Positions 1-64,000 of a DNA stretch of 64,000 nt are shown piece after piece. Numbering within the stretch: the stretch's first letter is position 1; each line of letters starts with the position of its first letter. Location: assembly GCA_963819735.1 (NCBI GenBank), contig CAWFXC010000001.1, forward strand, positions 1,865,415 through 1,929,414. Reading direction: 5' to 3'. This stretch comes from an uncultured Actinomycetes bacterium. GTDB lineage: Bacteria > Actinomycetota > Acidimicrobiia > IMCC26256 > DASPTH01. Both the position numbers and the translations under genes were made by a program. The notes beneath the pieces are model-generated. The model searched no databases, had not been told where the DNA came from, and worked only from the letters and a program-made list of their open reading frames with translations.

Positions 1-1
1 T

Positions 2-1324
<1,323 letters not shown>

Positions 1325-1421
1325 TCCGAGCATCCGTCCGCTATCGTCGAATGCAGGTAACCATCCGGCGAGCCATCCGGCACGCGGTCGCGCGCCGAAT
1401 GGAAGTCGGAGGGCCTGGACC

Positions 1422-2213
1422 GTGCTGCTCGCCGAGTTGAACGTCCGACACACGCGCCGGCACATGCCGACGCGTCGGGTCGCGATCGATCACGGCTACC
1501 TGCCCACGAGCGGCGCCGCGTTCGGCGGGGTCCTGCTCGGAGCCGTTGTCGCCGAGCACGCGCCCGGTCTCGACGAAGACCAACTCGACGCGTTGCCTCG
1601 GTTCGTCGACGTCGCCCGCCGCGGACTCACCGTCCCGCGCATCGCGTTGCGCTACCGGTTGCAGACCGACACCCACGGGCTCGACCTCTCCCGTCATCGC
1701 ATCGTGAGCGCCGCCGTCGAGCAGGGTTCGGTGCGACCGATCCTCGAGCTCGATCGCCACAGCCGATCGGCGCCGCAGGTGATCGGCGCGATCATGGCGG
1801 CTGCCGAGCTGCCGCCGTCGGGCCGCGGCGTGGCGTTCCGCTTCATCGACGCCGCGGTCGCCCGGCCCGGGGTGCTCCCCGAGGGGCTCGACGTGCGCCG
1901 GCTCTACGAAGGGCTACCCGGCGTACGCCCGCCCGCGCCCGGCACCCAGCAGAAGATCGGGTCCAACGGGCGCGACGGTTGGCAGGGCATACCGGCCGAG
2001 CGGCGGTGGGCGATGGAGGTGCTGGGGCTCCATCCGGGCCTGGCCATCGAACGCGACGACGTGCAAAAGCGGTTCCGCCGGCTCATCCGCCTGGCCCACC
2101 CCGACCACGGCGCGGGCAAGGCCGGCGCGGCCGAACGCATCGCCGAGCTGTCGGAGGCGCGGGAGCTCCTGCTCGACGTGATCGCTTCGGCCGGCGAGGA
2201 GCGAGCCGGGTAG
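1422..2213 (+). CDS. Hypothetical protein with a C-terminal J-domain-like segment
   Basis: 263-aa ORF with a GTG start. The C-terminus ([54 protein letters not shown]) contains the HPD tripeptide and helix pattern of DnaJ J-domains. The N-terminal part is unrecognised. Confidence 0.5.
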
Positions 2214-2223
2214 CGTCGGCGTC

Positions 2224-3219
2224 ATGGCTACGACTCCCATCCACGTCACCGTCACCGGTGCAGCGGGCCAGATCGGTTACGCCCTCGTGCACCGCATCGC
2301 CAGCGGTCAGCTGCTCGGCCCCGAGCAACCGGTGTTCCTCCGATTGCTCGAGATCGAGCCCGCGCTCCCCGCGCTCGAAGGCGTCGTCATGGAGCTCGAC
2401 GACGGCGCGCACCGGCTGCTCGCGGGGGTCGAGGCCACGGCCGACCTCAAGACCGCGTTCGACGGCACGTCGTGGGCGCTGCTGGTCGGCTCCATCCCGC
2501 GCAAGGCGGGCATGGAGCGCGGCGATCTCCTGTCGGTCAACGGCGGGATCTTCAAGCCGCAGGGCCAGGCCATCAACGACCACGCGGCGAGCGACGTGCG
2601 CGTGCTCGTGGTGGGCAACCCGTGCAACACCAACTGTCTCATCGCCCGCTCGAACGCGCCCGACGTACCCGCCGACCGCTGGTACGCGATGACCCGCCTC
2701 GACGAGAACCGGGCCAAGACGCAACTCGCCAACAAGGCCGGCGTGCACAACAGTGTGGTCACCAACATGACGATCTGGGGGAACCACTCGGCCACGCAGT
2801 TCCCCGACTTCGCGCACGCGCGGATCGACGGCAAGCCCGTCCCCGAGGTGATCACCGACACCGCGTGGCTGCAGGGTGAGTTCATCGAGACGGTGCAGAA
2901 GCGCGGTGCGGCGGTGATCGAGAAGCGCGGTCAGTCGTCCGCCGCGTCGGCGGCCCACGCCGCGATCGACTCCGTGAACAGCGTGCACTTCGCCACTCCG
3001 GGCGACGACTGGCACTCCCTCGCGGTGGCCAGCACGGGCGAGTACGGCGTACCCGAGGGCCTGCAGTTCGGGTTCCCGGTGCGCAGCGACGGCACGACCA
3101 CCACGGTGGTCGAGGGCCTCGAGCACGACGACTTCGCCAAGGGGAAGATCGCCGCCACCACGCAGGAGCTCATCGACGAGCGCGGCGAGGTGCAGAACCT
3201 GGGGCTGCTCGGCTCCTGA
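2224..3219 (+). CDS. mdh: Malate dehydrogenase (LDH-unlike, cytosolic-type MDH)
   Basis: 331 aa. Has the N-terminal Rossmann motif [14 protein letters not shown], plus VVGNPCNTN and [11 protein letters not shown], which are typical of the MDH family. Confidence 0.95.
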
Positions 3220-3220
3220 C

Positions 3221-3721
3221 GTGCCGGGCTGGGCGCTGCGGTTCGCGACCGGACCTTCGGGGACGCGCGGTTCGGAGACAGGCGTGTTGCGGGGCGCGGT
3301 TCTACTCGCACTGGGCGAGGAGCGCGCCGTCTACTGGGCGGTGATCGAGTTGGACGACGGCGTGATCGTCGTGCGCGACGACGACGTCCCCTTGCCGCGC
3401 GGCGCGTTGCTCGAGGTGCGGGCCGACTCGTTGTGGGCCGAGTTGGTGTGCGAGGTCGCGGGGGAGCACTGGAGCTTCGGGCTCGAAGCGTTCGGCCTCC
3501 GCCTCGACGATCTCGACGAGGCCCGCCACGCCGAGGTCGGTGAGCGGCTCGCGGTGGGTCTCGACCTCGAGTGGGACGAAGGCCACGTCGTGGGTGAGGT
3601 GCTCCTCGGGTCGGGGCGCATCGCGGTCGACGGCACGGGCACGTTCACCGAGCTGGCGGGTCCGCCGCCGTCGTGGGACGAGTGGCTCTCGGGCGCGAGG
3701 CGCGTGACGCGAGGCGCGTAG
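3221..3721 (+). CDS. Hypothetical protein
   Basis: 166-aa ORF with a GTG start 1 nt after the mdh stop. Codon bias looks coding. No recognisable motif. Confidence 0.35.
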   Translation: MPGWALRFATGPSGTRGSETGVLRGAVLLALGEERAVYWAVIELDDGVIVVRDDDVPLPRGALLEVRADSLWAELVCEVAGEHWSFGLEAFGLRLDDLDEARHAEVGERLAVGLDLEWDEGHVVGEVLLGSGRIAVDGTGTFTELAGPPPSWDEWLSGARRVTRGA

Positions 3722-3722
3722 C

Positions 3723-5288
3723 TCAGCCGGGCGCGCAGTGGGTGCCGGGCGCGGGCGGTGTCCCGTCGACCAGGTAGGCGTCGACGGTGTCGTCGATGCA
3801 CGTGCTGCGCCCACTGCCGTACGCGGTGTGCTCGGTGCTGTCGTACGTGAGCAGATCGGATCCCGCGATGCGGCCGGCCATCGCCTGCGCGCCCGTGTAC
3901 GGAGTGGCGGGATCGCCGGTGGTGCCGATGACGACGATCGGGCCGGTACTGGTCACCCGCACGTCGCCGAGCTTGTCGCCGCGCGCGGGCTTGGGCATGC
4001 CGACGCACGGGATGGTGCCCCACGACCCTCCCCAGGGCGGCAGCTGCGACTGGAAGCTCTGGACCTGCGCCAGTTCCTGGGCGTCGGTGAGCCGGGTCGT
4101 GGCCGGCCGGTCGACGCAGCTGATCACGGCGTTCGCCTCCAGGAAGGGGGTCCAGGTGCCGTCGGTCTGGCGCCCGAGGTACTGATCGGCGATGGCGAGC
4201 AACCGACCGCCCTGACCGTCCTGCACCGCGGGGCCGAGCGCGTCGGCGAGCGCCGGCCATCCGCGCGCTTCGTCGTAGAGCATCGCCAGCACCCCGGCTT
4301 CGAGCAGCGACGGCGTGAGCACGCCTTGGCGCGTGGTGCCGTCGACCGTGTACGACGCCGGCAGCGGCTGCTGCGCGACGCGCGCGATCAGCTGGTTGAA
4401 CACGGCGGCGGGAGGGCCGGACTCGCTCAGTGAACACCGCGTCTGCTCGCACCAGGAGAGGAACGAATCGAGCGCGTGCATGAAGCCCTGCGCCTGGGCG
4501 AAGTCGTAGTCGTAGGTGGACAGTGAGAGGTCGAGAGGACCGTCGAGCACCATGCTGCGGACGTTCCCCGGGAACATCTGCGCGTACGCGGCCCCGAGCA
4601 CGGTGCCGTACGAGTAGCCGACGTACGTGAGCTTGGGCTCGCGCAGCGCGAGCCTGATCGCCTCCAGGTCACGCGCGCCGTTGCGCGTCCCCACCTGGCC
4701 CGCGTACGCGCCCATCCGGGTTTTGCACGCCGCCGCGAAGCCCGCGTTGTACCGGTGGACCACGTCGAGCGCGGCGGCGGAGTCGGCCACCGCGGGGAGG
4801 CCGTTGCCGAGATCGAGATACGAGTCGTCGACGCAGTCGATCGGACGGGAGGCGCCGGTGCCCCGCGGATCGAAGCTGACGACGTCGAACCGGGACCGGA
4901 TCACCTCGGGCAGACGGTCGTAGGTCTGACGCAGGTAGTCGACGCCTCCGACGCCGGGTCCGCCGAAGTTCACGACCAACGCACCGATTCGCGTCGTGGG
5001 CTCGAGGGCCGGATGCCGGATGAGGGCGAGCGGCAACGTCTCGCCCTGGGGTGTCCGCCACTCGACTGGGACCGCCAGCGTGGTGCACTCGAAGCCGTTG
5101 CCGCAGTCGGCCCACGAGACCGCGGTGTCGATCGCGGGGAGCGGCGGCCACGTCGTGGTCGTGGTGGTCTCGGGCGCGGTCGTCGTCGGCTTGCGGGTCT
5201 TGGCCAACGCCGGGGTCGCGAGCGCGGCGGTCACCACCAACGCGAGCAGGAGCCCGCCGACCAAGGCGAGCCGCCGCGGTCTCCGCAT
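3723..5288 (-). CDS. Secreted alpha/beta hydrolase, tripeptidyl-aminopeptidase (S33, TAP-like) family
   Basis: Start chosen at the internal ATG, giving the signal peptide MRRPRRLALVGGLLLALVVTAALATPALA. Has the nucleophile elbow GYSYGT and a TAP-like C-terminus (IGTTGDPATPY). The ATG shares one base with the glpD stop (TGATG). Confidence 0.8.
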   Translation of the reverse strand: MRRPRRLALVGGLLLALVVTAALATPALAKTRKPTTTAPETTTTTTWPPLPAIDTAVSWADCGNGFECTTLAVPVEWRTPQGETLPLALIRHPALEPTTRIGALVVNFGGPGVGGVDYLRQTYDRLPEVIRSRFDVVSFDPRGTGASRPIDCVDDSYLDLGNGLPAVADSAAALDVVHRYNAGFAAACKTRMGAYAGQVGTRNGARDLEAIRLALREPKLTYVGYSYGTVLGAAYAQMFPGNVRSMVLDGPLDLSLSTYDYDFAQAQGFMHALDSFLSWCEQTRCSLSESGPPAAVFNQLIARVAQQPLPASYTVDGTTRQGVLTPSLLEAGVLAMLYDEARGWPALADALGPAVQDGQGGRLLAIADQYLGRQTDGTWTPFLEANAVISCVDRPATTRLTDAQELAQVQSFQSQLPPWGGSWGTIPCVGMPKPARGDKLGDVRVTSTGPIVVIGTTGDPATPYTGAQAMAGRIAGSDLLTYDSTEHTAYGSGRSTCIDDTVDAYLVDGTPPAPGTHCAPG

Positions 5289-6925
5289 CAATTGGTGTCG
5301 GCGCGCTCGGTGGCCACCGCCGACCGGTACGCCGCCACCTGCGCGTCGCGCGTCGCGTCGGACCACCCGAGCTCCCGGGTCATGAGGTCGGCGACGTCGT
5401 CGGCGGCGGCGGCCGACGCGTCGCGCGCGAGGATGCGGGCGCGGGTCCGGCGGCTCAACACGTCGTCGACAGTCTGTGCCATCTCGTGGCGGGCCGCGTG
5501 GACCACCTCGGCCCGCAGGTACGGGAGGCCGGCGACGAGCGGCTGCCCGAGCGCGGGGTCGTCGGCCGCGAGGTCGAGCACGACGGCGGACTCCGACCCG
5601 AACCGGCCGGTGAGGTGCTCGTGTTCACTGGGCTCGAGGGAGGCGACCGGTGCGTCGACGCCCTCACCGCCGACGAGCCGGAGGTGACGCGTACGGGAGC
5701 GCAGGCGACGGACGCCGAGCACTTCGGTGGCGGCGTCGACCGCGTCGGCCGCCATCCGTCGGTAGGTCGTGAGCTTCCCGCCGGTGACGGTGACCACGCC
5801 GCTCGGCGTCGCCCGCACCGAGTGCCGACGCGAGAGGTCGGCGGTGCGCGCCCGCCCACTGACGAGCAGGGGTCGGAGCCCGGCCCAGGTGCCGACGACG
5901 TCGGCGGCGGTGACCTTCTCCGCGGTGACCCCGTTGAGCGCGCCGAGCAGATAGTCGACGTCGGCCGCGGTGCACGACGGGTGGTCGAGCGGTCCGTCGT
6001 AGTCGGTGTCGGTGGTGCCCACGTAGGTCGCGTCGCCCCACGGCACGACGAAGACCGAGCGGCGGTCCTCCGCCACCGGCACGATGGCCGCGATGTCGTT
6101 GCGCACCTTCGCCCACGGCAGGGTGATGTGGATGCCCTTGGCCGGTCGGATCGATGCGGGGTGGGTTCCTTCGTCGAACGCGCGCACGTCGTCGGCCCAG
6201 ACGCCGGCCGCGTTCACCACGCAGCGCGCCCGCACCATGATCTCCTCGCCGTCGACGACGACCCGCGCCCCGACGACGCGCTCGTCTTCCTTCACCAATC
6301 CCGCGACCGCCGCGTAGTTCGTGACCGCGGCGCCGTATGTCGCCGCGGTGCGCGCCACCGTGAGCGTGAAGCGCGCGTCGTCGACCTGACCGTCGTAGAG
6401 CACGTAGGCGTCGGCGAGACGGTCGCGGGCGAGCGTCGGCATGTGCGCCATCGCGGTGTCGATCGAGACGCGATGGTGGCGACGACCGATCCGTATCCCA
6501 CCCGTGAGGTCGTAGGCCCAGAGCGCGCTGCCGAGCAACCGCGCGAGCCGATGGTCGATCACGCCACCCCGCGTCAGCACCGGCACGAGGAACGGCAACA
6601 CGCGTACGAGGTGGGGTGCGTTCTCCAGCGCCCGTTGGCGTTCGTAGAGGGCTTCGTAGACCAACCGGAAGTCGCGCTGTTGCAGATAGCGCAGCCCGCC
6701 GTGCACCAGTTTCGAGCTCTTGGAGCTGGTGCCCGACGCGAAGTCGTCGCGCTCGACCAGTGCGGTACGCAGGCCGCGCGACGCGGCGTCGAGCGCGACC
6801 CCGGCGCCGGTGATGCCGCCCCCGACCACCAACACGTCGAACGCTTCGTCGCCCAGCCGCCGCAGCGCTGCGCTCCGGTCGAACGCACTCCGACCAGACC
6901 AGCTGCGATCGAACCCGGACGTCAC
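5288..6925 (-). CDS. glpD: FAD-dependent glycerol-3-phosphate dehydrogenase
   Basis: 545 aa. Has the FAD fingerprint DVLVVGGGITGAGVALDAASRG and SGTSSKSSKLVHGGLRYL, characteristic of GlpD. Confidence 0.9.
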   Translation of the reverse strand: MTSGFDRSWSGRSAFDRSAALRRLGDEAFDVLVVGGGITGAGVALDAASRGLRTALVERDDFASGTSSKSSKLVHGGLRYLQQRDFRLVYEALYERQRALENAPHLVRVLPFLVPVLTRGGVIDHRLARLLGSALWAYDLTGGIRIGRRHHRVSIDTAMAHMPTLARDRLADAYVLYDGQVDDARFTLTVARTAATYGAAVTNYAAVAGLVKEDERVVGARVVVDGEEIMVRARCVVNAAGVWADDVRAFDEGTHPASIRPAKGIHITLPWAKVRNDIAAIVPVAEDRRSVFVVPWGDATYVGTTDTDYDGPLDHPSCTAADVDYLLGALNGVTAEKVTAADVVGTWAGLRPLLVSGRARTADLSRRHSVRATPSGVVTVTGGKLTTYRRMAADAVDAATEVLGVRRLRSRTRHLRLVGGEGVDAPVASLEPSEHEHLTGRFGSESAVVLDLAADDPALGQPLVAGLPYLRAEVVHAARHEMAQTVDDVLSRRTRARILARDASAAAADDVADLMTRELGWSDATRDAQVAAYRSAVATERADTN

Positions 6926-6934
6926 CGGTTCAGG

Positions 6935-7510
6935 TTACCGGCCGGTAACCGTGGGGCTCCCCGCAGGGGATCGGAGCTCCCTGGGCGCGGTGCGCCAGGT
7001 GATCAGCATGGCCGAGCCGAACACGACCGCCACCCCGATGAGCACGGCCGACGCGGTCGGCAGGAGGTCGTTGGGGTCGGTCCCCGCGCTGAGCAGGTGC
7101 ACGGTGGCGATCGCGAGCACGAGGTAGCTCAGGAGATGGATGCCCCGCCACACCTTCTGGGGGATGTGCTGGCGGGTCAGCGACGTGGCTTCGATCGCCA
7201 CGATCAGATACATCGACACGATGCCCCAGGCCACCGCGAGCGGATGCCACGACGCCGCCATTGGCACGAGTACGTCGGCGAGCCCGAAGTGCACGTAGCC
7301 GTCGGCCAGGATCGCGACGACGTGTACGACGGTGAACACGATCGCCAGGGTGCTCAGGTACCGGTGGGTGGACAGCATCCACGCGGGACTCGGGCGCCGG
7401 CCCAGTGCACGCGTGGCGTGCAGGAGCCCCCACGCACACGACGCCACGATGAGGCCCCACGCCACCAGCCCGCCTGCTCGAGCGACGTACCACCAGAAGT
7501 GGCCGGCCAC
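6935..7510 (-). CDS. Ferric-reductase-like transmembrane domain protein (MsrQ-like haem-binding membrane protein)
   Basis: 191 aa with about 6 predicted TM helices and conserved His residues (THRYL, VVHVV, TVHLL), as in ferric reductase TM components. Confidence 0.55.
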   Translation of the reverse strand: MAGHFWWYVARAGGLVAWGLIVASCAWGLLHATRALGRRPSPAWMLSTHRYLSTLAIVFTVVHVVAILADGYVHFGLADVLVPMAASWHPLAVAWGIVSMYLIVAIEATSLTRQHIPQKVWRGIHLLSYLVLAIATVHLLSAGTDPNDLLPTASAVLIGVAVVFGSAMLITWRTAPRELRSPAGSPTVTGR

Positions 7511-7830
7511 TAGCTGCCGCCGCTGCTCGTGTGGGTCTGCGGCGAGAACTGCGTGCTGCCGTCGTCACTCGACGACCCGTTCGACGATCCGGAGTCGTAG
7601 CCCGATCCGTCGCGGCCCGTCGGGTCGTACGGCGTGGCACTGCCCGACCCGGAACTGCCGGTAGAACCCTGCGGGTTCGATCCGTTGTCGGACGCGACCG
7701 TCGGCGGCTGCGACGAGGCGTTCGCACTGTGATCGCCGGCGGCCATCAGCCCGGCGAGACCACCGGCGACGCCGACGCTGAGACCGGCCGCGAGGACGCG
7801 CCCGCGGGTACTGAGCTTTCGACGCGCCAT
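7510..7830 (-). CDS. Small membrane-anchored or secreted Ser/Gly-rich protein
   Basis: 106 aa with an N-terminal basic plus hydrophobic segment (MARRKLSTRGRVLAAGLSVGVAGGLAGLMAAG) followed by a low-complexity S/G/D region. Its stop shares base 7510 with the downstream start, suggesting translational coupling. Confidence 0.4.
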   Translation of the reverse strand: MARRKLSTRGRVLAAGLSVGVAGGLAGLMAAGDHSANASSQPPTVASDNGSNPQGSTGSSGSGSATPYDPTGRDGSGYDSGSSNGSSSDDGSTQFSPQTHTSSGGS

Positions 7831-7942
7831 GGTGCCAGTGTGCCCTCGTCAACGTAAGGAAACTCTGAGAATCGGGTGAACAGCCGCGCGTCCGGTTGGG
7901 GCCCGGGGTGCTACGGCCGCGGAACCCGCTCGGGACCGACGG

Positions 7943-8287
7943 TCAGATCACCGTGCCGGGCAGGCCGTCGGCGGCGATCACGGGGAGGTCCTCGGCCGCC
8001 CACGCCCGCATCCCGCCGTCGAGGTTGACGACGTCGTACCCGGCGCCGACCAGCGCTTCGGTCACGGCACGCGAGCGCGCCCCCGACCGACAGATGGCAA
8101 CGATCCGTTGGTCGTTCGGCAACTCGCCGACGCGGGCCTGCACCTCGCCGAGCGGCATCCAGACGGCCTCCGGCGCGTGCCCGGCTTCCCATTCGTCCGC
8201 TTCGCGCACGTCGAGGAGGAGCGCACCGCCCTCCACGAGCTGGTGGCCCTCCTCGGCGGACACTTCCGTGACGGGGGGCGGGGTCAT
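7943..8287 (-). CDS. Rhodanese-like domain protein (single-domain sulfurtransferase)
   Basis: Start at the internal ATG, preceded by GGAGGAACC. Has LLDVREADEWEAGHAP and the active-site loop ICRSGARS. Confidence 0.8.
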   Translation of the reverse strand: MTPPPVTEVSAEEGHQLVEGGALLLDVREADEWEAGHAPEAVWMPLGEVQARVGELPNDQRIVAICRSGARSRAVTEALVGAGYDVVNLDGGMRAWAAEDLPVIAADGLPGTVI

Positions 8288-8422
8288 GGTTCCTCCTGGG
8301 CCAGCCGGCCGGGTGGGGGGGCGGTCGTCGGGCGGACAAGGCCTCAATTGGGGAGACCTTTCCTTGAATTCGAGTATCCACTGTGACAGGTTTCACTCTA
8401 GGTAGTCTTGTGAATACTAAGA

Positions 8423-8541
8423 GTGAGGTCTCTGCCTGAGGCCTCCAACCAGGGCAGGAAACCGAGACCCGGGGTGAAGACCCCGGGACGACCTCACGGT
8501 AACCCGGCTCTCCGGTCAGGAACCCCCACCCCGACAGGAGG
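8423..8541 (+). promoter_or_regulatory. Structured 5' leader: candidate riboswitch, closest by eye to the ydaO/c-di-AMP class
   Basis: The outer helix pairs GTGAGGTC (8423-8430) with GACCTCAC (8490-8497). It encloses CTGCC...GGCAG and the hairpin CCCGGGG-TGAAGA-CCCCGGG (8468-8487). There are two similar half-sites, GGCAGGAAACC (8453-8463) and GGTCAGGAACCC (8514-8525). The strings GGGGTGAA and CCCCGACAG resemble conserved ydaO strings as I recall them. The element ends in the RBS GGAGGA (8537-8542). Confidence 0.35.
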
Positions 8542-8544
8542 ATC

Positions 8545-9396
8545 ATGCAACGTCGACGCAGCGTGGTGCTCCTCGCGGTGCCCGCGGTCGTCTTCGTCCT
8601 GACCGCGGGCGTCGCCGTCGCCGCGGCGTGCACGAATCCGCCGACGACGACCGGGGCCGGCCGCCCCGTGACGACCAGCTCCGTCCCCGCAGTCCGTCCG
8701 GGCCAGTCGGGCCAGTCGGGCCAGTCGGGCCAGTCCGGCCAGTCGGGCCAATCGGGAGGCCAGCCGGGCGCGGGGAGCGCCGGCGACCACCAGTATCCGC
8801 AGCAGCACGATGACCACCCCTCCGACAGCTCGTCGGGGGGCACCTCCGGGGAACCGTCGCACCGCCCTACCGGCCCCCACGGCGACGGAGCCACCCCGGA
8901 GGCGCCCCCTGCCGATACCGGTGCCGGCGCGGCGAGCGCGCCCGGTGCCGTTCCGCAGTTGCCGGCGTCGGCATCCACCCCGGCCGCGTCCGGACCCGCC
9001 CTCGCGGGCGCGCCCGTAGTGCCGGCTTCACCGCCGGTCGTTGCCGCGCCGGCAACTGCGACTCCCGTGTTCGCGTCCACGCCCGTGGCCAACACGCCCA
9101 CCGCGCCGATCGCCGCGACCGCCGCGGCTGCGATCGCCGTGCCTGCGGCGGTGGCGCCGGCGGCATCCGCGTTCGACTTCGCGACGCTCCCCGACCTCGG
9201 CGCGATCGGCGTGCTCGGGACCGCGCCCTCTCCCGCGCACACGCTGCTCACGACGCCGGCGGCCCGTTCCCTGGCCGCGCTCATCGCCCTGGCGGCTGCG
9301 ATCGTCCTGTTCCTCGCCCTCCACGGCCTGCTCGACCGGCGTGATCCGAAGTTGATGGCCTCGGGGACCGGCCGGGACTTCGCCCGATTCCGGTGA
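8545..9396 (+). CDS. Secreted, C-terminally anchored Pro/Ala-rich low-complexity protein with a (GQS)n repeat
   Basis: 283 aa with the RBS CAGGAGGA. Has a signal-like N-terminus (VVLLAVPAVVFVLTAGVAVAAA), (GQS)6, long P/A tracts and a C-terminal TM segment (LAALIALAAAIVLFLAL). Confidence 0.55.
   Translation: MQRRRSVVLLAVPAVVFVLTAGVAVAAACTNPPTTTGAGRPVTTSSVPAVRPGQSGQSGQSGQSGQSGQSGGQPGAGSAGDHQYPQQHDDHPSDSSSGGTSGEPSHRPTGPHGDGATPEAPPADTGAGAASAPGAVPQLPASASTPAASGPALAGAPVVPASPPVVAAPATATPVFASTPVANTPTAPIAATAAAAIAVPAAVAPAASAFDFATLPDLGAIGVLGTAPSPAHTLLTTPAARSLAALIALAAAIVLFLALHGLLDRRDPKLMASGTGRDFARFR
8701..8754 (+). repeat. 9-bp tandem repeat (GGCCAGTCG x6, two copies with 1 mismatch) encoding (GQS)6
   Basis: Read directly from the sequence. 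It is in frame inside CDS 8545..9396. Confidence 0.9.
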
Positions 9397-10955
9397 CCGC
9401 GGTCGGACGCGCCGAGGTGGCACCCGCCACCGATCGTCTGCTCGTGCTGCAGTTCGTCCGGTGCCTGATCGTCGTCGCGCTCCTGGTCGTGCCGGCGGTC
9501 GCGGGGACGTCGACGCGTGTCGTCGCCGGCATCGCGCTCGTGTTCCTCCTGTTCGCCGCGGCGGTCGAACTTGCCCGGCGCCGCGTCCCCGAGCAATCCG
9601 CTGCGCTGCTGTCGTGGACGGTGCTCGTCGACGGCCTCGTCATCGCGACGACGGCTGCCCTCACCGGCGGCTACCGGAGCCCCCTGCTCTTCCTCGTGTT
9701 CCTCGACGTGATGGCGGTCACGCTCATCGCGTCGTACCGCACCGGCCTGAAGCTCGCAGTCTGGTGCGCGCTGCTGTTGCTGCTCGCGCACGCGGCTGCG
9801 GATGCGGGCGTGGTCGACGAGGGCGCGGTCGTGAACGACCGGGTCGCGGCGGTGAGCGCGGCCACGTTCCTGCTCTTCGCACTCTGCACCGCGGTGTTCT
9901 CCGCGGTCAACGAACGGTCGCTGCGCCACAGCCGGGCGCAGATGGAATCACTCGTGCAGCTCGGGGCGGAGCTCGAGCGTGCGCTCCGGCCCGACGACGT
10001 CATGGCCACGCTCGTGCGTCACGCGTGCAGTCGGCTCGGCTTCGCGCGCGCGGTCGTGCTCATGCGTCAGGGTGACGACTGGGTCGGCGTGTGTGACGAC
10101 GGCGTCGCCGAGACGAGGCTGCAGACCCCCGACCGCATCGCGCCGCTGGTACACGAGGTCTGGTCGACGGGGGCTCCGTTGCTCGTGCGCACCGCCGACG
10201 ACGAGCTGATCGATCTCGTGCTCCCGGCCGCGCGCAACATGGTGGTCGCGCCGATCACGGTCGACGGCGAGAATCTCGGAGTCGTCGTGACCGAGTGGGG
10301 CGGCGGCAACGAGGCTCGCATCCCGATGGCGACGGTCCACGCGTTGGCCCAGGCGGCGATGCACACCGCGCTGGCGTTGCGCAACGCCGAGCTGCTGGGC
10401 GAGGTCGAACGTCTGGCGACGCGCGATTCGCTCACCGGGCTCGCCAACCGTCGCCTGTTCGACGAGTCGGTCCAGCGGGAGGCGGCGCGGTCGGCGCGGC
10501 TCGGTGCACCGCTGAGCCTGCTGGTTCTCGACGTCGACCACTTCAAACAGGTGAACGACACCTACGGCCACCAGACCGGCGACGACGTGTTGCGCGAGGT
10601 CGCCGACGCGCTGGTCGCCAACACGAAGGGCTTCGACGTCGCCGCCCGCTATGGCGGCGACGAGTTCGTCGTCCTGCTCCCCGGTTGTCAGCACGACGAC
10701 GCGCTGGCGGTCGCCCAGCGCGCCCGCGACGCGATCGCCCGCCAGGTCGGCGGAGCGCCGGTCACCATCAGTGCGGGCGTGGCGACGATGCCCGACAACG
10801 CCAACGATGCCGAACGCCTCCTCGCCGCAGCCGACGCCGCGCTCTACGACGCCAAGCGCACGGGCCGTGACCGCGTGGTGGGGTCGAAGCGCCTCGGTGA
10901 TCGGGCGAACCTGTCGAGCCTGAGCTGGTCGCCGCCGTTGGCGCGCGGCGCCTGA
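9393..10955 (+). CDS. Membrane-bound GAF-GGDEF diguanylate cyclase
   Basis: 520 aa with an N-terminal multi-TM region, a central GAF-like region, and a GGDEF domain (RDSLTGLANRR, DVDHFKQVNDTYGH, RYGGDEFVVLLPG). The start overlaps the upstream stop (GTGA). Confidence 0.9.
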   Translation: MTAVGRAEVAPATDRLLVLQFVRCLIVVALLVVPAVAGTSTRVVAGIALVFLLFAAAVELARRRVPEQSAALLSWTVLVDGLVIATTAALTGGYRSPLLFLVFLDVMAVTLIASYRTGLKLAVWCALLLLLAHAAADAGVVDEGAVVNDRVAAVSAATFLLFALCTAVFSAVNERSLRHSRAQMESLVQLGAELERALRPDDVMATLVRHACSRLGFARAVVLMRQGDDWVGVCDDGVAETRLQTPDRIAPLVHEVWSTGAPLLVRTADDELIDLVLPAARNMVVAPITVDGENLGVVVTEWGGGNEARIPMATVHALAQAAMHTALALRNAELLGEVERLATRDSLTGLANRRLFDESVQREAARSARLGAPLSLLVLDVDHFKQVNDTYGHQTGDDVLREVADALVANTKGFDVAARYGGDEFVVLLPGCQHDDALAVAQRARDAIARQVGGAPVTISAGVATMPDNANDAERLLAAADAALYDAKRTGRDRVVGSKRLGDRANLSSLSWSPPLARGA

Positions 10956-11013
10956 CCTCTCGCACCCGTTCACCCGTCACCCGTCGCCCGTCCCCCGGCG
11001 ACCGGTGCGGGCG

Positions 11014-12639
11014 TCAGGCGGGCTCGGCCGCCAGCCGGTCGACGGCCAGTTGCCGCAGCGCCTGATGGTTGGCCTTGCCCGCCGCGGACCGGTCGAGGGA
11101 CTCGACGAACAGGAAGCGGCGCGGCGTCTTGTAGCCCGCGAGCTCCGCCCGGCACCAGGCGGCGAGCTCGGCCTCGTCGAGATGGTGCGTCGCGGTGACC
11201 TGCACGAGGGCGACCACCTTCTCGCCGAAGCGCGGTTCGGGTACGCCCACGACGACGCAGTCGAACACGCCCGGGTGCTTGCGCAACGCGGCCTCGACCT
11301 CTTCGGGGTAGACCTTCTCGCCGCCGGTGTTGATGCACGCCGAACCGCGTCCGAGCAGCCGCACCGTGCCGTCGGCGTCGACCGTCGCGTAGTCGCCGGG
11401 CACCGAGTAGCGCTTGCCGTCGAACACCCGGAACGTCGCCGCCGACTTCTCGGGATCCTTGTAGTACCCCACCGGGATGTTGCCGCCCATCGCGACGAGA
11501 CCGACGCCGTCGTGGCCCGGTTCGACGTCGCGCCCCGTGTCCTCGTCGAACACGCGGATGCGTTCGTTCACCCGGAACCGGGCCGACGCGATCGTCTCGT
11601 CGGTGGCGCTCGCCGAGCTGCGAGGGCCGAGGCCCTCCGATGCACCGAGCGAATCGACGATCGTGAGATCGGGGAGGTGGTCGAGCAGGCCGCGTTTGGT
11701 CGCCGGGCTGAACAACACACCCGACGACGTGATCGCGCGCAACCCGCGGAGATCCCAGCGGTCGGGGGTGGCTTCGAGCGCGTCGAGCAGGGGTTGCGCG
11801 AAGACGTCACCGACGATCGTGAGCACCTGCACGTGGTCGCGCTCGACCGTGTCCCACACGAGTGTGGGATCGAGGCCTTGTCGGTCGATGAGCGCGACGG
11901 TGCCCGCCCCCGCCAGCGCGGCCAACGACGCGAATAGCCCGGTGCCGTGCATGAGCGGCGCGGCCGGGAGCACCGTGCCCGCGCGCTTGCCCGCGCGCGC
12001 GGCGGCGAACGGATCCGGGGGTTCGGGAACCGCGGGATGGGCCGACACCCACAGCGCGATGTAGAGGTCGTCGTTGCGCCACATGACGCCTTTGGGCATG
12101 CCGGTGGTGCCACCGGTGTAGAGGAAGATCAGGTCGTCGCCGTTGGGCGCGCGCGCCGCCCACTCCGACGCCGGGGGCGCGCCGGCGATGGCGGCCTCGT
12201 AGTCGGGCCCCGCTTCGAGGAGCGCGGGACGCTGCTGCTCGGGGACGCGCTGCGCCGCGGTCGTGACCACGTCGGTGAACTCGGGCCCGTGCACCAACAC
12301 CTTGGCGTCGGAGTTGTCGAGCAGGTAGTGCACCTCGGTGGCCTGGTACCGGAAGTTCACATTGACCGGAACGCAGCCGAGCTTCAGCGCCGCGTAGAAC
12401 GTCTCGAGGTACTCGGGCCGGTTGGTGAGATCGATCGCGACCTTGTCGCCCGGTTGCAGGGAGCCGATGGCCTGCAGCGACGACGCCAGCCGGGTGGCCC
12501 GCGCCGCGAACTCGCCCCAGGTGACCCGCCGCTCGCCGCACACGACGGCTTCGCGGTCGGGGACGATCTGCGCGATTCCGTCCCAGACGGCGGCGAAATT
12601 CCAACCCGGCACGGGACTGATCGTAGGGGGATCGATCAC
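11014..12639 (-). CDS. Acyl-CoA synthetase / AMP-dependent ligase (FadD-like)
   Basis: Has the AMP-binding motif LIFLYTGGTTGMPKGVMW and C-terminal GDYATVDADGTVRLLGR and GGEKVYPEEVE. The ORF is open to a TTG at 12729; the GTG at 12639 was chosen, so the start is uncertain. Confidence 0.8.
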   Translation of the reverse strand: MIDPPTISPVPGWNFAAVWDGIAQIVPDREAVVCGERRVTWGEFAARATRLASSLQAIGSLQPGDKVAIDLTNRPEYLETFYAALKLGCVPVNVNFRYQATEVHYLLDNSDAKVLVHGPEFTDVVTTAAQRVPEQQRPALLEAGPDYEAAIAGAPPASEWAARAPNGDDLIFLYTGGTTGMPKGVMWRNDDLYIALWVSAHPAVPEPPDPFAAARAGKRAGTVLPAAPLMHGTGLFASLAALAGAGTVALIDRQGLDPTLVWDTVERDHVQVLTIVGDVFAQPLLDALEATPDRWDLRGLRAITSSGVLFSPATKRGLLDHLPDLTIVDSLGASEGLGPRSSASATDETIASARFRVNERIRVFDEDTGRDVEPGHDGVGLVAMGGNIPVGYYKDPEKSAATFRVFDGKRYSVPGDYATVDADGTVRLLGRGSACINTGGEKVYPEEVEAALRKHPGVFDCVVVGVPEPRFGEKVVALVQVTATHHLDEAELAAWCRAELAGYKTPRRFLFVESLDRSAAGKANHQALRQLAVDRLAAEPA

Positions 12640-12734
12640 GGGCGGTTGATCCGCCGGGGCCGATCGGGTCGGTGAGCCGCCGCGTGCGCGGGTGGGCGTC
12701 GCCCCTTTCAGGATCGTCTCAGGTGACAATCGTG

Positions 12735-13157
12735 ATGATGCGTCGGGACGTCTCGTCCGAGGGGAGCACTGTGAACGAGAAGCCGACGACCCGGCGCGTG
12801 GCCGAGCCGGGGTCGCAACCCCGGAAGCGGAGTGCGCTGGTCTACGTGCTGGGGTTCGTCGCCTTGGCCGTGCTGCCGGTGCTGGCCCTCAATTCGCTCG
12901 CCACCGCCGACACGGCCGCCACCGCGGGATACGGCTATGGCGCGGCGGCGACCGCTCGCCACCATGCCCACCCCCACCTGACGCCCGCCCTGCGCCAGTG
13001 CCTGGCCGCGCACGGCGTGACGATCCCGACCGACTCGCCCGGTACCGTCCGCACGCCCCTCACGCCGGCCCAACACGACGCGTTCCGCGCCGCCGCGGTC
13101 GCCTGCGGGGCGCCCGCAACCCCGAACCGTGGTCAACCGGCGTCGAGCTCGAGTTAG
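12735..13157 (+). CDS. Hypothetical membrane-anchored protein
   Basis: ATG-ATG start with AGGTGA upstream. Has one TM segment (ALVYVLGFVALAVLPVLALNSLA) and two Cys in the C-terminal part. No family recognised. Confidence 0.35.
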   Translation: MMRRDVSSEGSTVNEKPTTRRVAEPGSQPRKRSALVYVLGFVALAVLPVLALNSLATADTAATAGYGYGAAATARHHAHPHLTPALRQCLAAHGVTIPTDSPGTVRTPLTPAQHDAFRAAAVACGAPATPNRGQPASSSS

Positions 13158-13170
13158 CGAAGGGTTCGGA

Positions 13171-13851
13171 CTAGCGCTTCCCGGGTTGCGGATCACCGAC
13201 GTCGAACCACCAGCCCGCGATCTGCTCCATCTCGCGCACCGTGGCCCGGAGCTCGTGGCTGAGGTAGCCGGGAAGACGGTAGGTGAGCACGATCGCGAGC
13301 GAGCGGTAGAACCAGAGCTGGTCGACCGCGCCCGCGTTGAAGCGTTGCCACGTCTCCGGGCCGATGCGGCGGAGGTCGGCGACGATCGCGCGCGCGTTGG
13401 CCAGGGCATCGGCCGCCTGCACCCGTAGCACCGCGGTCGGCGTGGCCGGGTCGGCCAGGCGCGCCAGCTTCTGCTCCTTGCGGGCCCGCCAATTGGCCGC
13501 GGTGTGATGCCGGGCGCGCTTCTTGACCGACTTGCCGTGGGCGTCGCCGACGGTTTCGGTGCACGCCACCACGATCTTGGAGACCTTGCCCCCGAAGTGC
13601 CGGCGCAGCTTCTTGGGGCTCATGCTCGCGTCCTCGATCGAATCGTGGAGGAGCGCGGCGACGGCTTCGGTTTCGTTCCCCCCGCCGGCGAGGGTCAGCG
13701 CGGCGACCTCGAGCAGGTGAGCGATGTACGGGGTGTCGCTGCCCTTCCGACGCTGGTCGGCATGGAGCGAGGACGCCCATTCGACCGCGCGGGCGAAGCG
13801 GGGCCCCAGAGTGGTCAGGCTCGGTGTCGCGTCTATGGGATCAGCCGACAC
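13171..13851 (-). CDS. HD-domain phosphohydrolase, RelA/SpoT-hydrolase-like (small alarmone hydrolase-like)
   Basis: 226 aa. The pattern HADQRRKGSDTPYIAHLLEVA ... LLHDSIED matches the (p)ppGpp-hydrolase HD signature. It overlaps the mltG 3' end by 11 nt. Confidence 0.65.
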   Translation of the reverse strand: MSADPIDATPSLTTLGPRFARAVEWASSLHADQRRKGSDTPYIAHLLEVAALTLAGGGNETEAVAALLHDSIEDASMSPKKLRRHFGGKVSKIVVACTETVGDAHGKSVKKRARHHTAANWRARKEQKLARLADPATPTAVLRVQAADALANARAIVADLRRIGPETWQRFNAGAVDQLWFYRSLAIVLTYRLPGYLSHELRATVREMEQIAGWWFDVGDPQPGKR

Positions 13852-14908
13852 TGCGCGCCTTCGCCACGTTGCGCTCGTGCTCGGCCAACGTGGTCGCGTA
13901 GTAGGTCTTCCCGTTCTTGTCGGAGACGTAATAGAGGTACGGAACCGGTGCCGGGTTCAACGCCGCCCGCAGCGCGACCTCGCTCACCGTGCGGATCGGG
14001 GTGGGGGTCAGGCCCAGGACCTTGTACGTGTTGTAGGGCGAATCGATCTTGCGGTCGGCATCGGTGGGTACCGGCGGGCACCCGCCTTTGGCGTAGCAGA
14101 GGGTCGCGTCGATCTGCAGCATCATGTTGTCCTTCAGGCGGTTCCTGATCACGGAGGAGATCAACGGCGCGTCGGCCGCGGAGCCGGCTTCCCCTTCGAT
14201 CAACGACGCGCTGATGACCGCCTGGTAGGGAGTGAGTCCGTTGACCGGCCCGGAGCCGGCCAGTCCGATCGCATCGGCCTTGTCGTCGAACTGCTTGACG
14301 ATCTTCTGCAGGATGTCGGCCTCGCTCTCGTTGGCACCGATGAAGTAGGTGTCGGGCCAGGTGAGCCCCTCGAGCGAGTTCACGCCCACCGGTTCGTACT
14401 TCGACCGGATCGAGCCCGAGGTCGCGGCCTCGAGGAATCGCGCCGCGCTCTTGCCCTCGAGCTTGCCGACGCGCCCGGCGATCTCGGTCAGGGTCAGGCC
14501 AGGCGGCAGGAGCAGCTTCAGATCGGGCACGACCGCGGCCGGCCCGCCGCGCAACGTGTCGAGCGCCTCGCGGGTGTCGCTGTTGGCCACGAAGTCGTAG
14601 CGGCCGGCCGTGTAGGCCGTGAACTTCGCGCTCGCCGCCACCTGTTGGAACGCGGTCGACGACTTGATCACGCCCGCGGCGACCAACGCGTCGCCGACCT
14701 GTACCGGGCCCCACCCGGGCTGTACCTCGATCACGATGTCGGCGTCGCCGGCGGTGGAGTGGGCCACGTTCGACAGGACCCAGACCGACGCCAGGGCCAG
14801 GGGCGCCAGCAGTGCGGCGACCGCGCACAGCGTGGCGAAATTCCGGCGGTGGAGGCGGGCCCGCTCGGCCGCGAGGCCGCGCGCGGGCCGGCGTTGGTCG
14901 ATGGCCAT
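13841..14908 (-). CDS. mltG: Endolytic murein transglycosylase MltG (YceG-like)
   Basis: 355 aa with an N-terminal TM anchor. Has the YceG motifs SLIEGEAG, SVIRNRL, SPYNTYK and GLTPTPI. Confidence 0.85.
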   Translation of the reverse strand: MAIDQRRPARGLAAERARLHRRNFATLCAVAALLAPLALASVWVLSNVAHSTAGDADIVIEVQPGWGPVQVGDALVAAGVIKSSTAFQQVAASAKFTAYTAGRYDFVANSDTREALDTLRGGPAAVVPDLKLLLPPGLTLTEIAGRVGKLEGKSAARFLEAATSGSIRSKYEPVGVNSLEGLTWPDTYFIGANESEADILQKIVKQFDDKADAIGLAGSGPVNGLTPYQAVISASLIEGEAGSAADAPLISSVIRNRLKDNMMLQIDATLCYAKGGCPPVPTDADRKIDSPYNTYKVLGLTPTPIRTVSEVALRAALNPAPVPYLYYVSDKNGKTYYATTLAEHERNVAKARSVG

Positions 14909-15047
14909 GCACCATGGTCACCCGTCGTGGGCGGTCGAGTCAACGCGGGGCACCGGTTCGATGGCGCCGTGGTGGGGTCGGAATCGCCCGGTCTAGGGTT
15001 CCGAGACTGCGTCGACCGAGGCGCGACGGCGTCCGAAAGGGGGTGGT

Positions 15048-16646
15048 ATGTCGCAGTCGGAGCAGCTGTCGGACGTGGTGTACCACCGCCGCTGGTGGAG
15101 CCTCGGCGTCCTCTGCTTCAGCCTGATGGTCATCGGGATCGACGGCTCGATCCTCAACATCGCGCTTCCCACTCTCGCCCGGGACCTGCACGCCTCGACC
15201 TCGGATCTGCAGTGGATGGTCGACGCCTACGTGCTGGTGTTCGCGGGGCTGCTCCTCACCATGGGCAGCCTGGGCGACCGGTTCGGGCGCAAGCGCGCGC
15301 TCACGATCGGCCTGATCGTCTTCGGCGCATCGTCTGCCGCGGCCGCGTTCGCCGCCACCACCGACCAGGTGATCGCAGCTCGCGCGTGCATGGGGGTCGG
15401 TGCCGCGCTGATCATGCCCGCGACCCTGTCGATCCTCACCAACCTGTTCACCGACCCGAAGGAGCGGGGCCGGGCCATCGGGGTGTGGGCCGCGGTCAGC
15501 GCGCTCGGCAGTGCCATCGGCCCCGCGATCGGCGGTCTCCTGCTCGCCCATTTCTGGTGGGGATCGATCTTCCTCGTGAACGTGCCGGTCGTGATCGGCG
15601 CGTTGACCCTCGGTCACTTCGTACTCCCGGAGTCGAAGGACCCGCACGCGTCGAGGCTCGACCTCGTCGGCTCGCTGTTGTCGATCGTCGGGCTCTCGGT
15701 ACTGCTGTGGACGATCATCGGCGCGCCCGAGCGCGGCTGGCTGAGCTCGGCGAGCATCATCGGATTCGCGGCCGCGGCCCTCGGCTTGGCGGCGTTCGTG
15801 CTGTGGGAGCTGCGGAACCCCGAACCCATGCTCGACGTCACGTTCTTCCGGAACCCGCGGTTCACGGTCGCGAGCGTGGCGATCACGATGTCGTTCTTCG
15901 CCGTCGTCGGCACCCTGTTCCTCGTGAGCCAGATGTTCCAGTTCGTGCTCGGGTACGAACCGCTCGAGGCCGGCGTCCGCCTGATCCCGTTCGCGCTTGC
16001 CTACGTGGCCGTCGCGCCGGTGGCGCCCCGCCTGGTGGAACGGGTGGGGTCGAAGCGCCTGGTGGCCATCGGCTTCGCGGTGGCGTCGATCGGGTTGTTC
16101 CTGCTGTCTGGGGTCTCGGCCGACTCGTCGTATCCCCGCGTCATCATCGGGTTGATCGTCATGGCGTTCGGGATGGGGATGGCGGTGCCGTCGGCGACCG
16201 AGTCGATCATGGGGTCGCTGCCGAAGGAGAAGGCGGGCGTCGGCTCGGCGATGAACGACACCACCCGCCAGGCCGGGGCTGCGCTCGGCGTTGCGGTGCT
16301 CGGCAGCATCCTCGTCTCCGGCTACCGCTCCGCGCTGGCCGCCGACGCCGCCCGGCTCGACCTACCCAAGGGAACCTTGGCGCAGTCGCAGGCGTCGGTC
16401 GGGAAGGCGCTCGAGTTCGCCCAGCATCTCGGAGGGCGCGTCGGCGCCGGGCTGGGCAACGCCGCGCGCGACGCGTGGGTGCACGGCATGAACGTCTCCA
16501 CCTTCGTGGCCGCGGCGATGGTGCTCGGTGCCGGCCTGCTCGCCCTCGCGTACCTGCCCGCCGAGGCCGGGACGCATCACCTGAACGCCAGTGAAGTCCT
16601 CCCCGTCGACATCGTGATCGACGACGATCAGCTCAGTTCCGCGTAG
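15048..16646 (+). CDS. MFS transporter, DHA2 (EmrB/QacA, 14-TMS) family
   Basis: 532 aa. Has LDGSILNIALPTLARDL, GSLGDRFGRKR and about 14 hydrophobic segments. Confidence 0.85.
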   Translation: MSQSEQLSDVVYHRRWWSLGVLCFSLMVIGIDGSILNIALPTLARDLHASTSDLQWMVDAYVLVFAGLLLTMGSLGDRFGRKRALTIGLIVFGASSAAAAFAATTDQVIAARACMGVGAALIMPATLSILTNLFTDPKERGRAIGVWAAVSALGSAIGPAIGGLLLAHFWWGSIFLVNVPVVIGALTLGHFVLPESKDPHASRLDLVGSLLSIVGLSVLLWTIIGAPERGWLSSASIIGFAAAALGLAAFVLWELRNPEPMLDVTFFRNPRFTVASVAITMSFFAVVGTLFLVSQMFQFVLGYEPLEAGVRLIPFALAYVAVAPVAPRLVERVGSKRLVAIGFAVASIGLFLLSGVSADSSYPRVIIGLIVMAFGMGMAVPSATESIMGSLPKEKAGVGSAMNDTTRQAGAALGVAVLGSILVSGYRSALAADAARLDLPKGTLAQSQASVGKALEFAQHLGGRVGAGLGNAARDAWVHGMNVSTFVAAAMVLGAGLLALAYLPAEAGTHHLNASEVLPVDIVIDDDQLSSA

Positions 16647-16661
16647 GAATAGTGTTCGGGG

Positions 16662-17501
16662 ATGCGCTTCGGATTCAAGACCGCACCCCAGCACACCTCG
16701 TGGCCCGACATGCTCGCCGTGTGGCGCGCCGCCGACGAGATCGAACTGTTCGAGTCTGGATGGACCTTCGACCACTTCTATCCGATCTTCACGCCCGACG
16801 TCACCGGCCCGTGTCTCGAGGGCTGGGTCACCACCACCGCGCTGGCCCAGGCAACGACGCGGTTGCGGGTCGGCGTGCTGGTCACCGGGATGCCCTACCG
16901 CCACCCGGCCGTGCTCGCCAACATGGCTGCCGCGCTCGACATCGTCTCCAACGGCCGACTCGAGCTCGGCATCGGCGCGGGATGGAACGAGGTCGAGGCG
17001 GCGGCGTACGGCATCGACCTCCACGCGACGCTCACCGAACGCTTCGACGCGTTCGACGAAGGATGCGAGGCGATCATCGGGCTGCTCACCAAGGAGACCA
17101 CCACGCTCTCGGGGCGCTACGTCCAACTCACCGAGGCGCGGTGCAGCCCCAAGCCGATTCAGCAGCCGCACCCGCCGATCTGCATCGGTGGGCAGGGCGA
17201 GCAGCGCACGTTGCGCTCGGTGGCGCGCTACGCCCAGCACTGGAACTACCCCGGTGGCCCGGTCGAGCAGTTCGCGGCGAAGCTCGAGGTGCTACGCGGT
17301 CACTGCGACGATGTCGGTCGCGACGTCTCCGAGATCACCGTGTCGACCCACCTGCGCGGTGAGATCCCGGAGATCGTGGAGCAGGCGCAGCGGTATCGCG
17401 ACGCGGGGCTCGACCTCGGGATCGTCTACCTCCAACCGCCGCACACACCGGCGGTGCTGGGCGACATCGCCGCCGCACTGGAACCGCTCACCGGTTCCTG
17501 A
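16662..17501 (+). CDS. LLM-class F420-dependent oxidoreductase
   Basis: 279 aa. Has a luciferase-like TIM-barrel pattern (MRFGFKTAPQHTSW, GRLELGIGAGWNEVE), typical of actinobacterial F420-dependent LLM enzymes. Confidence 0.8.
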   Translation: MRFGFKTAPQHTSWPDMLAVWRAADEIELFESGWTFDHFYPIFTPDVTGPCLEGWVTTTALAQATTRLRVGVLVTGMPYRHPAVLANMAAALDIVSNGRLELGIGAGWNEVEAAAYGIDLHATLTERFDAFDEGCEAIIGLLTKETTTLSGRYVQLTEARCSPKPIQQPHPPICIGGQGEQRTLRSVARYAQHWNYPGGPVEQFAAKLEVLRGHCDDVGRDVSEITVSTHLRGEIPEIVEQAQRYRDAGLDLGIVYLQPPHTPAVLGDIAAALEPLTGS

Positions 17502-17534
17502 CGGTGGTGCACGGCGCGGGATACCCGCGCCGAC

Positions 17535-17849
17535 CTACAGCTTCCAGCCCGCGGCCTTGCGCTCCACGCACGTGGGGCAGATCGGGTAGCGCGTCGGGTC
17601 GCGGGTGGGCACCCACTTCTTGCCGCACAGCGCGGTGATCGCCTCGCCGGTCACGTAGGCCCGGGTGACGTCGTCCTTCTTCGCGTAGTGGGCGTAGCGG
17701 TCGTGGTCGCCGCCGTCGGTGTCGATGGTGACGGGCGCCTGGACCGGCCGCTCATCGGTCTTGACCGGCAGCCGAACCGGTGCAGGGGCGGGGGCCGGAG
17801 CGGGCCCGGAGAGCAGGGGGGACGACGCGGGATTGGTCACGTGACCCAC
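17535..17849 (-). CDS. DUF3039-family protein
   Basis: 104 aa. DHDRYAHYAKKDDVTRAYVTGEAITALCGKKWVPTRDPTRYPICPTC matches the conserved actinobacterial DUF3039 core. Confidence 0.7.
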   Translation of the reverse strand: MGHVTNPASSPLLSGPAPAPAPAPVRLPVKTDERPVQAPVTIDTDGGDHDRYAHYAKKDDVTRAYVTGEAITALCGKKWVPTRDPTRYPICPTCVERKAAGWKL

Positions 17850-17875
17850 AGTATCCGCTCCACTTCGACCCGCCG

Positions 17876-18247
17876 ATGGCCGGTGCGCCTACCCTGCGGG
17901 ACGTGCCGGATTTCGCCGACGACCAGAGCAGCGAGCTCGAGCGCAAGGCGAAGGCGCTCAAGTTCATCGCGCTGTTCGAGACGGTCACCTACCTCCTCCT
18001 CGCGTACTTCTGGCTGATCGCGCAGAACGACGCCATGAAGGCGGTCGTCGGTTTCTTCCACGGCCTGGTGTGGATGACGTTCGTGGCCATGACTGTGATC
18101 ATCCGCCCCGACATCGGGTGGTCGTGGGGCTATACCGCGCTGGTGATCCTCACCGGGCCGATCGGCGGCGTGATGGTGTGGTGGCGACTCAGGACGACGC
18201 CGCGAGCAGCGCTCGTACCTCGGCAATCGCCTGCGGCAGATCGCTGA
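17876..18247 (+). CDS. DUF3817 (YdzA-like) integral membrane protein
   Basis: Start at the internal ATG. Has 3-4 TM helices with ALKFIALFETVTYLLL and GLVWMTFV, typical of DUF3817. Confidence 0.65.
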   Translation: MAGAPTLRDVPDFADDQSSELERKAKALKFIALFETVTYLLLAYFWLIAQNDAMKAVVGFFHGLVWMTFVAMTVIIRPDIGWSWGYTALVILTGPIGGVMVWWRLRTTPRAALVPRQSPAADR

Positions 18248-21200
18248 CCGCGCGCTCTTCCGCGCTGCCTTCGCCGGCCGTGCCGGACCCTGCGCCGGCC
18301 GTGCCGGACCCTGCGCCGGCCGTGCCGGACCCTGCGACTCCGAGAAACAGGAAGACGCACGACGCGACGGGTTCGCCGGTGGCGAGCTCGAGCGCGAGCG
18401 CGTACGACGCGCCCTGCAACCGGTAGCGGGCAACCTTCTCGTCGAGGTCGTGCTCGTCGCGCCACGCGTCGGTCTTGTAGTCGACGACGACCAAGCCGTC
18501 GGGGCCACGGAACACGAGATCCACGTAGCCCTCGAGCGTCGAGCCTCCCACCGGCGCGGCCACATACATCTCGCGGCGGAAACCGGCCGCGACCGCGGCG
18601 CGCACCGTGCGGGTGGTGAGCGCGGCGCGGGCCCTCGCCGCGATGTCGTGCTCCTTTCCGATGATCCCCTCGGCCGCGGCCTGCGCGGCCGCGGTGGCGT
18701 CGATGTCGTCACCGGTCGTGAGGTCGACGGTTTGCAACACCGCGTGCACTGCCCGACCGATCGCGGTGCCGTACCGGCCCTTGTTCCAGGGCGGCAGTTC
18801 GAGGTCGCGCGCGTCCTTGGCCAGGCCGGGATCGCGGCCCGCGGCTTCCACGGCCGCCGCGGCTTGTGCGCGTTCGGCCGCGGCCCGTTCGGCCGCCTCG
18901 CGGGCGATCGCAGTGGCGGCGCGGATGCGGGGCCGGGCGCCGTCGGCCAACGCCGAGTCGAGCGCGGTTCGCCATTCGGCCCACGGGAGGAGCGGCGGAG
19001 CCGGTTCGCCACCGGCGGGTGGCGGGAGCGGCGCCACCTGGCTCGGGTCGAGCGCGACCCAACCAGTCTGCCGCTCGGGCACGGAGCCGGCTTGCCGTTC
19101 GGGCCCGGATTCGGCGGCGTGCCAGATCAGCTGGGCGTGGGTCCAGCCCGTCTGGTCTTCGGCGTTGGGGGGCTTCGCCGGCCGGTGCACCGAGACCACG
19201 AGGTGATCGCGGGCGCGGGTCATGGCCACGTAGAGCAGACGCAGCTTCTCGTGGAAGTCCATCTGCTCGTCGATGGGCTGGTAGCGCTCGAACTCCTCGG
19301 TGGTCACCCGCGCCGACACCCGGAGCGCGTAGGTGTCGGAGTCGTGCGGGAACCGCAGCTGCACGCCCGCGGTGCGCCGTAGGGCCTTCGTGGTCATGCC
19401 CGACACGATCGTGATCGGGAACTCGAGCCCCTTGGCGCCGTGAATGGTGAGGATGCGCACCGCGTCGTCGTCGGTCTCGGGCAGCACCGTCTCCACCACC
19501 CGCGCGCCTTCGCTTCCTTGCAGGTCGGCCCACTGCAGGAAGTCGCGCAGGCTCCCGCCCTCGGCTTCGGTGAACGCGCGGGCCTGCTCGACGACGAACC
19601 GGACGCGGCGCCAGAGATCGCGGGGGCGTCCGTGGGCGAAGCCGACCTCGAGCACGCGCCGCTCCCGCACGATGCGGTCGAGCAGCTCGCTCGGTGAGAG
19701 CCACATCCGCGCGTCGTGCCACGCCGCGAGCGTGCGCATCGCCTCACCGACGGCGTGATCGTCGGGCAGGCTCGCGGGGAGGTCGGCCCGGTGGTCCCAC
19801 CGCCCGTGGTGCGCGACCTTGAACGTGTAGAGGTCGTCGTCGCCACAGCCGAACACGGGGGAGCGGAGCGCGCTGACCAGCGCGAGCTCGTCGGTCGGGT
19901 CGTCGACGGCCTGGAGCACGACGAGCAGGTCGCGGATTTCCCGGGTGCCGTAGACGAGCGACGACGTCTCGGCGCGGTAGGGGATGCCGGCCCCGTCGAG
20001 CGCATCCTCGAGTTGCCCGAGCGACGTGCGCGCGGGGATCAGGATGCAGATGTCGCCGAGGCGACACGGTGCCCAGCTGTCGTTGCCGCCGGCGTCGCGC
20101 GCGCCGACCATCCATTCGTCGGCCAGGGCGGTGCGGATGGTCGCGGCGACGTCGAGGGCTTCGAGCCGGCGCAGCTCGTCGGCGTTGCCGGCGTCGGGAT
20201 CGGGTTCGACGCCCAGCAGCACCACCGGGGGGCCGCCCGGTGCCGCATCGCGCACGGGTTCGAGCGCGACGTATTCGGGCTGCGACTCCGGTTCGGCGAC
20301 GATGAGCTCGCGGAACACGTGGTTGACGAACTCGATCACCGGACGCGCCGACCGGAAGTTGCGGGTGAGGTGGCGCGGCGCGGCGCCGAAGGCGGAGCGT
20401 GCGCGCAGGAAGGCCGCGATGTCGGCCCGGCGGAACCGGTAGATCGACTGCTTCGGGTCGCCCACGACGAAGAGGCGGCCGGGGTCGGCGGTGAGCTCGT
20501 CCCACCGGCGCTCACGCGCGTCGGGATCCCCCGACGCGAGGAGCGCGGCGAGATCGCTCTGGATCGGATCGGTGTCCTGGAACTCGTCGAGGAGCAGCCG
20601 GGTGTAGCGCGCCCGCAGGCGTTGCCGGACGTCCCAGCCGTGGTCCGGATCGCGCAGGACCGCCCGGGCGAGCACGAGGAGGTCGTGGAACTCGAGCTGC
20701 CCGCTGCGGCGGCGGGCGTCGGCTTCGCGCAGGGTGAACTGCGCGATCTCCCAGGCCAACCGCCTGACCACCAGCTCGGTGAACTGCTTCGTGATCGCGT
20801 CGACGTGCTTGCGCGCCGCCGCCACCGCCCCGCGCACCGCCGCGACGTCGGGCCAGTTCCCCTTCTGGCCCGCGTTTCCCCTGACCTTGGGCATTCCGGC
20901 AGTGAGCAGTCGCACCTGCTCGTACTCGTCGGGCGCGCTGGACACCTCGCGTCGCCAGTCGGCGATGGCGACGAGGCCGGCGAGGAGCTTGTCGGCCTCG
21001 TCGGTGCATTCCGCAGCGCGCGCAGTGAGCTCGTCGACCGCGGCGAACACTCCGTCGACCGGGAGGGGCGGGGGGTCGGGCTCCTCGTGCATGCGTTCGG
21101 CGACGAGGTCCCAGTTCGCGTTGCACGCGAGCGCCAGCGTGCGCAGCGTGTCGCGGCTCATGTCGGCGTTGAGCGCGAGCAGGAGCGGTCGTTCGAGGGC

Positions 21201-21701
21201 CGGGTCGTCGAGCGCGTGGTCGAGGAAGCGCGTCCAGCGGTCTTCGAACGCGAGCTGCGACCCGATGTCGTCGAGCACTTCGATCCGCGGTGGAAGGCCG
21301 GCCTCGATGGGGTGCTCGCCGAGCAGGCGCTGCGCGAACGCGTGCAACGTCGACACTGCCGCGGCATCGAGCTCGTCGAGCGCGACCGCGGCGCGGGCCG
21401 CGGCCATGTCGGCGCCCGTGCCCGCGCTCACGCGCGCGGCGACGTCCTCCAGGCGACGGCGAATGCGGTCGCGGAGCTCCGCCGCCGCTTTGTCGGTGAA
21501 CGTCACCGCGACGATCTCGCGCATCGGGATGTCGCCCACGGTCACGAGCGCGACGATCCGGCTCACCAGTGCTTCGGTCTTGCCCGATCCCGCGCCCGCC
21601 TCGACGAACAGCGTGGCGTCGAGCTCGTGCGCGATGGCCTCGCGGGTCGCGAGATCCTCGTCGAGGTCGAGGAAGCTCTGCTGGAACACTTCAGGCGCCA
21701 T
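18189..21701 (-). CDS. adnB: UvrD-like helicase with a C-terminal RecB-type nuclease (AdnB-like subunit)
   Basis: Start at the ATG giving MAPEVFQQSFLDL. Has Walker A (EAGAGSGKTEALV), DEFQDT, UvrD motifs, and the C-terminal PD-(D/E)XK motif GYVDLVF...VVVDYKTD. It is paired with the upstream nuclease-helicase gene, overlapping it by 11 nt. Confidence 0.8.
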   Translation of the reverse strand: MAPEVFQQSFLDLDEDLATREAIAHELDATLFVEAGAGSGKTEALVSRIVALVTVGDIPMREIVAVTFTDKAAAELRDRIRRRLEDVAARVSAGTGADMAAARAAVALDELDAAAVSTLHAFAQRLLGEHPIEAGLPPRIEVLDDIGSQLAFEDRWTRFLDHALDDPALERPLLLALNADMSRDTLRTLALACNANWDLVAERMHEEPDPPPLPVDGVFAAVDELTARAAECTDEADKLLAGLVAIADWRREVSSAPDEYEQVRLLTAGMPKVRGNAGQKGNWPDVAAVRGAVAAARKHVDAITKQFTELVVRRLAWEIAQFTLREADARRRSGQLEFHDLLVLARAVLRDPDHGWDVRQRLRARYTRLLLDEFQDTDPIQSDLAALLASGDPDARERRWDELTADPGRLFVVGDPKQSIYRFRRADIAAFLRARSAFGAAPRHLTRNFRSARPVIEFVNHVFRELIVAEPESQPEYVALEPVRDAAPGGPPVVLLGVEPDPDAGNADELRRLEALDVAATIRTALADEWMVGARDAGGNDSWAPCRLGDICILIPARTSLGQLEDALDGAGIPYRAETSSLVYGTREIRDLLVVLQAVDDPTDELALVSALRSPVFGCGDDDLYTFKVAHHGRWDHRADLPASLPDDHAVGEAMRTLAAWHDARMWLSPSELLDRIVRERRVLEVGFAHGRPRDLWRRVRFVVEQARAFTEAEGGSLRDFLQWADLQGSEGARVVETVLPETDDDAVRILTIHGAKGLEFPITIVSGMTTKALRRTAGVQLRFPHDSDTYALRVSARVTTEEFERYQPIDEQMDFHEKLRLLYVAMTRARDHLVVSVHRPAKPPNAEDQTGWTHAQLIWHAAESGPERQAGSVPERQTGWVALDPSQVAPLPPPAGGEPAPPLLPWAEWRTALDSALADGARPRIRAATAIAREAAERAAAERAQAAAAVEAAGRDPGLAKDARDLELPPWNKGRYGTAIGRAVHAVLQTVDLTTGDDIDATAAAQAAAEGIIGKEHDIAARARAALTTRTVRAAVAAGFRREMYVAAPVGGSTLEGYVDLVFRGPDGLVVVDYKTDAWRDEHDLDEKVARYRLQGASYALALELATGEPVASCVFLFLGVAGSGTAGAGSGTAGAGSGTAGEGSAEERAVSDLPQAIAEVRALLAASS
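18273..18335 (-). repeat. Perfect 21-bp x3 tandem repeat inside the adnB 3' region (encodes GSGTAGA x3)
   Basis: GCCGGCCGTGCCGGACCCTGC is repeated three times without mismatch. The period is divisible by 3 and in frame. Confidence 0.95.
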
Positions 21702-24700
21702 CGTCGACCTCGTCGCCCGTGACCTCGTCGCCCGTGACCGACTCGCCCGGCTCCGCCAGCTCGACGTAGCCGCGGAGCGTGGGCGCGCCGCGTTTGCGGG
21801 TCCACTCCCGGTAGCGGTCGCGGGTGCCGCGCGGATCGGGATCGGCGTAGGTGCGGGCGCGCCACTGCCACGTTGACGGCGCATCGACGCGGCACGGGAA
21901 CACGCCAGCCTCGATGCCGTCGACGATCGTGCGGAGGACGGTGTCGAGCCGGGCGTCGACCGACGGCGTGAGGGCGAGGTCGGACCACCGGAACCCGCCC
22001 TTGGTGCTGATGAACCAGTACGCGGCGCCGACGGGAGTGTCGGCGTCGCCGAACGACGCGCGCGCCGCGTGCGCGTAGACCGGGAGCTGGAGCAGGGTGC
22101 CGCCCGCGGTGGGGTCGTCGGCGCCCGGACCCCGCGCCCTCCCCGTCTTGTAGTCGATCACCCAGAGCACACCGGTGTCGGTGCGGTCGACACGGTCGGC
22201 GGCGCCGCGGAAACGCAGCGTTCGGCCGTCGGAGAGCGCGAGCTTCACCGCGGGAGCCGTGGCGTCGGGCAGCCCGAAGCGAAGCTCCGTAGCGATGGTG
22301 CGGATGCCGTTCTCCGCTCGCACCGCGAAGTCCTCGAGGAGGAACCGGTCGAGGTCGGCGAGGATGCGCCGCTGGTCGCGGTGCCAGAACAGCCGACGCC
22401 CGGTGAGCCCCTCCGCTTCGTACTGCGCGCAGTGCGCCTGGGCGATCTCCACCAACCGATCGCGTTCGGCCGCGCTCCATTCGGCGTCGGGGTCGGGCAC
22501 GCCGCCGGGCCGCTCGAGCATGGCGCGGAGGAATTCGTCGAGGATCTCGTGCACCAGCGAGCCGCGGTCGAGCGGTGACAGCTCGTATCGCTCTTCGGGC
22601 AGCTCGGGGATGTCGACCCGCAGTACCTGCTCCATGAAGTACGCGAACGGGCACGCGGCCCACGTCTGGAGCCGCGTCGGTGAGACCACGACGTCGCCTT
22701 CGGTGGGCGCGGCGATGCCGACGCCCGCGAGGTTGCCGTCGAACCGCGTGAATTCGTAGCCCGCGCGCGCGACCGTGCACTCGAGGCCGCGGCGCAACGC
22801 GGCATCCGGTTCCGGGAGATCGTGCGCGGCGGCGTTGCCGCCGGCACGCGTGTGGTCGAGCAGTGCCCGCAGCCGGTACTCCTGTTCGGTGGCCGGGAAG
22901 CGCACGCGGGCGATCCCGGCCGCGAACGACGGGACCGGTGCGAACCAGTCGGCGTGGAGGCCGGCCAGGTCGTCGGCGTAGCGCCGTTCGCCGCCCAGCG
23001 CGGCCACGGTGTCGAGCACGAAGCGCGACGGCATCCGCTCCGTGGTGCGGCGGAGGTCGCCGCGTGGGTACAGCAGCACCCGCTCCCCAGTCGCGGCGGC
23101 CAACGCGGCGAGGAATCGGCGATGGTCGTCGTCGACGCGCGCGCGTCGTAACGGGAGCACGCCCTCGGTGAGCCCGCGGTCGGCGTCGGGGAGCAGGGAA
23201 TCGTCGCGGACGCGGGTGGGGAACGTGCCTTCGGCGAGGCCGCACACGAACACCCGGTCGAGGTCGAGGCCGAGGCCCAACGACACGTGCCCCATGAGGA
23301 TTCCGTCGCCCAGCCGCCCGACTCGCCCGAGGTCGGCGTCGAGCTCGAGCTCGAGCGTGCGCCGGAACACGTCGATGCCCGGGGTGGACTCCACCGCGTC
23401 GAGCCCGGCGAGGCGCTCGAGCGCGGCGTCGACCTTGTCGGCCGCGTGCTGCTCCTGCTCGGGCCAGCGGGCGCGACGCGAGTCGTCGCCCAAGTGGTCG
23501 CGCACGAGTTGCTGGGCCCAACCCGCGAGCTCGCGCCAACCCCACGACTCCTCGGTGCGCATGGCGGCGACGATCCCGGTGATGAACTCCGCGAGGGCGC
23601 GGGTGGCCGCCAGCTCCCGCTCGTAGCGCTCCGGGCGCGGGTCGCGATCGGGGACCGCGAGCTCCTCGGCGAGCGAGCGGGCCACGATGCGGGCGTGGCG
23701 GTCGAGCCGCTCCTGCCACTGCGCCGGACCCCGGACCACCCCGGCGTTGCGGCTGATCTGGTCCCAGAAGGCTGCGGGCGCCGGCCGATCGTGCCAGTGC
23801 ACCGGCGCCGAGGCGAGGAGGGCCATGACGTCGTGCCGGTGGAACTGACGGTCGGGGAGCGCGAGCAGGCCGAGCAGCGAACGCCCGAGCACGCTCTCGG
23901 CGAGGGTGCGGACCGCGGCGCCGTTGTGCGGGATCCCGGCCGCGCCGAGTTGCTCGTGCACGAGACGCGCGTAGGGCTCGGCCGCGCCGTAGAGGATCGC
24001 CATCCGCTCGAGCGCGACGCCGTCGCGCAGCGCGTCGACCACGAGACGTACGACGGCCCGGACCTCGTCGTCGGGATCCGAGGCCGACACGACGCGCGTC
24101 CCGCGCGGGACGACCGCGTCTTCGACCACCGCGTCGTCGAACCCGAGGCGCGCCAGCGACGTCGCGACGGCGGCATCGGCGCGCGCGATGCCCGTCGTCC
24201 CGGCGATCACCGTGACCTCGGCGCGACGCGCCAGCGCATCGAGCACCGCGGCGGCGGGGATCGGAACCTCCTGAGGGAGGTAGACGACGACCGCGCCGAT
24301 GTCGGCGAGCAGCGGTGTTCCGGCGTCGATCACGCCGACGGCGGCGTCCATGAGATCGCGCTCGTCGTACCAGGCGGGTTCGAGCTCGGCGCGCGCGGCA
24401 CGACAGATGCGGACGACGTCGGCGGCGCGCCGGCCGGCACGCGCGAGCTGATCGAGCGCGCCGGTCGAACACGTCGACAACTCGCGGTAGGCGTCGACCA
24501 GCGCTTCCTCGGTGGCGGGGTGCTGCGCGACCGCGGCGAAGACTCCCGGCGCGCCGGCCAGCACGCCCCGGATCGCCGCCGCCAACACGGGATTCGACAC
24601 CGGGCGGCGACGGGCCGACGCCAGACGGGGCGCGCCGAGCAGTTCGGCGAGGCGATAGGTGGTGAGGAACGTGACCGCGGCGATGCCGTCGCCGGCGGGC

Positions 24701-24879
24701 GTGAGCCGGCCCAGGGTGCCGGCGGCCAGCAGCCGGCGCTCCGCGACCCCGACGTAGTTGGTGGGCACCACGACCGTGACCGGGGCCAACGGGTCACCCG
24801 CCTTGCCCGCCGCGATCGCGTCACGCAGTGCCTGCGCGGCGGCGCGGCCGTATGCGGCGCGGACGAGCGAGCAAGCCAT
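21691..24879 (-). CDS. adnA: AdnA/AddB-like helicase-nuclease subunit (degenerate motor domain plus PD-(D/E)XK nuclease)
   Basis: About 1060 aa from the internal ATG (MACSLVRAAYG). No canonical GKT Walker A is seen near the N-terminus. The C-terminus has SPTRLQTWAACPFAYF, VIDYKTG and LQLPVY nuclease motifs. It lies immediately upstream of the adnB-like gene. Confidence 0.7.
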   Translation of the reverse strand: MACSLVRAAYGRAAAQALRDAIAAGKAGDPLAPVTVVVPTNYVGVAERRLLAAGTLGRLTPAGDGIAAVTFLTTYRLAELLGAPRLASARRRPVSNPVLAAAIRGVLAGAPGVFAAVAQHPATEEALVDAYRELSTCSTGALDQLARAGRRAADVVRICRAARAELEPAWYDERDLMDAAVGVIDAGTPLLADIGAVVVYLPQEVPIPAAAVLDALARRAEVTVIAGTTGIARADAAVATSLARLGFDDAVVEDAVVPRGTRVVSASDPDDEVRAVVRLVVDALRDGVALERMAILYGAAEPYARLVHEQLGAAGIPHNGAAVRTLAESVLGRSLLGLLALPDRQFHRHDVMALLASAPVHWHDRPAPAAFWDQISRNAGVVRGPAQWQERLDRHARIVARSLAEELAVPDRDPRPERYERELAATRALAEFITGIVAAMRTEESWGWRELAGWAQQLVRDHLGDDSRRARWPEQEQHAADKVDAALERLAGLDAVESTPGIDVFRRTLELELDADLGRVGRLGDGILMGHVSLGLGLDLDRVFVCGLAEGTFPTRVRDDSLLPDADRGLTEGVLPLRRARVDDDHRRFLAALAAATGERVLLYPRGDLRRTTERMPSRFVLDTVAALGGERRYADDLAGLHADWFAPVPSFAAGIARVRFPATEQEYRLRALLDHTRAGGNAAAHDLPEPDAALRRGLECTVARAGYEFTRFDGNLAGVGIAAPTEGDVVVSPTRLQTWAACPFAYFMEQVLRVDIPELPEERYELSPLDRGSLVHEILDEFLRAMLERPGGVPDPDAEWSAAERDRLVEIAQAHCAQYEAEGLTGRRLFWHRDQRRILADLDRFLLEDFAVRAENGIRTIATELRFGLPDATAPAVKLALSDGRTLRFRGAADRVDRTDTGVLWVIDYKTGRARGPGADDPTAGGTLLQLPVYAHAARASFGDADTPVGAAYWFISTKGGFRWSDLALTPSVDARLDTVLRTIVDGIEAGVFPCRVDAPSTWQWRARTYADPDPRGTRDRYREWTRKRGAPTLRGYVELAEPGESVTGDEVTGDEVDDGA

Positions 24880-25013
24880 GGGTGGGATCGTACGGCGGGG
24901 GTGTGACGCCGTCGTCCGGGCCTGATCGGAGCAGATGGGAGGCGTCATCGGGGCCGTAATCGGGGACGTCACGGGATGGTGGATCCGAGAGGGGGACAGG
25001 TAGCTTCGGCCGG

Positions 25014-26015
25014 GTGAGCGGGGTCGTGGCAGAGGGCTTGGTCAAGCGGTTCGGCGAGTTCACTGCGCTCGACGGGGTCGACTTCAGCGTGGCCGAAGGC
25101 GGGCTCGCCGGGCTGCTCGGTCCGAACGGCGCGGGCAAGACGACCACCATCCGGATCCTCACCACGCTGCTCGATTTCGACGCCGGCCACGCGACCGTGG
25201 GTGGCTACGACGTGATGCGCGAGGCGCAACTCGTCCGCAGCATCATCGGCCTGACCGGCCAGTACGCGGCGGTCGACGACTACCTGACCGGTCGCGAGAA
25301 CCTCGTGCTGGTCGGCCGCCTCGGCCGCATGCGCAAGGCCCACGCGAAGGAGCGGGCCGCGCACCTGCTCACGCTCTTCGAGCTCGACTACGCAGCCGAC
25401 CGCGCGTTGCGCACGTACTCCGGGGGGATGCGCCGCCGCCTCGACCTCGCGGCGAGCCTCATGGTGGCCCCGAGCGTGCTGTTCCTCGACGAGCCCACCA
25501 CGGGCCTCGATCCGCGCAGCCGGTTGAGCCTGTGGGACGTCATCGCCGAGCTCAAGGTGGAGGGCACGACGATCGTCCTCACCACGCAGTACCTCGAGGA
25601 GGCCGACCACCTGGCCGAACGCATCAGCGTGATCGACGCCGGCCGGGTGATCGCCGAAGGCACGGCCGACGAGTTGAAGACGCTCGTCGGGGGCGACGTG
25701 CTGCACGTGGTGGTGGAAGACCGCGGCCGCCTCGCCGACGCGGTGGTGAGCATGGGCCGTGCCTTCGCGCTCGGGGAGCACGAGCTCACGTTCGATCCCG
25801 AACTGGGCACGGTCGTGATACCGGTCACGACCGGCGCCGCCGCACTCACCCACGCGTTGCGCAACCTCGATGCCGACGACATCGCGATCTCCGATCTCAG
25901 CCTCCGTCGCCCCTCGCTCGACGACGTGTTCCTCAGCCTCACCGGGCGCGCCAACGCCGAGGACCGTCCCGAGCAGGCGCTCCCCCGTCCGCTCAACCAA
26001 GGTCGCCGTGACTGA
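25014..26015 (+). CDS. ABC transporter ATP-binding protein (DrrA/ABC-2 exporter type)
   Basis: Has Walker A (GLLGPNGAGKTTT), the signature YSGGMRRRLDLA and Walker B (VLFLDEPTTGLD). Confidence 0.9.
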   Translation: MSGVVAEGLVKRFGEFTALDGVDFSVAEGGLAGLLGPNGAGKTTTIRILTTLLDFDAGHATVGGYDVMREAQLVRSIIGLTGQYAAVDDYLTGRENLVLVGRLGRMRKAHAKERAAHLLTLFELDYAADRALRTYSGGMRRRLDLAASLMVAPSVLFLDEPTTGLDPRSRLSLWDVIAELKVEGTTIVLTTQYLEEADHLAERISVIDAGRVIAEGTADELKTLVGGDVLHVVVEDRGRLADAVVSMGRAFALGEHELTFDPELGTVVIPVTTGAAALTHALRNLDADDIAISDLSLRRPSLDDVFLSLTGRANAEDRPEQALPRPLNQGRRD

Positions 26016-26865
26016 CACCAACGCCATCACCACCGGGGTGGAAGCCCCGCGGGTCGAGGAACGGGCCGCACTCCACCCGCGACGCGTCGCACTCGACATC
26101 TGGTTGCTCGCCGAACGGAACCTGATGAAGGTGTGGCGCAACAAGCGGCTCATCATCTTCTCGACCGTGCAGCCGATCATGCAGCTGATCCTGTTCGCGT
26201 TCGTGTTCGGTGCGATCGCCAACCTCGGCGACACCGGCCTCAGCTACAAGGACTTCGTCGTCCCCGCGGTGATCATCCAGACCATGGTGTTCACCGGCGT
26301 GCAGTCCGGCATCGGCATCGCCGACGACCTCCACACCGGGATGATCGATCGGTTCCGCTCGCTGCCGATCGCCCGCTCCGCGTTCCTCCTCGGCCGCACG
26401 GTCAGCGACACGCTGCGGCTCGCGTACCAGGTCATCCTGCTCTTGATCGCGGCGTCGATCATCGGCTTCCGCTTCCACGGGGGCGTTCTCGGCGCGGTGG
26501 CGATGCCGTTCGTCGCGGTGTTGTTCGGGATGTCGCTCATCACGTTCTCGGAGTACATGGGGCTCACGGTGCAGGATCCCGAGACCGTCCAGGCGGCCGT
26601 GTTCATCCCCCTCCTGCCCCTGATCTTCACCAGCTCGGCGTTCGCGCCGGTGTCGCGGCTGCCCGGTTGGATGCAGCCGATCGCGCGGGTGAACCCGGTC
26701 ACGTCGGCGATCGACACCGCGCGAGGTCTTGCGTTGGGCGACGACAATCTCTACCGCGTGAGCCAGGTGCACCTTTCGACGGCCGCGTTGCGCTTTGCCG
26801 GATCGGTCATCGCCATCACCGTGATCTTCACCGCGCTGGCGGTGCGCAAGTACCGCCAGGCCTGA
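26008..26865 (+). CDS. ABC-2 type transporter permease
   Basis: The GTG start overlaps the ATPase stop by 8 nt. Has six TM helices and ABC-2 membrane-protein features (RNKRLIIFSTVQPIMQLILF). Confidence 0.85.
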   Translation: MTDTNAITTGVEAPRVEERAALHPRRVALDIWLLAERNLMKVWRNKRLIIFSTVQPIMQLILFAFVFGAIANLGDTGLSYKDFVVPAVIIQTMVFTGVQSGIGIADDLHTGMIDRFRSLPIARSAFLLGRTVSDTLRLAYQVILLLIAASIIGFRFHGGVLGAVAMPFVAVLFGMSLITFSEYMGLTVQDPETVQAAVFIPLLPLIFTSSAFAPVSRLPGWMQPIARVNPVTSAIDTARGLALGDDNLYRVSQVHLSTAALRFAGSVIAITVIFTALAVRKYRQA

Positions 26866-26904
26866 CGTCGGGCTCCGACATCGGGTCTCGCGTCAGATCT
26901 CGCG

Positions 26905-27573
26905 TCAGCCTTCGACGGCGGTCGGGCCCACTGCGTTGCGGGCCTTGGCCGCGCACACGATGAGCTCGACGCAGGTGTCGATGTCGAGCGTCGTCGAGTC
27001 GATCACGAGGTGGTAGTGACAAGGGTCGCGCGCGTCGACCTTGTAGAAGTGCTTGACGTAGCCCTCGCGGGCCCGGTCGGTCTCCGCCAGGCGCTTGCGC
27101 GCCACCGCTTCGTCGACGCCCTCGTAGGCCGTTGCCCTCGCGACGCGACGTTCGACCGCGGCGTCGAGTCGCACGTGCAGCGCGGTGCGCTCGTTGGCCA
27201 GCACGATCGCGCCCGCTCGCCCGAGGATCACACCACCTCGCGTCTCCGCGATCTGGTGGAGGACGCGCTCGGTCTCATCGCGGAACGCCTGCTCCGGCTG
27301 GTCGGACAACGACGTCCGCGCGGTCGGGGCGGTGCCGAACACCGTGTCGGGGGCGGCGGCGGCGCGGGCGAGGCTGGCCAGCGCACGCCCCATGCCCGTC
27401 TTGCGGCGTTCGTCGTAGGCCATCGCGTCGGCCATGGGCACGGCCAGGGCCTCGGCGACCGCGACCGGGATCGCCCGATCGAGGAACGGCAGGCCGAGCC
27501 GCTCGGCCACCCGGGGCCCGATGAGGCTGCCCCCGGCGCCGAACGAGGCCGACAGGGTCACTACGGGCGCCAT
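26905..27573 (-). CDS. Cytidylate-kinase-like family protein (AAA-type NTPase)
   Basis: Start at the internal ATG. The N-terminal P-loop-like VVTLSASFGAGGSLIGPRVAERLGLPFLD and the overall length are typical of the Cytidylate_kin2 family. Confidence 0.6.
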   Translation of the reverse strand: MAPVVTLSASFGAGGSLIGPRVAERLGLPFLDRAIPVAVAEALAVPMADAMAYDERRKTGMGRALASLARAAAAPDTVFGTAPTARTSLSDQPEQAFRDETERVLHQIAETRGGVILGRAGAIVLANERTALHVRLDAAVERRVARATAYEGVDEAVARKRLAETDRAREGYVKHFYKVDARDPCHYHLVIDSTTLDIDTCVELIVCAAKARNAVGPTAVEG

Positions 27574-27626
27574 ACGTGCAGTCTGCCACCCCAGGGAAGC
27601 GGCGCGGCGAGCGCGAGACTCTGACC

Positions 27627-28286
27627 ATGACACCGTCGACGTGGATCGAGCGCCGGCAGTCGGCGCGGGCGCGAGTCCTCGTCGCCGCCGGGTTCGGTGC
27701 GGTCGCGGCGTTCGTCGCCTCGTGGTTCGCCCCGTGGCAGTTGACGGTGCTCATCGGCTGGGACGTCGCCGCGGTGCTCATGCTGGTGACGATCTGGACC
27801 TCGGTGGTCACCTTCTCGGCGGAGAAGACCGCCGCCTTCGCCACCCGCGAGGACGACACCCGGGCCGGTGAGCAACTGATCCTGCTCGGCGCCGCGGTCG
27901 TGAGCCTGGTGGGCGTGCTCGCCGCGTTCCTCAAGGCCAACCAGAGTGATCAGACCCTGCAGGCGATCCTCGAAGGCGTGGGCATCTTCACCATCGCCTG
28001 TTCGTGGGGGCTCGTGCACACCGTGTTCGCACTCCGCTACGCCCACCTCTATTACACGGCACCGGTCGGCGGCATCGACTTCAAGATGAAGGGCGTGGAT
28101 CCCGACTACCGCGACTTCGCGTACACCGCGTTCACCATCGGGATGACGTTCCAGGTGTCGGACACCGACATCACGCAGCAGGCCATGCGGCGCGCGGTGT
28201 TGCGGCACGCGCTGCTGTCGTTCCTGTTCGGCGCGGTGATCCTGGCCACCACGGTGAACGTGATCGCCGGGCTGCTCAACGGTTGA
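27627..28286 (+). CDS. DUF1345 membrane protein
   Basis: Start at the internal ATG. Has TM helices and the conserved C-terminal block DFAYTAFTIGMTFQVSDTD. Confidence 0.65.
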   Translation: MTPSTWIERRQSARARVLVAAGFGAVAAFVASWFAPWQLTVLIGWDVAAVLMLVTIWTSVVTFSAEKTAAFATREDDTRAGEQLILLGAAVVSLVGVLAAFLKANQSDQTLQAILEGVGIFTIACSWGLVHTVFALRYAHLYYTAPVGGIDFKMKGVDPDYRDFAYTAFTIGMTFQVSDTDITQQAMRRAVLRHALLSFLFGAVILATTVNVIAGLLNG

Positions 28287-28314
28287 CGAGGGTTGAGCAG
28301 CCCGACGAACCAAC

Positions 28315-28606
28315 TTGATGGTCGACTTCGCTGCGCCCGCCCGCCGCGAGTCGGTCGGCGGCGGGCAGGCTCCGCTTCGTCTCCGGTTTGATGGTCGACT
28401 TCGCTGCGCCCGCCCGCCGCGAGTCGGTCGGCGGCGGGCAGGCTCCGCTTCGTCTCCGGTTTGATGGTCGACTTCGCTGCGCCCGCCCGCCGCGAGTCGG
28501 TCGGCGGCGGGCAGGCTCCGCTTCGTCTCCGGTTTGATGGTCGACTTCGCTGCGCCCGCCCGCCGCGAGTCGGTCGGCGGCGGGCAGGCTCCGCTTCGTC
28601 TCCGGT
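28315..28606. repeat. Four perfect tandem copies of a 73-bp unit, each containing a 9-bp GC hairpin
   Basis: Units start at 28315, 28388, 28461 and 28534 with no mismatch. A degenerate partial fifth start follows (CTGACGG versus TTGATGG). Each unit holds GCCCGCCGC-gagtcggtcg-GCGGCGGGC. The array lies between convergent gene ends (28286 and 28616). Confidence 0.95.
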
Positions 28607-28615
28607 CTGACGGTG

Positions 28616-29539
28616 TTACCCGAGCCCGTTCTTCTTCAGGAACGCGGCGGCGACGTCGGCCGGGTCCTGCTTCTCGTTGCTGATGTCGAGCGACATCTTG
28701 TTGTAGGCGGCGGTGGTCAGCTTGGCCGAGACGGCGTTGAGCGTCTTGAGCGTGGCCGCGGTGGCCTTGTCCTTGCTGATCAGGAACACCGGGTTGTCGG
28801 CCGGCTGCAGGCCCTTGTCGTCGGTGAGCAGCACCGCGTCCTTCGGGATCACGCTGCTCCCGGTGAAGAGCAGGCCGACGTCGATGTCGCCGTCCTCGAG
28901 CGCCTGCACGGTGATCGGGCCTCCGGCGTCGAGCTTCTTCACGTCGGAGAACTTCAGGCCGTAGAGCGACGGTTCGTCGGGTCCGCCGGTGGTCGACGTG
29001 CCGAGGCACAGCGGTCGGGTGTCGCACTCCGGCGGTCCGCCGAAGGTCAGCTTGCTCGCCACCTTCTTCAGGTCGGAGACGGTCTTGAGCTTGTACTTCT
29101 TGGCCGTGTCCTTGGTCACGTAGAACCCGTTCACGTCGACCGCGGGCGCCGGCTTGCTGGCCACGATGCCGGTGCCGGCCAACTTGGCCTGGAGTGCCTT
29201 GTAGGTGGTGGCGGAGTCGCCGGTGGCCGTGCCGCCGAGGTACTCGAGCAGCGTGCCCTGGTAGTCGGCGTAGCCGTCGAGGTCACCGTTCTTGAGCGCC
29301 TGGTAGACGATCTCGGTGGCGCCCAGGTTGTCCTTGAAGCTGATGTCGTAGCCCTTGTTCTCCAGCGCCTGGCCGTAGGCCTGCGAGATGGCCTGCGCGC
29401 CCGAGAAGTCCTTGGACCCCACGGTGAGCGACTTGGTCTGGGCGCCGGCGCCGGTGGCGCCGACGGTGAGGGCCACGCCCAACGTGAGCACGCCGGCGGT
29501 GAGCACCGCCCACATGCGGCGGGTTCGAGCCTTGTTCAT
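28616..29539 (-). CDS. Glycine betaine/choline-type ABC transporter substrate-binding protein (OpuC/OsmF-like)
   Basis: 307 aa with a signal peptide (MWAVLTAGVLTLGVALTVGATGAGA). LTVGSKDFSGAQAISQAYGQALE and DGYADYQGTLLEY are typical of OpuAC-fold binding proteins. Confidence 0.85.
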   Translation of the reverse strand: MNKARTRRMWAVLTAGVLTLGVALTVGATGAGAQTKSLTVGSKDFSGAQAISQAYGQALENKGYDISFKDNLGATEIVYQALKNGDLDGYADYQGTLLEYLGGTATGDSATTYKALQAKLAGTGIVASKPAPAVDVNGFYVTKDTAKKYKLKTVSDLKKVASKLTFGGPPECDTRPLCLGTSTTGGPDEPSLYGLKFSDVKKLDAGGPITVQALEDGDIDVGLLFTGSSVIPKDAVLLTDDKGLQPADNPVFLISKDKATAATLKTLNAVSAKLTTAAYNKMSLDISNEKQDPADVAAAFLKKNGLG

Positions 29540-29654
29540 CGAGTCCTGTCCTTGGTTCTGCCGCGGTTCCGGCGGGTGGGAGCGGTCGGCGCAGGTGTGC
29601 CGGTTGTCCCGGAACGGAAAGCTTACCCAGTTGGTCAGATTTCGTGACGTCGCC

Positions 29655-30413
29655 TCAGAGCACGGGCTCGAACGAGTCGCTCCTCACCGTCTCCCACGCC
29701 CCCGGCGCGGCGACGTCGCGTCCGCCCCGGAGCCCGGGCGACACCAGGAGCCGCTGGACCAGGGCCAGCGACAGCTCGACCGCGATCGCGAGCAGCGCGA
29801 CCAGGAGGCCGCCTGCGAACACCTTCACGTTGTCGTTCACCGCGAAGCCGTCGACGATGTACCGACCGAGCCCGCCGGAGTCGACGTAGGCGGCGAGCGT
29901 CGCGGTGGCGACCACCGCGACCGCGGCGGTACGGATGCCCGCCATCACGATCGGCAACGCGATCGGCAGCTCGACGCGGGTGAGCATCTGTCTCGCGTTC
30001 ATTCCCATGCCCCGCGCGGATTCGCGGATCTCGTCGTCGACCCCGGCGACGCCCACGTACGCGTTGGCGAGCATCGGCGGCACCGCCAACGCGAACATGG
30101 CGATGAACGCCGGCACCGATTGCACCGGCGTCAGCACCCCGGTGGGGTCGCCGATGCCGACCCACTGCACCGCCAGGATGAGGAGCGCCAGCGCCGGGAG
30201 CGCCCGGCCGATGTTGGCGATGTTGACCGCCACCGCGCCGCCCGTCCGCACGTGTCCCAACACGAGACCGATCGGGAGCGCGACCAGCGCCGCCGCGAGC
30301 ACCGACGCGACCGTGAGCTGGATGTGCTGGAGCATCAGGGTGGGGATCCCCTCCCTGCCGTGCCATTGCGCGCCGTCGGTGAGGAAGTCGGCGACCTTGG
30401 AGAGGAACCCCAT
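29655..30413 (-). CDS. Osmoprotectant ABC transporter permease
   Basis: Start at the ATG overlapping the upstream permease stop (TGATG). Has a BPD-type permease with an EAA-like loop (ESARGMGMNARQMLTRVELPIALP). Confidence 0.85.
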   Translation of the reverse strand: MGFLSKVADFLTDGAQWHGREGIPTLMLQHIQLTVASVLAAALVALPIGLVLGHVRTGGAVAVNIANIGRALPALALLILAVQWVGIGDPTGVLTPVQSVPAFIAMFALAVPPMLANAYVGVAGVDDEIRESARGMGMNARQMLTRVELPIALPIVMAGIRTAAVAVVATATLAAYVDSGGLGRYIVDGFAVNDNVKVFAGGLLVALLAIAVELSLALVQRLLVSPGLRGGRDVAAPGAWETVRSDSFEPVL

Positions 30414-31111
30414 CAGGCGGCCTGCTTCCGCCGACGGCCGGCGCGCTGCCACGGAGTGGCGATGCGTTGGGCGCCGACCAGCAACAGGTCGGCGACGATC
30501 GCGAGCAGGAGTGACAGCACGATGCCGACGGTGAGGGGCGTTCGGAACGCGCGCTGGAGGCCGTCGAGCATGAGCGCGCCCAGACCGCCCTGCCCGATGA
30601 GCGCGGTCACGGCGACCAGCCCGATGGTCGTGACCGTGGCGATGCGGATGCCGGTGATGATCGCCGGTAGCGCGATGGGCAGCTCGACCCGCAACAGCTG
30701 CCGGTTCCTCGAGTACCCCATGCCCTCCGCCGCGTCCTTCACGTCGGTGGGAACGGCGTCGAGGCCCGTCACGGTGTTCCGCACGAGGATGAGCAACGTG
30801 TACGCGGTGAGGGGAATCAGCGCCGTCACGCGCGACAGACCGGTGAGCGGGAGCAGCATCGCGAACAGCGCGAGCGACGGGATGGTGTACAGCACCCCGG
30901 TGATCGCGATCACCGGACCGTAGAGACGGTGGTAGCGGACGCTCAGCAGCGCGAGGGGCAACGCGATCACGAGCCCGAAGAAGACGGCGAGCACGGTGAG
31001 CTCGATGTGTTCACCCAGGCGGGCCCGGATCTCGTCGGTGTGCTCGGTGACCCACGGCCAGTAGAGCCATTTCGGGCCGATGTCCTCGGCCAGCACGAGC
31101 AGGTGGCTCAT
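30413..31111 (-). CDS. Osmoprotectant ABC transporter permease
   Basis: Start MSHLLVLAEDIG at 31111. Has the EAA-like loop DAAEGMGYSRNRQLLRVELPIALP. The long upstream extension of the ORF (to 32146) is antisense to the ATPase gene and was rejected. Confidence 0.85.
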   Translation of the reverse strand: MSHLLVLAEDIGPKWLYWPWVTEHTDEIRARLGEHIELTVLAVFFGLVIALPLALLSVRYHRLYGPVIAITGVLYTIPSLALFAMLLPLTGLSRVTALIPLTAYTLLILVRNTVTGLDAVPTDVKDAAEGMGYSRNRQLLRVELPIALPAIITGIRIATVTTIGLVAVTALIGQGGLGALMLDGLQRAFRTPLTVGIVLSLLLAIVADLLLVGAQRIATPWQRAGRRRKQAA

Positions 31112-31171
31112 CGCTGGATCGTAACGGGCGGGTAACGTCCGCCGATCGGCTCCGCCCCCACCTCCGCCTCC

Positions 31172-32395
31172 ATGATCCGCCTCGAGCGGATCGGCAAGCA
31201 GTACCCGAACGGGCAGGTCGCGGTGCGCGAGTTGTCGCTCGACATCCCCACCGGCGAGATCTGCGTGCTCGTCGGGCCGTCGGGGTGCGGCAAGACCACG
31301 ACGCTGAAGATGATCAACCGGCTCATCGAGCCGACCTCGGGCCGCATCTTCCTCGACGGCGACGACGTGACCCACACCGACCCCGTGGAGTTGCGCCGCC
31401 ACATGGGGTACGTCATCCAACAGATCGGGCTGTTCCCTCACCAGACCATCGCCACCAACATCGCGACCGTCCCCAAGCTGCTCGGTTGGTCCAAGGACCG
31501 GATCACGGCGCGTACCGACGAGCTGCTGGATCTCGTCGGCCTCGACCCGTCGGTCTACGGCGAGCGGTACCCCGCGCAGTTGTCGGGCGGGCAGCGGCAG
31601 CGCGTCGGGGTGGCGCGCGCGCTGGCTGCCGACCCTCCCGTTCTGCTCATGGACGAGCCGTTCGGCGCGATCGACCCGGTGACGCGCGTGCGGTTGCAGG
31701 ATGAGTTCCTGCGCCTCCAGAGTGAGGTCAACAAGACGGTGGTGTTCGTCACCCACGACATCGAGGAGGCGGTGAAGATGGGCGACCGCATCGCCATCCT
31801 CGACGTCGGCGGGATCCTCGAGCAGTACGCCACGCCGGCGGAGATCCTCGGGCGCCCGGCGTCGCCGATGGTGCGCGACTTCGTCGGCCGCGACCGCGCG
31901 CTGAAGCGCCTGCGCGTGACGCCGATCGACCCGGCCTGTCTGGAACACCCGCCGACCGTCGCACCCGCGGCCACCCTGGCCGAGGCCCGGCGCGCGATCG
32001 AGCAGACGACGGAGCGCTGGGTGGCGGTGGTCGACGCCGACGGTGTGCTGCACGGCTACGTCGACGAGTCCCGCCTCAGTGGCGATGGCGCGGGCGATGG
32101 CGATGGCGCGGGCGACGGCGAAGGCGACCGCTCGGTCGCCGATCACGTCCAGCGGATCGACACGTGGGTACCGCTCGACGGCGACCTCCAGGACGCGCTC
32201 GCGACCATGCTCCTCACCCGCGTCGGCTGGGTGTCGGTGATCGACGACGACCGGTTCCTCGGTGTGCTCACCCCGGAGGCGGTGTACCGCACGCTGCGGA
32301 AGTCCCTCGGCGACGCCGGGCCCGATGGTGGCGCGCTCGATGACGGCGCGCCCGCGGGTGGCGCGCTCGACGATGACGCGGCCGCGGGAAACTAA
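31172..32395 (+). CDS. Osmoprotectant ABC transporter ATP-binding protein with a C-terminal CBS pair (OpuCA/OpuAA-like)
   Basis: Has Walker A (GPSGCGKTTT), LSGGQRQRVGVARAL and LLMDEPFGAIDP, followed by a CBS-domain region. It is divergent from the permease genes across a 60-bp gap. Confidence 0.9.
   Translation: MIRLERIGKQYPNGQVAVRELSLDIPTGEICVLVGPSGCGKTTTLKMINRLIEPTSGRIFLDGDDVTHTDPVELRRHMGYVIQQIGLFPHQTIATNIATVPKLLGWSKDRITARTDELLDLVGLDPSVYGERYPAQLSGGQRQRVGVARALAADPPVLLMDEPFGAIDPVTRVRLQDEFLRLQSEVNKTVVFVTHDIEEAVKMGDRIAILDVGGILEQYATPAEILGRPASPMVRDFVGRDRALKRLRVTPIDPACLEHPPTVAPAATLAEARRAIEQTTERWVAVVDADGVLHGYVDESRLSGDGAGDGDGAGDGEGDRSVADHVQRIDTWVPLDGDLQDALATMLLTRVGWVSVIDDDRFLGVLTPEAVYRTLRKSLGDAGPDGGALDDGAPAGGALDDDAAAGN
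32081..32128 (+). repeat. 18-bp in-frame tandem repeat (about 2.7 copies) encoding GDGAGD GDGAGD GEGD inside the CBS region of the ABC ATPase
   Basis: GGCGATGGCGCGGGCGAT, then GGCGATGGCGCGGGCGAC, then GGCGAAGGCGAC, read directly. A second duplication of about 30 bp encodes GGALDDGAPA / GGALDDDAAA near 32326..32385. Confidence 0.85.
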
Positions 32396-32407
32396 CGTCG
32401 CGTCCGC

Positions 32408-33787
32408 ATGGCCATGGAAGTAGCCGACTCCCTCCTCGACCTCGTGGGCAACACGCCGCTCGTGCGGCTCGGCCGCGTGGGTCGCGACCTCGAGTGCGAC
32501 CTCCTGGCCAAGGTCGAGCTGTTCAACCCCGGCGGCAGCGTCAAGGACCGCCCCGCGGTCGCGATGGTCGACGCTGCCGAACGCGATGGCCTGTTGCGGC
32601 CGGGCGGCACGATCGTCGAGCCCACGTCAGGGAACACCGGCGCCGGCCTCGCCATCGTCGCCGCCCAACGCGGCTACCACTGCATCTTCGTGATGTCCGA
32701 CAAGATGAGCGAGGAGAAGATCTCGCTCCTGCGGGCCTACGGCGCCGACGTCGTGGTGTGCCCCACCGCGGTCCCGCCCGAGCACCCCGACTCCTATTAC
32801 TCGGTGGCCGATCGGCTCACCCGGGAGACGCCCGGCGCCTTCCGCCCCGACCAGTACTCGAACCCGGCCAACCCCGCCGAGCACGAGCGCTCCACCGGGC
32901 CCGAGATCTGGCGTCAGACCGACGGCCGGATCACCCACTTCGTGGCCGGGGTCGGTACCGGCGGCACGATCACCGGGGTGTCGCGCGCGCTCAAGGCGCA
33001 GAACCCCGCGGTCCAGGTGATCGCGGCCGACCCCGAGGGCTCGGTCTACTCGGGCGGCTCCGGTCGTCCGTATCTGGTCGAAGGAGTGGGCGAAGACTTC
33101 TGGCCCACGACGTTCGACCCCGCGAGCGTCGACCGCACCGTGATGGTCACCGACGCCGAGTCGTTCGCGGCGGCCCGCCGGGTCACGCGCGAAGAAGGAC
33201 TCCTGATCGGTGGCTCCTGCGGCACCGCGGTGCACGCGGCGCTCGTCGTGGGACGCGAGCTCGGGCCCGAGGCTGTCGTCGTCGTGCTGCTCCCGGACTC
33301 CGGGCGCAACTACCTCTCGAAGATCTTCGACGAGCGGTGGATGACCCGGTTCGGATTCCTGCGCAGTGACGGCCCGATCGCGGGCGACGTGCTGCACGCC
33401 AAGGACGGCGCCATCCCCGAACTCGTCGTGATCACCGCCGACGGCTCCGCGCGCGATGCGTTCGCGCGGATGCACGAGCTCGGAGTGTCCCAACTCGTGG
33501 TGGCCACCACCACCGATCAGCCGCTCGCGGCCAAGGAGATCTCGGGCTCGATCTCCGAGCTGCCGCTGATGGACAAGGCGTTCCGCGATCCGACCGTGCT
33601 CGACCGCCCGGTGCGCGACCTCATGGAGCCGGCGCCCCCGATGGTGGGGGTGGGGGAGACGGTCACCGACGTCGTCGAACGGCTCGAGACGTGCACCGCG
33701 GTGCTCGTGCTCGACGGCGGCCACCCGGTGGGCATCCTCACCCGTTCCGACGTGCTCACGTTCCTCGCGTCGCGCGCGCCCACGTGA
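32408..33787 (+). CDS. cbs: Cystathionine beta-synthase (PLP fold type II plus C-terminal CBS pair)
   Basis: 459 aa. Has NPGGSVKDRPA (PLP lysine), SGNTGAGLA and GTGGTITG, then two CBS-like modules. Confidence 0.9.
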   Translation: MAMEVADSLLDLVGNTPLVRLGRVGRDLECDLLAKVELFNPGGSVKDRPAVAMVDAAERDGLLRPGGTIVEPTSGNTGAGLAIVAAQRGYHCIFVMSDKMSEEKISLLRAYGADVVVCPTAVPPEHPDSYYSVADRLTRETPGAFRPDQYSNPANPAEHERSTGPEIWRQTDGRITHFVAGVGTGGTITGVSRALKAQNPAVQVIAADPEGSVYSGGSGRPYLVEGVGEDFWPTTFDPASVDRTVMVTDAESFAAARRVTREEGLLIGGSCGTAVHAALVVGRELGPEAVVVVLLPDSGRNYLSKIFDERWMTRFGFLRSDGPIAGDVLHAKDGAIPELVVITADGSARDAFARMHELGVSQLVVATTTDQPLAAKEISGSISELPLMDKAFRDPTVLDRPVRDLMEPAPPMVGVGETVTDVVERLETCTAVLVLDGGHPVGILTRSDVLTFLASRAPT

Positions 33788-34959
33788 GCATCACCGACGA
33801 CGGGTCCCGATCCGCGTTCGACGACGGCTTCGAGACCCGCGCCATCCACGAGGGGCAGCCACCTGATCCGGCCTCGGGCGCGGTCGTCACCCCGATCACC
33901 CTCTCGTCGACCTTCGCCCACCAGGAGGTCGGCCGCCACGCGGGGTTCGAGTACGCGCGCAGTGCGAACCCCACCCGCTCGGCGTACGAGGCGTGCCTCG
34001 CCTCGTTGGAGCACGCCGCGCACGGCTTCGCGTTCGCCAGCGGGATGGCCGCCGAAGACGCGGTCCTGCGGTTGCTCGCGCCCGGTCAACGCGTCGTCAT
34101 TCCCGACGATGCGTACGGAGGGACCTACCGACTGGTGTCGAAGGTGCTCGCGCCGGCCGGCATCGAGTGGACGGTCGCCGACCTCACCGATCTCGACGCG
34201 CTCGCGCGCGATTGGCCCGGCGGCACCGCGCTGGTGTGGATCGAAACCCCCACCAACCCGATGCTCACGGTCGTCGACATCGGCGCGGTCACCGCGCTCG
34301 CGCACGAGCGGGGCGCGCGCGTCGTCGTCGACAACACGTTCGCGACCCCGTTCCTCCAACGCCCGCTGCTGCTCGGAGCCGACATCGTCGTGCACTCGGC
34401 CACGAAGTACCTCGGCGGCCACTCCGACGTCATCGGCGGTTTCGCGGCCACCAACGATCCCGAGATCGCCGACCGACTCCGCTTCCTGCAGAACGCGATC
34501 GGCGCGGTGCCGAGTCCGTTCGACTGCTACCTCGTGCTGCGCGGGCTCAAGACGCTCGCGGTGCGCATGGAACGCCACTGTGAGAACGCGAGCGCCATCG
34601 TCGCGTTGCTCGTGTCGCATCCCGCGGTGTCGCGCGTCCTCTATCCGGCGCTCGCCGACCATCCCGGGCACGCCGCGGCTCGCCGCCAGATGCGCGACTT
34701 CGGTGGGATGGTGAGCTTCCTGGCCGCCGGCGGTGAGGCCGCCGCGCTCGCGATCGTCGCCCGCACCCGGCTGTTCACGCTGGCCGAGTCGCTCGGCGGC
34801 GTCGAGTCCCTGGTGGAGCACCCGGCCCGCATGACGCACGCGTCGGCGGCCGACTCGCCGCTCGCGGTCGACCCGGCCCTCGTGCGTTTGTCCGTCGGTA
34901 TCGAGACCGCCGACGATCTCGTCGCCGACCTCCGCCAGGCCCTCGACTCCGTCCTCTGA
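33784..34959 (+). CDS. metB: Cystathionine gamma-lyase/gamma-synthase (Cys/Met metabolism PLP enzyme)
   Basis: The GTG start overlaps the cbs stop (GTGA). Has ETRAIHEG and VVHSATKYLGGHSD (PLP lysine). About 391 aa. Confidence 0.85.
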   Translation: MSITDDGSRSAFDDGFETRAIHEGQPPDPASGAVVTPITLSSTFAHQEVGRHAGFEYARSANPTRSAYEACLASLEHAAHGFAFASGMAAEDAVLRLLAPGQRVVIPDDAYGGTYRLVSKVLAPAGIEWTVADLTDLDALARDWPGGTALVWIETPTNPMLTVVDIGAVTALAHERGARVVVDNTFATPFLQRPLLLGADIVVHSATKYLGGHSDVIGGFAATNDPEIADRLRFLQNAIGAVPSPFDCYLVLRGLKTLAVRMERHCENASAIVALLVSHPAVSRVLYPALADHPGHAAARRQMRDFGGMVSFLAAGGEAAALAIVARTRLFTLAESLGGVESLVEHPARMTHASAADSPLAVDPALVRLSVGIETADDLVADLRQALDSVL

Positions 34960-35012
34960 CCGACGCCCCACTTCCGGAACACTTCGGAGTCGGCCGTCGA
35001 ATGCGAGCGCGA

Positions 35013-35036
35013 ACTCCGAGATGTTCGGGGTTTGGT
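35013..35036 (+). terminator. Possible intrinsic terminator downstream of metB
   Basis: Hairpin AACTCCGA-GATG-TTCGGGGTT followed by a short T run. The T tract is weak and the context is GC-rich. Confidence 0.3.
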
Positions 35037-35074
35037 CGGGGTTCGTCGGGGGGGGGGCGGGACCTTGGGGCGAC

Positions 35075-36205
35075 CTACTGCGCGAGGGCGCGGCCGATGA
35101 TGGCGCCCAGCGCTTCGGCCTCCACCAGGAACCCGTCGTGGCCGGAGATCGTCTGCACCACGTCGACGGCCGACGCGGTCGGGATGAGCTCACCGAGCTC
35201 CTGCTGGAGCCGCAGCGGATAGAGCCGGTCCGATGACATCCCGACGATCGTCGCGTCGGCGGTGATGGTGGCCAATGCCGCGGCGGTGCCGCCGCGGCCG
35301 CGGCCGACGTCGTGGTGGTTCATCGCCTCCGACAGCACGATGTAGCTGTTGGCGTCGAACCGTCGCACGAGCTTGTCGCCGTGGTACTCGAGGTACGACT
35401 CCACCGCGTACCGCCCTCCGGCGAACGGCTCCTCGCCCGCCTGGTGGTCGCGTCCGAAGCGGGCGGCGAGCTCCAGCTCGCTGCGGTAGCTGATCTGGCC
35501 AATGCTGCGCGCGATCGACAGCCCCTCGTGCGGCCCCTCGCAGTCGGGGGCGTCGTAGTAGTCGCCACCGCGCCAGCACGGATCGGCCTTGATCGCCCGG
35601 ATCTGCACCCCACAGAGACCGATCTCCTCGGCCGTTGCCTGGGCCCCGACCGAGATCACGACCACCCGCTGCACCCGCTCGCGATGCCCGACGGCCCACT
35701 CCAGGACGCGCATGCCGCCCATCGAACCGCCGACGACGCCGTACCACCGGTCGATGCCGAGCACGTCGGCCAGCGCGACCTCGAGCGCGACCTGGTCGCG
35801 GATGGTCGTAATGGGGAAGCGCGACCCGTACGCGCGACCGTCGGGTGCGAGCGACGACGGCCCGGTCGTGCCCTGGCACCCGCCGAGCACGTTGGGGCAC
35901 ACCACGAAGAACCGGTCGGAGTCGATCGGCGCGCCGGGGCCGACGGTGCCGTCCCACCAGCCCACGTCGACGTGCCCCAGCCCCGCCGGACCGGCCGCGT
36001 GGCTGTCGCCGGTGAGCGCGTGCAGCACGAGGACCGCGTTCGCGCCGTCGGGCGCGAGCGTTCCCCACGTCTCGTACGCGACCGTGACCGACGGCAACGC
36101 GCCGCCGGCCTCGAGCGGGAGGTCGTCGGGGAGCGTGACGAACTGCCGGCGGCCAGGATCGTCACCGGGCCGCCACGCGCCCGTGACGGGCAACCCCTCG
36201 CTCAC
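35075..36205 (-). CDS. metX: Homoserine O-acetyltransferase
   Basis: 376 aa. VLHALTGDSHAAGP, GWWDGTVGPGAPIDSDRFFVVCPNVLGGCQGTTGPSS and GGSMGGM match MetX. Confidence 0.9.
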   Translation of the reverse strand: MSEGLPVTGAWRPGDDPGRRQFVTLPDDLPLEAGGALPSVTVAYETWGTLAPDGANAVLVLHALTGDSHAAGPAGLGHVDVGWWDGTVGPGAPIDSDRFFVVCPNVLGGCQGTTGPSSLAPDGRAYGSRFPITTIRDQVALEVALADVLGIDRWYGVVGGSMGGMRVLEWAVGHRERVQRVVVISVGAQATAEEIGLCGVQIRAIKADPCWRGGDYYDAPDCEGPHEGLSIARSIGQISYRSELELAARFGRDHQAGEEPFAGGRYAVESYLEYHGDKLVRRFDANSYIVLSEAMNHHDVGRGRGGTAAALATITADATIVGMSSDRLYPLRLQQELGELIPTASAVDVVQTISGHDGFLVEAEALGAIIGRALAQ

Positions 36206-36236
36206 GCTCCCCGCTCTCGGTGCTGCTCTTTCTCGC

Positions 36237-37640
<1,404 letters not shown>

Positions 37641-37701
37641 TCAACTCGGATTTAGCAGGAATTCAAGTGCCCGCGCGGGACGCACGAGGCGCCGCGACGG
37701 A

Positions 37702-39978
37702 ATGACTGCGTGGCGTCTGGGTAGGGTGACTGACGTGGCGCCCGTCGCGGAACTTCACGCCGACCGCTACGAGTTGGGGGACCGCATCGGTGCGGGCGGC
37801 ATGGGCGAGGTCTACCGCGGCCGCGATCTGCTCCTCGAGCGCGCGGTGGCGATCAAGATCCCGACCGCCGAGATCACGCCGAGCTCCGCCGAGCGGTTCA
37901 AGCGCGAGGCGAGGGCCGCGGCCCGGCTGAACCATCCGAACGTCGTCGGCGTCTACGACTGGGGCGGGGGCGCCACCCCGTTCATCGTGATGGAGTTCGT
38001 CGACGGACAGAGCCTGCGGGCGGTGCTCCACGAGCGGGATCGCCTGGATCCCGACGAGGTGGCGCTGATCGGCGCGCAGATCGCCGACGCGCTGGCGCAC
38101 GCTCACGCGCACGGTGTGATTCACCGCGACGTCAAGCCCAGCAACGTCCTGCTGACCCCGGCCGGCGAGGTCAAGGTCACCGACTTCGGTATCGCGCTGT
38201 CGGCCACCGGCGAAGCGCTCACCGAGCCCGGCGTCGTGCTCGGGACTGCGGGTTACCTGTCGCCGGAGCAGGTCGCCGGTCTCCCGGTCGACGCCCGCAG
38301 CGACGTGTACTCACTCGGCATCGTCCTCACCGAGCTGCTCACCGGCAGCCGGCCCACCGGGGGCGAGCCCGCGCCGACCACCGAGTTGGAGCGCATCGTC
38401 GCCCGGGCCCACGCCGCCGACCCGAACGCGCGGTTCCCGCGTGCCGCGGAGCTGCGCGACGCCCTGCGCGCGGTGGCGACCACCGGCGACACCCCGATCA
38501 CGGCCGCCGTCGTCGTGGTTCCCACCGCGTCGTCACGCGCGCCCGCCGCCGCGGCCGGGGCGGCGGTCGCGCCCGCCGCCACGACGACGGCCCGGGTCGG
38601 TGCGGCCACCTCGGTGATGCCGGCGGCGCCCGCCCCCGACGCGCCCGCACCCGTCGTCGTCTCGTCGGGTGGCACTCCCGCGCCCGCCGCACCACCGCGC
38701 GCGGTTCCCGTCGCCGGCGCGGCGCTCGCCGCCGCCGTCGTGGCCGCGGCTGCCGCGGCACCCTCCCCGGCATCCGCGGTCCCCGCGGTGAAGCGTCGGT
38801 GGTTCCGGTCGCGCCGATCCGCATCCACGAAGCCGGTCGCAACGCCGAAGCCGGTGAAGATGCCCACGTCGGTCAAGCGCTCGAAGCCGGTGAAGCTCGC
38901 GAAGCCGGTCAAACCGCTGAAGCCACCCAAGCCGAAGCGCGGCCGCCGGCCGCGCGGTGCCACCACCACGCCGGCGGCGACGCCGATCGCCGCGTCCGTG
39001 CTCGCCGCGCCGCCACCTTTCGCGGCTCCGTCGTCGCCCGCGCCCGCGGCCCCCGCTTCGCCGTCGCCCAAGCGCACGTGGCGGGCCCGGCACTTCGCGG
39101 TGATCCTCGCCGCGCCTCTCGTGCTCGTCGTTGGCGGCGTGGTCGTCTACGCCAAGCTCAGCGAGCACGCACCGAGCGTCGCGGTGCCCGATGTGGTCGA
39201 TCGCGATGTCTTCACCGCCGCCGCCACCATGAAGCAGGCGGGCTTCGAGATCGATGTCACCGCGGTCGACAGCGCGCAGCCGGGCGGCATCGTCGTCACC
39301 CAGAAGCCGGCGAACGGGCAGAAGCTGGAACAGGGATCGACGGTGCACTTCGGTGTGAGCAGCACCAGCGCGATGGTGCCCGACGTCGTCCATCTCGACG
39401 AGCCGGCCGCGATGGCGGCGCTCGCCGCGAAGGGCCTGAGCAACGTCACCGTCACCGACGACTACCGCGGCGACATCGATCCGGGCACCGTCGTGAGCGC
39501 GTCGCCCGCGCCGTTCTCGAAAGCGTTGAAGAACCAACCGCTCACGCTGGTGGTCGCGCGCGATCCCCACGTGACGCTGCCCAACCTCGTGGGGAGCGAT
39601 CAGGCCGCGGCGATCCAGTCGCTCCACGACATCGGGCTCGAGGTCGCGATCCAGACGTCGACCAGTCGCAGCGCGCCGGCCGGGCAGGTGCTCAAGGCGA
39701 GCCCTGCGGTCGACGCGGTCGTGCTGCGCGGCAGCACGGTCACGCTCACTGTGTCGACCGGTCCGAAGCTGGTCACCCTGCCGTCCAAGGTCACGTTCGA
39801 CCGTGACGACGCCATCTCCGATCTCGAGGACCGGGGCTTCAGCGTGATCGTCACCAGCGCGCCGTCGTCGAGTGATCAGAACGGCACCGTGATCGCCCAG
39901 AACCCGCCCGGCGGCAAGGTCGCCGAAGGGTCCACGGTCACCATCACCGTGGGGGTCGGGCAGTCGAAGGGCCGGTAG
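37702..39978 (+). CDS. Ser/Thr protein kinase with four extracellular PASTA domains (PknB-like)
   Basis: Has the kinase motifs GAGGMGEVY, AIK, HRDVKPSNVLL, DFG and SPEQ. Followed by an Ala/Pro-rich linker, a Lys/Pro repeat region, a TM helix (FAVILAAPLVLVVGGVVVYA) and four PASTA-like repeats. The start (ATG 37702) is uncertain. Confidence 0.85.
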   Translation: MTAWRLGRVTDVAPVAELHADRYELGDRIGAGGMGEVYRGRDLLLERAVAIKIPTAEITPSSAERFKREARAAARLNHPNVVGVYDWGGGATPFIVMEFVDGQSLRAVLHERDRLDPDEVALIGAQIADALAHAHAHGVIHRDVKPSNVLLTPAGEVKVTDFGIALSATGEALTEPGVVLGTAGYLSPEQVAGLPVDARSDVYSLGIVLTELLTGSRPTGGEPAPTTELERIVARAHAADPNARFPRAAELRDALRAVATTGDTPITAAVVVVPTASSRAPAAAAGAAVAPAATTTARVGAATSVMPAAPAPDAPAPVVVSSGGTPAPAAPPRAVPVAGAALAAAVVAAAAAAPSPASAVPAVKRRWFRSRRSASTKPVATPKPVKMPTSVKRSKPVKLAKPVKPLKPPKPKRGRRPRGATTTPAATPIAASVLAAPPPFAAPSSPAPAAPASPSPKRTWRARHFAVILAAPLVLVVGGVVVYAKLSEHAPSVAVPDVVDRDVFTAAATMKQAGFEIDVTAVDSAQPGGIVVTQKPANGQKLEQGSTVHFGVSSTSAMVPDVVHLDEPAAMAALAAKGLSNVTVTDDYRGDIDPGTVVSASPAPFSKALKNQPLTLVVARDPHVTLPNLVGSDQAAAIQSLHDIGLEVAIQTSTSRSAPAGQVLKASPAVDAVVLRGSTVTLTVSTGPKLVTLPSKVTFDRDDAISDLEDRGFSVIVTSAPSSSDQNGTVIAQNPPGGKVAEGSTVTITVGVGQSKGR

Positions 39979-40001
39979 CGGGCGCAGCCGGCAGGGAAAC
40001 T

Positions 40002-40029
40002 TTGCCACGCTAATTAGCGTTGGTAAACT
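40002..40029 (+). promoter_or_regulatory. Putative promoter (TTGCCA-16 nt-TAAACT) with an embedded perfect 14-bp palindrome, ACGCTAATTAGCGT (40007..40020), as candidate MarR operator
   Basis: Read directly. The -10 ends 7 nt before the marR ATG (40037), which implies a leaderless or near-leaderless transcript. The palindrome fills the spacer. Confidence 0.5.
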
Positions 40030-40036
40030 CCCGCCG

Positions 40037-40522
40037 ATGAGCACCCCGGTCGCTGCCCCCTCGCCCGCGTCCACGCCTGCCGATCTGGTCCCGAGCCCGC
40101 CCCAGCTGGCATCCCGGCTCCGGCTCGCGGTGGCGCGGCTGTCGCGACGGATCAGCCGCGAGGCCACCAGCGCGGGTGACGACCTCACTGCATCGCGCCT
40201 GGCCGCGCTGGTCACCATCGAGCACTTCGGCCCGATCACCCTCGGCGAGTTGGCGGCGGTCGAGCAGGTGCAGCCGCCGAGCATGACCCGCATCGTGGCC
40301 CGGCTCGAGGAGCTCGGCCTCGCCGCCCGCGAGACCGACCCGGCCGACCGTCGGGTGATGCGGCTGCGCACCACCGAGCGGGGGCGCACGTTGCTCGAAC
40401 GCAGCCGCACCCGCCGGGACGCGTTCCTCGCGCAACGGGTGGCCCGCTTCACCGACGACGAGCGCGCGTTGCTCGCCCGCGCGCTGCCGTTGCTCGAACG
40501 GCTCCAGGACGACGCCGGATGA
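40037..40522 (+). CDS. MarR family transcriptional regulator
   Basis: 161 aa. Has a winged-helix region (ITLGELAAVEQVQPPSMTRIVARLEELGLAARETDPADRRVMRLRTTERG). Confidence 0.85.
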   Translation: MSTPVAAPSPASTPADLVPSPPQLASRLRLAVARLSRRISREATSAGDDLTASRLAALVTIEHFGPITLGELAAVEQVQPPSMTRIVARLEELGLAARETDPADRRVMRLRTTERGRTLLERSRTRRDAFLAQRVARFTDDERALLARALPLLERLQDDAG

Positions 40523-41811
40523 GCTCAGCCCGCGCGACGTTCAAGTCGCTGCACGTTCGCAACTTCCGGCTCTTCTTCTACGGACAGATGGTGTCGCAGT
40601 GCGGCACCTGGATGCAGACGATCGCCCTCGGGTGGTTGGTGCTGAAGCTCTCGAACAACAGTGGCTTTGCGGTCGGACTCGTCATCGCGTTGCAGTTCAT
40701 CCCCACCCTGCTGTTCGGGGTGTGGGGCGGGATCATCGCCGACCGGTTCGACAAGCGCACCGTTCTCCTGTGCACGCAGGTGGCGATGGCGGCGATCGCG
40801 GTGCTGCTCGCGGTGCTGGATCTCACGAACACCGTGCAGCTCGGCATGATCTACGTGATCATCTTCGTGTTCGGCCTCGCGCTCGCGGTCGACAACCCCA
40901 CCCGTCAGTCGTTCGTACCCGAGTTGGTGCCGAAGGACGAACTGCCGAACGCCATCGGCCTCAGCAGTGCCATCTTCCAGATCGCCCGCATCCTCGGGCC
41001 GGCGCTCGGTGGCGTGTTGATCGTCGCGGTGGGCACCGGTGTCTGCTTCGTGCTCAACGCGGTGTCGTTCGTGTTCATCATCATCGCGTTGCTGATGATG
41101 CGCACGAGCGAGCTGCACCGGGGGGCACCGGTCGTGCGTGATCGCGGTCAGATCCGCGACGGCCTGCGCTACGTCTGGCGCACGCCGGAGCTGCGCTCGA
41201 CCCTGTTGCTCACCCTGATCGTCGGTACGTTCGCGATCAACTCGCCCGTGGTGCTGCCCCTACTGGCCAAGATCACGTTCGACGGCAACGCCGAGGTCTA
41301 CAGCTGGATGACGATCGCCATGGGGGCCGGTGCGCTCGCGGGCGCGTTGTTCGTTGCGAACCGCGCGCAGGCACGGGGCGACGTCCTCCTCATGACCGGC
41401 TTCGGGTTCGGAATCGCCATCTGCGTCGCCGCGCTCTCGCCATCGCTACCGATCTTCCTCGGGATGCTCGTGTTCGTCGGCGCGGGGCAGATGTCGTTCT
41501 TGGCCACGTGCAACTCGCTCATCCAGCTCCGCTCGGATCCGGGGATGCGCGGACGCGTGATGTCGGTGTACATGATCACCCTGCTCGGCAGCACGCCGAT
41601 CGGCGGACCGCTCGTGGGATGGATCAGCCAGCAGTACGGTCCGCGTTGGGGCATGGGGATCGGCGGGATCGCCACCATCCTCGCGGTGGCCTACTTCGGT
41701 ACCGCATTCGTGAGGGCCCGGCGCGCCGGGGCCGACGACGCCGACGCGTACCCGCCCGATCTCGTGCTCGGTCCCGAAGGCGAGACCATCCCGGCCACCG
41801 CGAACGGCTGA
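40519..41811 (+). CDS. MFS transporter (MFS_3/EntS-like, 12 TMS)
   Basis: 430 aa. The start overlaps the marR stop (ATGA). Has FRLFFYGQMVSQCGTWMQ and GGIIADRFDKR, typical of this subfamily. Confidence 0.85.
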   Translation: MSSARATFKSLHVRNFRLFFYGQMVSQCGTWMQTIALGWLVLKLSNNSGFAVGLVIALQFIPTLLFGVWGGIIADRFDKRTVLLCTQVAMAAIAVLLAVLDLTNTVQLGMIYVIIFVFGLALAVDNPTRQSFVPELVPKDELPNAIGLSSAIFQIARILGPALGGVLIVAVGTGVCFVLNAVSFVFIIIALLMMRTSELHRGAPVVRDRGQIRDGLRYVWRTPELRSTLLLTLIVGTFAINSPVVLPLLAKITFDGNAEVYSWMTIAMGAGALAGALFVANRAQARGDVLLMTGFGFGIAICVAALSPSLPIFLGMLVFVGAGQMSFLATCNSLIQLRSDPGMRGRVMSVYMITLLGSTPIGGPLVGWISQQYGPRWGMGIGGIATILAVAYFGTAFVRARRAGADDADAYPPDLVLGPEGETIPATANG

Positions 41812-41833
41812 TCCGCACCGCCTCCGTGGGCGG

Positions 41834-42391
41834 CTACGTGAGGTGCGTGGTGGGCAACGATTCGAGCCCGCCCGCCCGCAGCTCGGCCACCGCCGGCACC
41901 GGGTCGGGGTCGCCGAAGAGCGACGCGTCGGTGTAGTCGGTCGGGCGGCCGGTGCCGTCGGAGACCCACCAGGAGGCTTCGAGCGCGATGCCGTTCGGGT
42001 CGGTGAAGTAGACGGACCGGATGAAGCCGTGATCGACGACCGTCGTGACCTCCGACCCGGCTTCGAGCAGGCGCTTGCGCAGCTGCTCGAGCGCCTGCTC
42101 GTCGGGCACGTCGAACGAGATGTGGTCGAGCTGGATGGCGCGGTCGCTCGGCCCGCCCGCCGGCTTCGCGAACGTCTCCGCGCCGCGCACCTCGAAGAAC
42201 GCGACGGTGTTCCCGCGGCCCATCTCGAAGAAGTAGTGACGCATGGGGCCGGCCATGGTGGTGGCGACGAGCCGCATGCCGAGCACGCCGACGTAGAAGC
42301 GCACCGTCGCGTCCATGTCGGGGGTGACGAGGGCGAGGTGGTTGATGCCCTGCCAACGCGGGTGGTCGGGCAGCTGATCGGTGGCGGACAT
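41834..42391 (-). CDS. VOC (glyoxalase/bleomycin-resistance/dioxygenase) family protein
   Basis: Start at the internal ATG (MSATDQLPD). INHLALVTPDMDATVRFYVGVLGM and HISFDV are typical VOC modules. Confidence 0.75.
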   Translation of the reverse strand: MSATDQLPDHPRWQGINHLALVTPDMDATVRFYVGVLGMRLVATTMAGPMRHYFFEMGRGNTVAFFEVRGAETFAKPAGGPSDRAIQLDHISFDVPDEQALEQLRKRLLEAGSEVTTVVDHGFIRSVYFTDPNGIALEASWWVSDGTGRPTDYTDASLFGDPDPVPAVAELRAGGLESLPTTHLT

Positions 42392-42482
42392 GTCGGCTCC
42401 TCCCGGATGGTCTGCAGGTTCCATCGTATTGCCCCGAGGACCGCTACCTTCTGGGGTCGGTCGGCCCGCGCTCGTCCCCGCC

Positions 42483-42689
42483 GGGTTGCTCCAGGCGACG
42501 TCGCTCTCGTTCATCGTCGTCGCCACGGAGATCGGTGTGACCGCGCACGAGCTCAAGCCGGTCAACGCCGCGTCACTCGTCGCCGCGGGGATGCAGTCGG
42601 TCCTGCTGTTCCCGGCCGGGGCGCTGGCGCGGTTGCGCCGGATCCGGCCCGCGGGCGAGTCGTCGGCGCCCGCCGTCGAGCTGCCCTGA
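42483..42689 (+). pseudogene. Possible 3' remnant of a cation:proton antiporter gene
   Basis: The translation GLLQATSLSFIVVATEIGVTAHELKPVNAASLVAAGMQSVLLFPAGALARL resembles the last TM segments of Kef/NhaP-type antiporters. No upstream coding body or start exists. Confidence 0.3.
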
Positions 42690-42726
42690 CGGTCAGGAGT
42701 CGATCAGCAGTCGATCAGCAGCCGGA

Positions 42727-43323
42727 TCATCCAGGGGTGCAACCGGCGGCGTCGAGCACCGGTCGGGGATCGACCCGCGTGCCGTTCGGCCCACCGAGGC
42801 GCACCTGGAAGTGCAGGTGGTCGAAGCCGTTCGCGTTGCCGGTGTGGTTCACCGACCCGATCACCTGTCCCGCCACCACCGGCACCTGCGTGTTCTCGAG
42901 CGCGGGCGCGTACGCGGTGAGGTGCGTGTAGTAGTAGGTGTTGCCGTCGTCGGCCTTCAGGTAGACCGAGTAGCCCCCGACGTCGCTCGTGCCGTCCGGA
43001 TAGAACGTGTAGTACCAGAGCGTGCCGTTGCGCACGGCGTACACCGGCGTGAGGATGGTGGCCGCCATGTCGACACCCTGGTGGAACGACCCGTCGGGCT
43101 GGGGGCCGAAGCCCTCCCCGTAGGCGAACGTCCCGTTGGCCAGTGGGCACGTGGTGATCGAGGCGGCCGCCGGGCCGGACGAGGTGACGGGTGCGGCGGC
43201 CGGCGTGGGCGCGGGCGGCATGCAGGCGGTCGCCACCAGGGCGACGAACGCGAGCGCGACCGCGAGGTACACCGGGCGCCGGTGGGCGGAGAGGCGAGGC
43301 ACGCTGGGTGTTTCGGCAGGCAC
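42727..43323 (-). CDS. Secreted M23-family metallopeptidase
   Basis: 198 aa with a signal/TM segment (VYLAVALAFVALVATA). Has HQGVDMAA, YTHL and FDHLHFQV (M23 HxxxD / HxH motifs). Confidence 0.85.
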   Translation of the reverse strand: MPAETPSVPRLSAHRRPVYLAVALAFVALVATACMPPAPTPAAAPVTSSGPAAASITTCPLANGTFAYGEGFGPQPDGSFHQGVDMAATILTPVYAVRNGTLWYYTFYPDGTSDVGGYSVYLKADDGNTYYYTHLTAYAPALENTQVPVVAGQVIGSVNHTGNANGFDHLHFQVRLGGPNGTRVDPRPVLDAAGCTPG

Positions 43324-43352
43324 GAGCCGGAATTTGAGCCCCGCCGTTTCAA

Positions 43353-44063
43353 CTAGACGTCAATCGCCCCGCCACGCGCCCATTCATCGGCCAGCGCCCG
43401 GAGATCGAGGTGATCGAGCGCGTCGGCCTGGCGCCGCACCCGCGTGCGCACCGCGGACTCGGCGTCGCCGCCGAGCGACCGCAGCACCCACTGCCGGCTG
43501 ACCGCCCCGGCGGCCTTCGAGCCACTGGTGTCGAGGACCGGGCGCCGAGCCGGGTCGACGTAGAGCGCCAGCGTCAGCGCCCGTACGAAGTCGCGTTCGG
43601 GCTTCACGCCGACGGCCCGGAGGCGGGTCATCACGTACGACGACAGGAGTTGCAACTCCCGCACCCCGCGGCGCGACGTGCTTGTGAGCCGCATGGCGAT
43701 GGGCAGGGACGCGATGCCCACCTTGAGCATCTTCGACGACGGCAGCGGGGCCTTGGTCGCCACCTTCGACGACGTGCTGGCGGCCCGCAACGCGCGGCGG
43801 GCGAGCGGGGTCGCCGCGGCCACGAACGCACCGAGGGAGGTGGCGGCGGGCCCGGGCCCGTTGCCGACCGGACCTTCCATCGCGAGCTGCTCGAACTCGG
43901 CCGCGTTTCGCACGATGAACGGCTCGTCGAAGACCCGGTCGAGGGTGCCGTCGACGAGGGCGCGCGCCCGCAGGCTCACCCGCGCCGGGAGGTCGCGGAT
44001 CCGGGTGGCCGGGCGGTCGTCGATCGGGTCAAACGGCACCGCGGACCTCTTCCGGTCGGGCAC
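43353..44063 (-). CDS. Hypothetical protein
   Basis: 236-aa ORF whose start overlaps the 3' end of the TetR gene by 35 nt. No motif recognised. Confidence 0.45.
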   Translation of the reverse strand: MPDRKRSAVPFDPIDDRPATRIRDLPARVSLRARALVDGTLDRVFDEPFIVRNAAEFEQLAMEGPVGNGPGPAATSLGAFVAAATPLARRALRAASTSSKVATKAPLPSSKMLKVGIASLPIAMRLTSTSRRGVRELQLLSSYVMTRLRAVGVKPERDFVRALTLALYVDPARRPVLDTSGSKAAGAVSRQWVLRSLGGDAESAVRTRVRRQADALDHLDLRALADEWARGGAIDV

Positions 44064-44667
44064 CCACGGAGCGGTCGAGGCCGGCGAACAGGATGTCGAG
44101 CGCTCGACGGAAGCGGGCCGGAGCGTCGGTACCGGCCGGATCGAGGCCCACCAGCTCGAGCATCACCAGCCCGTGGATCGATCCCCAGAGCACCTCGGCG
44201 ATGTCGACGGCCCGGCCGCCGAACGCGCCGGCGTCGACGCAGCGTTGCACCCGGCCGACCAGCCGTTCGAAGGCCCGGTGCGCGATGACGTGGCTCTCGT
44301 CGGTCGGCACGAATCCGGGCACCGCACCGCCGAACATCACCATGTAGTGGGTCGCGTGGCCGAGCGACGCGTCGCGGTACGCCAGCGCGCACGCCCGCAG
44401 ATCGGCGACGGGGTCGTCGGTCGTGGGCAGGTCACCGAGGGTCTGGTCGAGATGCTCGAACCCCTCGGCGAAGAGCTCGTCGACCACGCCGTCCTTGCCG
44501 CCGAACCGGCTGTAGAGGCCCATGGTGGAGCACCCGGCGGCGGCGGCGATGCGCCGCACGCTGAGCGCGCCGGGACCCTCCACCGAGAGCAGCTCGCTCG
44601 CCGCCTCGAGGATCCGTCGCCCCTGTTCGTCCTGTGCGCGTCCCATCCGGCTCTCAGTCTCGCTCAT
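44029..44667 (-). CDS. TetR/AcrR family transcriptional regulator
   Basis: Start at the internal ATG (MSETESRMG). Has the N-terminal HTH ILEAASELLSVEGPGALSVRRIAAAAGCSTMGLYSRFGGKDG. Confidence 0.85.
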   Translation of the reverse strand: MSETESRMGRAQDEQGRRILEAASELLSVEGPGALSVRRIAAAAGCSTMGLYSRFGGKDGVVDELFAEGFEHLDQTLGDLPTTDDPVADLRACALAYRDASLGHATHYMVMFGGAVPGFVPTDESHVIAHRAFERLVGRVQRCVDAGAFGGRAVDIAEVLWGSIHGLVMLELVGLDPAGTDAPARFRRALDILFAGLDRSVGARPEEVRGAV

Positions 44668-44702
44668 GGATCCGCGGCGCGGGCGCCGCTCCCGAAGTTT
44701 GC

Positions 44703-44731
44703 TTGACACTGCTATAACGTCGTTATAGCAT
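44703..44731 (+). promoter_or_regulatory. SigA-type promoter for the MFS gene (TTGACA-17 nt-TAGCAT)
   Basis: TTGACA lies at 44703-44708 and TAGCAT at 44726-44731, read directly. It overlaps operator O1. Confidence 0.6.
44711..44729. promoter_or_regulatory. Candidate TetR operator O1: perfect 19-bp palindrome GCTATAACG-T-CGTTATAGC
   Basis: 9-bp arms, read directly. It lies in the tetR/MFS divergent intergenic region, between -35 and -10. Confidence 0.6.
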
Positions 44732-44738
44732 AACATCG

Positions 44739-44755
44739 ATATAGCGTCGTTATAG
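44739..44755. promoter_or_regulatory. Candidate TetR operator O2: imperfect copy ATATAGCG-T-CGTTATAG
   Basis: The right arm is identical to O1; the left arm matches 6 of 8. It lies 10 bp downstream of O1. Confidence 0.5.
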
Positions 44756-44807
44756 TCCCGCGAGCTCGCTACCGGGACTCACCGAGCGAGAGAGGTACCC
44801 GGCCCCC

Positions 44808-46502
44808 ATGAACGCTTCCCCGGCCGTCACACCACACGAAGATCGGGCCCACCAGCAGGTCCAGGACCGGATCCCCGATCGGGTCCACGATCGGCGGTGG
44901 CTCACCCTCGCCGTCCTGTGCGTGAGCCTGCTCGTCATCGTGATCGACAACACGATCGTCAACGTCGCACTGCCCACCCTGGTCCGCAAGCTCGGCACCA
45001 GCATCAGTGACCTGCAGTGGGTCGTCGACGCGTACACCCTGGTCTTCGCCGGTTTCCTCCTCACCGCGGGCAGCCTCGGCGACCGGTTCGGGCGCAAGGG
45101 TGCGCTCAGCACCGGGCTCGTGATCTTCGGCACCGCCTCGGCGGCCGCCGCGTTCGCCGGCGGGGTCGGACCGCTGATCGCCGCACGCGCGGTCATGGGC
45201 GTGGGCGCCGCGCTGATCATGCCGGCGACGCTGTCGATCCTGACCAACGTGTTCACCGACGCGCGCGAGCGGGCGCTCGCCATCGGGCTCTGGTCCGGGG
45301 TTGTCGGGATCGCGGTCGCCCTCGGGCCGGTGACCGGCGGGTTCCTGCTCGACCACTTCTGGTGGGGCTCGGTGTTCATCGTGAACGTCCCGATCGTGAT
45401 CGTCGCCCTCGTCGCCGGTCGGTTCCTCGTTCCCACCTCGCGCAATCCCGAGCGCCCCCGCATCGACGTGCTCGGCGCCCTGCTCTCGATCGTCGGCCTC
45501 GGCGCGCTCGTCGCGTCGATCATCGAAGCCCCGAGCCACGGATGGACCGACCCGCTGATCCTCGTCGGCTTCGCGGTTGCCGTGCTCGCGCTGGTCGGAT
45601 TCGTCGCCTGGGAGCGGCACACGCCCGAACCGATGCTCGACGTGCGCTTCTTCGCCAACCCCCGCTTCTCGGCCGCCAGCGTCACCGTCACCCTGGTGTT
45701 CTTCGCGCTGTTCGGCTTCATCTTCCTCTCGACGCAGTACCTCCAGTTCGTGCTCGGTTACGACGCGTTCAACGCCGGTCTCCGCACGTTGCCGTTTGCG
45801 GTCGCGTTGATGGCCCTGGCCCCGATGTCGTCGAACGCGGTCCAGTGGTTCGGCACCAAGCGGGTCGTCGTGGCCGGCATGTTGGTGTTCGCGTCGGGCC
45901 TCGTCGTGTCGTCGACGATCGCTGTGAGCACGGGCTATCCCCGCGTGATGGTGGCGATGATCCTGATGGGCGCGGGCATGGGGCTCGCGGTCGCACCGAC
46001 CACCGAGTCCATCATGGGTTCGTTGCCGCTCGATCAGGCCGGCGTGGGTTCGGCCGTGAACGACACCAGCCGCGAGGTGGGTGGCGCGCTCGGCGTCGCC
46101 ATCGTCGGCAGCATGCTCTCGTCGCTGTACCACACGCACCTGAACGATCGGATGCCGGCGACGGTCCCTGCTCAGGTGCGCGAAGCCGCCGACCAGTCAG
46201 TCGGTGCCGCGCTGCAGGTGAGCCACCAACTCGGACGGGTCGGTCTGCCGCTCGCCGACGCGGCCCGCGAGGCGTTCGTCTACGCCATGACCCGGGCGTC
46301 GCTCGTGACCGCGCTGGTGGCGGGGATCGGCGCGCTGTTGGCCTGGCGGTTCCTCCCCGCCCGCGCCGAGGAGCACCACGGCACCGATGCCGACGCGGTG
46401 ATCGACCTGCCGGTCGACCGCCCGCGCGGGTACGTGAACCGCGCGGACGAGACCGGCGCGGACTTGGCTGCCGTCGACCTCGAGCCGGTGCAGACCGGCT
46501 GA
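44808..46502 (+). CDS. MFS transporter, DHA2 (EmrB/QacA, 14-TMS) family
   Basis: 564 aa. Has DNTIVNVALPTLVRKL, GSLGDRFGRKG and about 14 TM segments. It is divergent from the TetR gene. Confidence 0.85.
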   Translation: MNASPAVTPHEDRAHQQVQDRIPDRVHDRRWLTLAVLCVSLLVIVIDNTIVNVALPTLVRKLGTSISDLQWVVDAYTLVFAGFLLTAGSLGDRFGRKGALSTGLVIFGTASAAAAFAGGVGPLIAARAVMGVGAALIMPATLSILTNVFTDARERALAIGLWSGVVGIAVALGPVTGGFLLDHFWWGSVFIVNVPIVIVALVAGRFLVPTSRNPERPRIDVLGALLSIVGLGALVASIIEAPSHGWTDPLILVGFAVAVLALVGFVAWERHTPEPMLDVRFFANPRFSAASVTVTLVFFALFGFIFLSTQYLQFVLGYDAFNAGLRTLPFAVALMALAPMSSNAVQWFGTKRVVVAGMLVFASGLVVSSTIAVSTGYPRVMVAMILMGAGMGLAVAPTTESIMGSLPLDQAGVGSAVNDTSREVGGALGVAIVGSMLSSLYHTHLNDRMPATVPAQVREAADQSVGAALQVSHQLGRVGLPLADAAREAFVYAMTRASLVTALVAGIGALLAWRFLPARAEEHHGTDADAVIDLPVDRPRGYVNRADETGADLAAVDLEPVQTG

Positions 46503-46582
46503 GAGGTCGCGCGTCGGTGGTGGTGAAGATCACCGACCGGTACTGCGTGCCGAAGGCGCGAGGAGCGCGCGGGGAAACTGGT

Positions 46583-47017
46583 TCAGGCGCCGGAGACGCC
46601 GCGCAAGGTGGGCAGCGGGGCCTGCACCGCGTCCTTCTTCTGCTCGTCCTTCTTCTGCTCGTCCTTCGCCTTGTCCTTCTTCTTCTTGCTCTTGTGTTTC
46701 TTGTTCTTGTGCTTCTTCTTTTTCTTCTCGTGCTTGTCCGCGTCCGCGTCGGCGGGTGAGATCGAGGTGGGCGGTTCGTCGGTGAGTGGGCGCACCGGTT
46801 CGAGCACCACCGGGTTGGGGATCAGGCCGACGAGATGCTGCACGCGTTCCCGCAGATCGCGGATGTCGCCCATGAGCTGATCGAGTTGCTGTTCGAGGTC
46901 TTCGGGTTCGAACAACACGCGGCCGGGCAACTGCGGCTCGTGGCCGGCCGGGGTCAGCGAGTCGAGGACATCTTCCAGGCTCCGGCCGAGCCCGGCTTGT
47001 CGCTCCATGTCGTGCAC
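46583..47017 (-). CDS. Hypothetical protein with an acidic coiled N-terminal half and a Lys-rich tail
   Basis: 144-aa ORF (GTG at 47017; an ATG at 47008 preceded by GAAGG is more likely). The tail reads DKHEKKKKKHKNKKHKSKKKKDKAKDEQKKDEQKKD. No family recognised. Confidence 0.5.
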   Translation of the reverse strand: MHDMERQAGLGRSLEDVLDSLTPAGHEPQLPGRVLFEPEDLEQQLDQLMGDIRDLRERVQHLVGLIPNPVVLEPVRPLTDEPPTSISPADADADKHEKKKKKHKNKKHKSKKKKDKAKDEQKKDEQKKDAVQAPLPTLRGVSGA

Positions 47018-47020
47018 CTT

Positions 47021-47059
47021 CTACTCGTACTGGCTACTCGTACTGGCTACTGGTACCGG
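47021..47059. repeat. 13-bp direct repeats CTACTCGTACTGG x2 plus a degenerate third (CTACTGGTACCGG)
   Basis: Read directly. They lie immediately upstream (in the gene's orientation) of the Lys-rich protein gene. Confidence 0.85.
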
Positions 47060-47271
47060 CGACGGCGCGTGGGGGCGGGGTGCCTCGTGATGATTTTCTG
47101 GTATCTCCCGGCGGGTGATCTCCGAAACACCGCGCTCGAGTGGGTGTTCCGAGCGCGCCTCTCCGAGAGTAGGCGCGTGCTCACCCTTTGGGCGCGGATC
47201 TCGCGCCGAAAGTAGCGACGCCGTCACGGCCCGACGGCAGAACCGCCGCGCGGTCTCGGTGCGGGTCTCGG

Positions 47272-47646
47272 TCAGGGTGAGGTGTCGCGGAGCGCCTCTT
47301 TCCAACTCCGGAAGCGTCGGTACACGACGCCGTCGGGTCCCGTCCCCTCACCGTCCCCCGAGGGGACGAGGGTGTAGGTGAACCGGGCGCCGAGGTCGTC
47401 GGCCGCCAACGCCATGTAGCGCGCGTTGCCGCGCGTCGCCGGTCCGGCACGCCACAGCAGCCACGGCCCGATCCGGCGCTTGTAGGCCACGAGGTCGTGT
47501 CCGATGTCGGCGCCGAGCGCCACGAGCTCCGGAGGGGCCTCCACCCACGCGGTCGCCGGGATCGTGCGGTCGCGCTGCGGCGTGTCGGGGAGATCCTTGG
47601 TGTGGACGGGCGTCTCGTCGACCGGTCGGTCCTCGGCGGTGGCCAT
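47272..47646 (-). CDS. Hypothetical protein
   Basis: 124-aa ORF with an ATG start and coding-like codon bias. No motif recognised. Confidence 0.4.
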
Positions 47647-47730
47647 GTCGGCATCATGGCACCCACGTCGTCGCGTCCGGCCGCAGGGAGGGTCGCAGGG
47701 AGGGCCGAAGGAAGAGGGGAGCGTGCGCGG

Positions 47731-47739
47731 TGCTACACT
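47731..47739 (+). promoter_or_regulatory. Possible extended -10 promoter (TG-C-TACACT) for the helicase gene
   Basis: TGCTACACT read directly. It would give a 5' UTR of about 170 nt with lower GC and several stems. Confidence 0.3.
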
Positions 47740-47919
47740 GTTGTGATTCCGCTCGCGTTGCGTATGTCGCGCGCGTGGATTTTCGCAACGGGTACACGCA
47801 CTCTCTCGCAGTTCCGGTTCATCGGATCCGCGTCTCGGGGTTCGTCGCCCCTCGTGAGACCGATTCGATCAATCAAAGCGCCGCCATCTCGCGCGGCCGG
47901 AACCCGGAGTTTTTTCACC

Positions 47920-49428
47920 ATGGTCACCAATAGCTTTGCCGACCTCGGCGTCCCCGCCGACGTCGTCGGCACCTTGAAGGCGCGCGGCATCGCGTCCGCC
48001 TTCCCCATCCAGGAGATGACGTTGCCCGACGGTCTGGCTGGGCGCGACCTCTGCGGCCGCGCTCCCACCGGTTCGGGCAAGACCCTCGCCTTCGGCATCC
48101 CGCTGGCGGTCCGGGTCGAGAAGGCTCGTCCCCGCCGTCCCCGCGGGCTCGTGCTCGTGCCCACCCGGGAGCTGGCGGCCCAGGTCTCCGGCGAGCTCGA
48201 GTGGCTCGGCCGCTCGCGCAAGCTGCGGGTCGCCGCGGTCTACGGCGGCGCCGGATTCGGCCTGCAACTCAAGCAGCTGCGCCGCGGCGTCGATGTGCTC
48301 GTCGCCTGTCCCGGCCGCCTCACCGACCTCATCGAGCGCGGCGAGGTCGACCTCGACGAGGTCCAGGTCGTCGTCGTCGACGAAGCCGACCGCATGGCCG
48401 ACATGGGGTTCCTCCCCGCAGTGCGGTTCCTGCTCGACCGCACCCCCGAGTCGCGCCAGACGTTGCTGTTCTCGGCCACCCTCGACGGTGCCGTCGACGC
48501 GCTCGTGCGTCGTTACCAGCGCGATCCCGCCCGCTTCATGCTCCCCGAAGAGGATCAGACCGCGGCTACCCACGTCTTCTGGAAAGCGGAGCGCGACGAG
48601 CGCGTGCAGCTCACCGCCGACGTCGTGAAGCTGGCCGGCCCGACGATCGTGTTCTGCCGGACGAAGCACGGCGCCGACCAGGTCGCGAAGCGGCTCGAGC
48701 AGCGCGGCGTCCGCAGCACCGCGATCCACGGCAACCGCTCCCAGGGTCAGCGTGAACGCGCGCTCGCCGGCTTCGCCGACGGCAAGTTCCAGGCACTCGT
48801 CGCCACCGATGTCGCCGCGCGCGGCATCCACGTGGATTCCGTCGCGTGTGTCGTGCACTTCGACCCGCCGGCCGACTTCAAGGACTACACCCACCGTTCG
48901 GGCCGCACGGCGCGCGCCGGTGCCGCCGGTACCGTCGTGTCGCTGGTGAGCCGGGAGCAGACCCGCGAGGTGTCCCGCTTCCAGCGTTCACTGGGCCTCC
49001 GCGGGGGCGTCGTGACGGCCGACCGTGACGCGCTGGCGTCGCTCACTCCCGAAGCCGTACGCGTGCGCGCCGAGGACCAGGCCGCCGACCGCACGACCGC
49101 CGACCGGCCCGCCCGCGGCGTGCGGAGCGAGCGCGCCGAGCACGCCGAGCCGGGCACGCTGCCGAGCGGCACCATCAAGTGGTTCGACGCCCGGAAGGGG
49201 TTCGGCTTCATCGAGCGCCAGGACGGCGACGACGTGTTCGTCCACTTCTCGGCCATCGAGGGCAGCGGCTACAAGCGCCTCGAAGAGGGCCAGCTCGTCG
49301 AGTTCGAGGTCGGTCCGGGTCGCAAGGGCGCGCCCGAAGGGCGGGTGCTCGTGTCCTCGATACGAACGGCGTCAGCGGCCCGAAGTGCGCCTCGATCGGG
49401 TTCGCCCACGACGCGTACGTCGGCGTGA
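47920..49428 (+). CDS. DEAD-box RNA helicase fused to a C-terminal cold-shock domain
   Basis: ATG at 47920. Has the Q-motif FPIQ, Walker [20 protein letters not shown] and [10 protein letters not shown]. After a linker, 49168..~49350 encodes [48 protein letters not shown], a CspA-like domain with RNP1 and RNP2. The last ~25 codons run antisense into an IS630 remnant. Confidence 0.85.
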
Positions 49429-50304
49429 ACACGAGCTCGACGTGATGTTCCTCGCACCAGTCGCGCACGTCCCGGTTCTTGTGATGGTTGAGGTTGTCCA
49501 GGATGACGTGGATCGGTTCGCCGTCATCGACATGCGCGCGGATCGCTTGCATCGCCCGCAACGTTGCCGCTGATCCCTTGCACGGTTCGATCGTGCCGTG
49601 GCTGACAAGTCACCGACGAACACCACGCGAAGAAGGCCGTGATCCGTGCGGCTTGTGATAGTTCGCCCGCAACCGTTCGGGCTTACCGAGCGGCGCCCAC
49701 CCCGACCCCCCGACCGGTTTGATCGTGAGCGGCCCGAACTCGTCGAACGCGAACGTCCGGTCCCGGGCATGTTCCAAGAGCCACTCGATGCGCGTGAGCT
49801 TCTCTTCCTTCAACGGATCGGGTGATTCCTTCCAGGTCTTGGTCCGCTGGAACGTGATCCCCTCAGCGATCAAGATCTGTCGGAGCCGTTCGCGGCTCAC
49901 CGGAATCTTGGCGCCCTTCTTCGTCGCGAGATACTCGACGAGTTTGCGGACCGACCAGTGCGTGAACGGCTGACCCACGTCGACGGGCGAGCCTTGGCCG
50001 TCGAGACGATCAACGCCCGGTCACTCGTCGTGATTTGGCGGGGCCGGCCACCCGCCCACTGAGGGTCCAACGATCGCATCCCCAGATCGTTGAACCGATG
50101 AATCATCTCCCGAACCCGATCCGGTGACGTCTGCACCAACCGGGCGATCGTCGCCACATCGTTTCCGCCGACCGACGCGAGCACCACCATCGCGCGGCGC
50201 CACTTCACAATCGACCGATCCGACTTCCCACCACGCCGGACAATCTGCTGGAGCTGGCGGCCTTCCTCATCACTCACACGTCGCACACGCACACGTTCAG
50301 CCAT
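49355..50304 (-). pseudogene. IS630-family transposase remnant (at least 2 frameshifts, 3'-truncated)
   Basis: Three consecutive minus-strand ORF pieces in different frames: 49897..50355 (HTH, MAERVRVRRVSDEEGRQLQQI), 49610..49978 (GQPFTHWSVRKLVEYL, DEFGPLTIKP) and 49208..49561 ([41 protein letters not shown], the DDE region). About 40-50 C-terminal residues and the terminal IR are missing. Confidence 0.7.
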
Positions 50305-50377
50305 CCGCCAAGTCTGCGCGACCTCACCCACGAAGTGGTGGACGCGACCCACCAACCACCGTGGTCAGAGCACTAGC

Positions 50378-51397
50378 TGTAGTTCCCATGGACGTTGGTC
50401 AGTCCGCTTGGAGGCGGCTGGCGGGTGTCTTGTGTCCGAGGGCGCCGTGTGGTCGTTGGTGGTTGTAGTAGTCGATCCATGCGGGGAGTGCACGCGTGCG
50501 GTGGGTTGAATTCCGGTAGGTCGCGGCGTAGGCCCACTCGCGCAGCATGGTCTGGATGAATCGCTCGGCTTTGCCGTTGGTGCGGGGCCGGTAGGGGCGG
50601 GTGCGGAGATGCTCGATCTGATGCGACTGACACCAGGCGGCCCACACGCCTGACCGGTAGGGCGAGCCGTTGTCGGAGAGCACTTGACGGACGGTGACAC
50701 CGCGTGCGGCGAACCAAGCGACGGCCCGTTCGAAAAACGCGATGGTGGTCACCGCGCGTTCATCGGGAAGCACTTCGACGTACGCGAGGCGGGTCGCGTC
50801 GTCGATACACACATGGACGGCTTCCCACCCGGCGTTGTAGCTGCGACGTCCGGGTCCTCGGCCTCGAACGCGGTGTCCCGGACGACGGAACCGGCCGAGT
50901 TTCTTGACATCGACGTGCACCAGGTCGCCGGCATGGCGACGGCAATACCGGTTCGGTGGTTCGAGCGGGCCCAGTTTCCACAACCGGTTCAACCCGAGAC
51001 GCTTCAACACCGCACACACCGTCGATGTCGGCAGCTCGAGCGTCGCCGCGATCTTCGTGCTCGTGTAACGCAACCGACGGAGCCGTTCGATTTCTGCCTC
51101 GACCGACGCCGGTGTACGCGTCGGACACGACTTCGGTGCCGAAGACCGATCCGTCATCGGTTCACCCGCCGCGTGACGAGCCAACCATCGATACACCGTC
51201 CGTTGCGAACAACCAGCAGCCTCCGCTGCCTCCTCGACCGTCCACCCCTCATCACGGACACGAACCGACAACAAGGTCCGCTGGAACGGGGTCAGCTTGG
51301 CGTTACCGTGCAACAGCATCGGGCTCCTTGAGGTGAGAGTGGGTCGCACCCTCAAGTCTCAAGGAGCCCGTACTGACGAACGTGGATGGGAACTACA
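50378..51397 (-). mobile_element. IS481-family insertion sequence, apparently intact (1020 bp)
   Basis: Terminal inverted repeats TGTAGTTCCCATGGACGTTGGTCAGT (left) and TGTAGTTCCCATCCACGTTCGTCAGT (right, reverse complement) match 23 of 26. The flanks ACTAGC (50372-50377) and GCTAGC (51398-51403) fit an NCTAGN target duplication. A 12-bp perfect stem (51321-51332 with 51358-51369) covers the transposase RBS. Confidence 0.85.
50399..51319 (-). CDS. IS481-family transposase (DDE integrase core)
   Basis: Start MLLHGNAKLTPFQR. Has an HTH (GCSQRTVYRWL), an rve core (HVDVKKL, SDNGSPYRS, RTRPYRPRTNGKAERF) and the C-terminal YNHQRPHGALG. Confidence 0.9.
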   Translation of the reverse strand: MLLHGNAKLTPFQRTLLSVRVRDEGWTVEEAAEAAGCSQRTVYRWLARHAAGEPMTDRSSAPKSCPTRTPASVEAEIERLRRLRYTSTKIAATLELPTSTVCAVLKRLGLNRLWKLGPLEPPNRYCRRHAGDLVHVDVKKLGRFRRPGHRVRGRGPGRRSYNAGWEAVHVCIDDATRLAYVEVLPDERAVTTIAFFERAVAWFAARGVTVRQVLSDNGSPYRSGVWAAWCQSHQIEHLRTRPYRPRTNGKAERFIQTMLREWAYAATYRNSTHRTRALPAWIDYYNHQRPHGALGHKTPASRLQAD

Positions 51398-51510
51398 GCT
51401 AGCGCTCGTCACCGAGCTCCCGCCGATCTCCCGGCCGCGTCGCGACGGCGCCGGCTCCCGCCCGTCACCGCACTGCGGCGGGCCGCGGGCCGCCGATACG
51501 CTCCTCGACC

Positions 51511-51705
51511 ATGCGGCGGCTCCGGATCGTCCTCATCCTCCGGGGTCTGCTCGCGCTCTTCTTCCTGGTGCTCGGGGTTGTCCTGCTCGCCCAGGGTCGC
51601 GGCGTGCCCGGCGTGTTCGCGATCGTGGTGGCGATCACCAACGCCGCGCTGATCGCGGCGCTCGTCCGCCGGCAACTCCGCATCGAACGGGGCCCGGGAG
51701 CCTGA
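51511..51705 (+). CDS. Small two-TM membrane protein (hypothetical)
   Basis: 64 aa: MRRLRIVLILRGLLALFFLVLGVVLLAQGRGVPGVFAIVVAITNAALIAALVRRQL. Its stop lies 2 nt before the RDD gene start. Confidence 0.35.
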   Translation: MRRLRIVLILRGLLALFFLVLGVVLLAQGRGVPGVFAIVVAITNAALIAALVRRQLRIERGPGA

Positions 51706-51707
51706 AG

Positions 51708-52292
51708 GTGGCGAGGCCGCCGGTGGTCGACGGCGTCGATCCCACTCGGGTCGTCACCCGGCGGGCGGCCGCGTTCTTCGTCGACGCCCTGCTGATCGCG
51801 CTCATCCCGTTGGTGACGGTCGTCGTCGTGGGCAACGTGCGCGTCCGACGCGGCGACTGCCCCAGCCCGCTGCCGAACGGGCGGGAGTGCTTCCACCTCC
51901 GCGAGAACGCGTTCGTGGTCGACAGCCACGTGTTCATCTGGTTCTTCCTGCTCCTCGTCGTGCTCTACCTCATCACGTTCGTGCTGGTACAGGGCCTCAC
52001 CGGTGCGTCACCGGGGAAGGCCCTTCTCCGCATCCGCGTGATCGATGACGCCGGCGGCCACCCCGGCTTCGTCCGGTCGGCGATCCGGGCATTCGCGTGG
52101 TTCGTCGACGGGCTCACGTTGCTCCTCCCGGTGGCGCTCTGGCTGGCCTGGTTCACGCCGGGGCACCGCCGGGTCGGCGACTTCGCCGCGCGCACCTACG
52201 TCGTGCGGTGGCCCGGCGCGGTGGCGCCGCGTGCCGGGAGCCCGCCCGTCCCCCCACGAACTCGCGCCACCGCTCCTGAATCGGCGCCCTGA
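51708..52292 (+). CDS. RDD-family membrane protein
   Basis: GTG start preceded by GGGAG. Has RRAAAFFVDALLIAL, GASPGKALLRIRV and GHRRVGDFAARTYVV (the R-D-D pattern). Confidence 0.7.
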   Translation: MARPPVVDGVDPTRVVTRRAAAFFVDALLIALIPLVTVVVVGNVRVRRGDCPSPLPNGRECFHLRENAFVVDSHVFIWFFLLLVVLYLITFVLVQGLTGASPGKALLRIRVIDDAGGHPGFVRSAIRAFAWFVDGLTLLLPVALWLAWFTPGHRRVGDFAARTYVVRWPGAVAPRAGSPPVPPRTRATAPESAP

Positions 52293-52363
52293 GCCGGCGC
52301 CCTGAGTCTCCCGCCCACCGGCTTGCTGAACGAATTGGGTCGCGCGCATGTGAATCGTGGTTC

Positions 52364-53251
52364 ATGCCGGGCCCGATGAGGGCGATAACGATGAACGTGG
52401 GAGCTGCTGCCTTCGCCCGATCGGTGGATCGGCCCGCGCCCTTGCGGCCCGCTGCCGAGGCGACGGCGACCGAGTGGCGCTGGCGCGGGTGGACGCACTG
52501 GCCGCTGACGCCCGCCGTCGTCCTGGTGGCCGGGTTCGCGGTCGCCGCCGACTTCGTCGTCTCGTGGTTCGGGATCGTGCTCGGGCACCTGGGACGCGTC
52601 CCCGTCGCCGTCATCCTGCCCGTCGGGATCGTGCTCGCATGCATGGTCGGGCTGCGCCACCTCGGGCTCGATCGGGCGAATCTGCTCGCTTGGCGCGAGT
52701 TCCTCGTTGTCGCCTCGGCCGCCCTGCTCTTCGGGTTGTGGCAGTACTCCACCCGGATCGGCGGGTTCCCCGAGGCGATGGGCCTGGTGATCGCCGCGCT
52801 CAACGAGGAGCTGATCTACCGGCTGGCCGTCCTGATCGTCGTCGGCGCGGTGGCCGCGAAGGTCGCGGGGCGGAACTGGCGCGACTCGGCCGATTGGGGC
52901 GTCGGCCCCGGCGTGGCCGCGATCGCGGCGTCGGGTGTGGTGTTCATGCTGTTGCCCGGGCACCTGGCCCAGGTGAGTGATTCGCTGCACGCGCTGCCGT
53001 TCGTCGCCCTCGGCGCGGTGCTGGGATACGTCGTGATGCGCACCGGCGCGCTGCTTCCCGCCGCCATTGCGCACGCGGTGCTCAATCTTGCCACGCTTGC
53101 CGCGCTGAGCGACGAGATCTCGCACGGGCTGCGGATGTCGCTCGCCGCCGCCGCGCTCGTGGCATTGGTCGTCGGCACGCACGTGGCCGGGCGGCGGTTG
53201 GGCCGCTTCGGCCCCGAGCGGGTCGCGGCGAGCAGGGCAAGTGACGCGTAG
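52364..53251 (+). CDS. CPBP-family intramembrane glutamic endopeptidase (CAAX protease / Abi-like)
   Basis: Multi-TM protein with motif 1 (NEELIYR, the EExxxR pattern) and motif 3 (AIAHAVLN, the HxxxN pattern). The start is uncertain. Confidence 0.7.
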   Translation: MPGPMRAITMNVGAAAFARSVDRPAPLRPAAEATATEWRWRGWTHWPLTPAVVLVAGFAVAADFVVSWFGIVLGHLGRVPVAVILPVGIVLACMVGLRHLGLDRANLLAWREFLVVASAALLFGLWQYSTRIGGFPEAMGLVIAALNEELIYRLAVLIVVGAVAAKVAGRNWRDSADWGVGPGVAAIAASGVVFMLLPGHLAQVSDSLHALPFVALGAVLGYVVMRTGALLPAAIAHAVLNLATLAALSDEISHGLRMSLAAAALVALVVGTHVAGRRLGRFGPERVAASRASDA

Positions 53252-53293
53252 CGTGCGGGCAGGTTGTGCAGCCACACGCGCGAGGATGAGCAC

Positions 53294-53680
53294 ATGACCG
53301 ATCGGCTACGGATAACCGAGTTCGATCACGTCGTGCTCAACGTCACCGACGTCGAGCGTGCCCTCGCCTTCTATTGCGGCGAGCTCGGTCTCGCGCCGGT
53401 TCGGGTCGAGGAGTGGCGGCGGGGCGAGGTTCCGTTCCCGTCGGCACGCGTCACCGGCCACACCCTCATCGATCTGCTCGAGCGGTCCCGCACAGGTGAG
53501 AACGCCGACCACATCTGCCTGGTCGTCGAACCGATCGATCTCGACGCGCTGAAAGCGAGTGGACGGTTCGACGTGCTCGAAGGTCCGGCGGTGCGCTTCG
53601 GCGCCCAGGGCAACGGCACCTCGCTCTACGTGCGCGATCCCGACGGGAACACGGTCGAACTGCGGTACTACGACGCGTAG
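53294..53680 (+). CDS. VOC/glyoxalase family protein
   Basis: ATG preceded by GAGGATGAG. Has FDHVVLNVTDVERALAFYCGELGL and LYVRDPDGNTVEL. Confidence 0.75.
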   Translation: MTDRLRITEFDHVVLNVTDVERALAFYCGELGLAPVRVEEWRRGEVPFPSARVTGHTLIDLLERSRTGENADHICLVVEPIDLDALKASGRFDVLEGPAVRFGAQGNGTSLYVRDPDGNTVELRYYDA

Positions 53681-53717
53681 GGCGCAGCTGTCCGCCCGAG
53701 ACGGTACGGTCTCGGTC

Positions 53718-54167
53718 ATGGACATCGGTGACAAGGTCGACGACTTCGTACTGCCCGACGAAACCGGGACCCCGCGCAAGCTCAGCGAGCTGCTCGCCAA
53801 CGGGCCGGTCGTGCTGTTCTTCTACCCGGCGGCGATGACAACGGGGTGCACGAAGGAGAGCTGCCACTTCCGCGATCTCGCCTCCGAGTTCGCCGCGGTG
53901 GGCGCGCAGCGGGTCGGCATCAGCCGCGACTCGGTCGACAAGCAGCACCAATTCTCCGAGAAGCACAGCTTCGACTACCCGCTGCTCTCCGACTCCGAGG
54001 GCGTGGTGGCCGCGCAGTTCGGCGTCGCCCGCAAGCACGGCCCGCCCAAGCGGGTCACGTTCGTGATCGATCGCGACAGCCGGGTCGTCGAGGTGGTCAA
54101 GAGCGAGATCCGGATGGGTGTGCACGCCGATCGCGCGCTCGACGCGCTGAAGAAGCTGCCCCACTGA
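53718..54167 (+). CDS. bcp: Thiol peroxidase, Bcp-type peroxiredoxin
   Basis: 149 aa. Has VVLFFYPAAMTTGCTKESCHFRD (the Cp/Cr CxxxxC pattern) and FSEKHSFDYPLLSD. Confidence 0.85.
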   Translation: MDIGDKVDDFVLPDETGTPRKLSELLANGPVVLFFYPAAMTTGCTKESCHFRDLASEFAAVGAQRVGISRDSVDKQHQFSEKHSFDYPLLSDSEGVVAAQFGVARKHGPPKRVTFVIDRDSRVVEVVKSEIRMGVHADRALDALKKLPH

Positions 54168-54191
54168 CACGCGAGTGCGGGCGGCGTCGGC

Positions 54192-54731
54192 TCAGGCCGG
54201 CGCGCCGCCCGGCAGTGCCGCAAGCAATTCGGCGACCGGCGCGTGGTCCGACGAATCACTCGCGTAGCTCTCGTAAGGCACGACCGGTCCGGGGCCGATC
54301 ACGAACGTGGCGCCGAGTTGGGTGACGCGCTTCCCCGACTTGTGGATGCGGTACCCCTCTTTCCACACGCGGCGGGTACCCGCCCATGACGACGGGCCCG
54401 CGACGGTCAACCAGTTCGCCTTGCGGACGGCAGCCGCGTTCGCGGCCTCGGCATCGTCGTCGACGAGCACCAGGAACGGGATGTCCTCGTCGGCCACGAA
54501 CGCCGATGCGTAGCGGGCGTCACCGGTGCCGATGGCGATCACGTCGGCACCCAGTGCGGTGATCTCGGGATACGAGCGGCGCAACTGCGCCGCGTGCGCT
54601 CGGCAGTGCAGTCAACCGAAATGGCGGAGGAAGACAACGATCACGGGGCGCTCCGCCCAGATGTCGCCGAGCCGATGCGTTCGCTCGTCGGTGCCGGTGA
54701 GCTCGACCGCTTCCAACGCTTCGATGTCCAT
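54192..54731 (-). CDS. Peroxiredoxin-like (AhpC/TSA, Prx_like2-type) protein with an in-frame TGA at the first redox-motif position: candidate selenoprotein (U-x-x-C), or alternatively a nonsense pseudogene
   Basis: ATG at 54731, then 39 sense codons (MDIEALEAVELTGTDERTHRLGDIWAERPVIVVFLRHFG). TGA lies at 54612-54614, and the same frame continues LHCRAHAAQLRRSYPEITALGADVIAIG... for 139 more codons. The family normally has FG-C-x-x-C-R here. A hairpin lies 18 nt downstream. Confidence 0.6.
54576..54593 (-). promoter_or_regulatory. Candidate bacterial SECIS hairpin (GCGGCGC-AGUU-GCGCCGC)
   Basis: 7-bp perfect GC stem with the apical loop AGUU (G at loop position 2, then U). The stem starts 18 nt after the UGA, and the loop lies about 25 nt from the UGA. 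An outer CGAGCG/CGCUCG pairing is also possible. Confidence 0.45.
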
Positions 54732-54781
54732 GGAGAGCAGGCTAGGCCCCGTTTCGGCGCGCGTCGGTTAGCCTCCGATCA

Positions 54782-55051
54782 ATGGGAGACTTGTACGCGG
54801 GCCGTATCTCGTTCGACAGCTCGGACGAAACCGTCTACATGCAGATCTCGATCGACGATCTCGATTCGGCCGCCTGGATCGGAGTCGAACCCAGCGGCCA
54901 CACCGTCCCCGGGATCACCGAGAAGGGCAACTACGTCGTGAAGTTGCTCGAGGACGCCCATCCGCGACGCGGGCAGACGGCCCGGGCCGAGATCCAGAAC
55001 GAGGTCGAGGACGGCGTGTTGCGCCTCGTCGGCCAGACCGCCTTCAGCTGA
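54782..55051 (+). CDS. Hypothetical small protein
   Basis: 89-aa ORF with an ATG start, no clear RBS and no motif. Confidence 0.3.
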   Translation: MGDLYAGRISFDSSDETVYMQISIDDLDSAAWIGVEPSGHTVPGITEKGNYVVKLLEDAHPRRGQTARAEIQNEVEDGVLRLVGQTAFS

Positions 55052-55080
55052 CGTCGTTCAGCTGAAGGGCGATCGTCTCG

Positions 55081-55359
55081 TCAGGCGTCGGCGTCGTCGG
55101 CGGGCTCGATGACGTCGATGTCCTCCTCGACGGGGACCAACTCGCCGTCGTCGTCGGCTACCGCGATCACCTCGTCGACCACGATGGTTCCGTCGGGGGC
55201 CTCGACCGCGATCGTCTCCTCGGTGGCGAGCACGTTGCCGTCGGAATCGACGAGTGCCTTCAGGTCGTCGACCACGACGGTGCCGTCGTCGCCGACCGCA
55301 GTGGTGACCACTTCGACTTCGGAGATGTCGTCGTCGGACGCGTTGGTGTCGCTGCTCAT
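55081..55359 (-). CDS. Small highly acidic protein with internal D-G-T/E-V-V repeats (hypothetical)
   Basis: 92 aa from an ATG preceded by GAGGAG. Has repeated blocks (GDDGTVVVDD, SDGNVLATEE, PDGTIVVDEV, DDGELVPVEE) and more than 30% Asp plus Glu. Confidence 0.45.
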   Translation of the reverse strand: MSSDTNASDDDISEVEVVTTAVGDDGTVVVDDLKALVDSDGNVLATEETIAVEAPDGTIVVDEVIAVADDDGELVPVEEDIDVIEPADDADA

Positions 55360-55460
55360 CGCGGGCTCCTCGTTGGGTGAGGGGAGATGATCGCACACTG
55401 AGCGGCGCGCGTTGACACGCGGCACCCGCGCGGTGCCGGCGAGTTGCGTAGTGTCGGTCC

Positions 55461-56252
55461 ATGACCGATCCGCTGGCAGGATTCACCGAGTCGACCTTCG
55501 CCTACGACGGGCTCGTCCGGCCGGTGTTCGCCGGCGGCACCGGCCCCGCGGTCATCGTGATCCACGAGATGCCCGGGCTCATCCCCGAGGTCGCCGACTT
55601 CGCCCGGCGGGTGATCGACGCCGGGTTCAGTGTGCGGATGCCGTCGTTGTTCGGGACCCCGGGTCGGCCGATGAGCGGCCGTTACGTCCTCGAGTCACTG
55701 ACGCGGGGCTGCGTCGCGAGCGAGTTCACGACGCTCGCGCTCGACCGCACCAGCCCCGTGATCGGTTGGCTCCGCCGATTGGCGGCCGAGGCCCACGCCG
55801 AGTGCGGCGGGCCCGGCGTCGGCGCGGTGGGCATGTGCTTCACCGGTGGCTTCGCGCTCGGGATGATGGTCGACGACACGGTGCTCGCCCCGGTACTCAG
55901 TCAGCCGTCGCTGCCGTTTCCCGTGAGCCCCGCCCGGCGGCGGGCGGTCGGGGTCAGCGACGCCGATCTCGCCCGGGTGAAGGAACGGACGCAACAGGGG
56001 GCGTGCGTGATGGGCCTGCGGTTCACCGAAGACGTCGCGGTACCCGCCGCCCGCTTCGAGACCCTGCGCCGCGAGCTCGGCGACGCGTTCATCGCGGTGG
56101 AGATCGACTCGTCGAAGGGCAATGCCCACGGCATCCCGCGGTCCGCGCATTCCGTGCTCACCGCGCACTTCGTCGATGAACCGGGGCATCCGACGCGCGA
56201 AGCGCTCGACCGCGTGCTCGCCTTCTTCGCCGAACGCCTCACTCCGGCGTGA
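55461..56252 (+). CDS. Dienelactone hydrolase family protein
   Basis: 263 aa. Has VIVIHEMPGL and the nucleophile motif GMCFTGGFAL (G-x-C-x-G, as in DLH). Confidence 0.75.
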   Translation: MTDPLAGFTESTFAYDGLVRPVFAGGTGPAVIVIHEMPGLIPEVADFARRVIDAGFSVRMPSLFGTPGRPMSGRYVLESLTRGCVASEFTTLALDRTSPVIGWLRRLAAEAHAECGGPGVGAVGMCFTGGFALGMMVDDTVLAPVLSQPSLPFPVSPARRRAVGVSDADLARVKERTQQGACVMGLRFTEDVAVPAARFETLRRELGDAFIAVEIDSSKGNAHGIPRSAHSVLTAHFVDEPGHPTREALDRVLAFFAERLTPA

Positions 56253-57015
56253 CGTAGGCGGCGGTGATCCCGCCGTCGACCACCAGGGCCGCACCGGTCA
56301 TGTAGGACGCGTCGTCGGACGCGAGGAACAACGCCGCCCGGGCCAGCTCCTCGGCCCGACCGGGACGGCCCATGGGGATGTGGGTGAGGCGGCGCCGGGC
56401 CCACTCGGGATCCTCCATGAGCTCGGCCAGCAGCGGCGTGTCGATCGGGCCCGGGCACAGCGCGTTCGCGCGGATTCCCCGCTGGGCGTACTCGACCGCG
56501 ATCTCCCGGGTCATCGCCAACACGCCGCCCTTGCTCGACGTGTACGCGATCTGCGGGGTGGCCGCCCCCATGAACGCGACGAACGACGCCACGTTCACGA
56601 TCGCCCCGCCGCCCGATTCGAGCATCGCGGGAATGCCGTGCTTGCAGCCCAGCCAGACGCCCTTGAGGTTCACGTCCATGACGCGGTCCCACGTCTGCAC
56701 CGAGGTCTCGGTGGTGCCGCCGTCGGCGGCGGGAAAGACGCCGGCGTTGTTGTAGAGCACGTCGAGGCCACCGAACGTGTCGACGGCGAACGCGACCATC
56801 GCTTCGACCTGACGCTCGTCGGAGACGTCGGCGTGCACGAATGCCGCGTCACCGCCGGTGGTGCGGATGGCGTCGACGGTCGCCCGGCCGTCGTCGTCGG
56901 ACGCGTCGACGACGACGATGCGGGCACCTTCGTGCGCGAACAGCAGCGACGCGGCGCGGCCCATGCCGTTCCCTGCGCCCGTGATGAGCGCGGTCTTGTC
57001 GGTGAGTCTCGTCAT
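56239..57015 (-). CDS. SDR-family oxidoreductase (FabG-like)
   Basis: Start MTRLTDKTALITGAGNGMGRA (TGxxxGxG). Has NNAG and YTSSKGGV (YxxxK). Confidence 0.85.
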   Translation of the reverse strand: MTRLTDKTALITGAGNGMGRAASLLFAHEGARIVVVDASDDDGRATVDAIRTTGGDAAFVHADVSDERQVEAMVAFAVDTFGGLDVLYNNAGVFPAADGGTTETSVQTWDRVMDVNLKGVWLGCKHGIPAMLESGGGAIVNVASFVAFMGAATPQIAYTSSKGGVLAMTREIAVEYAQRGIRANALCPGPIDTPLLAELMEDPEWARRRLTHIPMGRPGRAEELARAALFLASDDASYMTGAALVVDGGITAAYVTPE

Positions 57016-57113
57016 GGCCGTATGCTGCCGTAGATGGAGGTGGCGGGGCGGCATCGACTCCTCGCGGGCGCAGGCCCCGACCCCGACCCCCACGCCGACC
57101 CCCGGGCCTGATC

Positions 57114-58292
57114 GTGGAACCCACGGCACCGCAACCGGGTCCACAACCCGAGGTCCGGTCGCACACCTTCGTCCAGATGGCGGTGTGGGTCGAGCTGTTC
57201 TACGACCTCGTCTTCGTCGCCGCCATCCTGGTGTTCAGCTCGGCGGTGTCGCACCTGCACGACGCCGGGCACATCAGCTGGGTCGTCGCGGTGTTCGCGG
57301 CGGTGTGGTGGGTGTGGATCTCGACCACCCTCTACGTGAACCGGTTCCACGCCGACGACCTGACCCACCGGTTGCTGGTGTTGGTGCAGATGTTCCTCCT
57401 CGTGCTCGTCGCGATGGAGTCGCGCGCCGGGGTCGCCGACGATGCTCCGTACCTCGCGGTGACCTACGGGTTGCTGCTCGGCACCGTGGCCGCGATGTAT
57501 TGGCGTTCCGCGCGCGCCGGCGGTCCGCACGCGGCGTTCGCCCGGCGGCTGGCGGTACTCAACGGCGCCGCCGCGCTCTGCTTCTTCGTGGCCGCGCCGC
57601 TCCCCGACGCGTTCCGCATCACCTTCGCCGCGATCGGGCTCGCGGTGGTGGTCGTACCCGGAGTCATGCGCTCGACCCGTCTCGCCAGCGCGCCTCCGCT
57701 CGACGAGGCGCATCTCGTCGAGCGCATGGGTGCCTTCACCATCATCGTGTGCGGCGAATCGTTCGTGAAGGTTGCCATCGCGGTGAGCAGTAACACCGTG
57801 AGCGCGGTCGACATCGTCGCGCTCGCGTTCCAGTTCGTGCTCACGTTCGCGATCTGGGCGAGCTACTTCGAGGACATCCCCCACGCCGGCGTGAACCAGC
57901 GTCGCTTCGCCCCGTGGCTCGCGCTGCACCTGGTGGCGCAGATCTGCATCGCCGGCACCGCGATCGGGGTGTCGAAGCTCGTGCAGCTCGGCCTGCTCCA
58001 CCAACTGCCGGTCGAAGACATCCTGGAGATCATGGAAACTTTGGCGCTGCTCTACCTCGCCCTCGCCGGTCTGGGTGCCTGCACCCGGCGGCGCCCGATT
58101 CGTCCTCTGGTGGTGTTGCGGGTATGCACCGCGGTCGTGGTCGCGATCGTCGGCGTCGCCGCGTGGAAGGTGTCGTGGATCGACCTCGCCGAAGGCGTCG
58201 GGCTCCTGACCGTCGTCGCGGTCGTGCATGCGTTCCTGGTCGCCCGCGTGCGTGCCGGCACCGTCGTCGTGCCCGCGGTGCCCCTCGGCTGA
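57114..58292 (+). CDS. Low-temperature-requirement protein A (LtrA) family membrane protein
   Basis: 392 aa with about 10 TM helices. The N-terminal WVELFYDLVFVAAI motif is typical of LtrA. Confidence 0.7.
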   Translation: MEPTAPQPGPQPEVRSHTFVQMAVWVELFYDLVFVAAILVFSSAVSHLHDAGHISWVVAVFAAVWWVWISTTLYVNRFHADDLTHRLLVLVQMFLLVLVAMESRAGVADDAPYLAVTYGLLLGTVAAMYWRSARAGGPHAAFARRLAVLNGAAALCFFVAAPLPDAFRITFAAIGLAVVVVPGVMRSTRLASAPPLDEAHLVERMGAFTIIVCGESFVKVAIAVSSNTVSAVDIVALAFQFVLTFAIWASYFEDIPHAGVNQRRFAPWLALHLVAQICIAGTAIGVSKLVQLGLLHQLPVEDILEIMETLALLYLALAGLGACTRRRPIRPLVVLRVCTAVVVAIVGVAAWKVSWIDLAEGVGLLTVVAVVHAFLVARVRAGTVVVPAVPLG

Positions 58293-58349
58293 GTCGAGCC
58301 CGCGGGCTCGGGGCGCGGGCTCGGAGTCCGGCGCTCGGGTCGGACGCGG

Positions 58350-58787
58350 TCAGGAAGCCGGTTCGAGGATGATGACGGGGATGTCGCGCTCGGTCGACGC
58401 CTGGTACGTGTCGTAGGCGGGCCACACCGCGGTGAGCCGCGGCCACCACTCGCGCTTCTCGTCGGCGCCGGCGGTGCGGGCGCGGAAGTCGAAGACCTCG
58501 CTGCCGTCCTGCAGGGTGACGTCGGGGTTGTCGACCAGGTTCAGGTACCAGACCGGGTGCTGCGGTGCGCCACCCATCGACGCCACGACCGCGTAGGTCC
58601 CGTTGTGCTCGACGCGCATGAGCGGTGACTTGCGCAGCTTGCCGCTCTTGCGGCCCCGGGTGGTGAGGATCACGACGGGCACGCCCTCGAGTACGCCGCC
58701 TTCCTTGCCGCCGGTGGCTTCGTACTGGCGGACCTGCTCGGCGATCGGTTCCCACGGGCTCGGTTCGTATTCACCGGTCAACGTCAT
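58350..58787 (-). CDS. Deazaflavin (F420)-dependent nitroreductase family protein (Ddn-like)
   Basis: 145 aa. Has LTTRGRKSGKLRKSPLM, GGAPQHPVWYLNL and WWPRLTAVWPAYDTYQ. Confidence 0.8.
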   Translation of the reverse strand: MTLTGEYEPSPWEPIAEQVRQYEATGGKEGGVLEGVPVVILTTRGRKSGKLRKSPLMRVEHNGTYAVVASMGGAPQHPVWYLNLVDNPDVTLQDGSEVFDFRARTAGADEKREWWPRLTAVWPAYDTYQASTERDIPVIILEPAS

Positions 58788-58840
58788 GGCGCTTCTTTCG
58801 CGGAGGGCAGTGGGGGAGCCCTCAAGTTAGCGAGCGCGCG

Positions 58841-59641
58841 TCAGACGTCGGGAAGGTCGTACGGGAACTTGGCCGACACGCCGCCGTCGACGACGAGCGT
58901 CTGGCCCGACACGTAGCCCGCGAGATCCGACACGAGGAAGAGCAGCGCCGACGCGATGTCGGCGGGCAACGCCACGCGCCCGAGCGGTGAGTTCGCTTCG
59001 TTCTTGCGTCGGCCTTCGTCGCCGAGGTAGCCCGAGACGCGCGGGGTCCACACGACACCGGGGGCGACCGCGTTGACCCGGATGTTGTGCGGGCCGAGCT
59101 CCACCGCACCGGAGCGCACGAGGGCCATGAGGCCGGCCTTGGCCGCGCCGTACGCCGAATGCCGCGGCGCCGACGTGAGGCCCGACACCGACGCGATGAA
59201 GGCCATGGCGCCTCCGCCCGTCTTCGCCATCGTCCGGCCGCCGATCTGCATGGCCAGGAACGCGTGGCGCAGGACGATGTCGTGGTGCCAGTCCCAGTAC
59301 TCGTCGTCGATCTCGAGCAGGTCGCCGTAGCGCGCCATGCCGATGATGTCGACGAGGCCGTCGACCTTGCCCAGTTGCGCGACCGCTTCGGCGAACAGTC
59401 GCTCGACCTCGGGTCGGCTGGTGGCGTCGCCCGACCAGGCGATGCCGCCTACTTCGGCGGCGACGTCGTCGGCCAGCCCTTCGTCCTGGTCGACGCACAG
59501 CACGCGGGCCCCCACCGATGCCAGTGCGTGGGTCGTCTGGCGCCCGATGCCCTGGCCCGCCCCGATCACGACGAACCCGCGCCCGTCGAGACGGAGACGG
59601 CCGGGAAAGTCTGCGACTTCGGTGTTGTCGGTGCGGGTCAT
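58841..59641 (-). CDS. SDR-family oxidoreductase
   Basis: 266 aa. Has a Rossmann GxGxG (IGAGQGIGRQ) and YGAAKAG (YxxxK). Confidence 0.8.
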   Translation of the reverse strand: MTRTDNTEVADFPGRLRLDGRGFVVIGAGQGIGRQTTHALASVGARVLCVDQDEGLADDVAAEVGGIAWSGDATSRPEVERLFAEAVAQLGKVDGLVDIIGMARYGDLLEIDDEYWDWHHDIVLRHAFLAMQIGGRTMAKTGGGAMAFIASVSGLTSAPRHSAYGAAKAGLMALVRSGAVELGPHNIRVNAVAPGVVWTPRVSGYLGDEGRRKNEANSPLGRVALPADIASALLFLVSDLAGYVSGQTLVVDGGVSAKFPYDLPDV

Positions 59642-60447
59642 GGCATCACTACTCCGCCGTTCGGTCGTAGGACCTGGCCGGTCATGAACCGGGCCGCGTC
59701 ACTCGCGAGATAGAGCATGGCGTACGCGATGTCCCCCGGCTCGCCGGTGATCCCGAGCGGCGACTGCCCCGCCCGCAGCGCGAGCACGTGGGCGCGCGCC
59801 TCTTCATCCACTCGCCCGGCGGAGTCGGTCCAGTGGACCGCGACCATGGGTGTCTCGATGAATCCGGGGGCGACCGCGTTGACGCGCACGCCGTTGCTGC
59901 CGAGCTCGACCGCGGCGGTCTTGGTGAGGTGGATCACCGCGGCTTTCGTCATGCCGTAGACCGCGAGGTTCGGCGAGGGCATGTCGCCACCGGCCGACGC
60001 CACGTTCACGATCGCGCCGCCGTGGGTGCCCATGGCCCGCGCCGCGGCCGCGGTGCCGAAGAACACGCCTTTCAGGTTGACGCCGACGACCGCGTCGAGG
60101 TCGGCCTCCGCGGTCTCGGTGATCGGGGCGTGGCGGAGCAGTCCGGCCACGTTGGCCCACACGTCGAGGTGCGCGTGTTCGGCGAGTGCACGGGCGGCGA
60201 CCGCCTCCACCTGATCGCGCTCGGACACGTCGGTCTCCACCGTCGTGACCCGCGAGGCTGGTGCGACGTCGGCCACGGCGGCGGCCGATTCGGCGAGCCC
60301 GGCGGCGTCGCGGTCGGCGAGCACGACGTCGGCGCCGGCGGCCGCGAACACCCGAGCGGCCTCGCGGCCGATGCCGCCCGCGGCACCGGTCACGACGGCG
60401 ACGCGGCCGGGAAGTCCGAAACGCGCGAGCAGTTCGTCGTCAGCCAC
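59638..60447 (-). CDS. SDR-family oxidoreductase
   Basis: 269 aa. Has VTGAAGGIGRE and YGMTKAA. Its stop overlaps the downstream SDR start (ATGA). Confidence 0.85.
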   Translation of the reverse strand: MADDELLARFGLPGRVAVVTGAAGGIGREAARVFAAAGADVVLADRDAAGLAESAAAVADVAPASRVTTVETDVSERDQVEAVAARALAEHAHLDVWANVAGLLRHAPITETAEADLDAVVGVNLKGVFFGTAAAARAMGTHGGAIVNVASAGGDMPSPNLAVYGMTKAAVIHLTKTAAVELGSNGVRVNAVAPGFIETPMVAVHWTDSAGRVDEEARAHVLALRAGQSPLGITGEPGDIAYAMLYLASDAARFMTGQVLRPNGGVVMP

Positions 60448-60548
60448 GAACCTTCCCTATCACAGCTGAGTCGCACCGCGCCCCCGAGCCCGCCGCGCCC
60501 GACCCAAGTAGGGTCCCCTGGCGTTCCCCGCGTCCCGATGGAGGCCTC

Positions 60549-61532
60549 ATGCCGTTCAGCGTCGTCCGGTTCAACTGCGTGCAGCCCGGCCTCGATCCGG
60601 TCGAGATGTCGGCCCGGTACCGCGCGTTCGTCGACATGGCGGGGTACGCCGACGAGCACGGGTTCAACATGCTCTCGCTCGAGGAGCACCACGGCGCCGA
60701 GAACGGGTGGAGTCCCTCGCCGCTCGTGATGGCCGGACTCGTGTTCGGTCGCACGCAGAACCTCGCGGTGTCGATCTCGGCGCTGCTCGTGCCGCTCCAC
60801 GACCCGCTACGGATCGCCGAGGACATCGCGGTGCTCGATCTCGCCAGCGGGGGACGGCTCACGGTGATCGCGGGTATCGGCTACCGCCCGGAGGAGTACG
60901 CCGCCCACGGCAAGGACTGGGCGTCGCGCGGCGCGTTGCAGGACGAGGCCATCGACGCCATGTTGAAGGCGTGGACGGGCGAGCCGTTCGAGTACCGGGA
61001 CACGACGGTGCGGGTCACGCCGCGGCCGCTGACCCAGCCCCACCCGACACTTCTGCTCGGGGGCACCAGCAAGGTCGCGGCGCGTCGCGCCGCGCGCTTC
61101 GGGCTGCCGTTCTTCCCGGCGGCCCACCTCCCGGAGCTCGAGGCCTACTACTACGAGCAGTGCGCCGAGCACGGCACCGAAGGCTTCTGCATGATGCCGG
61201 GCGCCAGCACGGTGATGACCCACGTCGCCGAGGACCCCGAGCGGGCGTGGAGCGAGCTCGGTCAGTACTTCTTCAACGAGGCGTTCACGTACTCCGCGTG
61301 GCAGCAGCCGGGACAGACGTCGGCGGTGCACTCCTACGCCGGCGATGTCGACGCGCTGCGCGCCGAAGGCATCTACGAAGTCGTCTCGCCCGCCGAACTG
61401 GTCGACCGTCTGCGCGCGCAAGGTGCCGCAGCGGCCTGCAACCTGCACCCGTTGGTCGGCGGTATGCCGATCGACGAGGCGTGGAGCTCGTTGCGCCTCT
61501 ACGTGGAGGAAGTGCTCCCCGCGTTGTCGTGA
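60549..61532 (+). CDS. LLM-class flavin/F420-dependent oxidoreductase
   Basis: ATG preceded by GGAGG. Has a luciferase-like pattern (GFNMLSLEEHHG, GGRLTVIAGIGYRPEEY). Confidence 0.8.
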   Translation: MPFSVVRFNCVQPGLDPVEMSARYRAFVDMAGYADEHGFNMLSLEEHHGAENGWSPSPLVMAGLVFGRTQNLAVSISALLVPLHDPLRIAEDIAVLDLASGGRLTVIAGIGYRPEEYAAHGKDWASRGALQDEAIDAMLKAWTGEPFEYRDTTVRVTPRPLTQPHPTLLLGGTSKVAARRAARFGLPFFPAAHLPELEAYYYEQCAEHGTEGFCMMPGASTVMTHVAEDPERAWSELGQYFFNEAFTYSAWQQPGQTSAVHSYAGDVDALRAEGIYEVVSPAELVDRLRAQGAAAACNLHPLVGGMPIDEAWSSLRLYVEEVLPALS

Positions 61533-63139
61533 TCGCTACCGGGCTCCGCGCCCACGTCGCCCCCCATCGCGTGCGTGGGCAGGCGGCGAGTCACGAAGAA
61601 CGCGCCGACGGTGATGAACGCGGCCACGAGCAGCCCAGCCTTGAGCGCCTGGAGCTCGGAGTCGGAGTAGTGCGAGACGAGCGCGTCGACCTCGGCGGGC
61701 GGGACGCCGGCTTTGGTGGCCGCGACGCGCAGGTCGTCGGCGGGGACGAACGGCACTCCCGCTTCGAGGGACGCGTTGGCGGTGTCCTTGGTGGCCTGGC
61801 TGATCGCGTGGTCGGCGTTGACCTGCCCGAGGAACGCCGACGCCAGCCCGCCGATCACGATCGCCCCCATCAGCGCGACGCCGAGCGCGGAACCGAGCTG
61901 CTGCGCGGTGTTCTGCACCCCGCCCGCTTCGCTGCGTTCCGAAGGGGCCACCGACGACTGCACGACGTTCCCGAGCTGGCCTGCGATCAGCCCCATGCCC
62001 GCGCCGAGCACGGCCATGGTGATCGCGAACCACACGGTGTCGATGTCGGGCTCGATGTGCCCGAGCAGGAGCAGCGTGCCGAGCAGGAGCACGCCGAGCC
62101 CGACCCGCACAACCGTGCGGGGACCGAATGCCTTCGCCAACCGCGGCCCGAGCATCGCCCCGATGAACAAGGTGATGGAGATCGGCACCATCGCGATGCC
62201 GGTCTCGAACGCGTCGTAGCCCTGCACCACCTGGAGGTAGAGCGGCATGGTGAAGAAGATGCCCATCAGGATGAGGTTCTGGGCGAGGTACATGCTCACG
62301 CCCGCGCGCAGCACCGCGTTCTTGAACAGTTCCAACCGTACGAGCGGGTCGCGTCCGGACGCCTCGCGGTGACGTTGCCACGAGATGAACAACATGATCA
62401 CCACGAAGCCGGCGCCGATGACGAACAACGTCAACGAGAACCCGAACGGCTCCAGCGGCGAATTGCGGGGCTTGACCCAACCCCACGTGCTCGACTGCAG
62501 GACGCCCAGCACCACCAAGCCGAGCCCGATACACGACAGCACCGCGCCCACGATGTCGAGTTGCGGCGGCGGGCCGTCGCGCGGCGTGTCCTTCACCGCG
62601 CGTACCAGAAGCAGGATCACCGCGGCGACGACGACCTCGCCGATGAACACCAGCCGCCACGAGAGGTAGGTGGTGACCCAACCGCCGAGTAGCGGCCCCA
62701 CCGCGACGCCGACGCCGGCCATGGCGCCGACCAGTCCGTAGGCGACGGCGCGCTTCTCGCCGGCGAAGTTCCCTGCGACCAGCGCGACGAGCGCGGGCAG
62801 GACGAGCGCGGCGCCGATCCCTTCGAGCACCGACCAGCCGAGCGCGAGCGACGCCACGTCCCACGACGCCGCGGTCAGCGCCGAACCACACGCGTAGATC
62901 ACCATGCCGATGGCGAATGCGCGCCGACGCCCCCAGAGGTCGCCGAGCTTGCCGCCGGTGATCATCAGCGCCGCCATCACCAACGAGTAGAAGGTGATCA
63001 CACCCTGGATGGTCGTGACGCTGGTGTCGAAGTCCTTGACGAGCTGGCTGATCGACACGTTCATCACGGCCTGGTCGAGCACCATGAGGAACTGCGCCGC
63101 GCACAGGACGAACAGCACCCGCCGATTGATGGTGATCAC
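61499..63139 (-). CDS. MFS transporter, DHA2 family
   Basis: GTG at 63139 is the only in-frame start downstream of the upstream gene's stop. Has LDQAVMNVSISQLVKDF, GKLGDLWGRRR and about 14 TMS. Its 3' end overlaps the convergent LLM gene by 34 nt. Confidence 0.75.
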   Translation of the reverse strand: MITINRRVLFVLCAAQFLMVLDQAVMNVSISQLVKDFDTSVTTIQGVITFYSLVMAALMITGGKLGDLWGRRRAFAIGMVIYACGSALTAASWDVASLALGWSVLEGIGAALVLPALVALVAGNFAGEKRAVAYGLVGAMAGVGVAVGPLLGGWVTTYLSWRLVFIGEVVVAAVILLLVRAVKDTPRDGPPPQLDIVGAVLSCIGLGLVVLGVLQSSTWGWVKPRNSPLEPFGFSLTLFVIGAGFVVIMLFISWQRHREASGRDPLVRLELFKNAVLRAGVSMYLAQNLILMGIFFTMPLYLQVVQGYDAFETGIAMVPISITLFIGAMLGPRLAKAFGPRTVVRVGLGVLLLGTLLLLGHIEPDIDTVWFAITMAVLGAGMGLIAGQLGNVVQSSVAPSERSEAGGVQNTAQQLGSALGVALMGAIVIGGLASAFLGQVNADHAISQATKDTANASLEAGVPFVPADDLRVAATKAGVPPAEVDALVSHYSDSELQALKAGLLVAAFITVGAFFVTRRLPTHAMGGDVGAEPGSDHDNAGSTSST

Positions 63140-63186
63140 CCCTCCGGTCGTTCCGCCAGCGGGCGGAACACTAACGGAGCGGCTTC

Positions 63187-64000
63187 TCAGGGGAGCGGGT
63201 GGGCCGAGAAGAAGTTCCACATGAGCGTGTTGGCGTCGACCGCGGTGGTCTGCGGTCCGAGGAGCCGCGTGATCCGTTGCTGGAGGATGGGCCCCCCGGG
63301 CCACTCGTGGCCTTCGCCGGCGATGGTGTAGAGCTGCACCGCGGCATCGTTCGCGCAGCCGGCGTACGCCGTGAGGGTCGTACCGGGGTCCGGTTGCGAG
63401 GTGGCCGGCGGAACGGTGCACTGGTTGTGCGGCGCCCATCTCCCGGCGGCGACGGGGACGCTGTAGGTCCAGTACTTCTGCCCGTTGCCCCCGTACGGGT
63501 CGACCGGGTCGGCGGTGCCGTGGAAGGCGATCACGGGCACGGCGCGTGAGGCCGGGCACGGCGAGGGGAAGCGCAGCCCGCTGACCGGAGCGACCGCCGC
63601 GAACGTGGTGCTCGCATCGCACCCCAGCTGGCTCGACAGGCGGGCGCCGCCGGAGAAACCGGTCGCGTACACGCGTGCGGTGTCGACGCAGTAGCGCTGC
63701 GCCAGCGCGGGCACGAGCCGGGTGAGGAAGGCCACGTCGTCGGCCGAGCCCTTGGGTACCGCGGCCCCGCCGATCAGTGGCTGCTTCGGCACGTTCCAGT
63801 CGAACCCCGTGCCCGACGGGATCGCGGCCTGCGGATAGGCGACGAGGAAGTCGTCGGCGTCAGCGGTGGTGTTCATCCCGGTGAGGCCTTCCTGCTCGAG
63901 CGCGGTCGATCCGCTGCCGTGCAGGTTGAGCACCAAGGGCGTGGGGCGATCCGGCTCGTAGCCGGTGGGGGTGTGCACGATCACCGTGCGCTTGCGTCCC
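63187..64000 (-). CDS. PHB-depolymerase-family esterase (LpqC-like), 5' end outside the window
   Basis: Has LVLNLHGSGSTA and GFSGGARL (G-x-S-x-G), typical of the esterase/PHB depolymerase family. The ORF is open to the window edge. Confidence 0.7.
   Translation of the reverse strand, partial: GRKRTVIVHTPTGYEPDRPTPLVLNLHGSGSTALEQEGLTGMNTTADADDFLVAYPQAAIPSGTGFDWNVPKQPLIGGAAVPKGSADDVAFLTRLVPALAQRYCVDTARVYATGFSGGARLSSQLGCDASTTFAAVAPVSGLRFPSPCPASRAVPVIAFHGTADPVDPYGGNGQKYWTYSVPVAAGRWAPHNQCTVPPATSQPDPGTTLTAYAGCANDAAVQLYTIAGEGHEWPGGPILQQRITRLLGPQTTAVDANTLMWNFFSAHPLP

What the first reader, a model, noticed from the sequence alone, without database searches (positions are those of the whole stretch)
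28315..28606. Four perfect 73-bp tandem repeats, each with a GC hairpin, in a convergent intergenic region
**What the sequence shows.**
- Units start at 28315, 28388, 28461 and 28534 and are 100% identical, followed by a degenerate partial fifth start.
- A period of 73 is not divisible by 3, so the array cannot be a simple coding repeat.
- Each unit carries GCCCGCCGC-(10 nt)-GCGGCGGGC.
- The array fills almost the whole gap between the DUF1345 gene (ends 28286, plus strand) and the betaine-binding protein gene (ends 28616, minus strand).

**Interpretation.** Perfect identity implies very recent expansion or concerted homogenisation.

**Possible roles.**
- A MIRU/VNTR-like minisatellite.
- A stacked bidirectional transcription or mRNA-decay barrier.
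- A protein-binding array.
Basis: seen in the sequence. Interest (0 to 1): 0.6.

Follow-up and report, generated by a model that had tools for sequence, protein, structure and literature searches.

The report
Copy-variable tandem repeat of a hairpin
Four identical 73-base copies of a hairpin-forming stretch lie between two genes that end facing each other in an uncultured Acidimicrobiia bacterium; a close relative has two copies at the same spot, so this is an ordinary variable-number tandem repeat built from a gene-end hairpin.

Summary
Four exact 73-bp units lie at 28315-28606, followed by an 8-nt partial fifth. They sit between the DUF1345 gene (+) and the last gene (OpuAC) of an osmoprotectant ABC-transporter operon (-).

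Each unit holds a GC-rich stem-loop. It folds better as minus-strand (opu-sense) RNA: -42.2 kcal/mol (z -4.1) against -36.1 (z -0.7).

- **Copy number varies.** A metagenome contig about 94.5% identical (L007) has two copies at the same place. An ~80% relative (L012) has one unit with a different hairpin plus a hairpin-less partial unit. More distant relatives have 44-117-bp spacers and no array.
- **Copies are homogenised.** Copies within a genome are more alike than orthologous copies, which means recent expansion or concerted evolution.
- **No sign of dispersal.** I found no other copy in 139 kb of related DNA, the GTDB representative genomes, JGI metagenome contigs, IMG/VR, plasmids or phages, and no Rfam match.
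- **Local context.** Other convergent gene ends in the window carry single GC hairpins without U tracts. A second, conserved hairpin (28268-28304) overlaps the DUF1345 stop codon.

Best reading: a lineage-specific minisatellite made by amplifying the gene-end hairpin module. It is not a MIRU, REP or BOX family member. Function is inferred, not shown. Interest is low to moderate.

The parts
27627..28286 (+). DUF1345 membrane-protein gene. The probable true start is ATG 27627 (219 aa). The longest ORF starts at 27576.
   Evidence: Pfam PF07077, E 1.2e-55. All homologues are about 219 aa and align from residue 18 of the long ORF.
28268..28304 (.). Hairpin H0: a 13-bp perfect stem, CGGGCTGCTCAAC / GTTGAGCAGCCCG, with an 11-nt loop that contains the DUF1345 stop codon.
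   Evidence: RNA fold -28.5 kcal/mol (+, z -5.4) and -30.7 (-, z -5.9). It is the longest perfect stem in the window. It is kept in L007, and in L004-6 with a compensatory G-C to C-G swap.
28315..28387 (.). Repeat unit 1 (73 bp); stem-loop at 28336-28369.
28388..28460 (.). Repeat unit 2; stem-loop at 28409-28442.
28461..28533 (.). Repeat unit 3; stem-loop at 28482-28515.
28534..28606 (.). Repeat unit 4; stem-loop at 28555-28588.
28607..28614 (.). Partial fifth unit, CTGACGGT. It keeps the C that L007 has at the junction (CTGATGG), so it looks like the older, non-homogenised end of the array.
28616..29539 (-). Osmoprotectant (glycine betaine-type) ABC-transporter substrate-binding protein gene, the last gene of the operon. 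The array is its immediate 3' flank.
   Evidence: Pfam PF04069, E 1.2e-46. Homologues are named osmoprotectant transport system substrate-binding protein.
29655..31126 (-). Two ABC permease genes upstream in the same operon (29655-30452 and about 30413-31126). The ATPase gene (31172-32395) is divergent.
   Evidence: Pfam PF00528 for both permeases; PF00005+CBS for the ATPase. The same order is seen in L001, L004, L007 and L014.

Best explanation
This is a lineage-specific, copy-number-variable minisatellite.

**Origin.** A 73-bp piece of the spacer between two convergent genes has been amplified head to tail. The piece consists of an opu-proximal flank (GGAGACGAAGCGGAGCC in opu sense), a 34-nt GC-rich stem-loop, and a distal flank (GCGCAGCGAAGTCGACCATCAA). 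Amplification was by replication slippage or unequal recombination, seeded by the short direct repeat GGT(T/C)TGA(T/C)GG that now bounds the array.

**Function of the hairpin (inferred).** The hairpin is this organism's ordinary kind of gene-end signal: a strong stem-loop without a U tract at convergent 3' ends. Transcribed as the 3' UTR of the opu operon, it would stop or pause RNA polymerase and block 3'-to-5' exonucleases. On the other strand it would face read-through from DUF1345, which also has its own hairpin, H0.

**Function of the extra copies (inferred).** They give a redundant stack of the same stem-loop. They are most likely a nearly neutral by-product of repeat instability rather than a designed device.

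**Shown:** the array, its hairpin, its position, the copy-number difference between relatives, and the homogenisation of copies.
**Inferred:** termination or RNA-stabilising function, which strand it serves, and neutrality of copy number.
For: - **Exact array and hairpin:**
- **Position:** the array starts 1 nt after the stop codon of the last opu gene.
- **Strand bias of the stem:** the opu-sense RNA unit folds at -42.2 kcal/mol (z -4.1, 0 of 200 shuffles as good), against -36.1 (z -0.7) for the other strand. This is because a G.U pair on one strand is a C.A mismatch on the other. The whole array gives z -5.0 against -0.1.
- **Same locus in relatives:**
  - L007 (94.3-94.7% nt identity over 10 kb) has 2 units with period 73, one of them with a 6-nt deletion.
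  - L012 (about 80%) has one unit with conserved flanks but a different hairpin, plus a 34-nt unit without a hairpin.
  - L014, L004-6 and L001-3 (82-86% aa OpuAC) have 52-, 44- and 117-nt spacers with remnants of the flanks only.
- **Homogenisation:** there are three fixed differences between the window's copies and L007's copies and none among the window's four.
- **Pattern at other convergent gene ends:** 17512-17532, 46505-46540, 55041-55068, 58295-58323 and H0 are GC hairpins of -14 to -28 kcal/mol with no U tract. The unit hairpin is -24 to -27.
- **Precedent:** multi-hairpin REP arrays in E. coli 3' UTRs act as partial terminators and mRNA stabilisers and give a ladder of transcripts (bioRxiv 10.64898/2026.03.23.713779). 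Hairpin clusters without U tracts have been proposed as terminators in many phyla (PMC8355165).
Against: - There is no canonical intrinsic terminator on either strand.
- The T-rich tail (10 of 25 nt, against a 15.5% background) is on the + strand and starts well downstream of the stem. The better stem is on the - strand, so the two cues disagree about which transcript is served.
- There are no expression data of any kind.
- The hairpin module is dispensable in relatives (L004, L014, and the proximal unit of L012).
- The copy number of 4 rests on one assembly whose reads I cannot see.
- I could not scan the rest of the source genome, so dispersal there is not excluded.
Confidence: 0.6

Rival explanations
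1. The array is one locus of an interspersed repeat family of this lineage (MIRU-, REP/BIME- or BOX-like, possibly mobile). The copies seen here are only one site among many in the genome.
For: - The unit size (73 bp), the internal GC-rich inverted repeat and the tandem copy-number variation all resemble MIRUs as summarised in PMC3184786.
- The array is bounded by a short direct repeat, GGT(T/C)TGA(T/C)GG.
- At MIRU density (about 40-50 per genome) a 64-kb window would hold under one further locus, so absence from the window is weak evidence.
Against: - There is no other copy in the window (blastn) or in 139 kb of window plus related loci (nhmmer profile).
- There are 0 exact hits for the 28-nt hairpin, or for a flank-gap-flank pattern, in the representative genomes of 185,579 species.
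- JGI metagenome contigs gave only 3 chance hits.
- IMG/VR, plasmids and phages gave 0 hits.
- The unit flanks are orthologous spacer sequence in relatives, which points to in-place duplication rather than insertion.
- The genes are convergent, not co-transcribed.
Confidence: 0.12
2. The hairpin has no function at all. The whole array is neutral junk DNA that happens to contain a palindrome, kept only because the spacer between convergent genes tolerates it.
For: - Relatives do without it (L004 and L014).
- One L012 unit lacks the hairpin.
- There is no U tract.
- The plus-strand fold is no better than shuffles.
Against: - Strong hairpins recur at convergent gene ends throughout the window.
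- L012 keeps a hairpin of different sequence at the same place.
- H0 shows a compensatory change.
- The G.U against C.A asymmetry favours an RNA-level stem.
Confidence: 0.18
3. The copy number is an assembly artefact: a perfect repeat wrongly expanded or collapsed. The true genome has a different number of units.
For: - Four perfectly identical 73-bp copies (292 bp) exceed a short read's length.
- I cannot see the reads.
- The relative L012 comes from a visibly error-prone assembly with frameshifts.
Against: - An independent assembly (L007) also has a tandem array, with two distinguishable copies at period 73, so the tandem structure itself is real.
- OpuAC's exact match P0001 is on record on a 2,607,212-bp contig, which suggests long-read data. 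That this contig is the window's source is inferred.
Confidence: 0.08
4. The array works at the DNA level as a phased protein-binding array, or it encodes small proteins.
For: - 73 bp is 6.95 helical turns, so the units present the same face of the helix.
- Each junction has TGATG (overlapping stop and start), which gives 48-aa ORFs spanning two units on the + strand.
Against: - No known motif, promoter-like site or Shine-Dalgarno sequence precedes the ATG.
- The ORFs read the same DNA in all three frames and give Arg/Gly/Ala-rich strings typical of non-coding high-GC DNA.
- L007's second copy has a 6-nt deletion, and the junction changes to CTGATGG.
- The end of two convergent genes is an odd place for an operator array.
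Confidence: 0.02

Closest known systems
Bacterial VNTR / minisatellite loci in intergenic DNA (for example the non-MIRU ETR/VNTR loci used for MLVA typing)
   Same: Head-to-tail units of tens of bp in an intergenic spacer. Copy number differs between close relatives, and copies are homogenised within a genome.
   Different: None in kind. This one is in an uncultured Acidimicrobiia lineage, and its unit is a gene-end hairpin module.
MIRUs of the Mycobacterium tuberculosis complex (Supply et al. 1997, as summarised in PMC3184786)
   Same: The phylum (Actinomycetota), a 40-100-bp unit, internal GC-rich inverted repeats and tandem copy-number variation.
   Different: MIRUs occur at about 40-50 loci per genome. 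They lie between co-transcribed genes and carry ORFs that overlap the neighbouring genes' ends. Here the genes are convergent, no ORF overlaps a gene end, and no second locus was found.
REP/BIME arrays in E. coli 3' UTRs (for example the 12-hairpin REP325)
   Same: Arrays of GC-rich hairpins without U tracts in 3' UTRs, including between convergent genes. They have been shown to act as partial terminators and mRNA stabilisers and to give ladder-like transcripts. This is the best model for how the array may work.
   Different: REPs form a dispersed family (355 annotated REPs) of alternating Y and Z palindromic units. Here all units are direct, identical and apparently at a single locus.
Pneumococcal BOX elements (boxA-boxB(n)-boxC) and SPRITE
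   Same: boxB is a module present in variable tandem number. Longer arrays vary more between strains. SPRITE is a terminator-like repeat enriched at convergent 3' ends (PMC3049150).
   Different: Both are interspersed families with terminal modules or inverted repeats. Neither feature is seen here.
Hairpin-cluster / U-tract-less ('I-shaped') terminators proposed for high-GC bacteria
   Same: Several strong stem-loops lie within about 80 nt or more of a stop codon, with no U tract (PMC8355165).
   Different: Those clusters are made of unrelated hairpins, whereas this one is a single hairpin copied exactly. To my knowledge the efficacy of U-less terminators in Actinobacteria is disputed; no paper was checked here.

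Membership tests
VNTR / minisatellite | Head-to-tail tandem copies of a unit of about 10-100 bp | tested here: met
   4.1 copies, period 73, 99% matches. The four full copies are exact.
VNTR / minisatellite | Copy number differs between related genomes at the orthologous locus | tested here: met
   Window 4.1; L007 2 (94.5% nt identity); L012 about 1.5; L014, L004 and L001 none.
MIRU | Unit of about 40-100 bp with internal GC-rich inverted repeats | tested here: met
   73 bp, with a 9-13-bp GC stem.
MIRU | Interspersed at tens of loci in the genome | tested here: inconclusive
   There are 0 further copies in 139 kb of related DNA and 0 hits in genome contigs. The rest of the source genome could not be read.
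MIRU | Lies between co-transcribed genes, with unit ORFs overlapping the ends of the neighbouring genes | tested here: not met
   The genes are convergent. The DUF1345 stop is 28 nt before the array and OpuAC is on the other strand. The TGATG-linked ORFs touch neither gene.
MIRU | Sequence similarity to MIRU consensus sequences | not tested
Exact-pattern scans of genome contigs found nothing, but they are not a similarity test.
REP / BIME | Short imperfect palindrome in extragenic DNA, usually a 3' UTR | tested here: met
   A 34-nt imperfect palindrome directly after the opu operon.
REP / BIME | Hundreds of dispersed copies with a species-wide consensus, and arrays of alternating orientation | tested here: not met
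   All units are direct. There is no other copy in 64 kb, where E. coli-like density would give several.
REP / BIME | Associated RAYT (IS200/IS605-like) transposase in the genome | not testable with these tools
Canonical intrinsic (Rho-independent) terminator | GC-rich stem-loop | tested here: met
   -24.1 kcal/mol (+) and -27.2 (-) for the hairpin alone.
Canonical intrinsic (Rho-independent) terminator | U tract immediately 3' of the stem | tested here: not met
   The scan finds none in the spacer. The + tail is CTCCGCTTCGTCTCCGGTTTGATGG, and the - tail has 2 T in 25 nt.
CRISPR array | Repeats separated by unique spacers of similar length | tested here: not met
   The units abut with no spacer.
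BOX element | Distinct terminal modules (boxA, boxC) around the tandem module, at many loci | tested here: not met
   The array's flanks are orthologous spacer or gene-end sequence, and there is no second locus.
Described RNA family (Rfam 15) | Match to a covariance model | tested here: not met
   0 matches at E <= 1 in 27000-30000, both strands.

The most novel reading that the evidence does not exclude
The number of hairpin units may be a heritable, quickly mutating 'dial' on the 3' UTR of the osmoprotectant-uptake operon. On this reading, each added stem-loop raises mRNA stability or termination efficiency, and slippage gives sub-populations with different opu (and DUF1345) expression. That would be a contingency locus acting through a 3' UTR rather than through a promoter or a coding frame. 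Alternatively, the unit could be the first seen locus of an undescribed interspersed repeat family of Acidimicrobiia.
Probability: 0.1. Interest if true: 0.5.

Novelty: new member of a known kind. Interest (0 to 1): 0.25.

Why it matters
**Practical use.** It is a strain-level length marker (4, 2 or about 1.5 copies) for an uncultured Acidimicrobiia lineage. It also marks a place where short-read assemblies will break or collapse.

**Biological point.** It shows a gene-end hairpin module being amplified in place. It adds a data point that this high-GC lineage marks convergent gene ends with U-less hairpins.

**If copy number mattered.** If copy number proved to change opu mRNA level, it would be a simple natural example of 3'-UTR tuning by repeat instability. 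Nothing here shows that.

Tried and rejected
- **Retrieving the source genome.** Exact-protein look-ups of OpuAC, both DUF1345 start variants, P0001 and P0125 all returned nothing on record. I therefore could not scan the rest of the genome or see reads.
- **Genome contigs.** The 28-nt hairpin and a flank-N{20,45}-flank pattern both gave 0 hits.
- **Metagenome contigs.** The 22-nt hairpin core gave 3 hits with no flank similarity, which I take as chance. The collection evidently does not hold L007's contig.
- **Other collections.** IMG/VR, PLSDB plasmids and INPHARED phages gave nothing, so there is no sign of a mobile-element origin.
- **Rfam at E <= 1.** Nothing.
- **Canonical terminator or promoter scan.** Nothing in the spacer.
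- **Coding repeat.** Rejected. 73 is not a multiple of 3, and the 488-aa minus-strand ORF 27561-29027 across the array is a high-GC artefact that overlaps two real genes.
- **CRISPR.** Rejected, because there are no spacers.
- **L011.** This contig places the DUF1345 stop 4 nt from the stop of a truncated OpuAC. I could not tell a true deletion allele from a chimeric contig, so I did not use it as a '0-copy' allele.
- **L013.** It has a different downstream gene and is uninformative.

Full report
**1. The observation**

The sequence shows four exact 73-bp units at 28315-28387, 28388-28460, 28461-28533 and 28534-28606. Shuffles of the window give 0.00 expected matches. TRF reports 28315-28614, period 73, 4.1 copies, score 586. 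It is the only long-period array in the 64 kb.

An 8-nt partial fifth copy (CTGACGGT against TTGATGGT) ends one base before the TAA stop (28618-28616) of the minus-strand gene.

The window is 70.6% G+C. The flanking genes are:
- DUF1345 (PF07077, E 1e-55), ending at 28286 on the + strand;
- an OpuAC-type osmoprotectant-binding protein (PF04069, E 1e-46), ending at 28616 on the - strand.

OpuAC is the last gene of a permease-permease-binding-protein operon. The ATPase gene of that transporter is divergent. Homologues are named as coming from Acidimicrobiia / Acidimicrobiaceae MAGs.

**2. Anatomy of a unit**

Read in opu sense (minus strand), the unit is:

ACCGGAGACGAAGCGGAGC-CTGCCCGCCGC-CGACCGACTC-GCGGCGGGCGG-GCGCAGCGAAGTCGACCATCAA

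The DNA palindrome is 9 bp, GCCCGCCGC / GCGGCGGGC. As opu-sense RNA the stem extends through a G.U pair to 12-13 pairs. On the other strand the same position is a C.A mismatch.

| Fold | opu sense (-) | DUF1345 sense (+) |
|---|---|---|
| Whole unit | -42.2 kcal/mol, z -4.1 | -36.1 kcal/mol, z -0.7 |
| Hairpin alone | -27.2 kcal/mol | -24.1 kcal/mol |
| Whole spacer | z -5.0 | z -0.1 |

Neither strand has a U tract next to the stem. The + strand has a T-rich stretch (10 of 25 nt, against a 15.5% background) starting several bases downstream. The - strand has none. The + strand of the unit is T15/A4, and its right flank is purine-poor (C8 T6 G4 A0). So the stem favours the opu transcript, while the flank composition looks more like a signal for the DUF1345 transcript. 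I cannot decide between them from sequence.

**3. A second hairpin, outside the finding's coordinates**

The 28 nt between the DUF1345 stop and the array are the 3' arm of H0. H0 is a perfect 13-bp stem at 28268-28304, whose 5' arm is the last codons of DUF1345 (z -5.4 and -5.9). It is the longest perfect stem in the window.
- H0 is present in L007.
- H0 is present in L004-6 with a compensatory change: GCTGCTC/GAGCAGC becomes GCTCCTC/GAGGAGC.

So DUF1345 has its own conserved gene-end hairpin.

**4. Pattern at other convergent gene ends**

Other convergent gene ends in the window each carry one GC-rich hairpin without a U tract: 17512-17532, 46505-46540, 55041-55068 (overlapping a stop codon) and 58295-58323. 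These fold at -14 to -23 kcal/mol. The unit's hairpin is of this kind. What is unusual is only that it is present four times.

**5. Relatives**

The source contig could not be retrieved. OpuAC's exact match, P0001, is on record on a 2,607,212-bp contig. Orthologous loci were obtained through homologous proteins. Gene order (opu operon, then convergent DUF1345, then a cytidylate-kinase-like gene) is conserved.

| Locus | Identity to window | Spacer | Repeat content |
|---|---|---|---|
| Window | - | 329 nt | 4.1 units + H0 |
| L007 | OpuAC 97% aa; 94.3-94.7% nt over 10 kb | 161 nt | 2 units at period 73, identical hairpin, distal copy lacks 6 nt; H0 present |
| L012 | about 80% nt; noisy long-read assembly | about 106 nt | 1 unit with alignable flanks but a different hairpin, plus a 34-nt unit with the flanks fused and no hairpin |
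| L014 | 86% aa | 52 nt | no array; remnant of the opu-proximal flank |
| L004-6 | 84% aa | 44 nt | no array; remnant of the distal flank, plus H0 |
| L001-3 | 82% aa | 117 nt | no array; two unrelated hairpins |

The unit is therefore native spacer sequence that was duplicated in place. Copy number differs between close relatives.

**6. Homogenisation**

The window's four copies are identical, but they differ from both L007 copies at three positions:
- CGCT**G**CGCC here against CGCT**T**CGCC in L007;
- the junction **T**TGATGG here against **C**TGATGG in L007;
- CTCC**GG**T here against CTCC**TG**T (or CTCCTCGTG) in L007.

The window's partial fifth copy keeps the C at the junction. This is the signature of recent expansion from one variant unit, or of concerted evolution. 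The short direct repeat GGT(T/C)TGA(T/C)GG at both ends of the array is a plausible slippage seed.

**7. Dispersal and mobile-element tests**

- The window holds no further copy.
- A profile search of 139 kb (window plus all loci) finds only the known units.
- The representative genomes of 185,579 species hold neither the 28-nt hairpin nor a flank-gap-flank pattern.
- JGI metagenome contigs gave only three chance hits.
- IMG/VR, plasmids and phages gave none.
- Rfam has no match.

Caveat: at MIRU-like density a 64-kb window would hold fewer than one other locus, and I could not read the rest of the genome. Dispersal within the source genome is therefore unlikely but not excluded.

**8. What it is and how it probably works**

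The structural verdict is firm: this is a copy-number-variable minisatellite formed by amplifying the gene-end hairpin module of the opu/DUF1345 spacer.

The functional reading is inferred. Each unit, transcribed as the opu 3' UTR, forms a strong stem-loop that impedes RNA polymerase or 3' exonucleases. From the other side the array and H0 face DUF1345 read-through. The closest working model is the E. coli REP/BIME arrays. These are U-less hairpin arrays in 3' UTRs that act as partial, partly Rho-dependent terminators and as stabilisers of the upstream mRNA. They yield a ladder of hairpin-ended transcripts, and between convergent genes they correlate with higher expression of both genes (bioRxiv 10.64898/2026.03.23.713779). 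Hairpin clusters without U tracts have also been proposed as terminators across phyla (PMC8355165).

Relatives manage with one hairpin or none at this position. The extra copies are thus most likely a nearly neutral product of repeat instability.

**9. Comparison with known families**

- **MIRU.** It is not a member. The size, GC-rich inverted repeat and VNTR behaviour match. The defining context does not: MIRUs lie between co-transcribed genes, their ORFs overlap the gene ends, and there are about 40-50 loci per genome (PMC3184786).
- **REP/BIME.** It is not a member. All units are direct, and no dispersal was found.
- **BOX.** It is not a member. There are no terminal modules (PMC3049150).
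- **CRISPR.** Excluded, because there are no spacers.
- **Coding repeat.** Excluded. 73 is not a multiple of 3. The TGATG-linked 48-aa ORFs have no ribosome-binding site and read the same DNA in three frames.

**10. Verdict**

The finding is real and accurately described, and it is now explained as an ordinary kind of feature: a new member of the class of bacterial intergenic VNTRs, here built from a gene-end hairpin.
- Interest: 0.25.
- Most novel reading not excluded: copy number acting as a fast-mutating dial on opu expression, or a new interspersed family.
- Probability of that reading: about 0.1.

Noticed in passing
window 28268-28304: A perfect 13-bp hairpin (H0) pairs the last codons of DUF1345 with the spacer, with the stop codon in the loop. 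It is conserved in L007. In L004-6 it is conserved with a compensatory G-C to C-G swap. The window's loop is 10 nt longer than L007's.
   Followed up: yes
window 17512-17532, 46505-46540, 55041-55068, 58295-58323: Other convergent gene ends each carry one GC-rich hairpin without a U tract. The one at 55041-55068 overlaps a stop codon, as H0 does. This looks like the lineage's usual gene-end signal.
   Followed up: partly
window 10963-10997: A heptamer tandem repeat, CACCCGT x4.9 (89% matches), lies inside another convergent spacer (about 10956-11013), next to a hairpin.
   Followed up: no
window 27576-27633: The longest DUF1345 ORF starts at GTG 27576. All homologues are about 219 aa and match from ATG 27627. 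The long form would overlap the divergent cytidylate-kinase-like gene (26905-27633, minus) by 58 nt.
   Followed up: partly
L011 1019-1090 (JGI 3300086342): In this 92%-identical contig, the DUF1345 stop is followed after 4 nt by the stop of an OpuAC gene truncated after about residue 90. About 700 nt and the whole spacer are missing. This is either a deletion allele or a chimeric assembly.
   Followed up: partly
L012 4264-4276 against window 24919-26905: The ~80% relative lacks the ABC-2 exporter gene pair that lies upstream of the cytidylate-kinase-like gene in the window and in L007. L012's opu genes also carry many frameshifts, so the assembly is error-prone.
   Followed up: no
not in window (protein P0125): A DUF1345 protein 77% identical to the window's is recorded on a contig of 2,607,212 bp, the same length as the contig carrying the exact OpuAC match P0001. 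It is probably a paralogue elsewhere in the same genome. Its locus could not be fetched.
   Followed up: partly
L001 6919-7035: This relative's 117-nt spacer has two different strong hairpins bracketed by a direct repeat, GCGAGCGGACGCG (about 80 nt apart). This DR-hairpin-DR layout could seed a tandem duplication like the one in the window.
   Followed up: no
window 18268-18336; 8699-8756; 46630-46739; 38823-38924: Short-period tandem repeats (21 nt x3.3 at 97%; 9 nt x6.4; a CTT-rich 15-21-nt set; 36 nt x2.8). At least the first and third lie within crude GC3-based gene calls, so they may be coding repeats. They were not examined.
   Followed up: no
window 27561-29027 (minus): A 488-aa ORF runs through the whole array, because the minus strand of the unit has no stop codon in two frames. 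It overlaps both real genes and is a high-GC artefact that could mislead gene callers.
   Followed up: yes

Follow-up and report, generated by a model that had tools for sequence, protein, structure and literature searches.

An in-frame UGA, predicted to encode selenocysteine, in a Prx-like2 gene of an Acidimicrobiia-type genome

Described UxxC redox proteins and the present gene

Thioredoxin-fold proteins with a UxxC motif are the commonest class among predicted bacterial selenoproteins. Those described from metagenomes (Prx-like 1/2/3, Trx-like and DsbA-like; PMC1088965, PMC2398784) share their design with the gene considered here, which lies in a 64-kb stretch of DNA (the window) from an Acidimicrobiia-type MAG. 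In the Sargasso Sea/GOS proteins, as predicted for the window gene product, selenocysteine (Sec) stands for the first Cys of a CxxC motif and Cys homologues are abundant; in both cases a small in-frame hairpin with a G in its loop is located just 3′ of the UGA. The Sargasso Sea/GOS families are, however, marine and were assigned by pfam00578, pfam08534 or pfam04592, whereas the present clade is best matched by PF13911 and comprises soil-type Acidimicrobiia and Actinomycetota. It is set apart from the marine families by description, and was not found by name in the Sargasso Sea/GOS catalogues (PMC1088965, PMC2398784).

A selenoprotein of the Prx_like2 family (cd02970) from a deltaproteobacterial symbiont also carries Sec at the first motif position. 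It is of the UxxS type, whereas the window protein, from the Actinomycetota, is predicted to be UxxC (U-L/I/V-x-C) with an invariant second Cys. The eukaryotic SelU proteins SELENOU1, SELENOU2 and SELENOU3 (PRXL2A, PRXL2C and PRXL2B respectively) show full-length homology to the window protein at an identity of only ∼ 20%; they contain a Prx-like2 domain, are known with Sec as well as with Cys, and have exchanged Sec for Cys on repeated occasions. Eukaryotic SelU decoding uses a 3′-UTR SECIS together with EFSec/SBP2, whereas the window gene has an in-frame hairpin and would be served by SelB. An apparent ‘Selenoprotein U’ in an Actinomarina preprint proved to be only the beginning of the words ‘selenoprotein usage/utilization’.

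The SelL-related family NF040769 consists, like the window protein, of Prx-like Trx-fold redox proteins with a CxxC-type motif. SelL proper has a UxxU diselenide motif, whereas a single Sec is predicted here. The hairpin resembles the Escherichia coli fdhF SECIS in being in-frame and immediately 3′ of the UGA, and in having a small G-U apical loop at a constrained distance; there is, however, no sequence similarity between the two, and the window stem is short and without a conserved bulged U.

The locus, its reading frame and the protein family

The locus is very probably one intact gene for a 179-residue Prx-like2/PRXL2 (SelU-type) oxidoreductase with a UGA-encoded Sec at residue 40. The gene is unannotated as a selenoprotein; the protein class and the kind of decoding are already known. 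The minus-strand frame opens with 39 sense codons from the ATG (MDIEALEAVELTGTDERTHRLGDIWAERPVIVVFLRHFG), meets TGA at codon 40 and runs on without a change of frame (LHCRAHAAQLRR...) to a terminal TGA, encoding a product of M1...U40...A179 and a stop. The start, the in-frame TGA, the end of the frame and the hairpin all lie where the initial annotation had placed them (Table 1).

Table 1. Features of the predicted selenoprotein gene (window coordinates).
Feature	Position	Strand	Evidence
Complete predicted selenoprotein CDS, Prx-like2/AhpC-TSA_2 thioredoxin-fold	54192..54731	-	Frame, Pfam, GC3, dN/dS
ATG start, 39 codons 5′ of the predicted Sec codon	54729..54731	-	Start position kept in 78/81 relatives
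In-frame UGA, predicted Sec codon (U40), first position of the U-L-H-C redox motif	54612..54614	-	
Cys43 TGC codon, putative resolving cysteine of UxxC	54603..54605	-	Invariant in two alignments
Spacer from UGA to hairpin, 18 nt, encoding L-H-C-R-A-H	54594..54611	-	Equal length in every TGA form
SECIS-like hairpin, bacterial type	54576..54593	-	bSECIS criteria, covariation, tie to TGA forms
True terminal stop, likewise UGA	54192..54194	-	No SECIS-like hairpin behind; TGA ends 54/80 relatives

As had been remarked in the initial annotation, the ORF list gives only the distal part of the gene, a 130-aa entry at 54192..54584 with a TTG start; this TTG is a Leu codon within the hairpin loop. The same division into 39 aa and ∼ 130 aa is found in the public record for the source genome and, for dozens of relatives, in the calls of JGI and ENA. 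The nearest database proteins (70–94% identity) are all short calls of 125–133 aa, each preceded by a 39-aa call, the pattern expected of a conserved in-frame stop. The convergent neighbour on the plus strand (∼ 53718–54167) is indeed a peroxiredoxin of the Bcp type, as proposed (Pfam AhpC-TSA, 5e-34), the stop codons of the two genes being 24 nt apart. A scan for promoter and terminator consensus sequences gave no match, a result that carries no information at 70% GC.

When residue 40 is entered as Cys, the protein matches Pfam PF13911 (AhpC-TSA_2) with 56.2 bits, the cutoff being 27 (E = 5e-15). PF00578 is also above threshold (51.8 against 26), but the best matches remain PF13911 and PRXL2, which bears out the proposed assignment to a Prx_like2-type family. 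Moreover, the family profile matches human PRXL2B (9us9, PGFS) over residues 2–173 with E = 5e-8, and an AF2 model of the Cys homologue P0010, which is 63% identical to the window protein, has PRXL2B (9usa) as its top PDB match (TM 0.80/0.85). The redox motif reads R-H-F-G-[U/C]-x-x-C-R, and in the P0010 model residue 40 directly precedes a helix spanning residues 41–51. In alignments, position 40 falls on the N-terminal Cys of the CxxC motif of ResA, as expected from the suggestion that the TGA occupies the first Cys position to give U-x-x-C, and the PRXL2B catalytic pair C44/C47 corresponds by alignment to U40/C43.

The best NCBIfam match is NF040769, ‘SelL-related redox protein’ (103.4 bits, E = 1e-29, 166/179 residues); this score falls short of the curated cutoff of 120 bits, so that by the NCBI threshold the protein is a relative rather than a member. 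A canonical peroxiredoxin (AhpC/Bcp/PrxQ) was considered and rejected: the P-x-x-x-[T/S]-x-x-C motif is absent, the window protein having P29-VIVVFLRHFG-U40 with His at −3 and a motif of the CxxC type, and the Bcp and PrxQ equivalog models score far below their cutoffs. Judged from its sequence, the protein is of the AhpC-TSA_2/Prx-like2 type with a predicted U-x-x-C motif.

Conservation of the TGA codon and of the hairpin

Across 104 homologous loci, codon 40 is TGA in 85 and TGC or TGT in the other 19. The TGA loci represent 78 distinct sequences from many samples, drawn from metagenomes and from two GTDB MAGs (L014, DASZGY010000095.1, and L016, JBKOWN010000034.1), and 84 independent relatives with 53–94% protein identity share the TGA with the window gene. 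Full-length database homologues all have Cys40. No further stops or frameshifts were found in the TGA relatives, and the alignment of the 78 distinct TGA-form sequences is gap-free with a fixed offset between UGA and hairpin. An ATG, GTG or TTG lies exactly 39 codons 5′ of the TGA in nearly all testable relatives (Table 1).

Both parts of the gene have the character of protein-coding DNA. The value of dN/dS is ∼ 0.29 for the part before the UGA and 0.30 for the part after it, in agreement with the earlier impression that both halves are intact, and GC3 is 0.84 over codons 1–39 and 0.86 downstream, against 0.54 in upstream non-coding DNA. Codons 41–49 (27 nt, LHCRAHAAQ), which fall between the 39-aa and 130-aa calls, are likewise conserved at the protein level, with C43 and R44 invariant. 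Genome-wide reassignment of TGA was rejected, since most of these same genes terminate at TGA (54/80). In an NJ tree calculated without support values the Cys forms are nested inside the Sec forms and several sublineages have moved to TGC, a pattern that suggests repeated Sec-to-Cys conversion in the clade, as in SelU. One related locus from a long-read MAG (L015) contains an apparent frameshift.

The hairpin GCGGCGC-AGUU-GCGCCGC is a perfect 7-bp stem (5′ arm 54587–54593, 3′ arm 54576–54582) closed by a loop at 54583–54586, with the stem 18 nt and the loop 25 nt from the UGA. The published bSECIS model (PMC13188914, Fig. 2) describes (i) an apical loop of 3–9 nt on an upper stem of 4–16 bp, (ii) a G as the first or second loop nucleotide, as a rule with G or U after it, (iii) a distance of 16–37 nt from UGA to apical loop and (iv) an MFE of −7.5 kcal/mol or lower. 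The window hairpin has a 4-nt loop on its 7-bp stem (at least 5 bp in 77/78 relatives), a G as its second loop nucleotide with U after it, a UGA–loop distance that is identical in all TGA forms and an MFE of −14.2 kcal/mol. For the 18-nt hairpin taken alone, 69/78 relatives pass −7.5 kcal/mol and the other nine lie at −6.8 to −7.4. The bacterial SECIS proposed in the initial annotation was thus upheld on all four features of the model, but not by Rfam, in which the SECIS families gave no match even at E up to 10. Bacterial SECIS elements are poorly represented in Rfam (preprint 10.64898/2026.04.03.716425) and are not defined by a match to it.

Taken by itself, the hairpin is no statistical rarity in DNA so rich in GC. 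Shuffled versions of the 76-nt window segment fold equally well (z = −0.30), between 9.6 and 17.7% of the window UGAs (n = 1269, 70.6% GC) precede a hairpin passing the published bSECIS rules, and the 10-nt hairpin core occurs once in the window against 0.32 expected. Single-sequence folding being non-significant, the significance of the hairpin comes from comparison with the relatives.

That comparison had been called for from the outset, as a check for TGA and hairpin in close relatives, and CGC-AGUU-GCG was found at the identical offset in 85/85 TGA loci. The AGUU loop is invariant (78/78 TGA forms). Across the clade the stem consists of a 5-bp core of invariant length, whose pairs are formed in 389/390 cells, and up to two basal pairs, which are unpaired in 27–40% of relatives. 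Of all cells 90.3% pair, and covariation is scored at 0.299, compared with 0.131 for shuffles (0/500). Three stem pairs show changes on both sides; pair 36:49 is CG in 49 sequences, GC in 27 and UG in two, and pair 37:48 takes five pair types. The signal collapses in slid-register controls, and RNAalifold independently recovers the same hairpin core.

Moreover, the hairpin follows the state of codon 40. Of the TGA forms 77/78 keep the 5-bp core unbroken, of the Cys forms 2/19 (p = 8e-16), and UUG serves as the Leu codon of the loop in 78/78 and 4/19 respectively (p = 3e-14), although UUG makes up only 8% of Leu codons in the window. After the terminal UGA of the same gene there is no bSECIS-like hairpin. 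The UGA is conserved, both of its flanks are selected as protein, and the hairpin is selected and tied to the TGA state.

Alternative readings, decoding and significance

The initial annotation had set against a selenoprotein the possibility of a single TGC-to-TGA nonsense mutation; the locus would then be an inactivated Prx-like2 gene of the Cys type, a pseudogene whose hairpin arose by chance in GC-rich coding DNA. A single-base change would be enough, and 10–18% of arbitrary window UGAs are followed by a bSECIS-like hairpin, with the fold z-score here being equally unremarkable. Against this, the other independent TGA sequences are free of additional lesions and are not copies of one sequence but 78 distinct ones from many samples, dN/dS is the same on both sides of the UGA, and the covarying core is almost confined to TGA forms. 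An error of sequencing or assembly, with TGC as the true codon, might be entertained because the source is a MAG and because of the frameshift in the long-read locus L015, but dozens of assemblies made independently, in different projects and on different platforms, agree on the TGA. Because the relatives share both the TGA and a covarying hairpin, and purifying selection acts with equal strength on the two parts of the gene, these two explanations are effectively excluded; the pseudogene retains a minute probability and the sequencing error a still smaller one. Two separate products, a 39-residue peptide ending at the UGA and a 130-residue protein from the TTG at 54584, are exactly what the gene callers annotate. 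Such a 130-aa fragment would, however, lack strand β1 of the Trx fold together with the entire redox motif, as judged from the model and alignments. Nor would two products account for an N-terminal part of constant length (39 codons) that is in frame with the rest; the stretch of 27 nt separating the calls is conserved as protein, and the supposed start is the Leu codon of the hairpin loop. This arrangement is very improbable, if a little less so than a pseudogene.

A different question is which residue is inserted. With the conserved hairpin as the promoting element, UGA might be recoded to Cys or another residue by a non-canonical tRNA with its elongation factor, or by stimulated near-cognate read-through, in genomes that have no Sec biosynthesis. 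The comparative data speak for sense reading and for the importance of the hairpin rather than for the identity of the residue, and the Sec machinery was not found near the gene: tblastn with E. coli SelA, SelB and SelD gave no match in the 64-kb window or ∼ 100 related loci, and no tRNA-Sec was detected in the window (tRNA and Rfam scans) or in 60 related loci (tRNA scan). Since linkage is not expected, missing sel genes near the locus are uninformative rather than negative. Complete selA/B/C/D sets are reported from another order of Acidimicrobiia (preprint 10.64898/2026.04.03.716425) and from mycobacteria (PMC13449736); the machinery is documented in Acidimicrobiia and in other Actinomycetota. 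The hairpin, moreover, fits a SelB-type bSECIS in loop size, G-U content and spacing, and its UGA lies at the classic Sec/Cys-exchange site of the Trx-fold redox motif. If Cys were inserted there would be no evident reason for a costly UGA and hairpin, with TGC one mutation away and several sublineages having taken that step. Recoding to a residue other than Sec is accordingly considered unlikely. Marginally less probable again is its more specific form, in which soil Acidimicrobiia lacking selA and selD use a SelB-like factor with an unusual tRNA, or near-cognate reading, to place Cys or another residue at the UGA. Were such a reading true, a large clade would have kept a natural means of recoding UGA to something other than Sec.

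An 88-nt ‘tRNA-???’ with anticodon ‘tc’ at one related locus (L005) was suspected to be a tRNA-Sec but proved to be a false positive, Rfam giving neither tRNA nor tRNA-Sec there. A GC3-based filter for TGA-interrupted coding regions, applied to the window and to the flanks of the loci, yielded no second gene of this kind: the only other window candidate, at 19695 (plus strand), is antisense to a 1231-aa helicase-like ORF, and each of the 23 candidates in the flanks is an ordinary gene end, with the following gene lying in frame.

For the preferred reading, Sec at residue 40, the following course of decoding may be proposed. The hairpin, with its invariant CGC-AGUU-GCG top and G then U in the apical loop, would serve as the SelB-type element and presumably be bound by SelB. 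At the arrival of the UGA the tethered complex would bring Sec to the ribosomal A site, competing there with release factor 2, and the ribosome would then run on to the terminal stop. In the mature enzyme the predicted Sec would occupy the N-terminal nucleophilic position of the C-x-x-C motif, cycling between a selenolate/thiol state and a U40–C43 selenenylsulfide. The substrate would be a disulfide, a peroxide or a similar oxidised compound, and a cellular thiol system may re-reduce the enzyme.

Neither the mechanism nor the protein class goes beyond textbook knowledge in this field, and the understanding of Sec decoding is unchanged. If the assignment is correct, the bacterial selenoproteome gains a large clade of PRXL2/selenoprotein-U homologues from soil-associated, high-GC and probably aerobic Acidimicrobiia, which implies that many such organisms keep Sec machinery. 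Because the calls split the gene, no database copy retains the active site; systematic re-annotation could be based on the fixed signature RHFG-UGA-18 nt-NNNNCGCAGUUGCGNNNN. In addition, the Cys forms that lie inside the Sec forms in the rough tree, and that have lost the hairpin, may offer a natural series for Sec-to-Cys conversion and SECIS decay.

Reading frame and coding potential across the UGA

The coordinates claimed by the initial annotation for the ATG, the TGA, the frame and the hairpin were all borne out on reading the minus strand. The mechanical ORF list contains only a 130-aa ORF at this locus, and the TTG 'start' of that ORF is a Leu codon within the hairpin loop. When residue 40 was set to Cys, the product matched Pfam AhpC-TSA_2 (PF13911; 56.2 bits, cutoff 27), and also AhpC-TSA and Redoxin.

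Features of the gene and of the surrounding window
Feature	Coordinates	Strand	Remarks
Start ATG	54729-54731	-	then 39 sense codons, the last ones ...FLRHFG
In-frame TGA	54612-54614	-	frame goes on as LHCRAHAAQLRR...
bSECIS-like hairpin	54576-54593	-	GCGGCGC-AGUU-GCGCCGC; 18 nt past UGA, loop from 25 nt
Terminal TGA	54192-54194	-	closes frame; product 179 residues + stop
Listed ORF	54192-54584	-	130 aa, TTG start
Predicted small helix around UGA	54601-54618	-	CGGY...GCCG
Bcp/PrxQ-type peroxiredoxin	~53718-54167	+	Pfam AhpC-TSA 5e-34; convergent, 24 nt between stops
Small ORF	54782-55051	+	89 aa
Small ORF	55081-55425	-	114 aa, very acidic
Large ORF	18189-21884	-	1231 aa
Large ORF	21691-25041	-	~1100 aa
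GC3-filter false positive	19695	+	antisense to 1231-aa ORF
Thr/Val tract	~37565-37600		nine codons
MetY start	37538		

A protein search, again with Cys at position 40, returned only shortened calls of 125-133 aa as the nearest database proteins (70-94% identity), and full-length Cys forms (TGC or TGT at codon 40) appeared only at ≤63% identity. In the DNA behind four of the shortened calls, each was accompanied by a 39-aa 'gene' ending ∼27 nt ahead of it, and translation of the junction gave 39 codons, the TGA and then LHCRAHAAQLRR. TGA also occupies codon 40, in the more divergent context HFG*LLCREHASQLRG, in two GTDB species-representative MAGs (L014, an Acidimicrobiia bacterium, and L016, an Actinomycetota bacterium), and a metagenome scan seeded with TGA forms yielded 80 further loci. 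Over all loci and the window, codon 40 is TGA in 85 and TGC or TGT in 19, and position 40 is thus a Cys/UGA site in homologues, as had been proposed from the single sequence. The 85 TGA loci represent 78 distinct sequences over the 78-nt region analysed (alignment A2).

The initial annotation raised a single TGC to TGA nonsense mutation as the alternative. GC3 reaches 0.84 over codons 1-39 and 0.86 downstream, but only 0.54 in the DNA directly 5′ of the ATG when read in phase with the gene. Of 81 testable relatives, 78 have a start codon (ATG, GTG or TTG) at exactly 39 codons 5′ of the TGA, and in all complete relatives the frame 3′ of the TGA runs on for 133-145 codons without a stop. The two sides of the UGA have nearly equal dN/dS (Nei-Gojobori, ∼3000 sequence pairs): 0.29 over codons 2-39 and 0.30 over codons 41-95. 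Codon bias, start codon, open frame and selection therefore exclude both a pseudogene and a sequencing error; both halves of the gene are intact and the nonsense mutation is refuted. Genome-wide reassignment of TGA is ruled out because TGA is the terminal stop in 54 of 80 of these homologous genes, that of the window included; no SECIS-like hairpin follows the terminal UGA of the window gene. The locus is almost certainly a genuine recoded gene.

The hairpin downstream of the UGA

The consensus bacterial SECIS model stated in a review (PMC13188914) has an apical loop of 3-9 nt, an upper stem of 4-16 bp, a UGA-to-loop distance of 16-37 nt and an MFE of ≤ -7.5 kcal/mol; the corresponding values for the window element are 4 nt, 7 bp, 25 nt and -14.2 kcal/mol. 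The proposed match to a SECIS model thus held for these published rules, whereas an Rfam scan matched no SECIS model, as expected for bacterial elements. When the energy criterion was applied to the bare 18-nt hairpin, 69 of 78 relatives passed, the other nine lying between -6.8 and -7.4.

In the window (GC 70.6%), the published rules are passed after 17.7% of the 1269 UGAs on both strands for hairpins of at least 5 bp, and after 9.6% for at least 7 bp. The 76-nt segment containing the hairpin is no more stable than dinucleotide shuffles (z = -0.30), and its 10-nt core CGCAGTTGCG occurs once in the window against 0.32 expected. The hairpin on its own is therefore not beyond chance, and the case stands on comparison with relatives.

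In the ungapped alignment A2, CGC-AGUU-GCG is invariant in all 78 distinct TGA forms, at a constant distance from the UGA, so that close relatives do carry the TGA together with the hairpin. The pairs beneath it vary with compensation: pair 36:49 is CG in 49, GC in 27 and UG in 2; pair 37:48 is GC in 44, GU in 25, UG in 5, UA in 2 and AU in 1; and pair 35:50 includes 8 C-G to U-A changes among its variants. Across the 7-bp helix 90.3% of cells are paired, and its covariation (0.299) was reached by 0 of 500 shuffles (0.131 ± 0.011). Sliding the 3′ partner 1-3 columns either way reduced pairing to 17-62%, and RNAalifold independently found the same 5-bp core. Pairing is weaker at the base of the stem, where the last two pairs fail to form in 27% and 40% of sequences.

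At identical positions, the 5-bp core is intact in 77/78 TGA forms but only 2/19 Cys forms (Fisher p 8e-16). Similarly, the loop Leu codon is UUG in 78/78 and 4/19, respectively (p 3e-14), a codon that accounts for only 8% of Leu in the window's genes, and the preceding codon ends in G in 78/78 and 8/19. Absolute conservation of these synonymous sites, confined to sequences whose upstream codon is UGA, is the pattern expected of selection on the RNA, and the alignments mark the hairpin as an RNA element that is under selection and linked to the UGA. Together, the conserved TGA, the translation of both flanks and the covarying, TGA-linked hairpin support the selenoprotein reading, and residue 40 is very probably selenocysteine inserted via the standard SelB route.

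RNAalifold also predicted a second small helix with the UGA in its loop (A2 columns 9-12 with 23-26), which pairs in most A2 sequences. Coding constraints probably account for it, because the same bases (Phe-Gly and Cys-Arg codons) occur in Cys forms; it may have a role in UGA context.

Protein family, evolution and Sec machinery

Comparison to solved structures aligned residue 40 with the first Cys of the ResA CxxC. The family profile matched human prostamide/prostaglandin F synthase PRXL2B (9us9) over residues 2-173 (E = 5e-8); ResA and Bcp-type profile matches span the Trx core only. An AlphaFold2 model of P0010, the closest full-length Cys homologue (63% identical), had pLDDT 84.6 and pTM 0.81, with residue 40 immediately ahead of helix 41-51, and its best PDB match was again PRXL2B (TM 0.80/0.85). 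PRXL2A, PRXL2C and PRXL2B are SELENOU1, SELENOU2 and SELENOU3 (PMC13134290), and SelU proteins contain a Prx-like2 domain (PMC3473315). The top NCBIfam match, NF040769 'SelL-related redox protein', scored 103.4 bits, under the cutoff of 120. A canonical peroxiredoxin was rejected, the protein having no T/S-x-x-C motif. These data agree with the Prx-like family and redox-site U-x-x-C assigned initially, and from the alignments and the model we conclude that the protein is a CxxC-type, here UxxC, thiol/selenol oxidoreductase. By analogy, catalysis would cycle through a U40-C43 selenenylsulfide, with substrate and reductant likewise assigned by analogy.

In a rough NJ tree lacking support values, three Cys-form groups are nested among Sec forms, which are themselves paraphyletic. 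Sec may therefore be the ancestral state, Cys having replaced it several times and the hairpin having decayed afterwards. This Sec/Cys dynamic is also described for bacteria generally (PMC1794560) and for eukaryotic SelU (PMC13134290). Among predicted bacterial selenoproteins, the commonest class is that of Trx-fold UxxC proteins with in-frame hairpins (Table 2, PMC2398784). A cd02970 'peroxiredoxin-like (AhpC/TSA)' selenoprotein is already catalogued, with UxxS, whereas the motif here is UxxC; an incomplete literature search found no published report of the present UxxC clade from Acidimicrobiia and soil. The finding is useful chiefly because it corrects annotation and reveals a selenoprotein that is widespread among soil Actinomycetota.

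Neither selA, selB, selD nor tRNA-Sec was found in the window or any fetched locus, although linkage to a selenoprotein gene is not required, and no second TGA-interrupted gene was found in the window or locus flanks. Published work lends indirect support: all four sel genes (selA, selB, selC, selD) are reported in all 84 complete genomes of Actinomarina, class Acidimicrobiia (preprint 10.64898/2026.04.03.716425), and Sec machinery is reported for mycobacteria (PMC13449736). An 88-nt ARAGORN 'tRNA-???' (anticodon 'tc') at 5083-5170 (-) of L005, ∼1.6 kb from a Cys-form homologue, was dismissed as a false positive because Rfam matched neither a tRNA nor tRNA-Sec at that site.

Gene neighbourhood and other observations

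Pfam and position confirmed that the gene is convergent to a Bcp peroxiredoxin, an arrangement also present in L020 (94% identical) and absent from more distant relatives. The window neighbours (RDD protein, Rce1-like protease, glyoxalase, Bcp, dienelactone hydrolase and SDR) are not kept beside the gene in four fetched loci, and so give no operon clue. Two small ORFs without Pfam match adjoin the gene. In many relatives a HAD-hydrolase-like gene on the same strand, starting M[VI]KAV[IL]FDFYNTL, abuts the stop of the homologue; it lies directly 3′ of both Sec and Cys forms (L001, L003, L010, L058, L061, L081 and L092), which points to a conserved gene pair. In the window, the convergent Bcp gene takes its place.

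In L015 (3001-3520 of OY970186.1, a complete-chromosome MAG), a Cys-form homologue goes out of frame after about residue 97, beyond which an Arg/Ala/Pro-rich nonsense protein is encoded by DNA that is still family-like; the explanation is a recent pseudogene or else an indel error in the long reads. Within the window, two very large adjoining ORFs resemble an AddA/AddB- or UvrD-type helicase-nuclease pair. The 1231-aa member ends in a short tandem peptide repeat (GSGTAGA x3), and antisense to it lies the only window false positive of the GC3-based screen for genes interrupted by TGA. Proteins carrying the label 'Acidimicrobiia bacterium' or 'Actinomycetota bacterium' share 87-91% identity with the window's MetY. 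Just upstream of the MetY start, between MetY and a Ser/Thr-kinase-like gene, lies a trinucleotide-repeat tract, read from translations only, of nine consecutive Thr codons, with nine Val codons in an overlapping opposite-strand ORF.
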